Assembly: GCA_030648395.1 (NCBI GenBank)
Contig: JAUSHW010000185.1
Span: 1 to 40,797 of the forward strand
Length of the DNA stretch: 40,797 nucleotides
Source: Nitrospirales bacterium
GTDB taxonomy: Bacteria > Nitrospirota > Nitrospiria > Nitrospirales > NS-4
Reading direction: 5' to 3'
Position 1 is the stretch's first letter. Every line of letters starts with the position of its first letter. Below the pieces are notes generated by a model. The model did no database searches. It saw only the letters and a list, made by a program, of their open reading frames with translations, and was not told where the DNA came from. Shown here piece after piece: positions 1 to 40,797 of the stretch. A program made the position numbers and the translations under genes.

Positions 1-10
1 ATGCTACATT

Positions 11-30
11 CTTGTCGCATTCACGACAAG
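11..30. promoter_or_regulatory. NifA-type upstream activator sequence (TGT-N10-ACA)
   Basis: CTTGTCG-cattca-CGACAAG palindrome containing TGT(13-15)-N10-ACA(26-28), overlapping the stop codon of the NifA-like gene; near-match TGT-N10-ACG at 33-48. Confidence 0.55.
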
Positions 31-1607
31 CCTGTCGTGTCCGGCACGAGCCGGTATTTGCGGATTTTGTAGGCGATTTGCCGGGGGCTGATCCCCAGAG
101 CGCGGGCGGCCTTGGCTTGGACCCAACCTGCGCGTTCAAGCGCTTTCTTGAGTCGGTCCCGCTCGATCGACTCCAGCCCGCCGGTCAGGGTATGGGCTTC
201 ATGGTCAGGGCCTGTCCGACTCACGTGCCGCATGTCTGAAAAATATCCACGTAACGTCATCGGAATGGTCCGGAGCGTCACGCTGTCCGCCTCAGCCATC
301 ACCACCAGCCGTTCGATGCAATTCTCCAGCTCTCTGACGTTTCCTGGCCAGTGATAGCCGGCCATTAATCCAAACAGCTCCGTTGAGAGGCGCACCGCAC
401 GGCGGTTCTGCTTGTTGTACTTTCGCAGAAAATGCCCGATCAGCAAGGGGATATCGCCGGCACGTTCCCGAAGCGGGGGGAGTGTGACCGGAACGACATT
501 GAGGCGATAATATAAATCCTCCCGGAAGGCCCCGCTTTTGACCATCGCCTCCAAATCCTGGTGCGTGGCGGAGATCAGCCGGACGTCCACCCCGTACGTC
601 TGATTCCCTCCTACCCGTTCAAAACGTTGCTCCTGAAGGACCCGCAGCAGCTTCACTTGAGTTGCGAGTGGGATGTCTCCGATCTCATCAAGAAAAAGCG
701 TCCCCTGGTGTGCGAGCTCGAAACGGCCCTTGCGCATCTCCGTCGCACCGGTAAAGGCTCCGCGCTCGTGGCCGAACAGTTCGCTCTCGAACAGCATTTC
801 CGGAACTGCGGCGCAATGTAACCGGATGAAGGGTCTTTCGGCCCTTGTACTACTCTGATGGATCGCTTTGGCAACAAGTTCCTTTCCGGTTCCGCTTTCC
901 CCCCGGAGCATCACTGTGGCCTGGCTCTGCGCAACTCTGGCGATCGCGCCAAAAACCTCTTGAATAGCGTGGCCCTCCCCGACAATGCCTCCCACTGATC
1001 GATGCGTCTCGCACAATTCATTCCGTGGTTCCTGGTCAGATGCGAGTCGTTCCTGGCGTTCCCGGGCGGTTAAGCGGTGGAGTTTGACTGCCTGGCCGAT
1101 CAGCAAAGCCACGATGCTTAAAACCCGAAGGTCCTCGTCAAAAGACCCGGGATCGCCAGAAAAAAGACAGTCCACGCCAAGTACCCCGAGAGTCTCGTCA
1201 TGGACCTTGATGGGGACAGCGAGAAAGGACAGTTGTTGGCCGACCACAGCCGTCCGGGCGCCGGTCCTGTTCAGAAACCTCCGGTCAGCGCGGAGATCAG
1301 GAACCACGATGGGCTTGCCGGTTTCGAATACCTTGCCCGTAATGCCTTCGCCAATGCGATAGCGCCCCCGCGCCTGTTCCTTCTGGCTCAGTCCATGAGA
1401 AACCTGGATCGCCAATTCCCCGCTGGCCGGATCGCGCAGCGTGATCGTTCCTCGCTTCATGGCGAGCCTCGAACTCAGCGTTGCCAGAACCTGTATGGCG
1501 CTTTCCTGGAGGTCTCGCGATGAGGCTAAGGCCGTGTTGATTTCGTAGAGCGCCGACAGTTCCTCACCAGTCCTCGCGGATGACCGGTGCGTGATATCCT
1601 CAACCAT
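21..1607 (-). CDS. NifA-family sigma54-dependent activator (GAF - AAA+ - Fis-type HTH)
   Basis: N-terminal GAF ([17 protein letters not shown]), Walker [22 protein letters not shown], Walker [19 protein letters not shown]-terminal HTH ([18 protein letters not shown]). Start moved to ATG 1607 because AAGGAG lies at 1613-1618. Confidence 0.9.
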
Positions 1608-1707
1608 TAGAACTCCTTGTACGGCGCTATGCGGGCGAACCTGATTATACGCCTGCGACTGCACCCGAGGATGCGGCACTGCATCCTCGGGTCAGAGACA
1701 CTTTGCC

Positions 1708-3493
<1,786 letters not shown>

Positions 3494-3515
3494 GTGTACC
3501 TCCTGCGTTCGGTCG

Positions 3516-3556
3516 AATAAAAAATGGCGCCAGTCCATAACCAGACTGGCGCCATT
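3516..3556 (-). terminator. Intrinsic terminator (attenuator) in the leader of amtB copy 2
   Basis: Minus strand AATGGCGCCAGTC-tggttatg-GACTGGCGCCATT followed by TTTTATT, ending just upstream of the amtB RBS. Confidence 0.85.
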
Positions 3557-3626
3557 GCCAGGAATCCTTGAAACCCGGGTCGACGATGACCCGTTTGGAA
3601 CTCATGGGCCCGCGCCATTGCGAGCC
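3546..3626 (-). promoter_or_regulatory. ANTAR-binding multi-hairpin RNA element
   Basis: GGCTCGC-AATGGC-GCGGGCC (3607-3626) and CTGGC-AATGGC-GCCAG (3546-3561): hexaloops with A1/G4 closed by C-G. The second is mutually exclusive with the terminator. A third A1/G4 hexaloop stem, CGGGTC-ATCGTC-GACCCG, lies at 3576-3593. Confidence 0.8.
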
Positions 3627-3635
3627 AGAAGAGCC

Positions 3636-3663
3636 GTAGGGGCGGTTCGCGAACCGCCCCTAC
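3636..3663. repeat. GTAG-type REP-like perfect palindrome
   Basis: GTAGGGGCGGTTCG|CGAACCGCCCCTAC, a 28 bp perfect inverted repeat 9 bp after the glnA stop. Confidence 0.7.
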
Positions 3664-3672
3664 ATGATGACT

Positions 3673-5100
3673 TTATACATCGTAGTAAAGAAAGAACTCG
3701 TAGGGATGCGGCCGAAGCCGCACGGTATCAATTTCCTTGTCCCGCTTGTAGCTCAGCCAGGTGTCGATCACGTCCTGCGTGAAAACGTTGCCTTTCAAAA
3801 GGAAGGCGTGATCCTTTTCAAGATTGCGGAGCGACTCGTCCAGGCTGCCCGGCATTTTCTTGATCTTGGCCGCTTCATGCGGCTCCAGATCGTACAGGTC
3901 CTTTTCCATGGGCGCCCCCGGATCGATCTTGTTTTCGATCCCGTCCAGGCCGGCCATCAGCATGGCGGCAAAGGCGTAGTAGGGATTGGTCGCCGGGTCT
4001 GGGAAGCGGACCTCGATGCGCTTGGCCTTCGGGTTCGGTGAGTACATGGGAATGCGGATGCCTGCGCTGCGGTTCCGGCTCGAATAGGCCAGGTTCACAG
4101 GCGCCTCAAAGCCCGGCGTGAGTCGCTTGTAGGAGTTCGTCGTCGGGTTCGTGATGGCCGCCAGCGCCGGCGCGTGTTTCAGGATGCCCCCGATGTACCA
4201 GAGGCACATTTGGGAAATCCCGGCGTATTCCTTGCCGGCAAACAACGGCTTCCCGTCTTTCCAGATGCTCTGGTGGGTATGCATGCCGGAGCCGTTGTCG
4301 CCAAAGAGCGGCTTGGGCATGAACGTCACGGTTTTCCCATGGCGGTGAGCGACGTTTTTCACGATGTATTTGTACATCATCATCTTATCGGCCATGCTGA
4401 CGAGCGAGTCATACCGCAGGTCAATTTCCGCCTGGCCGGCTGTTGCGACCTCGTGGTGCTGCTTTTCGACCATGATGCCGATCTTCTGCATTTCCAGGCA
4501 CATCTCGGTCCGGATATCCATCTGCGTGTCCACGGGGGCGACAGGGTAATAGCCCTCCTTGTGCCGGGGCTTGTGCCCCAGATTGGGCCCCGTCTGATCG
4601 ACGTTTATTTCACGGCCGGAGTTCCATATCCCTTCCTCCGAGTCGATATAGTAGTACCCGCTATTGCTCGTCTGATCGAAGCGCACTGAGTCGAAAATGA
4701 AGAATTCGGCCTCCGGTCCCCAATAGGAGATGTCGCCGTGCTTGGTGGACTTGAGGTACTTCTCGGCCTTCTGGGCCACGTAGCGCGGGTCCCGGCTGTA
4801 CGTCTCCCGGGTGACAGGGTCCACCACATTGCAGATCATGCTGAGCGTGGGGACGGCGGTAAACGGATCCATGACCGCCGTCGTGGTGTCCGGGACGGCC
4901 ATCATGTCGCTGTTATTGATCGCCTGCCAGCCACGAATCGAAGAGCCGTCAAGGCCGGACCCTTCGATAAAGACCGCATCCGTCAACTCTTCGATCGGAA
5001 ACGTGAAGTGCTGCCACGTGCCGGGCAGATCAACGAACTTGAAGTCGACCATAAGAGCTTTGTTTTTCTTTGCAAATTCAAGTACTTCCTTCGCAGTCAT
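3673..5100 (-). CDS. glnA: Glutamine synthetase type I
   Basis: [65 protein letters not shown]; adenylylation-site-like DLYDL. Confidence 0.97.
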
Positions 5101-5129
5101 AACCCCCTCCTTTAAGATTTATGCCTGTA

Positions 5130-7826
5130 TCATTTCCGCTGCGCACTGGCCCGGTGCACGACCGGGCTTGACGTCTTCGATCCTCCCACAAACCCTTCAA
5201 TCCGGGCCGTTATTTCTTCGCTGATCAACTTGCACCCGCCGAGATTGGCGATCTTGCCGCCGGCCTTGTCCGTGACATAGAAGACATCCACGACCTGGTC
5301 CAGCCTGGTCGAAATCCGTGCCGCATGGACAGACAGGCCGAGATCAAAAATCGCGCGCGTGATGACGTAGAGCAAGCCCTGCCGGTCGTCGGCGAACACG
5401 TCGATGATGGTGTACCGATCGGAGGTCTCATTGTCGACTTGGACCACCGTCGCTTCGCGCAGGGGAACCCCCTGGCGGGCCTGGCCGAAACGGGTGGCAT
5501 CCTGCAGAAGATCCTCCACCGAGCAGCGCTGTTCCAGGACACCGACGATGGCGCCGCTGATCTCCTCGAACCGGCGATCGCGAATGTCCTCATGGCAATC
5601 CGGGTCCATCACGCGGAACACGTCCACCACAACCCCGTCGGCAAGCGTCAATATCTGGGCATCCAGGGTCTGTACGCCCTTGGCCGCCAGGACGCCGGCG
5701 ATTTTCGAAAAAATTCCAGGCGTTAGGCTGTCCTTGGTGTACACCGTGTAGTCGCTCGTGCCAAGCGCCTCATCGTATTGCACGTCCACCAGCGCAGGCG
5801 CATCGGCCAGTTTGGCAAGCCACTCCAGGTGCGTGACAAGCCGTTCGACCGGCATGGCTGTGAGATAATGGTCAGGCCACGACTCCAATTGCCTGGCGAG
5901 CCATGCCGAGGGGTAGCGTGGCTCCAAACGGGCCAGCGCGGCCTGGCGAATCTGCTCGGCGCGGGCGCCTCCCTCGTACGCCGTTTCGGCTTCCTCTCCT
6001 CCCGCAAGCTCCTTATGCGTCTTCATGAAGAGATCGCCCAGCAGCGTGTCTTTCCAGGGCGTCATGACTCCCGGCCCGACCGCCGAGATATCGGCCGCCG
6101 TGAGCACGAGCAGCATCTTCAGCGCCTCGGGAGTGCCGACCTGACGGGCAAACCTCAGCACGACCTTCTCGTCGGAGGAGTCGCGGCGGAATGCGGTGTT
6201 GGCCATCACGAGATGTTGCCGCACCAGGAAGACCAACAGCTGAGTTTCGTGTTCATCCAGGCCAAGGCGTTTGGCCACATCGAGGGCGATCCGCTCCCCG
6301 ATCAGGCTGTGATCCTCTTCCTGGCCCTTGCCCACATCGTGAAGCAGCACGGCCAGGTGCAGGAGGTCCTTGCGTCTGGTCTCGCGATAGACCCGTCCCA
6401 CGAGGCCCTTTCCCGCGCCCAGCTCCTCAGCCTGGCCGACGGCCAGCAGGCTGTGATGGTCCACCGTGTACTTGTGATAGGCGTTGAACTGCATGAGGCC
6501 ACGGACCGTTCCGAACGCCGGCACGATCCGTTCCAGCAGGCAGACTCGGTGCATCGCGGCCAGGGTGTCGGCGACGCGCCCGGGGCCGGACAGAATCGAA
6601 AGGAACCACCGTCTCGCCGTGTCGCTTTGAAACGCCGAGTCAGGCATGGCAGCGATGCGCTCGGGGAGTTCCTGAACGAGGTCATCGGCCACGTTCAGGC
6701 CGTACATTTGGGCCAGGTGAAAGAGCCGCAGGATGTGACCGCCATCCGATAGCGCGTCGGCCCGAAGGTCAGTCGGCACAGTGATGTCGTCCCGCGTCAG
6801 GGCAAAATAGCGCTCGATGCGACGTGCCGGCAACCAGGCGACAAGGCGTTGCCAGGCTGTTCGCTGCATCGCCTGCGAGACGAACCGCGTGGTGAGATCG
6901 CAGACCCGTGTCGAATGACGGTAATACTGCTGCATAAACTGTTCGACCGCCAGGAGGTGCGGGAGATCCTTGAACCCGCGCAGGCCGGCGATGCGGATCT
7001 GCTCTTCAAAAGTCAAAATGTCCTGGGCGCGAAACGCATAAAAGTGGAGGTCGTTTCGGACCCGCCAGAGAAACTCCTGGGCGTCACAGAGCGCCGTGGC
7101 GTCTCTGGCGCTCATCAATCCACGTGTCGAGAGTTCCTCGATCGACGACGTTCCGTACCGCGCCAGGGCCGTCCACTTGAGCAGATGTAAATCCCGCAGC
7201 CCGCCCCGCCCCTTTTTCAGGTTGGGCTCGAGGAGGAAATTGGTCGAACCGAACCGGCTGTACTCCTGCCGCCGCTCCTCGCGCTTGTTGGCAAGAAATC
7301 CCTGCACGCCTTTTCCGGAGACCTCGGCTCGATAGTTCTGCGTGAACTCGATGAACAGCTCCCGATCACCCGCCAGCCAGCGTGCTTCCATCAAGGCCGT
7401 GCGCACGGTGAGATCCGACTTGCCCATCTCCAGACAATCCGCGATGGTCCGCAGGCTGTGACCGATCTGAAACCCGAGATCCCAGAGGGTGTGCAGGATT
7501 GCCGTGGACAGGGCCCCGGCCTGCTTCGCGCAGGGAGGCGCATACAGAAACATAAGGTCGATATCGGAGTACGGCGCCAGCTCGCGACGCCCATAGCCGC
7601 CGAGGGCCACAAGGGCGATGCCGGACTGACCAGACATCCCGGAGGCCCCCAGATTGGCGTGATAGAGATCCAGCAGAATCTCATCCGCCAGGTCGGTCAG
7701 CGAGGTCACGATTTCCACGCCGGTGGCGCCGCGCGCGTGCGCCCCCTCGATCGCCTGCCGGCGGGCATCAAGAGCAGCCCTCGTCCATTGGACGCCGGCC
7801 ATCTGGTTGAGCACCGATTCCATCAT
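5130..7826 (-). CDS. glnD: Bifunctional PII uridylyltransferase / uridylyl-removing enzyme
   Basis: GGYGR..SDIDL nucleotidyltransferase motif, EPNLK..GGLRD, H.YTVD.H, HD motif LHDVGKG, two C-terminal ACT domains (DRQGLL). Confidence 0.95.
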   Translation of the reverse strand: MMESVLNQMAGVQWTRAALDARRQAIEGAHARGATGVEIVTSLTDLADEILLDLYHANLGASGMSGQSGIALVALGGYGRRELAPYSDIDLMFLYAPPCAKQAGALSTAILHTLWDLGFQIGHSLRTIADCLEMGKSDLTVRTALMEARWLAGDRELFIEFTQNYRAEVSGKGVQGFLANKREERRQEYSRFGSTNFLLEPNLKKGRGGLRDLHLLKWTALARYGTSSIEELSTRGLMSARDATALCDAQEFLWRVRNDLHFYAFRAQDILTFEEQIRIAGLRGFKDLPHLLAVEQFMQQYYRHSTRVCDLTTRFVSQAMQRTAWQRLVAWLPARRIERYFALTRDDITVPTDLRADALSDGGHILRLFHLAQMYGLNVADDLVQELPERIAAMPDSAFQSDTARRWFLSILSGPGRVADTLAAMHRVCLLERIVPAFGTVRGLMQFNAYHKYTVDHHSLLAVGQAEELGAGKGLVGRVYRETRRKDLLHLAVLLHDVGKGQEEDHSLIGERIALDVAKRLGLDEHETQLLVFLVRQHLVMANTAFRRDSSDEKVVLRFARQVGTPEALKMLLVLTAADISAVGPGVMTPWKDTLLGDLFMKTHKELAGGEEAETAYEGGARAEQIRQAALARLEPRYPSAWLARQLESWPDHYLTAMPVERLVTHLEWLAKLADAPALVDVQYDEALGTSDYTVYTKDSLTPGIFSKIAGVLAAKGVQTLDAQILTLADGVVVDVFRVMDPDCHEDIRDRRFEEISGAIVGVLEQRCSVEDLLQDATRFGQARQGVPLREATVVQVDNETSDRYTIIDVFADDRQGLLYVITRAIFDLGLSVHAARISTRLDQVVDVFYVTDKAGGKIANLGGCKLISEEITARIEGFVGGSKTSSPVVHRASAQRK

Positions 7827-7828
7827 CG

Positions 7829-8185
<357 letters not shown>

Positions 8186-8238
8186 TTAAACTCCCGATCG
8201 ACGAAGACGCCCGCAGCTATTCGCTGCTGCGTGGGCCA

Positions 8239-9597
8239 TCACATCTGCGAATAGGCCCGCTCTTCATGCTGGCTGATGTCCAGGCCCCGTTCCTCTTCGT
8301 CCGCTGCAACACGAAGCCCGACGGTCCAATCAACCAGCTTCAGAATCATCAACGTCCCGAGGAATGCAAAGACCACGGAAACCCCTGCCGTCAGCAGTTG
8401 CACGCCGAACTGCCCAGGATTCCCGAAAAATAGCCCGTCCGCCCCGGCAGCGTTGATCGCCTTGGAAGCCAGCAGCCCCGCCGCAAGAATCCCGAGGACT
8501 CCCCCGACTCCGTGTATGCCAACCACGTCCAGCGAGTCATCATAGCCCAATCGACTTTTCCACACAACCGCGCCGTAGCAGGCGGCCCCTGCCGCCAGAC
8601 CAATAAACAGTGCGGAAAAAAGGCCGACAAACCCCGCCGCGGGAGTGACCGTCGCCAGACCCGCAACGGCCCCACTGGCGATACCCAGCGAGGTCGGCTT
8701 GCCGCGATGCAGCCACTCGGCCACCATCCAGCTCACTCCCCCTGCGGCGGCCGCCGTATGCGTGGCCAGGAAAGCCGAGGCTGCCAGCGCATTCGCGCCG
8801 AGCGCGCTCCCGGCATTAAATCCGAACCAGCCGAACCAGAGCAGGCCCGCGCCCAGCAGGGTCATCGGAAGATTATGCGGCACCATCTGTGCTGTGCCAT
8901 ACCCCTGGCGTCTTCCCAGCACAAGCGCGCATGCCAGCGCCGCCCAGCCTGAGCTGATGTGGACGACCGCGCCGCCGGCGAAATCCAGGGCGCCCATCTT
9001 GGCCAGCCAGCCCTGGCCCCAGATCCAGTGGGCCATCGGGCAGTAGATCAGGGTCACCCAAAGGGCCGAAAACAGCAGCAGGGCACTGAACTTCATCCGC
9101 TCGGCAAACGCTCCGGTGATCAGCGCCGGGGTAATCGCCGCGAACATGAGCTGAAAGAGCATGAACACCTGATGTGGAATGGTCGGGCCGTAGACCGCAT
9201 GTGGCTCCCCGCCGACCCCGCTGAGCCCAAACCATTCGAGATTTCCGATGAATCCTCCCACGTCAGGGCCGAATGCCAGACTGTAGCCCCACAGCACCCA
9301 AATCAGGCTCACCACGCACAGAATGACCAGAGAGTGCGTGATGGTACCCAGCACGTTCTTACTCCGAACCAGACCGCCATAGAACAGCGCCAGTCCCGGC
9401 ATGATCATGGCAAGAACCAGCGCCGAGGAAGTGAGCATCCATGCCGTATCCCCGGTGTCAACCTTAAGCGCGGGTGCAGGTGAAGCCGGCGCAGGCGTCG
9501 GAGGTACGCCCTCTTGCGCGACGACCAGGCCGGCCGTGAGCATGACCGCAGCAACGATCATCGCTCCCATGACATATCGTCTCACATGCTTACCCAT
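8239..9597 (-). CDS. amtB: Ammonium transporter (Amt family), copy 1
   Basis: DTGDTAW, PGLALFYGG, DFAGGAVVH, WFGWFGFNAGS, DDSLDVVGIHG; N-terminal signal-like segment. Confidence 0.95.
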   Translation of the reverse strand: MGKHVRRYVMGAMIVAAVMLTAGLVVAQEGVPPTPAPASPAPALKVDTGDTAWMLTSSALVLAMIMPGLALFYGGLVRSKNVLGTITHSLVILCVVSLIWVLWGYSLAFGPDVGGFIGNLEWFGLSGVGGEPHAVYGPTIPHQVFMLFQLMFAAITPALITGAFAERMKFSALLLFSALWVTLIYCPMAHWIWGQGWLAKMGALDFAGGAVVHISSGWAALACALVLGRRQGYGTAQMVPHNLPMTLLGAGLLWFGWFGFNAGSALGANALAASAFLATHTAAAAGGVSWMVAEWLHRGKPTSLGIASGAVAGLATVTPAAGFVGLFSALFIGLAAGAACYGAVVWKSRLGYDDSLDVVGIHGVGGVLGILAAGLLASKAINAAGADGLFFGNPGQFGVQLLTAGVSVVFAFLGTLMILKLVDWTVGLRVAADEEERGLDISQHEERAYSQM

Positions 9598-9707
9598 AAC
9601 GCTTCACACCCCCTTGTGTGGTTGATTCTTACTGCACAGCCAGCCGCACGACATCGGGCACCGGATGCGCGTATCATTCTTTCCATTCGTATCAAATGAC
9701 GCTTTCC

Positions 9708-10592
9708 TTAGAAGTTGATGTCCAACTGGACGGTCCACTTCCACTGACCGTTGATGACGTGGTCGTTGAACCAGACCGGCCCCGTCAGAAGACTGATGTC
9801 CTTATTGAAAAAGTGGTACATGCCGAAGCCGCCGCCGCCGATGGCGTTCTTTCCGCTGGCGTAGTCGGCCGCAAAGACCCACTTATTGTATTCGTTGCCT
9901 TCCTTGTCCTTGACCTTCCAGAATCCATAGTCGTACCCGACCATGCCGCCGGCGTTATCCAGTTTGCCGCTGCTGCTCGCGGCGCAGGTAAGGACGGCAA
10001 GGGCGGCATTGGCGGAGGCCACCGGCTTGCATCCTCCCTGCCGCATCAGAGCGGAATCGGGGTTTCCGTAATACCCTCCCCCGTGAATCCGTCCGAATGG
10101 ACCGAGCGTCTTCCCAACGATGAGATCCACGATATTCATGTTCGTGACCTCACCTTTTGTGCCCGCATTGAAAATTCCGACATTGATGGCCGGAGACCAA
10201 GCGCCCCACGCTCCTTCCGGCGTCCCAAGCTTGGCGTTGAACATCAGGGACTCCCCGATGGACTGCATCGTCGGATGCATCCGGGTCCCGGGAAACATTC
10301 CGTCGATACCGATCTCCAATTGCAGTTTTTCGAACGGAAGGACGCCGACGGTCAGGCCGACGTCAGTGGGAAAGGAGTCGAACTGGTTTCGGACACCGGT
10401 GACTCCTGTAATTTCCTCGGTCGTCTGGGAGAGCCGAAAATAGTTGTCCACCCCGATGTGCCAGACGTTAAAGGGCTGAACATCAGAGGTTGCGGGAGTC
10501 CAGTAGGTCGTGGACGGAGTGGCTGAAGCCGTCCCCGATACCGCGAGGATCAAAAACAATAATGCAATTATGATGCGTCCTGATAGCGTCAT
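9708..10592 (-). CDS. Uncharacterised exported protein, probable outer-membrane beta-barrel
   Basis: AAAGGAGG RBS before ATG 10592; signal peptide ending ASA; about a dozen amphipathic Gly/aromatic beta-strand segments; C-terminus WKWTVQLDINF resembles a BAM beta-signal. Confidence 0.7.
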   Translation of the reverse strand: MTLSGRIIIALLFLILAVSGTASATPSTTYWTPATSDVQPFNVWHIGVDNYFRLSQTTEEITGVTGVRNQFDSFPTDVGLTVGVLPFEKLQLEIGIDGMFPGTRMHPTMQSIGESLMFNAKLGTPEGAWGAWSPAINVGIFNAGTKGEVTNMNIVDLIVGKTLGPFGRIHGGGYYGNPDSALMRQGGCKPVASANAALAVLTCAASSSGKLDNAGGMVGYDYGFWKVKDKEGNEYNKWVFAADYASGKNAIGGGGFGMYHFFNKDISLLTGPVWFNDHVINGQWKWTVQLDINF

Positions 10593-10691
10593 GGTCGTGT
10601 CGCCTCCTTTTACGTGTTTCGACATCACATCCTCACTCTCATCTCTGTCTACCCATCGTCTCCGCCCGCACTCCGCTGTGCGGCAATGCCG

Positions 10692-12434
10692 TCAGTAACT
10701 GCGGTAGCGATTCGTGATCGGCATCCGCCGATCCTTTCCCAATGCCCGGTGCGTGATCTTGACGCCGGGCGGCGACTGGCGGCGCTTGTACTCGCTACGA
10801 TCCACGAGCGCCATGACTTTTTCGACCGTTTGTCTGTTAAATCCAGCCGCCAGCAGATCGGCCTTCCCCTGGTCCTCTTCGACATACCCTCGAATGATCG
10901 GGTCCAGCACCTCATACGGGGGAAGGGAATCCTGATCCGTCTGGTTGGGGCGCAATTCAGCCGTTGGCGGCCTGGTCAAGACTCGTTTGGGAATCACCGG
11001 ATCGGCCTCACGCCCGTTCCGCCACCTGGCAAGCTCGTATACCAGCGTCTTGGGCACGTCCTTGATGGCGGCAAATCCGCCGGCCATATCGCCGTATAGG
11101 GTGGCGTACCCGACACTCATCTCACTTTTGTTCCCCGTCGTCAGGACAAGCCATCCGTATTTGTTGGACAGCGCCATCAGGAGATTCCCGCGAATTCTCG
11201 CCTGCAGGTTTTCCTCGGTCACATCCGACGGCCGCCCCTTGAAAATCGGCGCCAGCAGCGAGATATAGTCGTGAAAAACCGGCGTAATGGGCAGACTGTG
11301 GAACCTGATCCCAAGGCGTCGGGCCACAGCTTTGGCATCCTCCCGGCTCTCCACTGACGAGTACGGAGACGGCATGAACACGCCGATAACATTCTGCGCG
11401 CCCAGCGCGTCCACGGCCAGGACCGCGGTCAGCGCCGAGTCAATGCCCCCGCTCAGACCCAGCACCGCCTTCTGGAATGCGTTCTTTCTGGCATAATCGC
11501 CGATGCCAAGCACCAGCGCCCGGTACACTTCCTCCAGGGGAGACGGCACGGCAGGAATACCTCCATGCACCAGACTGCGGCGGACAGGACGGTAGCGTGC
11601 AGAAAGGACCACCTTGTCGACGGTGACGCCCCTTCGCTCAAGCAAGCGCCGGTCGCCTCTCCTGCGCGTGTCATGCAAGCGGGCGCGCGACACGGCATCG
11701 ACGTCCACGTCGGCAACCACCAGATCCTCCTCAAAGGCCCGGCCACGGGCAACAATGCCGCCGCTCTGATCCACCACCAGGCTGTTCCCATCAAACACCA
11801 GCTCGTCCTGCCCCCCGACCAGATTGGCGTACGCCACTACCGCCAGATTGTCCATGGCGCGCGTGGCCAGCATCTCCTCTCGAAAGCGAAGCTTGCCCCT
11901 CTGGTAGGGCGAGGCACTGATGTTGATGATCACTTCCGCGCCCCCAACCAACGATTGCGCGCGTGTCGGGCCTTCCGGGAACCAGATGTCTTCACAGATG
12001 TTGAAGCCTATCGTGATGCCGTTCAGAACCACCACAGACGATCTGTGGCCTGCCTGGAAATAACGGTTCTCATCGAAAACCCCATAGTTGGGAAGATAGG
12101 TCTTATGCTGTGTGGCCACGACCCGTCCGTCACTGATAAACGCGGCGGCGTTATAGACGTCGTTCTGACAGTCGGCGAAGCCCACCACGGCGGCAATCCC
12201 CTTCTTGACCTTCCGGGTGACCCTGTTCAGAGCGGCCAGGTTGTCGGCAATGAACTGGGGGCGCAGGAGAAGGTCTTCCGGTGGATACCCCGTCAAGGTC
12301 AGCTCGGGAAACACGACCAGATCGGCGCCTGCCTCGCGGGCCGCGGACACCCCACGGAGCACGAGCGCCGTATTTCCGGCAAAATCACCGACGGTCGTGT
12401 TGATCTGGGCCAGAGCGATTCTCAGCAGTCTCAT
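10692..12434 (-). CDS. nadE: Glutamine-dependent NAD+ synthetase
   Basis: Nitrilase-like domain (FPEL, K.YLPNY.VFDE.RYF, ICEDIW) fused to the synthetase domain (GLSGGIDSA, ENLQAR, TGNKSE..GY.TLYGD, PTAEL, EYKRRQ). Confidence 0.96.
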   Translation of the reverse strand: MRLLRIALAQINTTVGDFAGNTALVLRGVSAAREAGADLVVFPELTLTGYPPEDLLLRPQFIADNLAALNRVTRKVKKGIAAVVGFADCQNDVYNAAAFISDGRVVATQHKTYLPNYGVFDENRYFQAGHRSSVVVLNGITIGFNICEDIWFPEGPTRAQSLVGGAEVIINISASPYQRGKLRFREEMLATRAMDNLAVVAYANLVGGQDELVFDGNSLVVDQSGGIVARGRAFEEDLVVADVDVDAVSRARLHDTRRRGDRRLLERRGVTVDKVVLSARYRPVRRSLVHGGIPAVPSPLEEVYRALVLGIGDYARKNAFQKAVLGLSGGIDSALTAVLAVDALGAQNVIGVFMPSPYSSVESREDAKAVARRLGIRFHSLPITPVFHDYISLLAPIFKGRPSDVTEENLQARIRGNLLMALSNKYGWLVLTTGNKSEMSVGYATLYGDMAGGFAAIKDVPKTLVYELARWRNGREADPVIPKRVLTRPPTAELRPNQTDQDSLPPYEVLDPIIRGYVEEDQGKADLLAAGFNRQTVEKVMALVDRSEYKRRQSPPGVKITHRALGKDRRMPITNRYRSY

Positions 12435-12448
12435 CGTGCCACAGCCCC

Positions 12449-12505
12449 AAAGAAAAAACGTCCTCCCGCCACGGGCACCTCAATTGGTGCCCGGCAAGAG
12501 GACGT
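12449..12505 (-). terminator. Intrinsic terminator 2 (attenuator) in the nadE leader
   Basis: Minus strand ACGTCCTCTTGCC-GGGCACC-aattga-GGTGCCC-gt-GGCGGGAGGACGT followed by TTTTTCTTT, 14 nt before the nadE ATG. Confidence 0.85.
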
Positions 12506-12612
12506 CATCGTCCATAAACAGAAACGGCGCCTTTCCCTTCACAGCGTAGGAGCCCCGCTACCGTGCTCCCAAAGGGAAAGACGCCGTCGTCGATTAGCAC
12601 ACCATCGTGCTA
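12500..12612 (-). promoter_or_regulatory. ANTAR-like hexaloop hairpins (G1/G4 variant) in the nadE leader
   Basis: TAGCAC-GATGGT-GTGCTA (12595-12612), GAC-GACGGC-GTC (12580-12591, overlaps the 5' arm of terminator 1) and GGAC-GATGAC-GTCC (12500-12513, overlaps the 5' arm of terminator 2). Confidence 0.7.
12516..12587 (-). terminator. Intrinsic terminator 1 (attenuator) in the nadE leader
   Basis: Minus strand ACGGCGTCTTTCCCTT...AAGGGAAAGGCGCCGT (16 bp with one G-U, structured 32 nt loop) followed by TTCTGTTT. Confidence 0.7.
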
Positions 12613-12617
12613 GGGGT

Positions 12618-12647
12618 CTTATACAGAACCTTTCCCCTGCATGTCAA
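12618..12647 (-). promoter_or_regulatory. Sigma70-type promoter for the nadE-amtB-glnA operon
   Basis: TTGACA (12647-12642), 18 bp spacer, TATAAG (12623-12618); the predicted start near 12611 coincides with the 5' end of the first hairpin. Confidence 0.7.
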
Positions 12648-12649
12648 GG

Positions 12650-13918
12650 CTATTTTCCCGCCACCCGCTTGTCGAGATCCCCGGCGAGCAGAATGGCCTC
12701 GGCAATCTCACGCATCGATCGTCGTGTATCCATGCTCTGACGCTGCATGACCCGAAACGCGTCTTCCTCCGTGATATGCTTGCTTCGCATGAGCTGGCCT
12801 TTGGCGCGTTCGACCAGCTTGCGCACCTCGAGCGCCTCCTGCATTTCAAAGGACTTCTCCATCAGGCTTGTATTCTCGATCGTGATCGCTGCCTGATTGG
12901 CGACTGCCTGCAGTATTTTAATTTCCTCAGCGGTAAACAGATGTTCGTTCGCCGTGTAGCTGTTAATGACTCCGATCGGCTTGTTTTTCACCAGCATGGG
13001 CACCGACAGCAGCGAGCAGAGTCCTTCTTTACGCGCCAGGTCCGGGTACGTATAGCCGGGGTCTTTCGTCACATCCAAAACCGCAATGGGACGGCGATCC
13101 TTGAGTGCGCGGCCGCTGATGCTTTGTCCGACCTTCAGGTTCGGCTTTCTGCGATAGCTCTCGCTCAGGCTCTGCGTGGCGGCGATGCGGAGTTCGTCAT
13201 GCTCCTGGTCCAGCAGCATGATCGAACAGATCGCCGACCCCATCATCTCCGCCGTCATGGTCACCAGAAGATGCAGGACTTCTTCCAGGAGACGCCCTGA
13301 CGTAATGGTCGCACTGACCTGGGAGAGCGTTTCGACCTGGCGGGCCTTGTGCGTGATTTCCGCATGGAGCCGGGCAGTCTCGATCGCGCCGCCGACCTGA
13401 CACCCCATCGTGGTCATCAGTGCAACCTCATCGGAACGATACCGGTGGGGCTGCTTGTGCTGAACGTTGATGACCCCGATCACCTCTCGTTTGGCGATGA
13501 TCGGCACGGAGAGGAACGCCTGGTGGCGGTCTTCGGGAAGGTTGTGGAACACCTTGAATCGGGGGTCGTCGCTGGCATTGCTGGCGATCGCCACGTGTGT
13601 CCCCTGCTGGGCCACCCATCCGGTAATCCCTTCACCAAGGCCCAAGCGGATGCGGCCGATCAATTTGGGATGAGGGTTCTGGGACGCCCTGAGGATGAGC
13701 TCATCCCGGCGAGGGGTCAGCAAATAGATGAAACAGGAGTCGGCCTTGGTCACCTCGACAGCGATCTCGACAATATCGCGCAGGACCGCATCGAGGTCGA
13801 GATTTCCGCTAACCGTTTCACTGACATGATGCAGAATCTCGGCTTCCCGCGTCTTGTCGCGGAGCGCACGCTGCAGAGCGGCGACCGACACCTGGCTCTT
13901 TTGCTTCATTCCGGCCAC
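12650..13918 (-). CDS. GAF-GAF-ANTAR one-component RNA-binding antiterminator
   Basis: Two tandem GAF domains (GEGITGWV..DPRF..LSVPI..IGVINV; GQSISG..LLSVPM..IGVIN) and C-terminal ANTAR (LEVRKLVERAKGQLM..TEEDAFRVMQRQSMDTRRSMREIAEAIL); GTG start with GAGGGGAG RBS. Confidence 0.92.
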   Translation of the reverse strand: MAGMKQKSQVSVAALQRALRDKTREAEILHHVSETVSGNLDLDAVLRDIVEIAVEVTKADSCFIYLLTPRRDELILRASQNPHPKLIGRIRLGLGEGITGWVAQQGTHVAIASNASDDPRFKVFHNLPEDRHQAFLSVPIIAKREVIGVINVQHKQPHRYRSDEVALMTTMGCQVGGAIETARLHAEITHKARQVETLSQVSATITSGRLLEEVLHLLVTMTAEMMGSAICSIMLLDQEHDELRIAATQSLSESYRRKPNLKVGQSISGRALKDRRPIAVLDVTKDPGYTYPDLARKEGLCSLLSVPMLVKNKPIGVINSYTANEHLFTAEEIKILQAVANQAAITIENTSLMEKSFEMQEALEVRKLVERAKGQLMRSKHITEEDAFRVMQRQSMDTRRSMREIAEAILLAGDLDKRVAGK

Positions 13919-13937
13919 GCTCCCCTCGCGGACGGCA

Positions 13938-13946
13938 ACTATAGCA
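13938..13946 (-). promoter_or_regulatory. Putative extended -10 promoter of the ANTAR gene
   Basis: TG-c-TATAGT in the aroB/ANTAR gap; the same GTGCTATAGTT 11-mer occurs upstream of lptC. Confidence 0.4.
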
Positions 13947-13956
13947 CGGGGGCGGA

Positions 13957-15087
13957 TCAGGTTCCAGCGCGTTGCGCAGCGAGAACTCGTCGGATATGAG
14001 TCTCGTCGACGGGTTGCACTGACACATGACCGATGCGATCAGGCAAGACAAAATGGATGCGCCGATCCCTGACTTTTTTGTCCTGTCGCATGGCACGGAG
14101 AAGTGCGGAGGGGGGATGGGGGGGCAACTGATCAGGGAGACCGGCCTGACACACGAGGTCGTGGATACGCGCAGCGACGCGTGCATCAGCCAGGCCAAGC
14201 TGGACGGCCAATCGCGCGGCCACGACCATGCCGATGGCAACGGCCTCCCCATGTCGGTAGCGGCGATATTGTGTGACCGTCTCCAGCGCATGGCCTACCG
14301 TATGCCCAAAGTTCAGAATGCGCCGCCGATCTCCTTCTCGCTCATCTTGAGACACAACGGCCGCTTTGCAGGCTGAGGACGATTGGATGATGTGATGAAC
14401 GGCCGGAGGATCAAAATTCAGAATCCCGTGCATCTCGGTTTCGAGAAATTTGAAAAACCGCGCGTCGGCGATCACTCCGTATTTAATGACTTCCGCAAGT
14501 CCTGCGCGATACTCGCGGGCTGGAAGCGTTTGAAGAACATCAGGGTCGCTCAATACCAATTGGGGCTGATAGAACGACCCAATCAGATTCTTGCCCAGTG
14601 GATGGTTGACGCCGGTCTTGCCTCCAATGCTGGAATCGACTTGCGCAACAAGGGTCGTCGGCACCTGCACAAAAGGGATGCCGCGCAAATAGACGGCGGC
14701 TGCGAAGCCGGCGAGATCGCCGACTACCCCGCCCCCCAATGCGAGGAGCACGGTTTTGCGTTCGTACCGACGACGGACAAGCTCATTGAGGATGGCGGAC
14801 ACCCATCTCAGCGACTTGGTTCGCTCACCGTCGGGGAGGCATATGACGCTCGTCCGGAAGCCTGCGGCTTGGAGGCTGCGCGTCAGCCTGGAACCATAGA
14901 GGCGATGAACCACAGTGTTGGTGACGACCACTGCATTCGCGGTTTTTGCGAGAGGGAGCAGGTGCTCCCCCACCCGGTCGAGAAGGCCCGCCTGAATGAT
15001 GACGTCGTACCCGCGGTTGGCGAGATCGACACGCACCCGGTCAGGTTGCGGCAAAGAGCGGATGGGTTTGATCGATTTTGATTTCAT
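13957..15087 (-). CDS. aroB: 3-dehydroquinate synthase
   Basis: GE..K, GGGVVGDLAGF, PTTL.AQVDSSIGGKTGVN, KNLIG.F.QP, LNFGHT.GHA.E, HGEAV, DKK; start codon uncertain (15087 or 15132). Confidence 0.95.
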   Translation of the reverse strand: MKSKSIKPIRSLPQPDRVRVDLANRGYDVIIQAGLLDRVGEHLLPLAKTANAVVVTNTVVHRLYGSRLTRSLQAAGFRTSVICLPDGERTKSLRWVSAILNELVRRRYERKTVLLALGGGVVGDLAGFAAAVYLRGIPFVQVPTTLVAQVDSSIGGKTGVNHPLGKNLIGSFYQPQLVLSDPDVLQTLPAREYRAGLAEVIKYGVIADARFFKFLETEMHGILNFDPPAVHHIIQSSSACKAAVVSQDEREGDRRRILNFGHTVGHALETVTQYRRYRHGEAVAIGMVVAARLAVQLGLADARVAARIHDLVCQAGLPDQLPPHPPSALLRAMRQDKKVRDRRIHFVLPDRIGHVSVQPVDETHIRRVLAAQRAGT

Positions 15088-15138
15088 CGGGCACAGCAAG
15101 ACGGATTCGGCATGCGCCGAAACTCGTTTCACTCTGAG

Positions 15139-16299
15139 TCAGAATTGTTTGACGTAGGCCTGGTAGGAGTCGTAGTTCCGCCGCATCTCGTCCAGCGTAT
15201 CGCCACCGAATTTCTCGACCATCGCGGCGGCGAGCTCGTACGCCACCACGGCTTCCCCCACCACACCCGCCGCCGGAACCGTGCAGATGTCGGAACGCTC
15301 GATGGTCGCCTCAACCGGCTCCTTCGTCTGTATGTCGACGCTTTTCTTTGGAGTATAGAGCGTGGCAATGGGCTTCATGGCCGTCCTCAACACAATCGGC
15401 TGACCGTTGGTAATGCCACCCTCCAAACCACCTGCGTTGTTGCCACCCCTGATGAATCCCGCCTTCTGATCATAGAAGATCTCATCATGCACTTCCGAGC
15501 CGAACCGCCTGGCTGCCTCAAATCCCATGCCGACCTCGACCCCCTTCATCGCCTGGATGCTCATCAGCGCCATGGCCAGCCTTCCGGTCAGACGGCGGTC
15601 CCATTGCGCGTAACTACCAAGCCCGAGCGGGGGATTCGTCACGATGACTTCGAAGATGCCTCCCAGCGTGTCGCCTTTATGTTTGGCCTCACGTATCCGT
15701 TCCACCATGAGGGCCGAACTCTTTGCATCAGGGCACCTCACATCAGATGCCTCCGCCTGCTGGAACGCCTGCTCCGTGGTCAATCCTTCCGTGGACGCCT
15801 TGACTCCACCGATCTCGACGGTATAGCTGTATACCTGCATCCCGAATTCAGCCAGCAACCGCTTCGCAACCCCTCCGACTGCCACACGGATGGCCGTCTC
15901 ACGGGCGCTGGCCTTCTCCAGGACGTTGCGGATATCGTGGTGGTTGTATTTGATCGCGCCGACCAGGTCAGCGTGCCCAGGGCGCGGGCAGGTGACGACT
16001 TTCTCGGTGACCGGGGGCCCTGGCTCTGGCGACATGATGTCCTTCCAGTTCTCCCAGTCCCTGTTCGAGACATGCAGCGTGATGGGGGTGCCTAGCGTAC
16101 TCCCCTTGCGTACGCCGGACCAAAAATCGACACGATCCTGCTCGATCCGCATGCGACCGCCACGGCCGTAGCCCTTTTGCCGTCTGGATAGATCGCGATT
16201 GATATCGTCGGCTGTCAAAGGCAGGCCGGAGGGGATCCCTTCCAGGACGGCGATCAGCCCTTTCCCGTGGGATTCCCCCCCGTTCAAATACCGCAGCAT
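15139..16299 (-). CDS. aroC: Chorismate synthase
   Basis: GESHG, RRQ.GYGRGGR, PRPGHAD, SARETA, N.AGG.EGGI, MKPI, ERSD. Confidence 0.96.
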   Translation of the reverse strand: MLRYLNGGESHGKGLIAVLEGIPSGLPLTADDINRDLSRRQKGYGRGGRMRIEQDRVDFWSGVRKGSTLGTPITLHVSNRDWENWKDIMSPEPGPPVTEKVVTCPRPGHADLVGAIKYNHHDIRNVLEKASARETAIRVAVGGVAKRLLAEFGMQVYSYTVEIGGVKASTEGLTTEQAFQQAEASDVRCPDAKSSALMVERIREAKHKGDTLGGIFEVIVTNPPLGLGSYAQWDRRLTGRLAMALMSIQAMKGVEVGMGFEAARRFGSEVHDEIFYDQKAGFIRGGNNAGGLEGGITNGQPIVLRTAMKPIATLYTPKKSVDIQTKEPVEATIERSDICTVPAAGVVGEAVVAYELAAAMVEKFGGDTLDEMRRNYDSYQAYVKQF

Positions 16300-16323
16300 G
16301 GAGGGACAGTACCCTACTTGCCG

Positions 16324-18384
16324 CTAGTCTTTCAAGATTGTCGGTGTGACGAAGATCAGCAATTCGGTTTGCTGGACGACAACAGTCTCCGTTTTAAAGA
16401 GCCATCCCAGGAATGGGATCTGATTGAACCACGGGACGCCGGTCGTTGTGTCCGATTTCGTTTCCTCAAAAATTCCTCCCAGTACCGTGGTTTCCCCGTC
16501 GCGGAGAAGAATTTCCGTTGTCGCTTCTTTTTTGTCGATGGTAGTGCCCGCTAGAGTCGGCGCACCGGGCGAATTCTTCGTCGCTTTAATTTCCAGCCGA
16601 ACCATATTGGCGTGAAAAATAACGTGTGGCGTCACGTTTAAGGTCAGCGTGGCATCGACGAACGTTGTCTGTGTGCCCTGAAGTGATGTCGTCGCGAAGG
16701 GAATTTGGCTGCCCTGCTCTATTTTGGCTGGTTTGTTATCCAGGGTAATGATCTTGGGCGCGGAGACGACTTTGCTCAGCCCCAGGGATTCCCCTGCCGA
16801 CAGCCGCAGATCGAGTGCGCCGCTCGTTCCCAGAAACTTGCCGATCAGCAGCCCGAACGTACTCGTTCCGGCCACAGCAGAAGGAAGATTGACCAGGAAG
16901 CTTTGGGCTTGAGCGAATGCAGCCCCAGTTGCGCCCAGGTTCACCGAAATCGGCCCCTGTGAGTGCTGGCCAGCCAGTGGCGTGCTTCCAGTTCCAGGGG
17001 TCCTCTGGCTTGTGATGGTGCTGATGCCCCATTGGACGCCAAGTCCACGCGAAAAGTTTTTGGTTGCCTGAACGATTCGCGCTTCAATCTGCACCTGCGG
17101 CGTCCGCTGGTCGAGATCGCGCACGATTTTCTCGACTTTGACGAGGTTGTCTGCGACGTCACGCACAACCAACGAATTGGTCCGCGCATCGATTTTTATC
17201 TCGCCCCGAGGGCTCAGATTGGTTTTGGCTACATCGACCGACTTTGCGGCGTCTGCATAATTGAGATACAGAATTTTGGTCACCAGCTCTTCGGCCTTCA
17301 GGGTCGCATCCTTCGCTTTTGCCGCCTCGTCTCTCAGCTTTGTAATGTTCGCAAGCGAGTCAATCCACAGGATGTTGCCTTCCCTGACCTGGCCGAGATT
17401 ATTCAATTTTAGAATCAGATCCAGCCCCTGGTCCCACGGCACACTCAACAGCTTGATGGTGACCTTGGCCTTGACGCTTTCGCCGACGACCATATTGAGG
17501 CCACTCACATCTGCGATGAGTCTCAAAACACTGCTGATCTCTGCGTCCTGAAAGTCCAGCGAGATGCGCTTTCCTGAAAAGCGCTCGCCTCCTCCGGCCG
17601 CTCCGCTCTCCGCCGCGTCACTAGACTTCGGCTGGGCCAGCGCAGGTAACGGATCCAGCAACTTCAATCTCTCAGGGGCGGGAATCGTGACGTTCCTGCG
17701 GCCACTTTCTCCCGCCGGCTTTTCCGTCGTTGCGGGGGCGCTTCGTAGAGGAGCCGACGCTTCCTGTGTGCCAGGCATGGGCACACGATCAGACAGCGTC
17801 ACTCTGAGCTGGGAACCGCTTTTGTCAATTGTATATGGAACGGCCCGTTCAAGGTCCAGCACCAGCCTTAACTTCGGCTGCGGCAATTGATGCATCCCAA
17901 TTCTGATCTGACGCACCATTTGGTGTCCAACAGAAATCGCATGGCGCTTTGTCCCGTTGACAACCCCCGGGAGATCCAGGATAAGACGATTCCCGTCCAG
18001 CCGCATGGCTTGGAAACTCAACTCCCCGTCTCCCGTGATCACAACCACCAGCCCCTCATCCTGGCGCTGGACATCAATGGCCGTTACTGTCTTTGCGGAG
18101 CTTAACGGTTTTTCAGGCAGCGCCTCTGGTGGCGCAGGTGCCAAAGGAGGCGCTTCTGCCGATTTGACCGCTGGCGTCGGCTCAATAACCGGTTTAGGAG
18201 CCTCCGCCTGAACGGCCTGTGTACTCGCCGTGCGCTCCGTAGGAGGCGCTTCTGCGTGAACTGCCGGAAGCGGCTCTGAACCTGTCGGCTCCACCAATGC
18301 TTCACTCTGGGCACAGCCTTGCCCCAACCCTAGAGCCAAGACTCCAGCCAGGAGTACCTGCAGGTGAGGGGATTGCGTTTTCAT
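16324..18384 (-). CDS. pilQ: Type IV pilus secretin PilQ
   Basis: AMIN-like domain (RLILDLPG..LRLVLDL), ISLDFQDA N0 domain, D.RTNSL, PQVQIEARIV, L.DGET.VLGG, GVPW..IPFLGWLF, ELLIFVTP. Confidence 0.95.
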   Translation of the reverse strand: MKTQSPHLQVLLAGVLALGLGQGCAQSEALVEPTGSEPLPAVHAEAPPTERTASTQAVQAEAPKPVIEPTPAVKSAEAPPLAPAPPEALPEKPLSSAKTVTAIDVQRQDEGLVVVITGDGELSFQAMRLDGNRLILDLPGVVNGTKRHAISVGHQMVRQIRIGMHQLPQPKLRLVLDLERAVPYTIDKSGSQLRVTLSDRVPMPGTQEASAPLRSAPATTEKPAGESGRRNVTIPAPERLKLLDPLPALAQPKSSDAAESGAAGGGERFSGKRISLDFQDAEISSVLRLIADVSGLNMVVGESVKAKVTIKLLSVPWDQGLDLILKLNNLGQVREGNILWIDSLANITKLRDEAAKAKDATLKAEELVTKILYLNYADAAKSVDVAKTNLSPRGEIKIDARTNSLVVRDVADNLVKVEKIVRDLDQRTPQVQIEARIVQATKNFSRGLGVQWGISTITSQRTPGTGSTPLAGQHSQGPISVNLGATGAAFAQAQSFLVNLPSAVAGTSTFGLLIGKFLGTSGALDLRLSAGESLGLSKVVSAPKIITLDNKPAKIEQGSQIPFATTSLQGTQTTFVDATLTLNVTPHVIFHANMVRLEIKATKNSPGAPTLAGTTIDKKEATTEILLRDGETTVLGGIFEETKSDTTTGVPWFNQIPFLGWLFKTETVVVQQTELLIFVTPTILKD

Positions 18385-19238
18385 TAGCTTACCTCTTTGG
18401 GACGTAGAAGGATTTCAACATCCTTTGTGCTTTTATTGCCTGCGATGTCAATACTGGGTTCGGACACAATGACGGCTTTATCAGTGATCGCCGAAATCAC
18501 TCCATTGTTTGTTCCCATGAGCATACCTTCTTTTACCGTGTAGCCTTTGCCGTCTGGCGTTCGAACCAGTCCATGATAGCCGTAGCCCCCCCACATGATT
18601 CCCAGCAGCTTCAGATCGCTGAGCTGCACACGCTGAAGCGGGGGCATTTCCAACCTGGTTTTATCAATCTTAACCAGACGGGTAAGGGATTGAAACGGTT
18701 CGCGCCGACTCTTCGGGTCATACGTGTAGCCATCCACGGCTTCCGCCAAGGGAGGCGTTTGGGCGGCCGCCGCCACAGGCGTCGAAGGCGCTCCCGCACT
18801 TGTGGCAGGTTTCTGAATTTCCTTCACACTCCCCGTGGCTTGAACGGGCGGAACAGGCGTTGCTGGCGACTGCACCGTTACAGGTTTTGATACAGGCGCC
18901 GGCGCCGAACCTCCCTGGCCTGACTGTCCTGTTGCACCCGTTACGGGCACGGGCAGAGAAGATATTGGTGCCGCCGCAGGCTTGGGTGCGTTGGCCGCCG
19001 GAATTGGCGCTCCAGGGATGGTTGGGGCGGGCGCCTGATCTGCGGTTTTAGCGCCAGACTGCCCTGGAACGGGCTGAGGCTTGGCGGCCACTGGTTTAGG
19101 CGGTGGCGTAGACTGTTTCGGCTCCTCCCCTCCCATGAACAGCGACATCGCCTGCCCATAAAGAGGATACCCGATCAAGACTAGGCTGATTACAAAGAAT
19201 ACAGCCCACTGCTGAAAGAGCGTTCGCAATAGTTTCAT
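18384..19238 (-). CDS. pilP: Type IV pilus assembly protein PilP with a long Pro/Ala-rich N-terminal region
   Basis: Y.Y....RREPF, PLQRVQLSDLKLLGI, PDGKGY.VK.G..MG.N.G; lies between pilO and pilQ; start ATG 19238 inferred. Confidence 0.85.
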   Translation of the reverse strand: MKLLRTLFQQWAVFFVISLVLIGYPLYGQAMSLFMGGEEPKQSTPPPKPVAAKPQPVPGQSGAKTADQAPAPTIPGAPIPAANAPKPAAAPISSLPVPVTGATGQSGQGGSAPAPVSKPVTVQSPATPVPPVQATGSVKEIQKPATSAGAPSTPVAAAAQTPPLAEAVDGYTYDPKSRREPFQSLTRLVKIDKTRLEMPPLQRVQLSDLKLLGIMWGGYGYHGLVRTPDGKGYTVKEGMLMGTNNGVISAITDKAVIVSEPSIDIAGNKSTKDVEILLRPKEVS

Positions 19239-19260
19239 AAGATGCAGCCTATAACCCTCT

Positions 19261-19896
19261 TTATTTCCCTGGCGGCTTGGCGACCACAGGAGGCGAAGCC
19301 TGGGCTGACGGGGACGCAAAGGCCGTGAGTTGGAATGTCGCCTGCACCGATACGCGATCTTTTTCCACCGGTCCCGCCGCCCCTTTCGCCATTTTTATTT
19401 TATTGACATTAATAATACGCGGCATCTTGCTGATGCGATCAAAAAACAGCGCCAAGGTATGATAGCCTCCGATCATCTCGACATCCGCCGGGAGCTTCAC
19501 GAAAAGCTTGGAAGAATCCTCCTGGCGCGGACCGGGCCGCCAGAGTTTCAAGGTGAGGCCAATACGTGTTCCCAAGTCAGAAAGTTGTTTGAGAACCGTC
19601 GCTGCCTCTGATTCCGGCGGAAGATGCTCTTGGATTTTGGCAAGCTGTAACCCCAGTTCACCGGTTAACTTTTTGAGCGCTTCAAGGTTTTTGACTTTCT
19701 CTTTATTGGCACTGATCTCAGTGTCGAGTTTCGAGACGGCCGCCGTCAATGTCTGAATTTCCCTTGATTGAGGGTCTTCGACAAGATAATAAAACCCGGC
19801 CCCGATACCAGCCAGCAAAAGAACCAGGAGGGTAAACTTCTGGTTTGTCGGGATGGCCTTGAATGCCGACATCATGTTGGGCAGCTGCATCGCCAT
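19261..19896 (-). CDS. pilO: Type IV pilus assembly protein PilO
   Basis: N-terminal TM helix, coiled coil, LP..E, GGYH.L..FFDRISKMPRIINV. Confidence 0.92.
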   Translation of the reverse strand: MAMQLPNMMSAFKAIPTNQKFTLLVLLLAGIGAGFYYLVEDPQSREIQTLTAAVSKLDTEISANKEKVKNLEALKKLTGELGLQLAKIQEHLPPESEAATVLKQLSDLGTRIGLTLKLWRPGPRQEDSSKLFVKLPADVEMIGGYHTLALFFDRISKMPRIINVNKIKMAKGAAGPVEKDRVSVQATFQLTAFASPSAQASPPVVAKPPGK

Positions 19897-19899
19897 ATA

Positions 19900-20454
19900 T
19901 TAGCTCTTGACCGTCATGGTGAGTTTAAACGCATAGACCGTCACGCCCTCATCCAACGCCTGCACGCTCTCTTGGAGAGTCACCGATGAAAAATACTTCG
20001 ACTGCTGGAGGTTCTTGATGAACTCAACAATATCATCATTCGTTAGAGCCTTCCCCGTCACCGTGACTTGCGCATCACCCTCCACGTTTGACAACCAGAC
20101 CTTCACGGGGTCAAGGCTCTGGCTCAGATAATCGAGCAGTCGGACCGGCCCGCCCTGATTTTTTCTGAGCTGCTCGATGATCCGGACCTGGTTTTCCAAG
20201 GAGAGTTTCTTTTTCTCGTAGTCTTCGACTTCTTGAACCTTCTTTTTCAGCGCTTCAACCTCTTTCGTCTTGCTCTCCTTCAATTGAGTTTGCAAGGCAA
20301 TCTCATCCATATTCGATTGCCAGCGATACCCGCACGCCCCCAAAAAGATTAAGACGACACCCAGCCCGATTCCGAGCTGCATCAGCGCCTCATCAGCCGG
20401 CGCCTTGGTTTTCTTGCCGGCTCGCTTGATCGGAAGAAGATTGATCTTAATCAA
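19900..20454 (-). CDS. pilN: Type IV pilus assembly protein PilN
   Basis: IKINLLP PilM-binding motif, TM helix, coiled coil, VWL..G.A..F..NL..S.YF. Confidence 0.92.
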   Translation of the reverse strand: MIKINLLPIKRAGKKTKAPADEALMQLGIGLGVVLIFLGACGYRWQSNMDEIALQTQLKESKTKEVEALKKKVQEVEDYEKKKLSLENQVRIIEQLRKNQGGPVRLLDYLSQSLDPVKVWLSNVEGDAQVTVTGKALTNDDIVEFIKNLQQSKYFSSVTLQESVQALDEGVTVYAFKLTMTVKS

Positions 20455-21518
20455 CGGTCACCCTCCCAGCGGAGGGCCAGCCCGACCACGACAGCCATGT
20501 CAGGCGCCACCTCCGCCAGTTCCTCCGGGCTCATCTTGAGACCTGTGGTGTCCAACCGGGCAAAAGGATCCGCCACTGACGTTTCAATGCCAACTTGCTC
20601 TGAAATCCGCGCCGGTAAACTTTTGATCTTTGCACACCCACCACACAAAACAACTCGCATGATTTCGTCATCCGGTGACGTCGTGCGAAAATAATCAAAG
20701 GAGCGGCCGATTTCAGTTGCCACTTCCATGTCCACAGCAGTAATCGCCTCGTTTAGCGCGGCCTCATTCACGCCCGGATACCGCCCCTTTTTGGCCGCCT
20801 CCGCATCGTCAGGACTTAACCCAAGGTCTTGCTGGATACGCTCCGAGTAACGGTTTCCCCCGATCGTGATATCACGCGTAAACACCGACATCCCACCTTT
20901 CAGAATATTGATATTCATCACGCTCGCCCCGATATTAACAAGAGCGGTCAGTTCCGTGGGTACGACGTCATAGTTGGCGCAGTACATGTTCTCAATTGCA
21001 AACGCATCAACATCGACAACCTTGGGGGTTAAACCAGCTTCACGGACTGCGTTGGCGTAATCGTTCAATTTGTCCTTTTTTGTCGCGACCAGTAAGACGT
21101 CCATCTCTGCCTGGCCCTCGGCGGGCTGATCACCCTGCGCCAAGATATGGAAATCAAGATAGACGTCATTGATATCAAACGGGATGTACTGTTCCGCCTC
21201 AAACTTTATCTGCTTCTCCAGTTCTTCTTCCGGCATGGGAGGAAGCGAGATTTTTTTGACAATTACGGAAGTGCCCGATATGGACAGCGCGACGCCCTTA
21301 TTTTTAAGCTTCTGCTCACCGGCCAATTCCTTGATCGCCATCACAACACCGAGTCCGTCCATGATCGCTCCATCAACGATCATTTCAGCCGGCAACGGCT
21401 TTACACCGAAGCGTTCGATCTTCAGCTTCCCCTTGATTTCCTTAAGTTGCAGGATCTTGATGGAGCCGGACCCTATGTCCAACCCGAGCAAGTATTCTTT
21501 TGAGCCAAATCCAAACAC
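20451..21518 (-). CDS. pilM: Type IV pilus assembly protein PilM
   Basis: GLDIGS..IK, EAEQYIPF, VDVDAFA, NIGA, LCGG.A, GLALR (actin-like fold). Confidence 0.94.
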   Translation of the reverse strand: MFGFGSKEYLLGLDIGSGSIKILQLKEIKGKLKIERFGVKPLPAEMIVDGAIMDGLGVVMAIKELAGEQKLKNKGVALSISGTSVIVKKISLPPMPEEELEKQIKFEAEQYIPFDINDVYLDFHILAQGDQPAEGQAEMDVLLVATKKDKLNDYANAVREAGLTPKVVDVDAFAIENMYCANYDVVPTELTALVNIGASVMNINILKGGMSVFTRDITIGGNRYSERIQQDLGLSPDDAEAAKKGRYPGVNEAALNEAITAVDMEVATEIGRSFDYFRTTSPDDEIMRVVLCGGCAKIKSLPARISEQVGIETSVADPFARLDTTGLKMSPEELAEVAPDMAVVVGLALRWEGDR

Positions 21519-21542
21519 TGCGTGTTCCAGCCCTTTCTACGT

Positions 21543-21794
21543 CTAGTTAGACGTACGCCTCCTGATGATCCGCTTGATCTCTTCAAGGTTCGTCGCGGTA
21601 TAGAGCCGCCAATTTCGCCAATCACGCGGCGGCGTCGAAATAAGGCCCTCACGTTCCCATCGAAACAACGTCGCTTTGGAAATATCAAACAAGTGACACA
21701 CTTCCAGGGTTGAAAATCGGCGGAGACGAGGAGAGGACTTCCGGTTTCCGTGACGCGCACCGGAAGGTTTCTTCTTCGCCTCGACTGCCTTCAT
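21543..21794 (-). CDS. Small stand-alone MerR-type HTH DNA-binding protein
   Basis: FSTLEVCHLFDISKATLFRWEREGLI..P.RD.RNWRLYT..NLEEI; no effector or dimerisation domain; start ATG 21794 (alternative TTG 21803). Confidence 0.8.
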   Translation of the reverse strand: MKAVEAKKKPSGARHGNRKSSPRLRRFSTLEVCHLFDISKATLFRWEREGLISTPPRDWRNWRLYTATNLEEIKRIIRRRTSN

Positions 21795-21841
21795 AGGGGG
21801 CAACGCTCCGCTTACCGCAAAACCTACTTTAAAGTGTCTTA

Positions 21842-21869
21842 AGTATAGTTAATATAATTTTAATGTCAA
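21842..21869 (-). promoter_or_regulatory. Sigma70 promoter upstream of the MerR-like gene and pilMNOPQ
   Basis: TTGACA (21869-21864), 16 bp spacer, TATACT (21847-21842), in a markedly AT-rich stretch with an AT-rich upstream tract. Confidence 0.7.
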
Positions 21870-22001
21870 GACAATATTTTTATCGTCATATTTCCGATGA
21901 TTTCTTGGTACTCCTAGTGGTACGGCCAGCGTGCTGGGAATACCTGACCGTTGACCGATATAACTCAAAACAGTGACTTGCGTGGCGGGAAGAGTCGCTG
22001 A

Positions 22002-23474
22002 TCAGTACGCGCGTTTGCGCCGACTTGCGGGCGGTATGTTCAGTTCCATCCGATACTTGGCGACAGTCCGCCTAGCAAGAATGACGTTTTGCGCCTTGAG
22101 CCGGGAGACGATCTCCTGGTCTTTCAATGGCCGCTGGTTGTCTTCTTCACCAACCATCCTCCGAATCATTTCTCGAACCGCCACCGAAGACAAGTCGGTC
22201 AGGCCTTCCTGTGAACGAGGGATGCTCGTATTGAAAAAAAACTTCAGTTCGAAAATGCCCTGTGAGCAATGGAGGTATTTGTTTGATGTGACACGGCTGA
22301 TCGTCGATTCGTGCATTGACACATCTTCTGCCACATCCCGCAAAACCATCGGCCGCAAGTATTGAATGCCGTGTTCAAAGAATGGTTCTTGGACTTTGAC
22401 AATGCTTTCGACCACCCGTACAATCGTTTTATTGCGTTGTTCGATGCTCCGTATCAGCCACTGCGCCGATCTGAATTTTTCGTCCAGGAACGCCCTTGTG
22501 GCGTCCGATGGATCCCTCTTGCCGGCCAGGAAAAGACGGTAGGATGAACTGATCCTGAATCTCGGCATACCGTCGTCATTTAGCATTACCACCCATTGAC
22601 CGTCAGACTTCACGACGTAGACATCCGGGACAATTGCATGGTTCTCAGCAGTGAAAAACGGGCGCCCCGGCTTGGGCTCGAGCCCTTCGATGACCCTCGT
22701 GGCGTGTACCACCGCATCAACAGAGACTCCTAGAGATTTTGCGAGCGCAGCGAATCGTTTGCGCTCCAAATCTGAAAGGTGGGTCCGAATGATTGCTTCG
22801 GCCAATGTCCCTGCCAAGCCCAATTGTTCGATTTGGGTCAGTAGGCACTCGCGGAGATCTCGCGCAGCAACTCCCACCGGATCGAAGGCCTGGATGACCT
22901 TGAGCACGTGAGTGGCCTGCGCAGATGACATTCCAGATTCGGCTGCGAGTTCTTCCAGTGGAATTCGCAGGTACCCGTCCTCGTCGAGATTACCGATGAT
23001 GCTCTTCCCGAGCTCCTGCTCAATCTTATCGAGCGGAGAAAGTACCAACTGCCAGAGCAGGTGATCCTCGAGAGACGTGGTCTTCGCCATGGTCTGCTCG
23101 AATGAAGGCAGTTCATCTCGCCCATTTCGAGGAGCCTCGCTATCCCCCCACTTTCGGTCGTCGTCGAAATACTCGTCCCAGGACCCCGACAACTCATTTC
23201 TGGTGGTTTCTTCTCCGACTGCCTCTGTGGGGACGGTCTCTTCTCGGCGATCCTCACTCTTGGCTGTTTCCTGGGCCTCTTCCGTTGATCCGGGTTCTGC
23301 ATCGAGGTCTTCGAGCTCAGGGCCGGCTTCCTCGAGCATCGGATTTTCTTCCATTTGCTGAGTGAGCGCATCTTGCAGTTCAAGGCGGGACAGTTGCAGC
23401 AGCTTGATCGCCTGCTGCAACTGCGGCGTCATGATCAGCCGTTGCGACAGTCGTAACTCGAGTCTTGGCTGCAT
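22002..23474 (-). CDS. rpoN: RNA polymerase sigma-54 factor
   Basis: Q.L.MTPQLQQAI.LLQ region I, HESTISRV, RpoN box ARRTVAKYR. Confidence 0.97.
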   Translation of the reverse strand: MQPRLELRLSQRLIMTPQLQQAIKLLQLSRLELQDALTQQMEENPMLEEAGPELEDLDAEPGSTEEAQETAKSEDRREETVPTEAVGEETTRNELSGSWDEYFDDDRKWGDSEAPRNGRDELPSFEQTMAKTTSLEDHLLWQLVLSPLDKIEQELGKSIIGNLDEDGYLRIPLEELAAESGMSSAQATHVLKVIQAFDPVGVAARDLRECLLTQIEQLGLAGTLAEAIIRTHLSDLERKRFAALAKSLGVSVDAVVHATRVIEGLEPKPGRPFFTAENHAIVPDVYVVKSDGQWVVMLNDDGMPRFRISSSYRLFLAGKRDPSDATRAFLDEKFRSAQWLIRSIEQRNKTIVRVVESIVKVQEPFFEHGIQYLRPMVLRDVAEDVSMHESTISRVTSNKYLHCSQGIFELKFFFNTSIPRSQEGLTDLSSVAVREMIRRMVGEEDNQRPLKDQEIVSRLKAQNVILARRTVAKYRMELNIPPASRRKRAY

Positions 23475-23489
23475 GGTCAGAACCCCAGA

Positions 23490-24251
23490 CTACAGACGGA
23501 ATCCTTCGCCCAGATAAACTTCGCGTGCCCGTCGGCTATTCACAAGATGCTCAGGAGTTCCTTCTTCAAGGATCTCACCGTTATTGATGATATACGCGCG
23601 GTCTGTGATGGAAAGTGTCTGCTGGACATTGTGATCGGTAATCAGGATGCCGATGCCTCGGCCCCTCAGTCCTCGGATAATCGTCTGAATGTCGCTGACT
23701 GCAATGGGATCTATTCCTGCAAACGGCTCGTCTAACATCAGAAAATGCGGCCTCGCCACCAAAGCCCTGGCGATCTCCACTCGGCGACGTTCCCCACCAG
23801 AAAGAGTGAACGCCTTGCTGCGTCTGACGTGATCGAGCCCGAGGTCCTTGATGGCTATTCCCATCCTTTCCTCGCGTTGATCTTTGCTCAGGTCCATCAA
23901 TTCAAGAATTGCGATCATGTTTTGTTCCACGGTCATACGGCGGAAAACCGATGACTCCTGAGGCAAATATCCAATGCCGCGTCGCGCCCGTTGATACATC
24001 GGCAGGTGCGTGATCAATTCTCCGCCTAGGAGCACGTCCCCCCTGTCCGGCATTGTGAGCCCCACCATTACATCAAAAACCGTCGTTTTCCCTGCCCCGT
24101 TCGGGCCCAGAAGCCCGACAATCTCCCCTGATTGTACCGCCAGGCTCACGCCATTGACGACGTATCGGCCACGATAGCTTTTCGCGAGCCCTTGGGACTC
24201 AAACGTAAGGGGTCCCGGCCCGCCACCTATGATCCCAACGGAATCATTCAC
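23490..24251 (-). CDS. lptB: LPS export ABC transporter ATPase
   Basis: [46 protein letters not shown]; sits before rpoN. Confidence 0.95.
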
Positions 24252-24808
24252 CGCGGTTTGGGTTCCGCATCATTTATGACCACGCGACTTTCCCCCTCAA
24301 TAACGCTCCGGTCTTCCTTCAAGTACATGGTCATTTTCGTGCCGGTCACGCGATAGCCTTCTTCCCAGGCTTCCGGGTCTCCCGTTAAGACAAGCATCTC
24401 GCCACGCTGATGATAGACCGCTTTGCGCGCCTTCGCTTTTTTGTTTCCCTGCTGCAGTAACACATTTCCGGTCGCATCGATCAGGGAAACTGCGCGATTT
24501 CCGAACGTGGACAGCTCCGGTGAGGCAGCCGGTGATGGTGCGCCGGCCTTTCCGTCCTTCTTGGGCGGTGAGGAAGGGGGCTCCCCGGAAAAATGGACGA
24601 TCATCTGATCCGCCCACATGATAAAGTCGCCCTTCGTCAGCACAACCTTACCTTCAAAGAGTGCCCTGTTTTCCTGGTTTTTGAATACGAGGGATTGCGA
24701 GGTGATGATAATTTCGGGAGGAGCAGGCGATTGCTCAGGCGGTGGCGCCGCCAAGGCCAACGCGCTACCCACGAGGAGAAAAGCGCTAGTGAATCCCCAC
24801 GCGGACAT
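24248..24808 (-). CDS. lptA: LPS transport periplasmic protein LptA (OstA-like)
   Basis: Signal peptide; F.G.V..., A.GNV..Q, A.Y....L.L.G.P, G..M beta-jellyroll pattern; between lptC and lptB. Confidence 0.85.
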
Positions 24809-25367
24809 TGCGGCGGACCCTCATTTCTTGGGTGGTAAGGAAAGCATCCAGGCCTTGCCCTGTAACTTCCAGGCTGGGGCCTTTGATGGTGATCGGTGCA
24901 TCAGTCCAAATTCGATGCTTCTGATTATCCCAGGTGAAGCTAGACGTATAAATTGTATACCCGCTATTAAGAACCAGTGCGAGGTCTCCGCTTTTCTTGC
25001 TGATGACAAAATCTTTTGACAAGGTATTGATTGTCCCACTGTCTCCAGCAACTGTCATGGTAACCCCGTCTGGTCCCATCAGAGTCACCTGCACATCATT
25101 GAGAACCGCCTTGGCATCCGTGTCGAAGACTTGGGCCTGTTTAGCCTGAATCTTCCAGTCCACAAGGCCATCCTTGCTCTGCACAAATGAAAACCCCTTG
25201 ACGCCGGCATCGGCTGCTTGCGGGAGAGCGGGCACAGAAACTTGCGCAACCCTCCTGGAGGGTCCTCCCAGAATAAACATGAGAAGGGTAGCGCTAACAG
25301 CAAAAATGATGCCTAGCAGCCCGGCCTTAGCAACACGCTGAAAGGACAGCGTAGATTTTGCCATCAT
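24786..25367 (-). CDS. lptC: LPS export protein LptC
   Basis: N-terminal TM helix, W.I.A..A, TD.PI.I.G..G.G pattern; synteny with lptAB; start ATG 25367 or 25364. Confidence 0.8.
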   Translation of the reverse strand: MMAKSTLSFQRVAKAGLLGIIFAVSATLLMFILGGPSRRVAQVSVPALPQAADAGVKGFSFVQSKDGLVDWKIQAKQAQVFDTDAKAVLNDVQVTLMGPDGVTMTVAGDSGTINTLSKDFVISKKSGDLALVLNSGYTIYTSSFTWDNQKHRIWTDAPITIKGPSLEVTGQGLDAFLTTQEMRVRRNVRVGIH

Positions 25368-25373
25368 GCGCGA

Positions 25374-25403
25374 ACTATAGCACACCATTTTAAGATGAGT
25401 AAA
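25374..25403 (-). promoter_or_regulatory. Putative sigma70 promoter of lptC
   Basis: TTTACT, 18 bp spacer, with TG-c-TATAGT extended -10 ending 6 nt before the ATG. Confidence 0.5.
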
Positions 25404-25468
25404 GACAGCAGGCTGACGCACTCAAGCCTTGTCAGGCCGGAAAGCGTGCGGTAAATCAGGTCGGCTGC

Positions 25469-25939
25469 TTACGCGCCAGCAGCCGCAGGCGTCTTGGGCT
25501 GAGTCGATCCGGACTTGGATGGGCTGCCACTGGCGTCAGGCTGATCAGCGGGTTGTACTTTTGCAGTATCTTTCTTGTCGGCTGGACGATTGACCAATTC
25601 AATGACAACCATAGATGCTGCATCACCCACACGCCGCCGAGTCTTGATTAGCCGTGTATACCCGCCCTTCCGCTCCGAGAAGCGTCCCGCAATATCCTTG
25701 AAGAGCTTGGCCACCACAGACTTTGCCCGAATGTATGCCGCGGCACGGCGCCTGGCATGAAGACTCCCCTCTTTGCCAAGCGTAATCATGCGGTCGGCCA
25801 CGATGCGAAGTTCCTTGGCTTTAGCTTCAGTGGTCTCAATCCGTTCATGCTCAAGCAAAGACGTGACCAGACTCCGAAACAGGGCCTTCCTGTGATGTGT
25901 GTTCCGACCGAGTTGACGACCACTTTTTCGATGTCGCAT
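25469..25939 (-). CDS. rplQ: 50S ribosomal protein L17
   Basis: MRHRK..R.LGR, ERI.TT.AKAKE, GGYTR; low-complexity C-terminal tail. Confidence 0.96.
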
Positions 25940-25948
25940 GCTCTCGGT

Positions 25949-26953
25949 CTACTCCTCTCTCTTCTCTGCCGCCCCGGATTGAGAGGCGTGGTCCAGTTTC
26001 ATACCCAGGCTCAGTCCCATTTCAGCAAGGATCTCCTTGATCTCGTTGAGGGACTTTTTGCCGAAGTTCTTGGTCCGCAACATATCGGACTCAGTCCTCT
26101 GAACGAGGTCGGCAATCGCTTTAATGTTGGCATTTTTCAAGCAATTAGCCGCCCTGACCGACAGTTCCAGTTCATTTACGCTACGGAGAAGATTCTTGTT
26201 TATTTCGGTAATAGCCTCCTGGGCAGCAGGCTGTGCGATCGTCTCTTCCATGTCCTTAACGTTGATGAAAATATCGAGATGCCCTCTCACGATCAATGCT
26301 GCGGCCGACAGTGCATCTTCAGGCGAAATACTCCCGTCGGTCCAGATTTCCAGAATCACCTTGTCGTAATCGGTCATGCGACCAACGCGCGCGTTCTCGA
26401 CAAGGCAGTTGACGCGAGTGACCGGCGAATAAATAGCGTCGACGGGAATTACGCCGATCGCCATGCCTTCTTCCTTGTTCCGTTCCGCCGGGACGTATCC
26501 CCGCCCACGCTTGATGACGATTCCAATATCGAAAGTGGTGCCCTTGTCAAGCGTTGCGATATGCAGTTCCGGTGTCAGTATCTCGACATCAGCATCGTGC
26601 TCAATATCCCCGGCCTTGGCCACGCCCGCTCCCTTTTTACGAAGGCGGACTGTCTTGGGTTTGTCGGAATGGAGCTTGAACCGGACCTTCTTGATATTAA
26701 GAATAATATCGGTGACGTCCTCGGTAATGCCTGGGATCGTGGAAAATTCATGCAGGACGCCTTCGATTTTAACGGAAACAATGGCCGCGCCAGAAAGAGA
26801 CGACAGCAGCACCCGGCGCAAGGAATTGCCGACGGTCGTGCCGAACCCGCGCTCGAAAGGCTCAGCCGTAAAGCGCCCATAAGTCGCCGTCAGACTTTCC
26901 TTGTCGACTTCAACTTTCGTCGGGATCTGAAAATCACGCATACCCTTCAACAT
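25949..26953 (-). CDS. rpoA: RNA polymerase alpha subunit
   Basis: [24 protein letters not shown], alpha-[23 protein letters not shown]. Confidence 0.97.
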
Positions 26954-27020
26954 ACTGGCTCCCTTATCGTCGGCTTATAAAGCTCACGCGGCACGTTTCC
27001 AAGCCGGCGTCACGCGCACA

Positions 27021-27647
27021 TTACCTCGAATAGAGGTCCACAACCAACTGCTCATTAACAGGCAAGGGCGTCTCTTCTTTAGTCGGGAGGCCCCGCACTG
27101 TTGCCTTGCAGTTGGCCTTATCCAAATCCAACCATGCCGGAATTCCTCGCCCCTCAACAGCATCAAGCGCAGAGATAATGGGGACAATCGTCCGGCTTCG
27201 TTCCTTTACTTCAATCACGTCACCTTCACGAACCAGAAATGACGGCTTGTCCACCTTGCGTCCGTTCACACGATAGTGGCCGTGATTCACGAGCAGCCTG
27301 GCTTCTTTTCGAGATGCCGCAAACCCAATTCGATACACCACATTATCCAGACGTCGCTCGAGCATACGGAGCAGGTTTTCTCCCGTAATGCCTTCTTGCC
27401 GTTCGGCCCTGGCAAATGTTCCTCGGAATTGGCGTTCCAGCATGCCGTAGATGCGCTTCAGTTTCTGTTTTTCGCGAAGCTGCGCGCTGTACTCAGACAC
27501 CCGTTGACGACCCTGCCCATGCTGGCCGGGCGGGTAAGCGCGACGTTCCACAGCACATTTTTCGGTCATGCAACGGGAGCCCTTCAAAAAGAGCTTGACT
27601 CCTTCTCGGCGGCATAACCGACAAACAGGTCCACGATATTTTGCCAC
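27021..27647 (-). CDS. rpsD: 30S ribosomal protein S4
   Basis: GTG start after AAGGAG; CRLCRRE..KG.RC...KC, PPGQHG, LREKQK, LERRLDN. Confidence 0.96.
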
Positions 27648-27658
27648 GATAGCTCTCC

Positions 27659-28036
27659 TTAAACCCGTCGCCGTTTCGGCGGACGGCATCCGTTATGAGG
27701 GATCGGCGTGACATCCCGGATCATATTGATCCGAAGCCCGGCCGACTGGAGCGCCCGAATGGCGGATTCCCGACCCGATCCAGGCCCCGTCACGTAAACG
27801 TCAATCTGCCGCATTCCACACTCCATTGCCTTTTTTGCCGCGACCTCTCCGGCTCGGGTAGCCGCAAATGGCGTACTCTTCCGAGACCCTTTGAAGCCCT
27901 GGTTCCCAGCGCTGGCCCACACAACCGTGTTTCCACCCATATCCGTGATGGTCACAATGGTATTATTGAAAGAAGCTTGAATGTGGGCGACTCCGCTTTG
28001 AACAATTTTCTTTTCTCGTTTCTTTCCCTTTTTCAC
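27659..28036 (-). CDS. rpsK: 30S ribosomal protein S11
   Basis: [37 protein letters not shown]. Confidence 0.97.
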
Positions 28037-28049
28037 ACCAACGCCCCCC

Positions 28050-28430
28050 TCACCTGACCTTTAATGTCTTCCGAGCCTTACCCTGGCCCTTGGGCCCTTT
28101 CCGGGTCCTTGCATTTGTTTTCGTGCGCTGCCCCCTGACTGGCAGCCCCTTGCGATGCCTGAGTCCACGGTAGGATCCGATATCGATGAGCCGCTTGATA
28201 TTCATCGATACATCTTTACGAAGATCCCCTTCGACTTTGTGCTCCCGTTCGATGATCTCGCGCAATTTCACGATCTCATCTTCGCGAAGGTCCTTCACAC
28301 GCGTGGCCGGTGCCACGCCGCTTTTGGCGAGAATCTGTCTGGCCAGAGACCTCCCAATCCCAAAAATATAAGTCAAGCCGATATGGACTTGCTTGTCTCT
28401 GGGAAGATCGACGCCGGCAATTCGAGCCAT
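28050..28430 (-). CDS. rpsM: 30S ribosomal protein S13
   Basis: [34 protein letters not shown]. Confidence 0.97.
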
Positions 28431-28439
28431 GAGCTTCTC

Positions 28440-28553
28440 CTATCCTTGTCGCTGCTTATGCCGAGGGTTCGAGCACAGCACCCGCAACACGCCGCGCCGC
28501 CGTATGACTTTGCATTTTGAGCAGATAACCTTGACCGATGATTTGACTTTCAT
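28440..28553 (-). CDS. rpmJ: 50S ribosomal protein L36 (too short for the ORF track)
   Basis: Manual translation [37 protein letters not shown]. Confidence 0.95.
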
Positions 28554-28574
28554 GGCTCTTCCGCGCTCCCCTAC

Positions 28575-28793
28575 TTACTTAAACCGGTACGTGATCCTGC
28601 CTCGAGTGAGATCGTAGGGTGACAGCTCCACGGTCACCTTATCGCCCGGCAGGATTCGAATAAAATGCATCCGCATCTTTCCTGAAATGTGGGCGAGCAC
28701 TTTGTGCCCGTTATCGAGTGTAACCCGAAACATGGCGTTGGGGAGCGTTTCGTCGACCGTTCCTTGTACCTCAATGACATCCTCTTTTGCCAT
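28575..28793 (-). CDS. infA: Translation initiation factor IF-1
   Basis: [40 protein letters not shown]. Confidence 0.97.
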
Positions 28794-28814
28794 AGTTTCT
28801 GGCTAGTCAGCCTC

Positions 28815-29579
28815 TCACAACCTAGTCAGAATTTTAGGGCCTGCCTCGGTAACCACAATGGTATGTTCAAAGTGGGCCGAAAGGCTTCCGTCTTGGGTCA
28901 CAGCCGTCCACCCGTCCGAAAGGTGTGCGGTTTCCGGACGACCCATATTGACCATGGGCTCGATAGCCAGCGTCATCCCAGACTTCAAACGGGGCCCCTT
29001 CCCGGGCTCACCGTAGTTAGGCACTTGAGGCTCTTCGTGCAGTTTCCGCCCAATTCCGTGCCCGACGAAATCCGTGACAACCGAAAAACTGGCTGCTTCT
29101 GCATGCACCTGCACAGCGTGAGAAATGTCGGATATGCGATTGCCGACGACAGCTTGAGCGATCCCCTTGTGAAGGGATTCCTCCGTTATCTGCAATAAAC
29201 GTCGCGCTTGCTCCGTGATTGCACCAACAGGAACTGTGATAGCGGCATCTCCGTAATACCCCTCCACGACAACACCGACATCCAAACCAACGATGTCCCC
29301 CTCTTTCAATGCGCGACCGGATGGAATCCCATGAACAACCGCCTCGTTGACTGACACGCACAATGTATGGCGATAAACCTGGTCACGCACTTGATACCCT
29401 TTAAACGCCGGTATCCCCCCGCGCTCGACGATAAATTTTTCCGCAAAACGATCAAGCTCTGCAGTCGTCACTCCGGGCCTGACTTGATGACGGAGGGCGT
29501 CGAGGACTTCGGCTACAACCCGAGACGCCCGGCTCATCTTCTCAATCTCATCGGGCGATTTCAGCTCAATGCCGCTCAT
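28815..29579 (-). CDS. map: Methionine aminopeptidase type I
   Basis: C.SVNE.VVHGIP, D.G....GYYGD, GHGIG..LHEEP, IEPM, SAHFEHT. Confidence 0.96.
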   Translation of the reverse strand: MSGIELKSPDEIEKMSRASRVVAEVLDALRHQVRPGVTTAELDRFAEKFIVERGGIPAFKGYQVRDQVYRHTLCVSVNEAVVHGIPSGRALKEGDIVGLDVGVVVEGYYGDAAITVPVGAITEQARRLLQITEESLHKGIAQAVVGNRISDISHAVQVHAEAASFSVVTDFVGHGIGRKLHEEPQVPNYGEPGKGPRLKSGMTLAIEPMVNMGRPETAHLSDGWTAVTQDGSLSAHFEHTIVVTEAGPKILTRL

Positions 29580-30235
29580 CACACCCCTGCCAATCCCAGC
29601 ACCTTGAGCAGCCGGCGATAGACTTCGTTAATGTCGCCCGTGGAATCCACGCGTCGCAACAACCCCCGTTTCTGATAGTACTCGACAAGAGGGCTGGTCT
29701 GCTGGTCAAATACTTTGAGCCGGGATTCCACCGTTTCAGGCTTGTCGTCCACGCGCTGCACCAGAGCACCACCACACTTGTCACAGCGCCCTTCTAGTTT
29801 GGGCGGGTCATGGTCGACGTGATAGACCGTCTGACAGGTTGGACAACTACGTCGTCCAGACAAACGCTTGATAATCTGGTCATTGGGAACGTCAAAACTG
29901 ACCACATGATCGAGCCCTGGGCTTCCTGTTTCCTGAAACGTCCGATCCAGCGCCTCAGCCTGTGCCACGGTTCTTGGAAAGCCGTCCAAAATATACCCAC
30001 GGGAACATCCCGGACTCGTCAGCTTTTCACGAGCAAGCCCGATCACAACATCATCAGGGACCAGTTTCCCTGACTCCATAAACCCTTTGGCTTGAAGGCC
30101 GAGCGGTGTGCCTTGCTTGACGGACTCCCGGAGAATCTCTCCGGTCGAAACCTGCGGAATCAGCTCCTGGGCGGCCAGACGCTGCGCCTGCGTCCCTTTC
30201 CCTACTCCTGGAGCGCCGAAAAATACCAGTCGCAT
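29579..30235 (-). CDS. adk: Adenylate kinase
   Basis: GAPGVGKGTQA, STG.ILR, LDGFPR, Cys4 LID (CPTC..CDKC), QR.DD. Confidence 0.96.
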   Translation of the reverse strand: MRLVFFGAPGVGKGTQAQRLAAQELIPQVSTGEILRESVKQGTPLGLQAKGFMESGKLVPDDVVIGLAREKLTSPGCSRGYILDGFPRTVAQAEALDRTFQETGSPGLDHVVSFDVPNDQIIKRLSGRRSCPTCQTVYHVDHDPPKLEGRCDKCGGALVQRVDDKPETVESRLKVFDQQTSPLVEYYQKRGLLRRVDSTGDINEVYRRLLKVLGLAGV

Positions 30236-30243
30236 TGGTTTTA

Positions 30244-31554
30244 TCACGTCCGCCCGCGAAGGCGGCCTTTCTCCAAAAATCCTTCGTAGTTCCGCATAAG
30301 CATATGCGACTCAATTTGCTGCGCCGTATCTAACCCTACTCCGACGGTAATCAAAAGCGAGGTCCCGCCAAAATAAAACGGCACCCCAAGCTTGTAGATC
30401 AAAATCTCCGGGATGATACATACGCCTGCGAGATAGAGCGACCCTGCAAAAGTGACACGATTAAGCACGCGATAAATATAATCAGAAGTGCGTTGACCAG
30501 GCCGAATGCCTGGAATAAATCCTCCATACTTTTTCATATTGTCAGAAATATCCACGGGGTTCAGCACGACCGCCGTATAGAAATAACAAAAAAAGACGAT
30601 CAGGCTGACGTACAGGATGGTGTACGTGACAGACCCCGGCGCCATCATAGATCCTAAATTCTGCACCCAAGGAATCTGAATGAAGCCTGCAATCGTTGCC
30701 GGAAACGCGATAATGGACGAAGCAAAAATCGGCGGGATCACGCCGGCTGTATTGATTTTGAGCGGTATATGCGTGCTCTGCCCGCCAAACACACGCCGCC
30801 CTACCACACGCTTCGCATATTGCACCGGAATTTTTCGTCGTCCAGTTTCCAGGAACACGATTGCCGCGATCACGCCGACCATCCCAGCGATGAGCACAAT
30901 CAGCCAAAACCCCGTCAACTGACCAATATCGAATAACTGGTACGTTTCCACTACTGCGTGCGGCAGGCGCGCCACGATCCCTGCAAAGATGATCAAAGAG
31001 ATGCCGTTGCCAATGCCGCGCTCGGTGATCTGCTCGCCCAGCCACATAAGAAACGCAGTGCCGGCCGTCAGGGTCAGTATTGTCATCAGACGGAATCCCC
31101 ATCCAGGGGACTGCACAAAAGCCCCGCGATTCATATTTTCTAGCCCGACGGCGATGCCGAACGATTGGATCAATCCAATCCCGATCGTTCCGAATCGGGT
31201 GTACTGAACAATCTTCTTCCGTCCGCGCTCTCCTTCCTTGGCCAGTTTCGTCAGGTGAGGGATCACCACCGTCAGCAGCTGGAGAATGATCGACGCGCTG
31301 ATATACGGCATGATGCCGAGCGCGAAAATCGTCAGCCGAGAAAGGGCCCCTCCGGAAAAGATATCAAGGAAGCCAAGCAGCGCACCGCCTTCCTTCAGCA
31401 GAAACTTCGCTAGCTCATCGTTATTGATACCGGGGGTCGGGATGTGCGCCCCAATGCGATAGACTGCCAACATCCCCAGCGTAAAAAGAACCCGATTACG
31501 CAGCTCAGGGATATTAAAGACATTCTTGATGTTGGTGATCAGCCGCTCAAGCAC
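30244..31554 (-). CDS. secY: Preprotein translocase SecY
   Basis: ALGIMPYISASII.QL, WLGEQIT..GIGNG.SL.IF, AGVIP.IFA, IPGIRPG, FGGTSLLI; GTG start at 31554. Confidence 0.97.
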   Translation of the reverse strand: MLERLITNIKNVFNIPELRNRVLFTLGMLAVYRIGAHIPTPGINNDELAKFLLKEGGALLGFLDIFSGGALSRLTIFALGIMPYISASIILQLLTVVIPHLTKLAKEGERGRKKIVQYTRFGTIGIGLIQSFGIAVGLENMNRGAFVQSPGWGFRLMTILTLTAGTAFLMWLGEQITERGIGNGISLIIFAGIVARLPHAVVETYQLFDIGQLTGFWLIVLIAGMVGVIAAIVFLETGRRKIPVQYAKRVVGRRVFGGQSTHIPLKINTAGVIPPIFASSIIAFPATIAGFIQIPWVQNLGSMMAPGSVTYTILYVSLIVFFCYFYTAVVLNPVDISDNMKKYGGFIPGIRPGQRTSDYIYRVLNRVTFAGSLYLAGVCIIPEILIYKLGVPFYFGGTSLLITVGVGLDTAQQIESHMLMRNYEGFLEKGRLRGRT

Positions 31555-31996
31555 CGCCCAACACCTCTGTCCTCCCCCCAGCGGCTTGAATCTTCGCAGT
31601 CGCTGACGCGCTGAATCGATGTGCCTTGATGTGGAACGGACGCGCAGGCGTCCCTTCACCCAGCACTTTAATTTTGGACTTCTGGCCGTGCACGAGACCC
31701 GCCTGAATCAGCGTCTCCGGCGTCACGTCCTGGGCGTCCGTGAGCCGGTTCAAATCCCTGATATTGACCACCACCCATTCCTGTTTGAAGATATTCGTAA
31801 AGCCCCGCTTAGGTACACGCCGCGTGAGAGGCATTTGCCCCCCCTCAAAACCAGGACGCTTCGCACCTCCTGATCTGGCCTTGAGTCCTTTGTGTCCACG
31901 GGTCGCCGTCTTCCCATGCCCCGAGCCGATCCCCCGACCAATTCGCTTCCGTCGCGTCCGTGATCCCGGCGCTGGCTTCAGTTCGTGAAGTCTCAT
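31547..31996 (-). CDS. rplO: 50S ribosomal protein L15
   Basis: GRG.GSG.GKT..RGHKG, FEGGQMPL.RR.PKRGF. Confidence 0.96.
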   Translation of the reverse strand: MRLHELKPAPGSRTRRKRIGRGIGSGHGKTATRGHKGLKARSGGAKRPGFEGGQMPLTRRVPKRGFTNIFKQEWVVVNIRDLNRLTDAQDVTPETLIQAGLVHGQKSKIKVLGEGTPARPFHIKAHRFSASATAKIQAAGGRTEVLGGA

Positions 31997-32208
31997 TTTG
32001 TCCCTTTTCCAGCGTCCTGAACATCCAACAGGTACGACAGTTTGTGCACCAATCCCTGCACTTGGGGCGTGTTAGGGCGAATGACCGTATGCCGGATCCG
32101 ACGAAGGCCGAGTCCGAGCAGAACGGTCCGATGCGCCCTCGGCGTCCCAATGGGACTCCGAACTAAAGTAATCGCAAGATTGCCTGAAGATTTCGCCTTA
32201 GTTCCCAT
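31993..32208 (-). CDS. rpmD: 50S ribosomal protein L30
   Basis: ITLVRS.IG, LGL.R...V, position between rpsE and rplO. Confidence 0.93.
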   Translation of the reverse strand: MGTKAKSSGNLAITLVRSPIGTPRAHRTVLLGLGLRRIRHTVIRPNTPQVQGLVHKLSYLLDVQDAGKGTK

Positions 32209-32214
32209 TATTAT

Positions 32215-32709
32215 TTATCCTGCCTGCGGAACCAGGGACTTGCGAATACGCAGAACTTCTTCCGGGTCACGCAATTGACTCAGTCCATCAAGAGTCGCAT
32301 GGACAACGTTGAAGGGGTTACCTCGCCCTAGCGTTTTCGCCACGATGTTGTGAATGCCCGACAGTTCAATGACGGCACGAACAGCCCCACCGGCTACGAT
32401 CCCCGTTCCAGCCGAGGCTGGCTTGAGCATCACATGCTCTGCGCCGAAATGCCCGCGAACCTCGTGCGGAATGGTGCCATTCTTGATCGACACGCGGACG
32501 AGTTGCTTCTTGGCATGCTTGACCGCCTTGGAAATGGCCTCGGGCACCTCTGCCGCCTTTCCCTTGCCAATCCCGACCCAGCCTTGCTCATCACCCACAA
32601 CCACCAGCGCAGTGAAGTTAAAACGTTTTCCGCCCTTCACCACTTTGGCCACGCGGTTGATAAAGACGACCTTGTCTTTCAAATTCAGTTCATCAGGATT
32701 AATTTTCAC
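32215..32709 (-). CDS. rpsE: 30S ribosomal protein S5
   Basis: NRVAKVVKGG.RF.F.ALVVVGD, PA..GTG..AGG. Confidence 0.97.
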   Translation of the reverse strand: MKINPDELNLKDKVVFINRVAKVVKGGKRFNFTALVVVGDEQGWVGIGKGKAAEVPEAISKAVKHAKKQLVRVSIKNGTIPHEVRGHFGAEHVMLKPASAGTGIVAGGAVRAVIELSGIHNIVAKTLGRGNPFNVVHATLDGLSQLRDPEEVLRIRKSLVPQAG

Positions 32710-32726
32710 GTCGGCCTCGTTCCCTT

Positions 32727-33095
32727 CTAAAACTTCAACCCTTTTTCCCGAGATGCTTCAGCCAACGCCTTGATTCGCCCATGGAAACGATACCCGCCCC
32801 GGTCAAACACAACCGCCTTAAGGTTGACCTTCAACGCCCGTTCAGCGACTAACCGTCCGACAGCCACGGCAGCGGCAAGGTTTGCCCCTGACTTCAACTT
32901 GCCTTTAATCTCTTTATCCAGGGTCGACGCACTCACCAATGTCTTTCCGGTGGTGTCGTCAATGACCTGAGCGTAGAGATGCGCGTTACTCCTGAAGACA
33001 TTCATCCGCGGGCGATCAGGAGTTCCATATACTCGGAGCCTGACTCGGTGATGCCGACGAACCCGACTTCGTTCACGTTTGCTCGCATCCAACAT
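32727..33095 (-). CDS. rplR: 50S ribosomal protein L18
   Basis: RPR..VFRS, YAQVIDD, FDRGGY.FHGR. Confidence 0.96.
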
Positions 33096-33102
33096 GGTCA
33101 GC

Positions 33103-33639
33103 CTATTTCCCCGTCTTGCCTTCCTTACGGATTAAAGTTTCACCAGCGTATTTAATGCCCTTGGCCTTGTATACGTCTGGCTTTTTCAAAGCTCGAATGT
33201 TCGCGGCCGTTTGGCCGACAAGAGCTTTGTCCCTCCCTTTGATCGTCACAGTCGTCTGCTTATCAACCTTCGCATCAATGCCATCAGGGAGAGGGAATTC
33301 TATGGCATGGGTATAGCCCAGATTGAAACTAATGGTCCGGCCTGACAGATTGGCCTTGTAGCCCACGCCACTAATTTCCAGGATGCGCTCAAAGCCCTCT
33401 GTCACGCCCTGAACCATGTTGTAAATCTCGTTGCGCATGAGGCCATGGAGCGCTCGTTGATGACGCCCTTCGGAAGCACGGCGAACCTCCACCTGCCCAT
33501 TTGTCACAGCCACGGCAATCTCGGGAGGAACAACTCGCATCAAGCTTCCCAGTGGCCCCTTCACCGAAACTCGATGACCATCAACCGTAACTTCAACCTT
33601 ACCGGGAACTAGTATGGGTTTTTTTCCAATACGTGACAT
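33103..33639 (-). CDS. rplF: 50S ribosomal protein L6
   Basis: MSRIGK.P, KGP.G, GVGY.A, P..YK.KGI. Confidence 0.96.
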
Positions 33640-33656
33640 CGTATGACCTTGCCTGC

Positions 33657-34055
33657 TTACCAGACGTTACACACGACTTCGCCGCCGATCATCTGGGCGC
33701 GAGAGTCTGTGCCAGTCATCACCCCTTTGGGTGTCGAGAGAATGGTAATCCCCATCCCGCCCATTACATGCGGAATGCGTGAATGCCGCACATACACCCG
33801 CTTGCCAGGCTTGCTGATCCGTCGAATTCCGGTGATCATGGGAACTTCGTCATCCTGATAACGGAGGTGCAAACGGAGCACCGGATGGCCGCCCTCGGTC
33901 ACGCGATCGACAGCCTGGATAAACCCTTCCTTTTGCAGAACACGGGCGATCTCCGCTTTCAATTTTGACGCCGGCATCTGCACCACGGCGTGTCGGCGCC
34001 TGACCGCATTGAAAATACGGTTGAACATATCGGCCAACGGATCAGTCATTGCCAT
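33657..34055 (-). CDS. rpsH: 30S ribosomal protein S8
   Basis: DP.ADM..RI.N, RISKPG.RVY, ST.KGV, GGEV. Confidence 0.96.
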   Translation of the reverse strand: MAMTDPLADMFNRIFNAVRRRHAVVQMPASKLKAEIARVLQKEGFIQAVDRVTEGGHPVLRLHLRYQDDEVPMITGIRRISKPGKRVYVRHSRIPHVMGGMGITILSTPKGVMTGTDSRAQMIGGEVVCNVW

Positions 34056-34059
34056 GGTA

Positions 34060-34245
34060 TCACCAACTCGATTTCGTAACTCCGGGGATTTCTCCCCGAA
34101 GGCTGAGAAACCTGAAACAAATGCGACAGAGCCTGAACTTTCGCAGAAATCCTCTGACCCGGCCGCAATTAGGGCAACGGTTATACGCCCGTGTTGTGAA
34201 CTTGGGGGTAATTTTAACTTTTAATCGAAGAGCCAATCGGGACAC
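34060..34245 (-). CDS. rpsN: 30S ribosomal protein S14, short zinc-binding type
   Basis: 61 aa, [23 protein letters not shown]. Confidence 0.95.
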
Positions 34246-34268
34246 AGTCCTGAGACCTCCTATTCAGA

Positions 34269-34910
34269 TCAGATTCGGTAGGGGACGCCTAAGTGTTTCA
34301 AGAGCGCCTTCCCTTCATCGTTGGTCGTGGCGGTGGTCACAATCGTGATATCCATCCCATGGATGGATTCTACCGCATCATATTTGATTTCCGGAAAGAT
34401 CAACTGCTCCTTCAGACCTAAGGTGTAGTTGCCGCGTCCGTCGAATGACTTCGGCGACACCCCTTTGAAGTCACGAATACGAGGGAGCGCGGCGGTGATC
34501 AGTCGATCCAAAAACTCATACATGCGGCGGCCACGCAGCGTGACCTTTGCTCCAATCGGCAGCCCTTTCCTGAGCTTAAAATTAGCGATGGCCTTGCGCG
34601 CCTTTGTCACCACCGGACGCTGCCCCGTAATGATGCCCAGCTCCTTCACCGCAGAATCGAGCAATTTGGCGTTCTGTGTCGCCTCTCCCATCCCGACGTT
34701 GAGCACAATGCACTCAAGCCGTGGCACCTGCATCAGATTGCCGTACGAAAACTCCTTCATAAGGGCTGGAACTACTTTCTTCTGGTAATGCTCATGAAGC
34801 CTAACAGAACCTTTCGGCTCAGGCGCGGCTTTACCCTGCTTGCTTTCGGGCACCAGCGCCGACTTGGGGGCAGGCTTCGCGACAGATTTCTTCTCAGGCT
34901 TCGCCATCAT
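34269..34910 (-). CDS. rplE: 50S ribosomal protein L5 with N-terminal extension
   Basis: ITGQ.P, F.LR.G..IG.KVTLR, LPRIRDF.G, FDGRGNY, FPEI; start ATG 34910 or 34907. Confidence 0.96.
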
Positions 34911-35290
34911 TACGCCCGTTCTGGAGATTCGATTAGTTGCTGGCATTTTTTGCACACGCGAACGCGGGACTTGTCAGTCATTGTCTTTGATCCCACCCGT
35001 ACGGGTTTTTGACACGTTGCGCAATAGATCATCACGTTCGAGATCTGAATCGGCGCTTCGCGCTCAAGAATTCCGCCCTGCCTGTTTTGCTGGTTAGGCT
35101 TGGTATGCCGTTTGATGATGTTGATCTTCTCAATTGTCACTTTCCGCTCGCGCAGGGACACCGACAGAACTTTCCCTGATTTTCCTCGATCCTTCCCTGC
35201 AATAACGACGACCGTGTCCCCTTTGCGTACCACGCATTTCGGCGGCACTGTGAGGACACGACTGGCGCTCAGCCAACCCGTTCGCCGCAT
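34910..35290 (-). CDS. rplX: 50S ribosomal protein L24
   Basis: KGD.V.VIAGKD.GK.G KOW motif, E.PI..SNV; start codon uncertain. Confidence 0.94.
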
Positions 35291-35658
35291 CACAGCACCT
35301 CCGGCGCAAGCGAGATGATCTTCATGTACTTTTTCCAGCGCAGTTCGCGAGCCACGGGGCCGAAGATTCGTGTGCCCACCGGTTCGCCCTGGGCATTGAT
35401 TAGCACACAGGCATTACGATCAAACTTGATGTATGAACCATCATCCCTACGAAATCCTTTGGTCGTTCGAACAATTACCGCCTTGCTGATTTCCCCTTTT
35501 TTGACCGTTGCCTGCGGGATCGCCTCTTTGACTGTTACCATGATGACATCGCCCAAGCCCCCATACCGGCGCTTCGTGCCACCATACACGTGGAAGCACA
35601 TGACCTTCTTGGCGCCAGAATTATCGGCCACATCCAATCTGGAATAAATTTGAATCAT
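35290..35658 (-). CDS. rplN: 50S ribosomal protein L14
   Basis: [27 protein letters not shown]. Confidence 0.97.
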
Positions 35659-35933
35659 CGCGCCCGGGCCTTTTCCACGACTTCTAAAACTCGGAAGTGC
35701 TTACCTTTGCTGAGCGGACGAGTCTCTGCCAGCCTCACATGGTCGCCGATCCGGCACTCATTCTTTTCATCATGTGCCATCAGCCTGGTTACACGACGAA
35801 GCACCTTTCCGTAGCGGCCATGTCGCACCAACCGTTTCACAACCACGACTATGGTCTTTTGCATCTTATTGCTCACCACTTCCCCAACGAACTCACGGCG
35901 GTGAGCCGGCTTGGTCTGTCCCGCTTGATTCAT
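35655..35933 (-). CDS. rpsQ: 30S ribosomal protein S17
   Basis: G.VVS.KM.KT.VV, H..YGK, AHDE, ETRPLSK. Confidence 0.96.
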
Positions 35934-36166
35934 GCTTTCACGGCCGAACGTTGTCCGGCTTCGCCTTTCTGCTTCTCTCGGAGAATCGTCTTGACGCGGG
36001 CAATTTCCCGACGCGTCTGTTTGATTTTTGCCGGGCTTTCAGCCCGGCCGGCCACTAATTGAAAACGAAGATTAAATAATTCCTTCTTTAGATCCAGCGT
36101 CTTTTCACCCAATTCAATGGCCGTCAAGCCACGGAGATTCTTCACATGGAGCGCATGCGTCTCCAT
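35930..36166 (-). CDS. rpmC: 50S ribosomal protein L29
   Basis: [15 protein letters not shown]. Confidence 0.94.
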
Positions 36167-36582
36167 CAGATGCCTCCGCCTCGTGCAACGAAAACAGTCG
36201 CTACGGGAAGTTTGTGGGCTGCCAACCGAAACGCCTCCTTGGCCACATCCAGGGTCACACCGTCCATTTCGTATAAAATCCGCCCCGGTTTCACTACAGC
36301 GACCCAGTATTCAGGATTCCCTTTCCCTTTTCCCATCCGTGTTTCAGCCGGCTTTTTAGTGATTGGCTTGTCAGGGAAAATACGCACCCACACGCGCCCT
36401 CCGCGCTTGACATGGCGGGTCATCGCAATCCGGGCCGCTTCAATCTGTCGGTTCGTCACCCATCCTGGTTCGAGCGTCTTGAGTCCATATTCTCCAAGCG
36501 TCACCTGAGAGCCGCGATAGGCCTTGCCACTCATACGCCCTTTATGCATCTTGCGATGTTTGACTTTTTTAGGAGCAAGCAC
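36166..36582 (-). CDS. rplP: 50S ribosomal protein L16
   Basis: QIEAAR, IFPDKP.T.KP.E.RMG.GKG. Confidence 0.97.
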
Positions 36583-36591
36583 GAGATCCTC

Positions 36592-37260
36592 CTACCGCCG
36601 TTCCGCCTCCCCCGTCCTTTTCCCTTGCTGGACGGGGGGAAGTATTTCACCCTTGTATATCCATGCCTTAATGCCGATTTGGCCCATGGTCGTGTGCGCT
36701 TCGGCAAATCCATAGTCGATATCTGCACGAAGTGTATGTAGCGGCACGCGACCTTGCAGATACCATTCGGTCCGGGCAATCTCGGCCCCCGCCAGCCTGC
36801 CAGAACACCTGATTTTGATTCCTTGGGCACCCAACCGAAGAGCCGACGCCACACTGCGCTTCATTGCCCGGCGAAACGCCACGCGTTTTTCGAGCTGTAC
36901 GGCGATATTTTCAGTGACAAGCTGTGCGTCCAGTTCGGGCTTTTTGATTTCCTTGATCGTGATATACACTTGACGGCTCAAGGTCTTTTCGAGATCAGTT
37001 TTGAGCTTGTCGACCTCGGCTCCTTTACGACCAATGATGATACCGGGCCTGGCGGTATGAATAAGGATTGTCACTTGATCTCCGGATCGTTCAATCTCGA
37101 CCTTCGAGACGCCTGCATGATAAAGCTTGCTCTTGACCATCTTGCGGACACGAATATCTTCGTGAAGCATTTTGGCGTAATCACGATCGGCATACCAACG
37201 AGAACTCCATGGCTTGACGTAGCCAAGCCGCAACCCGATCGGATGTGATTTCTGGCCCAT
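36592..37260 (-). CDS. rpsC: 30S ribosomal protein S3
   Basis: [37 protein letters not shown]. Confidence 0.97.
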
Positions 37261-37264
37261 TCAG

Positions 37265-37636
37265 TTAGTCCCTTGGTTTCTTGGTAGCCTTGGCCTCGAT
37301 CGACGCCACGGCGATAGTGATATGGCTCATCCGCTTGTGAATCGAGAACGCGCGTCCTTGCGCACGTGGCTGGAACCTTTTGAGCGTCGGACCGACATCC
37401 ACATAAGCTTGGCTCACGCGTAACTCATTAGCGTCACCGATCTCCTTGCCAGCCTGCTGACCGTTGGCTACTGCCGAAAGCAGTACTTTCTGCACCACCC
37501 GAGCGGCAGCGCGGGGAGTGAACTTCAATAGCGCGAGGGCATCAACTACTGGACACCCGCGGATCAAATCAACAACGGGGCGGGCCTTCCTTGGCGCCAC
37601 CCGCACGTACCGCAATGTTGCACTCGCTTCAGCCAT
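37265..37636 (-). CDS. rplV: 50S ribosomal protein L22
   Basis: PRK.R.V.DLIRG, SA.AN, PRA.GRA..I.KR.SHIT. Confidence 0.96.
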   Translation of the reverse strand: MAEASATLRYVRVAPRKARPVVDLIRGCPVVDALALLKFTPRAAARVVQKVLLSAVANGQQAGKEIGDANELRVSQAYVDVGPTLKRFQPRAQGRAFSIHKRMSHITIAVASIEAKATKKPRD

Positions 37637-37648
37637 ACAGTCTTGCCT

Positions 37649-37936
37649 TTACTTCAGCGCCACAGCTTTTTCACTTTTGGCGGCGCCATGCCCCTTGAAA
37701 AACCGGGTAGGGGAAAATTCGCCCAACTTGTGACCGACCATATTCTCAGTGATATAAATGGGGATGAACTTTTTCCCGTTATGAATGGCCAGGGTGTGTC
37801 CGATCATCTCCGGGACAATCGTGGACCGACGTGACCACGTCTTGAGAATTTTCTTCTCCCCGCTTGTGTTCATGCTCTCAACCCGGCCAAGCAACCGGGC
37901 ATCAATGAAAGGACCTTTAGAGACTGAACGCGGCAT
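37649..37936 (-). CDS. rpsS: 30S ribosomal protein S19
   Basis: [23 protein letters not shown]. Confidence 0.97.
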
Positions 37937-37965
37937 GGACTTCCTTCAGTTAAGCGCGAGCCGTT

Positions 37966-38793
37966 CTATTTCTTGCGTCGCGAGATGATAAATTTCCCTG
38001 TACGCTTGGTGCGTCGGGTCTTGTAGCCCTTGGCTTTCTGCCCCCAAGGACTCACCGGATGCGGATTGCCTGCGCCTGACTTTCCTTCTCCTCCACCATG
38101 AGGATGGTCGACCGGGTTCATAACCACCCCTCGAACATGCGGCCGACGCCCTTTCCACCGCTGGCGTCCAGCCTTTCCGATCGTGACATTCTCGTGATCA
38201 GCGTTGCCGACTTGCCCCACGGTTGCCTGGCAAGTTGCAAGGATCTTCCGCATCTCGCCAGACTTCAGGCGGACTTGGATATAGAGCCCGTCCTTGCCCA
38301 TGACTTGAGCCGAGGCACCCGCTCCGCGGATCAATTGCCCCCCCCGACCAGGCTTGAGTTCAATATTATGAACGATGGTCCCCGTCGGCATGCTCAGAAG
38401 TGGAAGCGCATTGCCCACCCGCACCTCCGCATCCACGCCTGATTGCAAGACGTCTCCGATTTTCAAACCAGCTGGAGCCAAAATGTACCGTTTCTCACCA
38501 TCGGCATAATGCAGCAACGCAATTCGTGCCGAACGGTAGGGGTCGTATTCTATAGAGCAAACGCGTGCCGCGATGCCCGACTTATCACGTTTGAAATCCA
38601 CGCGCCGGTACATCCGTTTGTGCCCACCCCCACGAAAACGGACAGATATACGGCCCTGGCTGTTTCGGCCTCCTGAGCTTTTGATGAATTCCAGTAGCGC
38701 CTTTTCAGGTTTTCCAACAGACAAGTCATCGTTGGTCAACACTGTCATCTGACGACGCGAGGGAGAAGTTGGACGAAAACTCTTGATACCCAT
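37966..38793 (-). CDS. rplB: 50S ribosomal protein L2
   Basis: [29 protein letters not shown]. Confidence 0.97.
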
Positions 38794-39086
38794 TAGACGC
38801 CCTCAAAGATCTCCAGCTTTTCACCAGGCTTTAACGTCACAATCGCCTTCTTCCAATCAGGCTTCTTGCCAGCCATCCGCCCAATGCGGCGAACCTTGCC
38901 GCCGACATTCATGACATTGACTTTCTCTACCTTCGCATTCAGCGCCAGTTCGGTCGCTTTTTTGATCTCAACCTTGTTGGCGTCAGCCCTAACAAGAAGG
39001 CCTATTTTATGCTGACTTTCACGCATTTCCGTCAATTTTTCAGTCAAAAGCGGACGAATAATGATATCGCGCGCGTTGCGGGTCAT
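38793..39086 (-). CDS. rplW: 50S ribosomal protein L23
   Basis: P..TEK, ANK.EIK, WKKA.V.L. Confidence 0.95.
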
Positions 39087-39706
39087 GCGAAAGCCTCTTC
39101 AATCCTCGACAAATCACGTCGCGTGATCAGAACGGCGTCGTGCACAAGTAAGTCGCGAACATTAACGCCTTCGGGAGCAATAACCGTCACGTCAGGTATA
39201 TTTCTCGCAGCACGGCGAAGCCGATCTTGATCGCCTCCGGCTACGATCAACGTCCTGCCGGCAAGGCCTAGAACCTTCAACATCAACGCGATTGACTTGG
39301 TTTTGCCGTCGGGCTGAGGAAAATCTTCCAAAACAAGCAGCCCCCCTTCACGAACTTTCACAGACAAGGCCGACCTCACAGCCCCGCGCGTTTTCTTCTT
39401 TGGCATCGTATATCCATAGTCGCGTGGCAGCGGTCCAAATACGATCCCTCCGTGCCGCCACAGCGGCGACCGAATCGACCCCGCCCGAGCCCGACCAGTG
39501 TGCTTCTGCTTGTAAGGCTTCTTCCCGCTTCCGCTAACCAGACCACGTGTTTTGGTGGACGCCGTGCCCTGGCGCAGGCCAGCCTGCTGCTGAAGGACAA
39601 CCTCATGCAGGACAGGCCCGTTCACTTCAGCCCCGAAAACATCGGAGCGAAGCTCAATAACTCCCACCTTGCGACGATTCAAGTCAATGACATCAATCGT
39701 GGGCAT
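39083..39706 (-). CDS. rplD: 50S ribosomal protein L4
   Basis: RQGT..TK.R..VSG.GKKP..QK.TGRAR.GS.RSP. Confidence 0.96.
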   Translation of the reverse strand: MPTIDVIDLNRRKVGVIELRSDVFGAEVNGPVLHEVVLQQQAGLRQGTASTKTRGLVSGSGKKPYKQKHTGRARAGSIRSPLWRHGGIVFGPLPRDYGYTMPKKKTRGAVRSALSVKVREGGLLVLEDFPQPDGKTKSIALMLKVLGLAGRTLIVAGGDQDRLRRAARNIPDVTVIAPEGVNVRDLLVHDAVLITRRDLSRIEEAFA

Positions 39707-39718
39707 AAAACACTACTC

Positions 39719-40345
39719 CTAGGAAGCCTTCACGGATTTCTTTATGACGACGAGACTGCCTCGTGCGCCAGGAATCGAGCCACGAACAAAAATGAGATGC
39801 TCCTCTGGCCGCACGTCAATAACTTGAAGCGCTTGAGTGGTCACCTTCACGCTTCCCATATGCCCCGCCATCCTCATGTTTTTCCAGACACGCGAAGGCG
39901 AGGAACTGCTGCCGATCGATCCGGGAGCCCTGTGAAACATCGATCCATGAGATCTCGGACCGCCATGAAAATGATGCCGCTTCATAACTCCCTGAAAGCC
40001 CTTGCCCTTCGACACGCCCGTGACATCCACAAGTTCGCCCTTTGCGAACAAACTCACCGTAATTGTCGAGCCGACTTGGGTGTCGTTGGAAGCGGGAAAC
40101 TCTCGAACATGCCTGAATACGGGAAGATTAGCTTTGGCAAAATGCCCCCTGGCTGGCTTCGACGCCTTCCGGTCAGGCAATTCAAGAAAAGCCAACTGAA
40201 CAGCGGCATACCCGTCCCGTTCCTTTGTCTTCACTTGTGATACCCGACAAGGGCCGGCCTCGATCACCGTAACCGGTACTGCTCGCCCGCCATCGAGAAA
40301 TAGCTGGGTCATCCCAAGCTTCTGCCCCATCAAGCCGGTGGTCAT
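39719..40345 (-). CDS. rplC: 50S ribosomal protein L3
   Basis: [28 protein letters not shown]. Confidence 0.96.
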
Positions 40346-40659
40346 AGCTTGATCTCCACATCCACTCCGGCCGCCAGGTTGAGTTTCATCAACGCATCCA
40401 TGGTCTCAGGCGTGGGCTCCATAATATCCATCAGTCGCTTGTAGGTTCGGATCTCAAACTGCTCGCGTGACTTCTTATCCGCATGAGTCGAGCGCTGAAC
40501 AGTCCACTTATTAATGCGGGTAGGCAATGGAATCGGCCCGACCACTTTGGCCCCCGTGCGCCTGACGGTTTCGACAATCTCCGAGACGGACTGGTCGAGC
40601 ACACGATAGTCAAAACTCTTGAGCCGAATGCGAATCCGTTGATCGAGCTTGATCGCCAT
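40342..40659 (-). CDS. rpsJ: 30S ribosomal protein S10
   Basis: IRIRLK.FD, GPIPLPT, SREQFE; start ATG 40659 after GAAGGGG. Confidence 0.96.
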
Positions 40660-40678
40660 TATGCGTGACCCCTTCCCC

Positions 40679-40797
40679 TCACGCCAGGATTTCGGTGACG
40701 ATGCCAGAACCGACGGTTTTGCCGCCCTCGCGCACGGCAAACCGCAGCCCCTGGTCCATCGCGATCGGCGAGATCAGCTCCGCTGAAATCGCCACAT
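40679..40797 (-). CDS. tuf: Elongation factor Tu, C-terminal fragment (continues beyond the window)
   Basis: Manual translation ..[38 protein letters not shown]. Confidence 0.93.

What the first reader, a model, noticed from the sequence alone, without database searches (positions are those of the whole stretch)
12449..12647. Tandem double attenuator with non-canonical G1 ANTAR-like loops upstream of nadE
Seen on the minus strand: TTGACA-N18-TATAAG; hairpin P1 (C-GAUGGU-G); P2 (C-GACGGC-G), whose 3' half starts terminator 1; then P3 (C-GAUGAC-G), whose 3' half starts terminator 2. All three share AC-GAYGRY-GU. Known: the characterised ANTAR motif is two hexaloops with A1 and G4 and usually one terminator. 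Inference: three hairpins controlling two terminators in series could give tighter or sequential control, and G1 replacing A1 may tune affinity or indicate a different ANTAR specificity. Searches that require A1 would miss this element.
Basis: partly seen in the sequence, partly recalled or inferred. Interest (0 to 1): 0.82.

Follow-up and report, generated by a model that had tools for sequence, protein, structure and literature searches.

The report
Tandem ANTAR attenuator before nadE operon
The stretch is a real, conserved RNA switch in which three small hairpins guard two transcription stop signals in front of a nitrogen-assimilation operon, most likely read by the RNA-binding regulator encoded just upstream; it is an unusual layout of a known kind of switch, not a new kind.

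Summary
On the minus strand, 12647-12449 holds a conserved TTGACA-N18-TATAAG promoter, three AC-GAYGRY-GU hairpins (P1, P2, P3) and two long hairpins with U-tracts (T1, T2). T1's 5' arm overlaps P2 and T2's overlaps P3.

The gene just upstream is the genome's only ANTAR-domain protein (GAF-GAF-ANTAR). Downstream lie nadE, a 306-aa ORF, amtB, glnB, glnD and glnA. The three-hairpin, two-terminator layout occurs in 16 of 17 close-family Nitrospirales genomes. Loop G4 is invariant and both terminator stems covary.

G1 does not mark a different specificity. Orthologous loops swap A and G at position 1. Two other attenuators in this genome (before amtB2 and before nirC-nirA) carry canonical A1/G4 loops. 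The domain keeps the EutV residues that read G4.

More distant Nitrospirales, including Nitrospira moscoviensis, have a canonical A1/G4 dual hexaloop with one terminator before nadE. P2 and P3 resemble that ancestral pair, so T1 and P1 look like family-specific additions (inferred).

No binding or transcript data were obtainable. Verdict: a new variant of a known kind (ANTAR antitermination of nitrogen genes), of moderate interest.

The parts
12650..13918 (-). GAF-GAF-ANTAR regulator gene (422 aa), the only ANTAR-domain gene found in this genome
   Evidence: Pfam: GAF_2 9.6e-44 (two stretches) and ANTAR 4.4e-20. A PF03861 search of the whole assembly gave one match (the assembly is 92% complete). 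The domain aligns to Rv1626, EutV and NasR structures.
12618..12647 (-). Sigma-70-type promoter: TTGACA (12647-12642), 18 nt, TATAAG (12623-12618). The -35 hexamer abuts or overlaps the regulator's stop codon.
   Evidence: Sequence. TTGACA-N17/18-TATAAR (or TATACA) is present in 15 of 15 close-family leaders, while the spacer varies. The simple promoter scanner did not call it, because the last base is G. No transcription start data exist.
12595..12612 (-). P1 hairpin UAGCAC-GAUGGU-GUGCUA (6 bp, hexaloop with G1 and G4)
   Evidence: -6.7 kcal/mol and keeps a hexaloop when folded alone. Paired in 100% of 16 orthologues, with 2 pairs showing compensatory double changes. Loop position 4 is G in 16/16; position 1 is G 13 / A 3.
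12580..12591 (-). P2 hairpin GAC-GACGGC-GUC, the antiterminator of T1 (its loop positions 4-6 and 3' arm form the start of T1's 5' arm)
   Evidence: Stem and loop positions 1, 4, 5 and 6 are invariant in 16/16, so covariation cannot test it. Alone it is predicted to fold as GACG-ACGG-CGUC, a tetraloop with G1:C6 closed, at -2.7 kcal/mol. It has the same GAC...GUC stem and xAYGRC loop as the upstream hexaloop of more distant nadE leaders.
12516..12585 (-). T1: terminator-like hairpin (5' arm 12585-12572, 3' arm 12539-12526) plus tail GUUUCUGUUU (12525-12516)
   Evidence: -42.2 kcal/mol, 0/200 shuffles. The basal 14 pairs are 92.3% paired across 16 orthologues, with 2 pairs changed on both sides and 5 on one side. 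The apical part ranges over 34-93 nt total length. The tail has 6-9 T in 10 in 16/16. The U-tract is interrupted in this genus.
12500..12513 (-). P3 hairpin GGAC-GAUGAC-GUCC, the antiterminator of T2
   Evidence: Stem invariant in 16/16. Loop G4 in 16/16; position 1 is G 11 / A 5. Alone it is predicted to fold as GGACG-AUGA-CGUCC at -5.8 kcal/mol. A homologous GGAC-AAWGRC-GUCC hairpin plus terminator is found in 40 of 64 more distant loci.
12449..12505 (-). T2: intrinsic terminator (stem 12505-12458) plus U-tract UUUUUUCUUU (to 12449)
   Evidence: -40.5 kcal/mol, 0/200 shuffles. Of its 18 pairs, 7 show double changes and 87.8% of cells are paired across 16 orthologues. A T-rich tail was scored in 14 of 16; the other two (L008, L012) were mis-parsed by the script but read T-rich by eye.
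10692..12434 (-). nadE (glutamine-dependent NAD synthetase), the first gene controlled. It is followed on the same strand by a 306-aa ORF, amtB, glnB, glnD and glnA.
   Evidence: Pfam: NAD_synthase 6.4e-76 plus CN_hydrolase 6.1e-34. Downstream genes.

Best explanation
The 215-nt spacer is the 5' leader of a nitrogen-assimilation operon (nadE, a 306-aa ORF, amtB, glnB, glnD, probably glnA). It is transcribed from its own conserved promoter and carries two intrinsic terminators in series.

By default the nascent RNA folds into T1 and then T2, and transcription stops before nadE. When the adjacent GAF-GAF-ANTAR protein is active, its ANTAR dimer binds the small hairpins as they emerge. The likely trigger is a nitrogen-status signal sensed by the GAF domains (inferred). 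The dimer would bind P1 first, then P2, which withholds the 5' arm of T1. It would then bind P3, which withholds the 5' arm of T2, so the polymerase reads through both stops.

Three hairpins serve two terminators. P2 and P3 correspond to the canonical dual hexaloop found before nadE in other Nitrospirales. T1 (built in the P2-P3 linker) and P1 are additions of this family.

G at loop position 1 is a tolerated, family-derived replacement of A, read by the same regulator. G4 is the fixed recognition base.

Shown here: the anatomy, its conservation and covariation, the gene context, the single ANTAR gene, and the conserved G4-contacting residues.
Inferred: protein binding, the order of binding, the signal, and that both terminators work in vivo.
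For: 1. Anatomy: the MFE fold is P1 + T1 + T2, z = -6.86. P2 and P3 each overlap a terminator's 5' arm.
2. Thermodynamics: T1 is -42.2 and T2 is -40.5 kcal/mol, against -2.7 for P2 and -5.8 for P3. Termination is therefore the default, and a factor is needed to favour the small hairpins.
3. Regulator: the upstream gene is GAF-GAF-ANTAR and the only ANTAR gene in the assembly. Aligned to EutV (6wsh), it has R, K, F and M at chain positions 144, 151, 166 and 174. I equate these with the paper's Arg142, Lys149, Tyr164 and Met172, which contact G4 or plug the loop (PMC8934654). The offset of 2 is my inference.
4. Conservation: the regulator has full-length orthologues in 28 of 41 genomes searched, and nadE follows in 24 of those 28. 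In 16 leaders of the close family, the antiterminator pairs are 100% paired and the terminator structure is 91.6% paired, with 11 pairs changed on both sides and 0/500 shuffles reaching the observed covariation score. G4 is 16/16 in each loop.
5. Regulon: two further attenuators of the same build lie before amtB2-glnB2 (window ~3626-3516, minus strand) and before the nitrite transporter and nirA on contig C115.
6. Ancestry: 40 of 64 more distant loci have GGAC-AAWGRC-GUCC plus a terminator. Of those 40, 21 also have an upstream AC/GU-closed hexaloop partner (mostly GAC...GUC stems) 16-32 nt away, and none has a T-rich tract between the two by the script's rule. N. moscoviensis has promoter, GGGGAC-AAUGGA-GUCUCC, 22 nt, AGGAC-AAUGAC-GUCCU with terminator, then nadE.
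7. Precedent for tandem units: nitrite-transporter leaders L041, L044 and L045, and locus L068, each carry two hexaloop-guarded terminators in series; L044 and L068 read as full two-hairpin units.
8. Literature: ANTAR targets are hexaloop hairpins overlapping terminators and cluster at nitrogen genes (PMC3369931). A single hexaloop is the minimal site and binding is proposed to be successive, P1 then P2 (PMC8934654).
Against: - No experimental or transcript evidence. The two RNA runs found hold only short fragments from relatives.
- The P2 and P3 stems never vary, so covariation cannot support them. Their conservation could equally reflect the terminator arms they overlap.
- A at loop position 1, a defining feature of the published motif, is absent from all three loops here.
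- Free P2 and P3 are predicted to close into tetraloops, which might disfavour ANTAR binding.
- T1's U-tract is interrupted in this genus (GUUUCUGUUU), so T1 may be a weak terminator.
- P3 has no hexaloop partner close by (P2 is 66 nt upstream), whereas for EutV a linker lengthened to 14 nt already reduced induction (PMC3369931).
- The consensus scanner called neither the promoter nor the terminators.
- The assembly is 92% complete, so a second ANTAR gene cannot be excluded.
Confidence: 0.75

Rival explanations
1. Only T2 is the regulated terminator. T1 is a structured spacer that brings an upstream hexaloop close to P3, as the hairpin-containing linkers do in related leaders, and it terminates little or not at all. 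P2 is then a by-product of T1's conserved 5' arm.
For: - Related leaders have dual hexaloops separated by 16-37 nt, some containing a hairpin and no U-tract (L018).
- T1's tail in this genus is interrupted (GUUUCUGUUU), and in L012 and L016 it is poorer still (6 T in 10).
- The P2 stem shows no covariation.
- Leaders of family f3 work from P3/T2 alone, with no recognisable partner.
Against: - A T-rich tail follows T1 in 16/16 orthologues, and it is a clean U6 run in genus g4.
- P2 loop positions 1, 4, 5 and 6 and its stem are invariant in 16/16.
- P2 lies 2-8 nt after P1, the spacing of a canonical dual hexaloop.
- No T-rich tract occupies that position in any of the 40 more distant leaders, so it is a specific gain.
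- Two full attenuators in series exist elsewhere in the order.
Confidence: 0.13
2. The G1 loops mark a distinct recognition code: either a different RNA-binding regulator, or an ANTAR protein with changed specificity.
For: - All three loops in the window have G1.
- P2 has G1 in 16/16 orthologues.
- Published definitions require A1 (PMC3369931, PMC10783516).
Against: - Position 1 alternates A/G at homologous P1 and P3 loops and at the middle hairpin of the nirC leaders (4 A, 4 G).
- One ANTAR gene was found in the genome, alongside A1/G4 attenuators in the same genome.
- The residues that read G4 in EutV are kept, with Tyr replaced by Phe.
- A1 is not contacted in the EutV-RNA structure.
Confidence: 0.05
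3. The element is not ANTAR-controlled. The two hairpins simply terminate transcription of the upstream regulator/aro genes, or they respond to another mechanism, and the small hairpins are incidental.
For: - There are no binding data.
- Hexaloop R..G.. hairpins are common in this genome: 9,192 with stems of 4 bp or more on both strands.
- Triple clusters of such hairpins are not enriched.
Against: - A conserved promoter lies between the regulator's stop codon and P1, so the terminators sit in a 5' leader.
- G4 and the AC/GU closing pairs are invariant in all three hairpins over 16 genomes.
- The same hairpin-over-terminator design recurs before other nitrogen genes.
- The synteny with the ANTAR gene is conserved.
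Confidence: 0.05

Closest known systems
EutV / eutP-type ANTAR dual-hexaloop antiterminator (Enterococcus faecalis; PMC3369931, PMC8934654)
   Same: - Short hairpins with six-base loops and G at position 4.
- The downstream hairpin shares bases with the 5' arm of an intrinsic terminator.
- The regulator has an ANTAR domain and keeps the Arg/Lys/aromatic/Met positions that bind the loop.
- Several terminators can be controlled by one regulator.
   Different: - The sensor is GAF-GAF, not a phospho-receiver.
- Loop position 1 is G here, not A.
- Two terminators lie within one leader and are served by three hairpins, not four.
- P2 and P3 are 66 nt apart, far beyond the 5-12 nt linkers of the eut leaders.
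- The target genes are nitrogen assimilation and NAD synthesis.
GnfR antitermination sites of Geobacter nitrogen-fixation genes, consensus CAGGCAANGGCGCC (PMC2995071, passages read)
   Same: - Nitrogen-regulated genes.
- An ANTAR regulator.
- The site reads as GGC-AANGGC-GCC, the same loop family as AARGGC / GACGGC in the leaders here.
- The site overlaps termination signals.
   Different: - GnfR is a response regulator activated by the kinase GnfK.
- Loops have A1.
- No tandem arrangement appears in the passages I read.
NasR / nasF and NasT / NalA nitrate-assimilation leaders (PMC12591593, PMC10783516)
   Same: An ANTAR protein, a two-hairpin hexaloop leader, one terminator, and nitrogen assimilation genes including nitrite reductase.
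   Different: - Sensing is through NIT/NasS, not GAF.
- A1 and G4 were both shown to be needed there.
- There is a single terminator.
Canonical nadE leader of other Nitrospirales, e.g. Nitrospira moscoviensis (L133)
   Same: - The same gene (nadE).
- The same promoter type.
- The same terminal hairpin (A)GGAC-RAUGAC-GUCC(U) over a terminator.
- An upstream GAC...GUC hexaloop.
   Different: - One terminator only.
- Both loops are A1.
- The linker is 22 nt.
- There is no P1.
- In N. moscoviensis the leader lies about 10 kb from the regulator gene, not beside it.
Tandem riboswitches and tandem T-box leaders (recalled from general knowledge; no call)
   Same: Two regulated terminators in series in one leader, expected to lower basal expression and sharpen the response.
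   Different: Those sense a ligand or a tRNA directly through RNA. Here a protein is the sensor, and one hairpin appears to be shared between the two units.

Membership tests
ANTAR-target RNA (dual-hexaloop antiterminator, as defined in PMC3369931) | Two short stem-loops (at least 3 bp) with six-base terminal loops, joined by a short linker | tested here: met
   P1 (6 bp) and P2 (3 bp) lie 3 nt apart (5 nt counted after GUGC). They are 100% paired in 16 orthologues. Caveat: free P2 and P3 are predicted to close to tetraloops through G1:C6.
ANTAR-target RNA (dual-hexaloop antiterminator, as defined in PMC3369931) | A at loop position 1 | tested here: not met
   All three loops in the window have G. 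Orthologues: P1 has A in 3/16, P2 in 0/16 and P3 in 5/16. Homologous hairpins of more distant relatives have A in 40/40. Published structural work finds no protein contact to A1.
ANTAR-target RNA (dual-hexaloop antiterminator, as defined in PMC3369931) | G at loop position 4 | tested here: met
   16/16 in each of P1, P2 and P3.
ANTAR-target RNA (dual-hexaloop antiterminator, as defined in PMC3369931) | The 3' hairpin is mutually exclusive with an intrinsic terminator | tested here: met
   P2 overlaps T1 and P3 overlaps T2. In each case the 10-nt segment from loop position 5 onward is perfectly complementary to the terminator's 3' arm, which ends at a T-rich tract.
ANTAR-target RNA (dual-hexaloop antiterminator, as defined in PMC3369931) | A cognate ANTAR-domain protein is encoded in the genome | tested here: met
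   The adjacent gene has an ANTAR domain at 4.4e-20. It is the only PF03861 match in the assembly.
ANTAR-target RNA (dual-hexaloop antiterminator, as defined in PMC3369931) | The protein binds the RNA and causes read-through | not testable with these tools
The RNA runs were uninformative.
Intrinsic (Rho-independent) terminator | A stable G+C-rich hairpin directly followed by a U-tract | tested here: met
   T2: -40.5 kcal/mol with UUUUUUCUUU. T1: -42.2 kcal/mol with an interrupted tail, GUUUCUGUUU. T-rich tails occur in 16/16 orthologues for T1 and in 14/16 scored plus 2 read by eye for T2. The consensus scanner called neither. Function was not tested.
Rfam families (release 15) | A match at the gathering score | tested here: not met
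   There were 0 matches in the window at gathering thresholds. In 12380-12700 there were only chance-level hits (best E = 0.073, far below gathering).

The most novel reading that the evidence does not exclude
The leader is an overlapping, 'shared-hairpin' double attenuator. An ancestral dual-hexaloop ANTAR site (P2...P3/T2) acquired a second terminator inside its own linker and a new upstream hairpin (P1). P2 is then both the second hairpin of unit 1 and the first hairpin of unit 2. One ANTAR dimer would hand itself over from P1 to P2 to P3 along the nascent RNA. That would be a natural three-step instance of the successive-binding model proposed for EutV. In P2 and P3, G1:C6 closure would keep the minimal antiterminator stems folded until the protein opens them. 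The same GAF-GAF-ANTAR protein would be a master post-initiation regulator of core nitrogen assimilation in Nitrospirales (nadE, amtB, glnB, glnD, glnA, and the nitrite transporter with nirA).
Probability: 0.3. Interest if true: 0.6.

Novelty: new variant of a known kind. Interest (0 to 1): 0.45.

Why it matters
- **A1 is dispensable in nature.** This is natural comparative evidence that position 1 of the ANTAR hexaloop need not be A: it behaves as a purine here, while G4 is fixed. That agrees with the EutV-RNA structure and means A1-restricted searches under-count targets.
- **How attenuators are elaborated.** It shows how a protein-dependent attenuator can grow by building a second terminator into the linker of an existing two-hairpin site. 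The expected effect is lower leakiness and a steeper response for an operon that spends glutamine and ATP.
- **An uncharacterised regulator gets a predicted regulon.** The GAF-GAF-ANTAR architecture is assigned predicted targets covering central nitrogen assimilation in Nitrospirales, an order that includes the nitrite oxidisers important in the nitrogen cycle and in wastewater treatment. I found no report of ANTAR regulation in Nitrospira (the 8 papers listed, of 9 holding both words, have unrelated titles and 1-2 occurrences each; none was opened).
- **A testable system exists.** A canonical version of the leader occurs in the culturable N. moscoviensis, so the predictions can be tested.

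Tried and rejected
- **Consensus promoter/terminator scan of 12300-12800.** It found nothing, because its rules do not fit a -10 hexamer ending in G or long bulged terminators.
- **Rfam at gathering and at E-value thresholds.** No relevant family was hit.
- **First genome-wide terminator scan by RNAfold.** It called 5213 of 5716 T-tracts 'terminator-like' and gave 388 mostly coding-region hits. It was abandoned as non-specific and replaced by the strict complementarity scan.
- **Counting clusters of three hexaloop hairpins.** There was no enrichment of R..G.. or A..G.. over control loop classes, so 'three hairpins' alone is not evidence. Only terminator overlap and gene context discriminate.
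- **Transcript evidence.** Two metatranscriptome runs held 7-9% of the sampled words. When laid on the window they gave six short pieces (33-162 nt, 88-98% alike) in coding parts and none on the leader. This says nothing about expression either way.
- **A second hexaloop partner for P3 made of T1's 3' arm plus its U-tract (GGGGAA-GGCGCC-UUUUUU).** It is present in most genus g4 leaders, but it is out of register in this genus and built mostly of G-U pairs. I judged it an incidental consequence of T1.
- **An upstream partner hairpin in family f3 leaders.** RNAalifold predicts only the terminator.
- **The hairpin CCGCAC-AGCGGA-GUGCGG between nadE and the next gene.** It has an A1/G4 loop but no terminator or partner, and was not pursued.
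Full report
**What is there.** All coordinates below are on the minus strand.
- The stop codon of a 422-aa gene is at 12652-12650.
- It is followed directly by TTGACA (12647-12642), an 18-nt spacer and TATAAG (12623-12618).
- P1 is UAGCAC-GAUGGU-GUGCUA (12612-12595).
- Three nucleotides later comes P2, GAC-GACGGC-GUC (12591-12580).
- T1 is a long hairpin with its 5' arm at 12585-12572 and its 3' arm at 12539-12526, followed by GUUUCUGUUU (12525-12516).
- P3 is GGAC-GAUGAC-GUCC (12513-12500).
- T2 is a second long hairpin (12505-12458), followed by UUUUUUCUUU (to 12449).
- The nadE start codon is at 12434.
- The last three loop bases and the 3' arm of P2 form the beginning of T1; the last two loop bases and the 3' arm of P3 form the beginning of T2.

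The 181-nt leader folds to -94.6 kcal/mol as P1 + T1 + T2 (z = -6.86, 0 of 200 shuffles as stable). Folded alone, T1 gives -42.2 and T2 gives -40.5 kcal/mol. P1, P2 and P3 give only -6.7, -2.7 and -5.8 kcal/mol. The terminator fold is therefore the default.

The simple consensus scanner called neither the promoter nor the terminators. The -10 hexamer ends in G, and both terminator stems are long and bulged.

**Context.**
[quoted passage not shown] It is the only PF03861 match in the assembly, which is 92% complete.
- It follows aroB with a 38-nt gap.
- Downstream on the same strand lie nadE (glutamine-dependent type), a 306-aa ORF without a Pfam match, amtB, a PII gene, glnD and glnA. After another leader come a second amtB, a second PII gene and a GAF-sigma54 activator.
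- Named relatives place the lineage in Nitrospirales.

**Conservation.**
- The regulator has full-length orthologues in 28 of 41 genomes searched, counting the window's own.
- nadE follows within 27-252 nt in 24 of those 28. Of the other four, L011's contig ends inside the leader, and L006, L017 and L019 have other DNA downstream.
- Sixteen leaders of the window's family align well (A1).
- On that alignment the P1/P2/P3 conformation is paired in 100% of cells. Only P1 varies, with 2 pairs showing double changes. The P2 and P3 stems are invariant, so covariation says nothing for or against them.
- The P1/T1/T2 conformation is paired in 91.6% of cells, with 11 pairs changed on both sides, and 0 of 500 shuffles reach the observed covariation score. 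With the 3' partners slid by 1-3 columns, pairing falls to 43-54%.
- T1 varies from 34 to 93 nt in total length while its base and T-rich tail persist (6-9 T in 10, 16/16). T2 is likewise followed by a T-rich tail.
- The promoter hexamers are present in 15 of 15 close leaders, while the spacer varies.

**The loops.**
- Position 4 is G in 16/16 for each hairpin.
- Position 1 is G 13 / A 3 in P1, G 16 / A 0 in P2, and G 11 / A 5 in P3.
- G1 is therefore not a fixed signature. Homologous loops swap purines between species.

**Other targets in the same genome.** I ran a strict genome-wide scan for a hexaloop hairpin whose 3' part is re-paired over 10 nt immediately before a T-rich tract. It returned 152 hits of any loop type. 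Six had R1/G4 loops with perfect complementarity:
- the two nadE sites;
- one site before the second amtB (window about 3626-3516, minus strand);
- one site before a formate/nitrite-family transporter and nirA on contig C115;
- two that look like ordinary gene-end terminators.

The amtB2 and nirC leaders each carry three hexaloop hairpins ahead of one terminator, with canonical A1/G4 loops: AAUGGC, AUCGUC, AAUGGC in one, and AUCGCC, AGGGUA, AAAGGC in the other. A genome with one ANTAR gene thus presents both A1 and G1 sites. In orthologous nirC leaders the middle hairpin again alternates between A (4 leaders) and G (4 leaders) at position 1, with G4 fixed.

**The protein.** The ANTAR domain matches Rv1626 (6.8e-11), EutV (1e-08) and NasR (2.1e-06). 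In the EutV alignment it has Arg, Lys, Phe and Met where the EutV chain has R144, K151, Y166 and M174. I equate these with Arg142, Lys149, Tyr164 and Met172 of the paper (offset inferred). They are the residues reported to bond or stack on G4 and to plug the loop (PMC8934654, passages read). The same paper states three further points:
- A1 makes no specific contact, and may be conserved to prevent cross-loop pairing.
- A single hexaloop is the minimal site.
- The dimer probably binds P1 and then P2 successively.

**Wider comparison.** I took 80 named loci plus the window. These overlap with the species already seen through the G handles and are not independent of them.
- Sixteen of the 17 loci whose regulator is at least 79.6% identical have the three-hairpin, two-terminator leader. 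The exception is L050, which has no nadE downstream.
- Of the other 64 loci, 40 have GGAC-AAWGRC-GUCC followed by a terminator. All 40 have A at position 1.
- Of those 40, 21 also have an upstream AC/GU-closed hexaloop (mostly GAC...GUC stems) 16-32 nt away, and 19 have no partner by my rule.
- None of the 40 has a T-rich tract between the partner and the terminal hairpin.
- The remaining 24 loci have no such hairpin next to the regulator gene.

In N. moscoviensis the regulator is not followed by nadE. About 10 kb away, however, lies a canonical leader: TTGACA...TATAAA, GGGGAC-AAUGGA-GUCUCC, 22 nt, AGGAC-AAUGAC-GUCCU over a terminator with U9, and then nadE.

The window's P2 (GAC-GACGGC-GUC followed by UUUCCC) closely resembles the upstream hairpin of such leaders, for example GGGAGAC-AACGGC-GUUUCCC in L063 and GGCGAC-AACGGC-GUCGCC in L125. 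P3 matches their terminal hairpin. From this I infer, without proof, three things:
- P2 and P3 are the ancestral pair.
- T1 arose in their linker, using P2's 3' side.
- P1 was added as a new upstream partner.

Two attenuators in series also occur in the nitrite-transporter leaders L041, L044 and L045 and in locus L068; L044 and L068 read as full two-hairpin units. Tandem ANTAR units therefore recur in this order. The version here is a compressed one.

**Mechanism proposed.**
- Default: transcription from the leader promoter, or read-through from the regulator gene, ends at T1 or at T2.
- Induced: the active GAF-GAF-ANTAR dimer captures P1, then P2 (blocking T1), then P3 (blocking T2).
- Two terminators in series should multiply termination efficiencies, giving a tighter off-state and a steeper response.
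- The signal sensed by the GAF domains is unknown. Nitrogen status is the obvious guess from the regulon.

**What G1 may do.** With G1 and C6, free P2 and P3 are predicted to fold as tetraloop hairpins with one extra G-C pair. P2's stem is only 3 bp, so this pair may keep the nascent antiterminator folded. Equally, it could reduce affinity, because the protein must open the pair. The direction of the effect cannot be decided here.

**Comparison with what is known.**
- ANTAR antitermination at hexaloop hairpins, and its association with nitrogen genes (PII, ammonium transporters, nitrite transporters and reductase, glutamine synthetase), are established predictions or findings (PMC3369931, passages read).
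- The Geobacter GnfR site GGC-AANGGC-GCC belongs to the same loop family (PMC2995071).
- Departure from A1 is already recorded for actinobacterial targets, where conservation is described as '>50%' (PMC8164766).
- GAF-ANTAR proteins were described as uncharacterised in 2012. In the passages I read of a 2025 review they appear only as a listed architecture, and the word 'tandem' occurs 0 times in its text (PMC12591593).
- One search found no paper pairing ANTAR with tandem, two or consecutive terminators. Another found none on ANTAR in Nitrospira. Searches pairing ANTAR with nadE or 'GAF-ANTAR' gave nothing relevant.

**Limits.**
- There are no binding, transcription or transcript-end data. The two RNA runs found gave only short fragments from relatives.
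- The relatives are kin, so counts across them overstate independence.
- The P2/P3 homology argument rests on short motifs.
- The assembly is incomplete.

**Verdict.** The interpretation as an ANTAR-type tandem attenuator is supported, and the 'different specificity' reading of G1 is not. This is a new variant of a known kind, of moderate interest.

Noticed in passing
window 3516-3626 (minus strand), between glnA and the second amtB: A second ANTAR-type attenuator. It has three A1/G4 hexaloop hairpins: GGCUCGC-AAUGGC-GCGGGCC, CGGGUC-AUCGUC-GACCCG and CUGGC-AAUGGC-GCCAG. The last one overlaps a terminator that ends in UUUUUUAUU.
   Followed up: partly
L032 (G000:C115) about 6213-6356, minus strand; contig coordinates about 12212-12355: A third attenuator in the same genome. 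It has hairpins AAGCGC-AUCGCC-GCGUUU, GGGGC-AGGGUA-GCCCC and UGGC-AAAGGC-GCCA plus a terminator, upstream of a formate/nitrite-family transporter and a ferredoxin-type nitrite reductase. Orthologous leaders are conserved in 7 other family f1 genomes.
   Followed up: partly
L041, L044, L045 (nitrite-transporter leaders of family f2) and L068: Two ANTAR attenuators in series within one leader, each terminator guarded by its own hexaloop hairpin; L044 and L068 read as full two-hairpin units. Some upstream hairpins have G1 loops such as GCUGAA, GGUGAA and GACGCC.
   Followed up: partly
L133 (N. moscoviensis record; G041:C1 about 1186000-1186300): A canonical nadE leader with a promoter, two A1/G4 hexaloops 22 nt apart, one terminator with U9, and then nadE. 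It lies about 10 kb from the GAF-ANTAR orthologue, not adjacent to it.
   Followed up: partly
window 10666-10683 (minus strand), between nadE and the 306-aa ORF: An isolated hairpin, CCGCAC-AGCGGA-GUGCGG, with an A1/G4 hexaloop. No partner hairpin or terminator follows it.
   Followed up: no
window 9708-10628 (minus strand): A 306-aa ORF between nadE and amtB with no Pfam match and a hydrophobic N-terminus. By position it could be an outer-membrane or porin-like protein, but this was not tested.
   Followed up: no
window 3493-3538 (minus strand): The mechanical ORF start for the second amtB (ATG at 3538) lies inside the attenuator's terminator. An in-frame ATG at 3493, preceded by GGAGG, is the more likely start.
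   Followed up: no
L006 / L050 (same genus): In one species of the same genus the regulator gene is not followed by the leader or by nadE; unrelated sequence follows. I did not check whether nadE and a leader lie elsewhere in that genome.
   Followed up: no
L022-L027 (family f3 nadE leaders): These leaders keep only the terminal hairpin GGGAC-AAAGGC-GUCCU with its terminator. No conserved upstream hexaloop partner is predicted. This suggests a single hexaloop may suffice there.
   Followed up: partly
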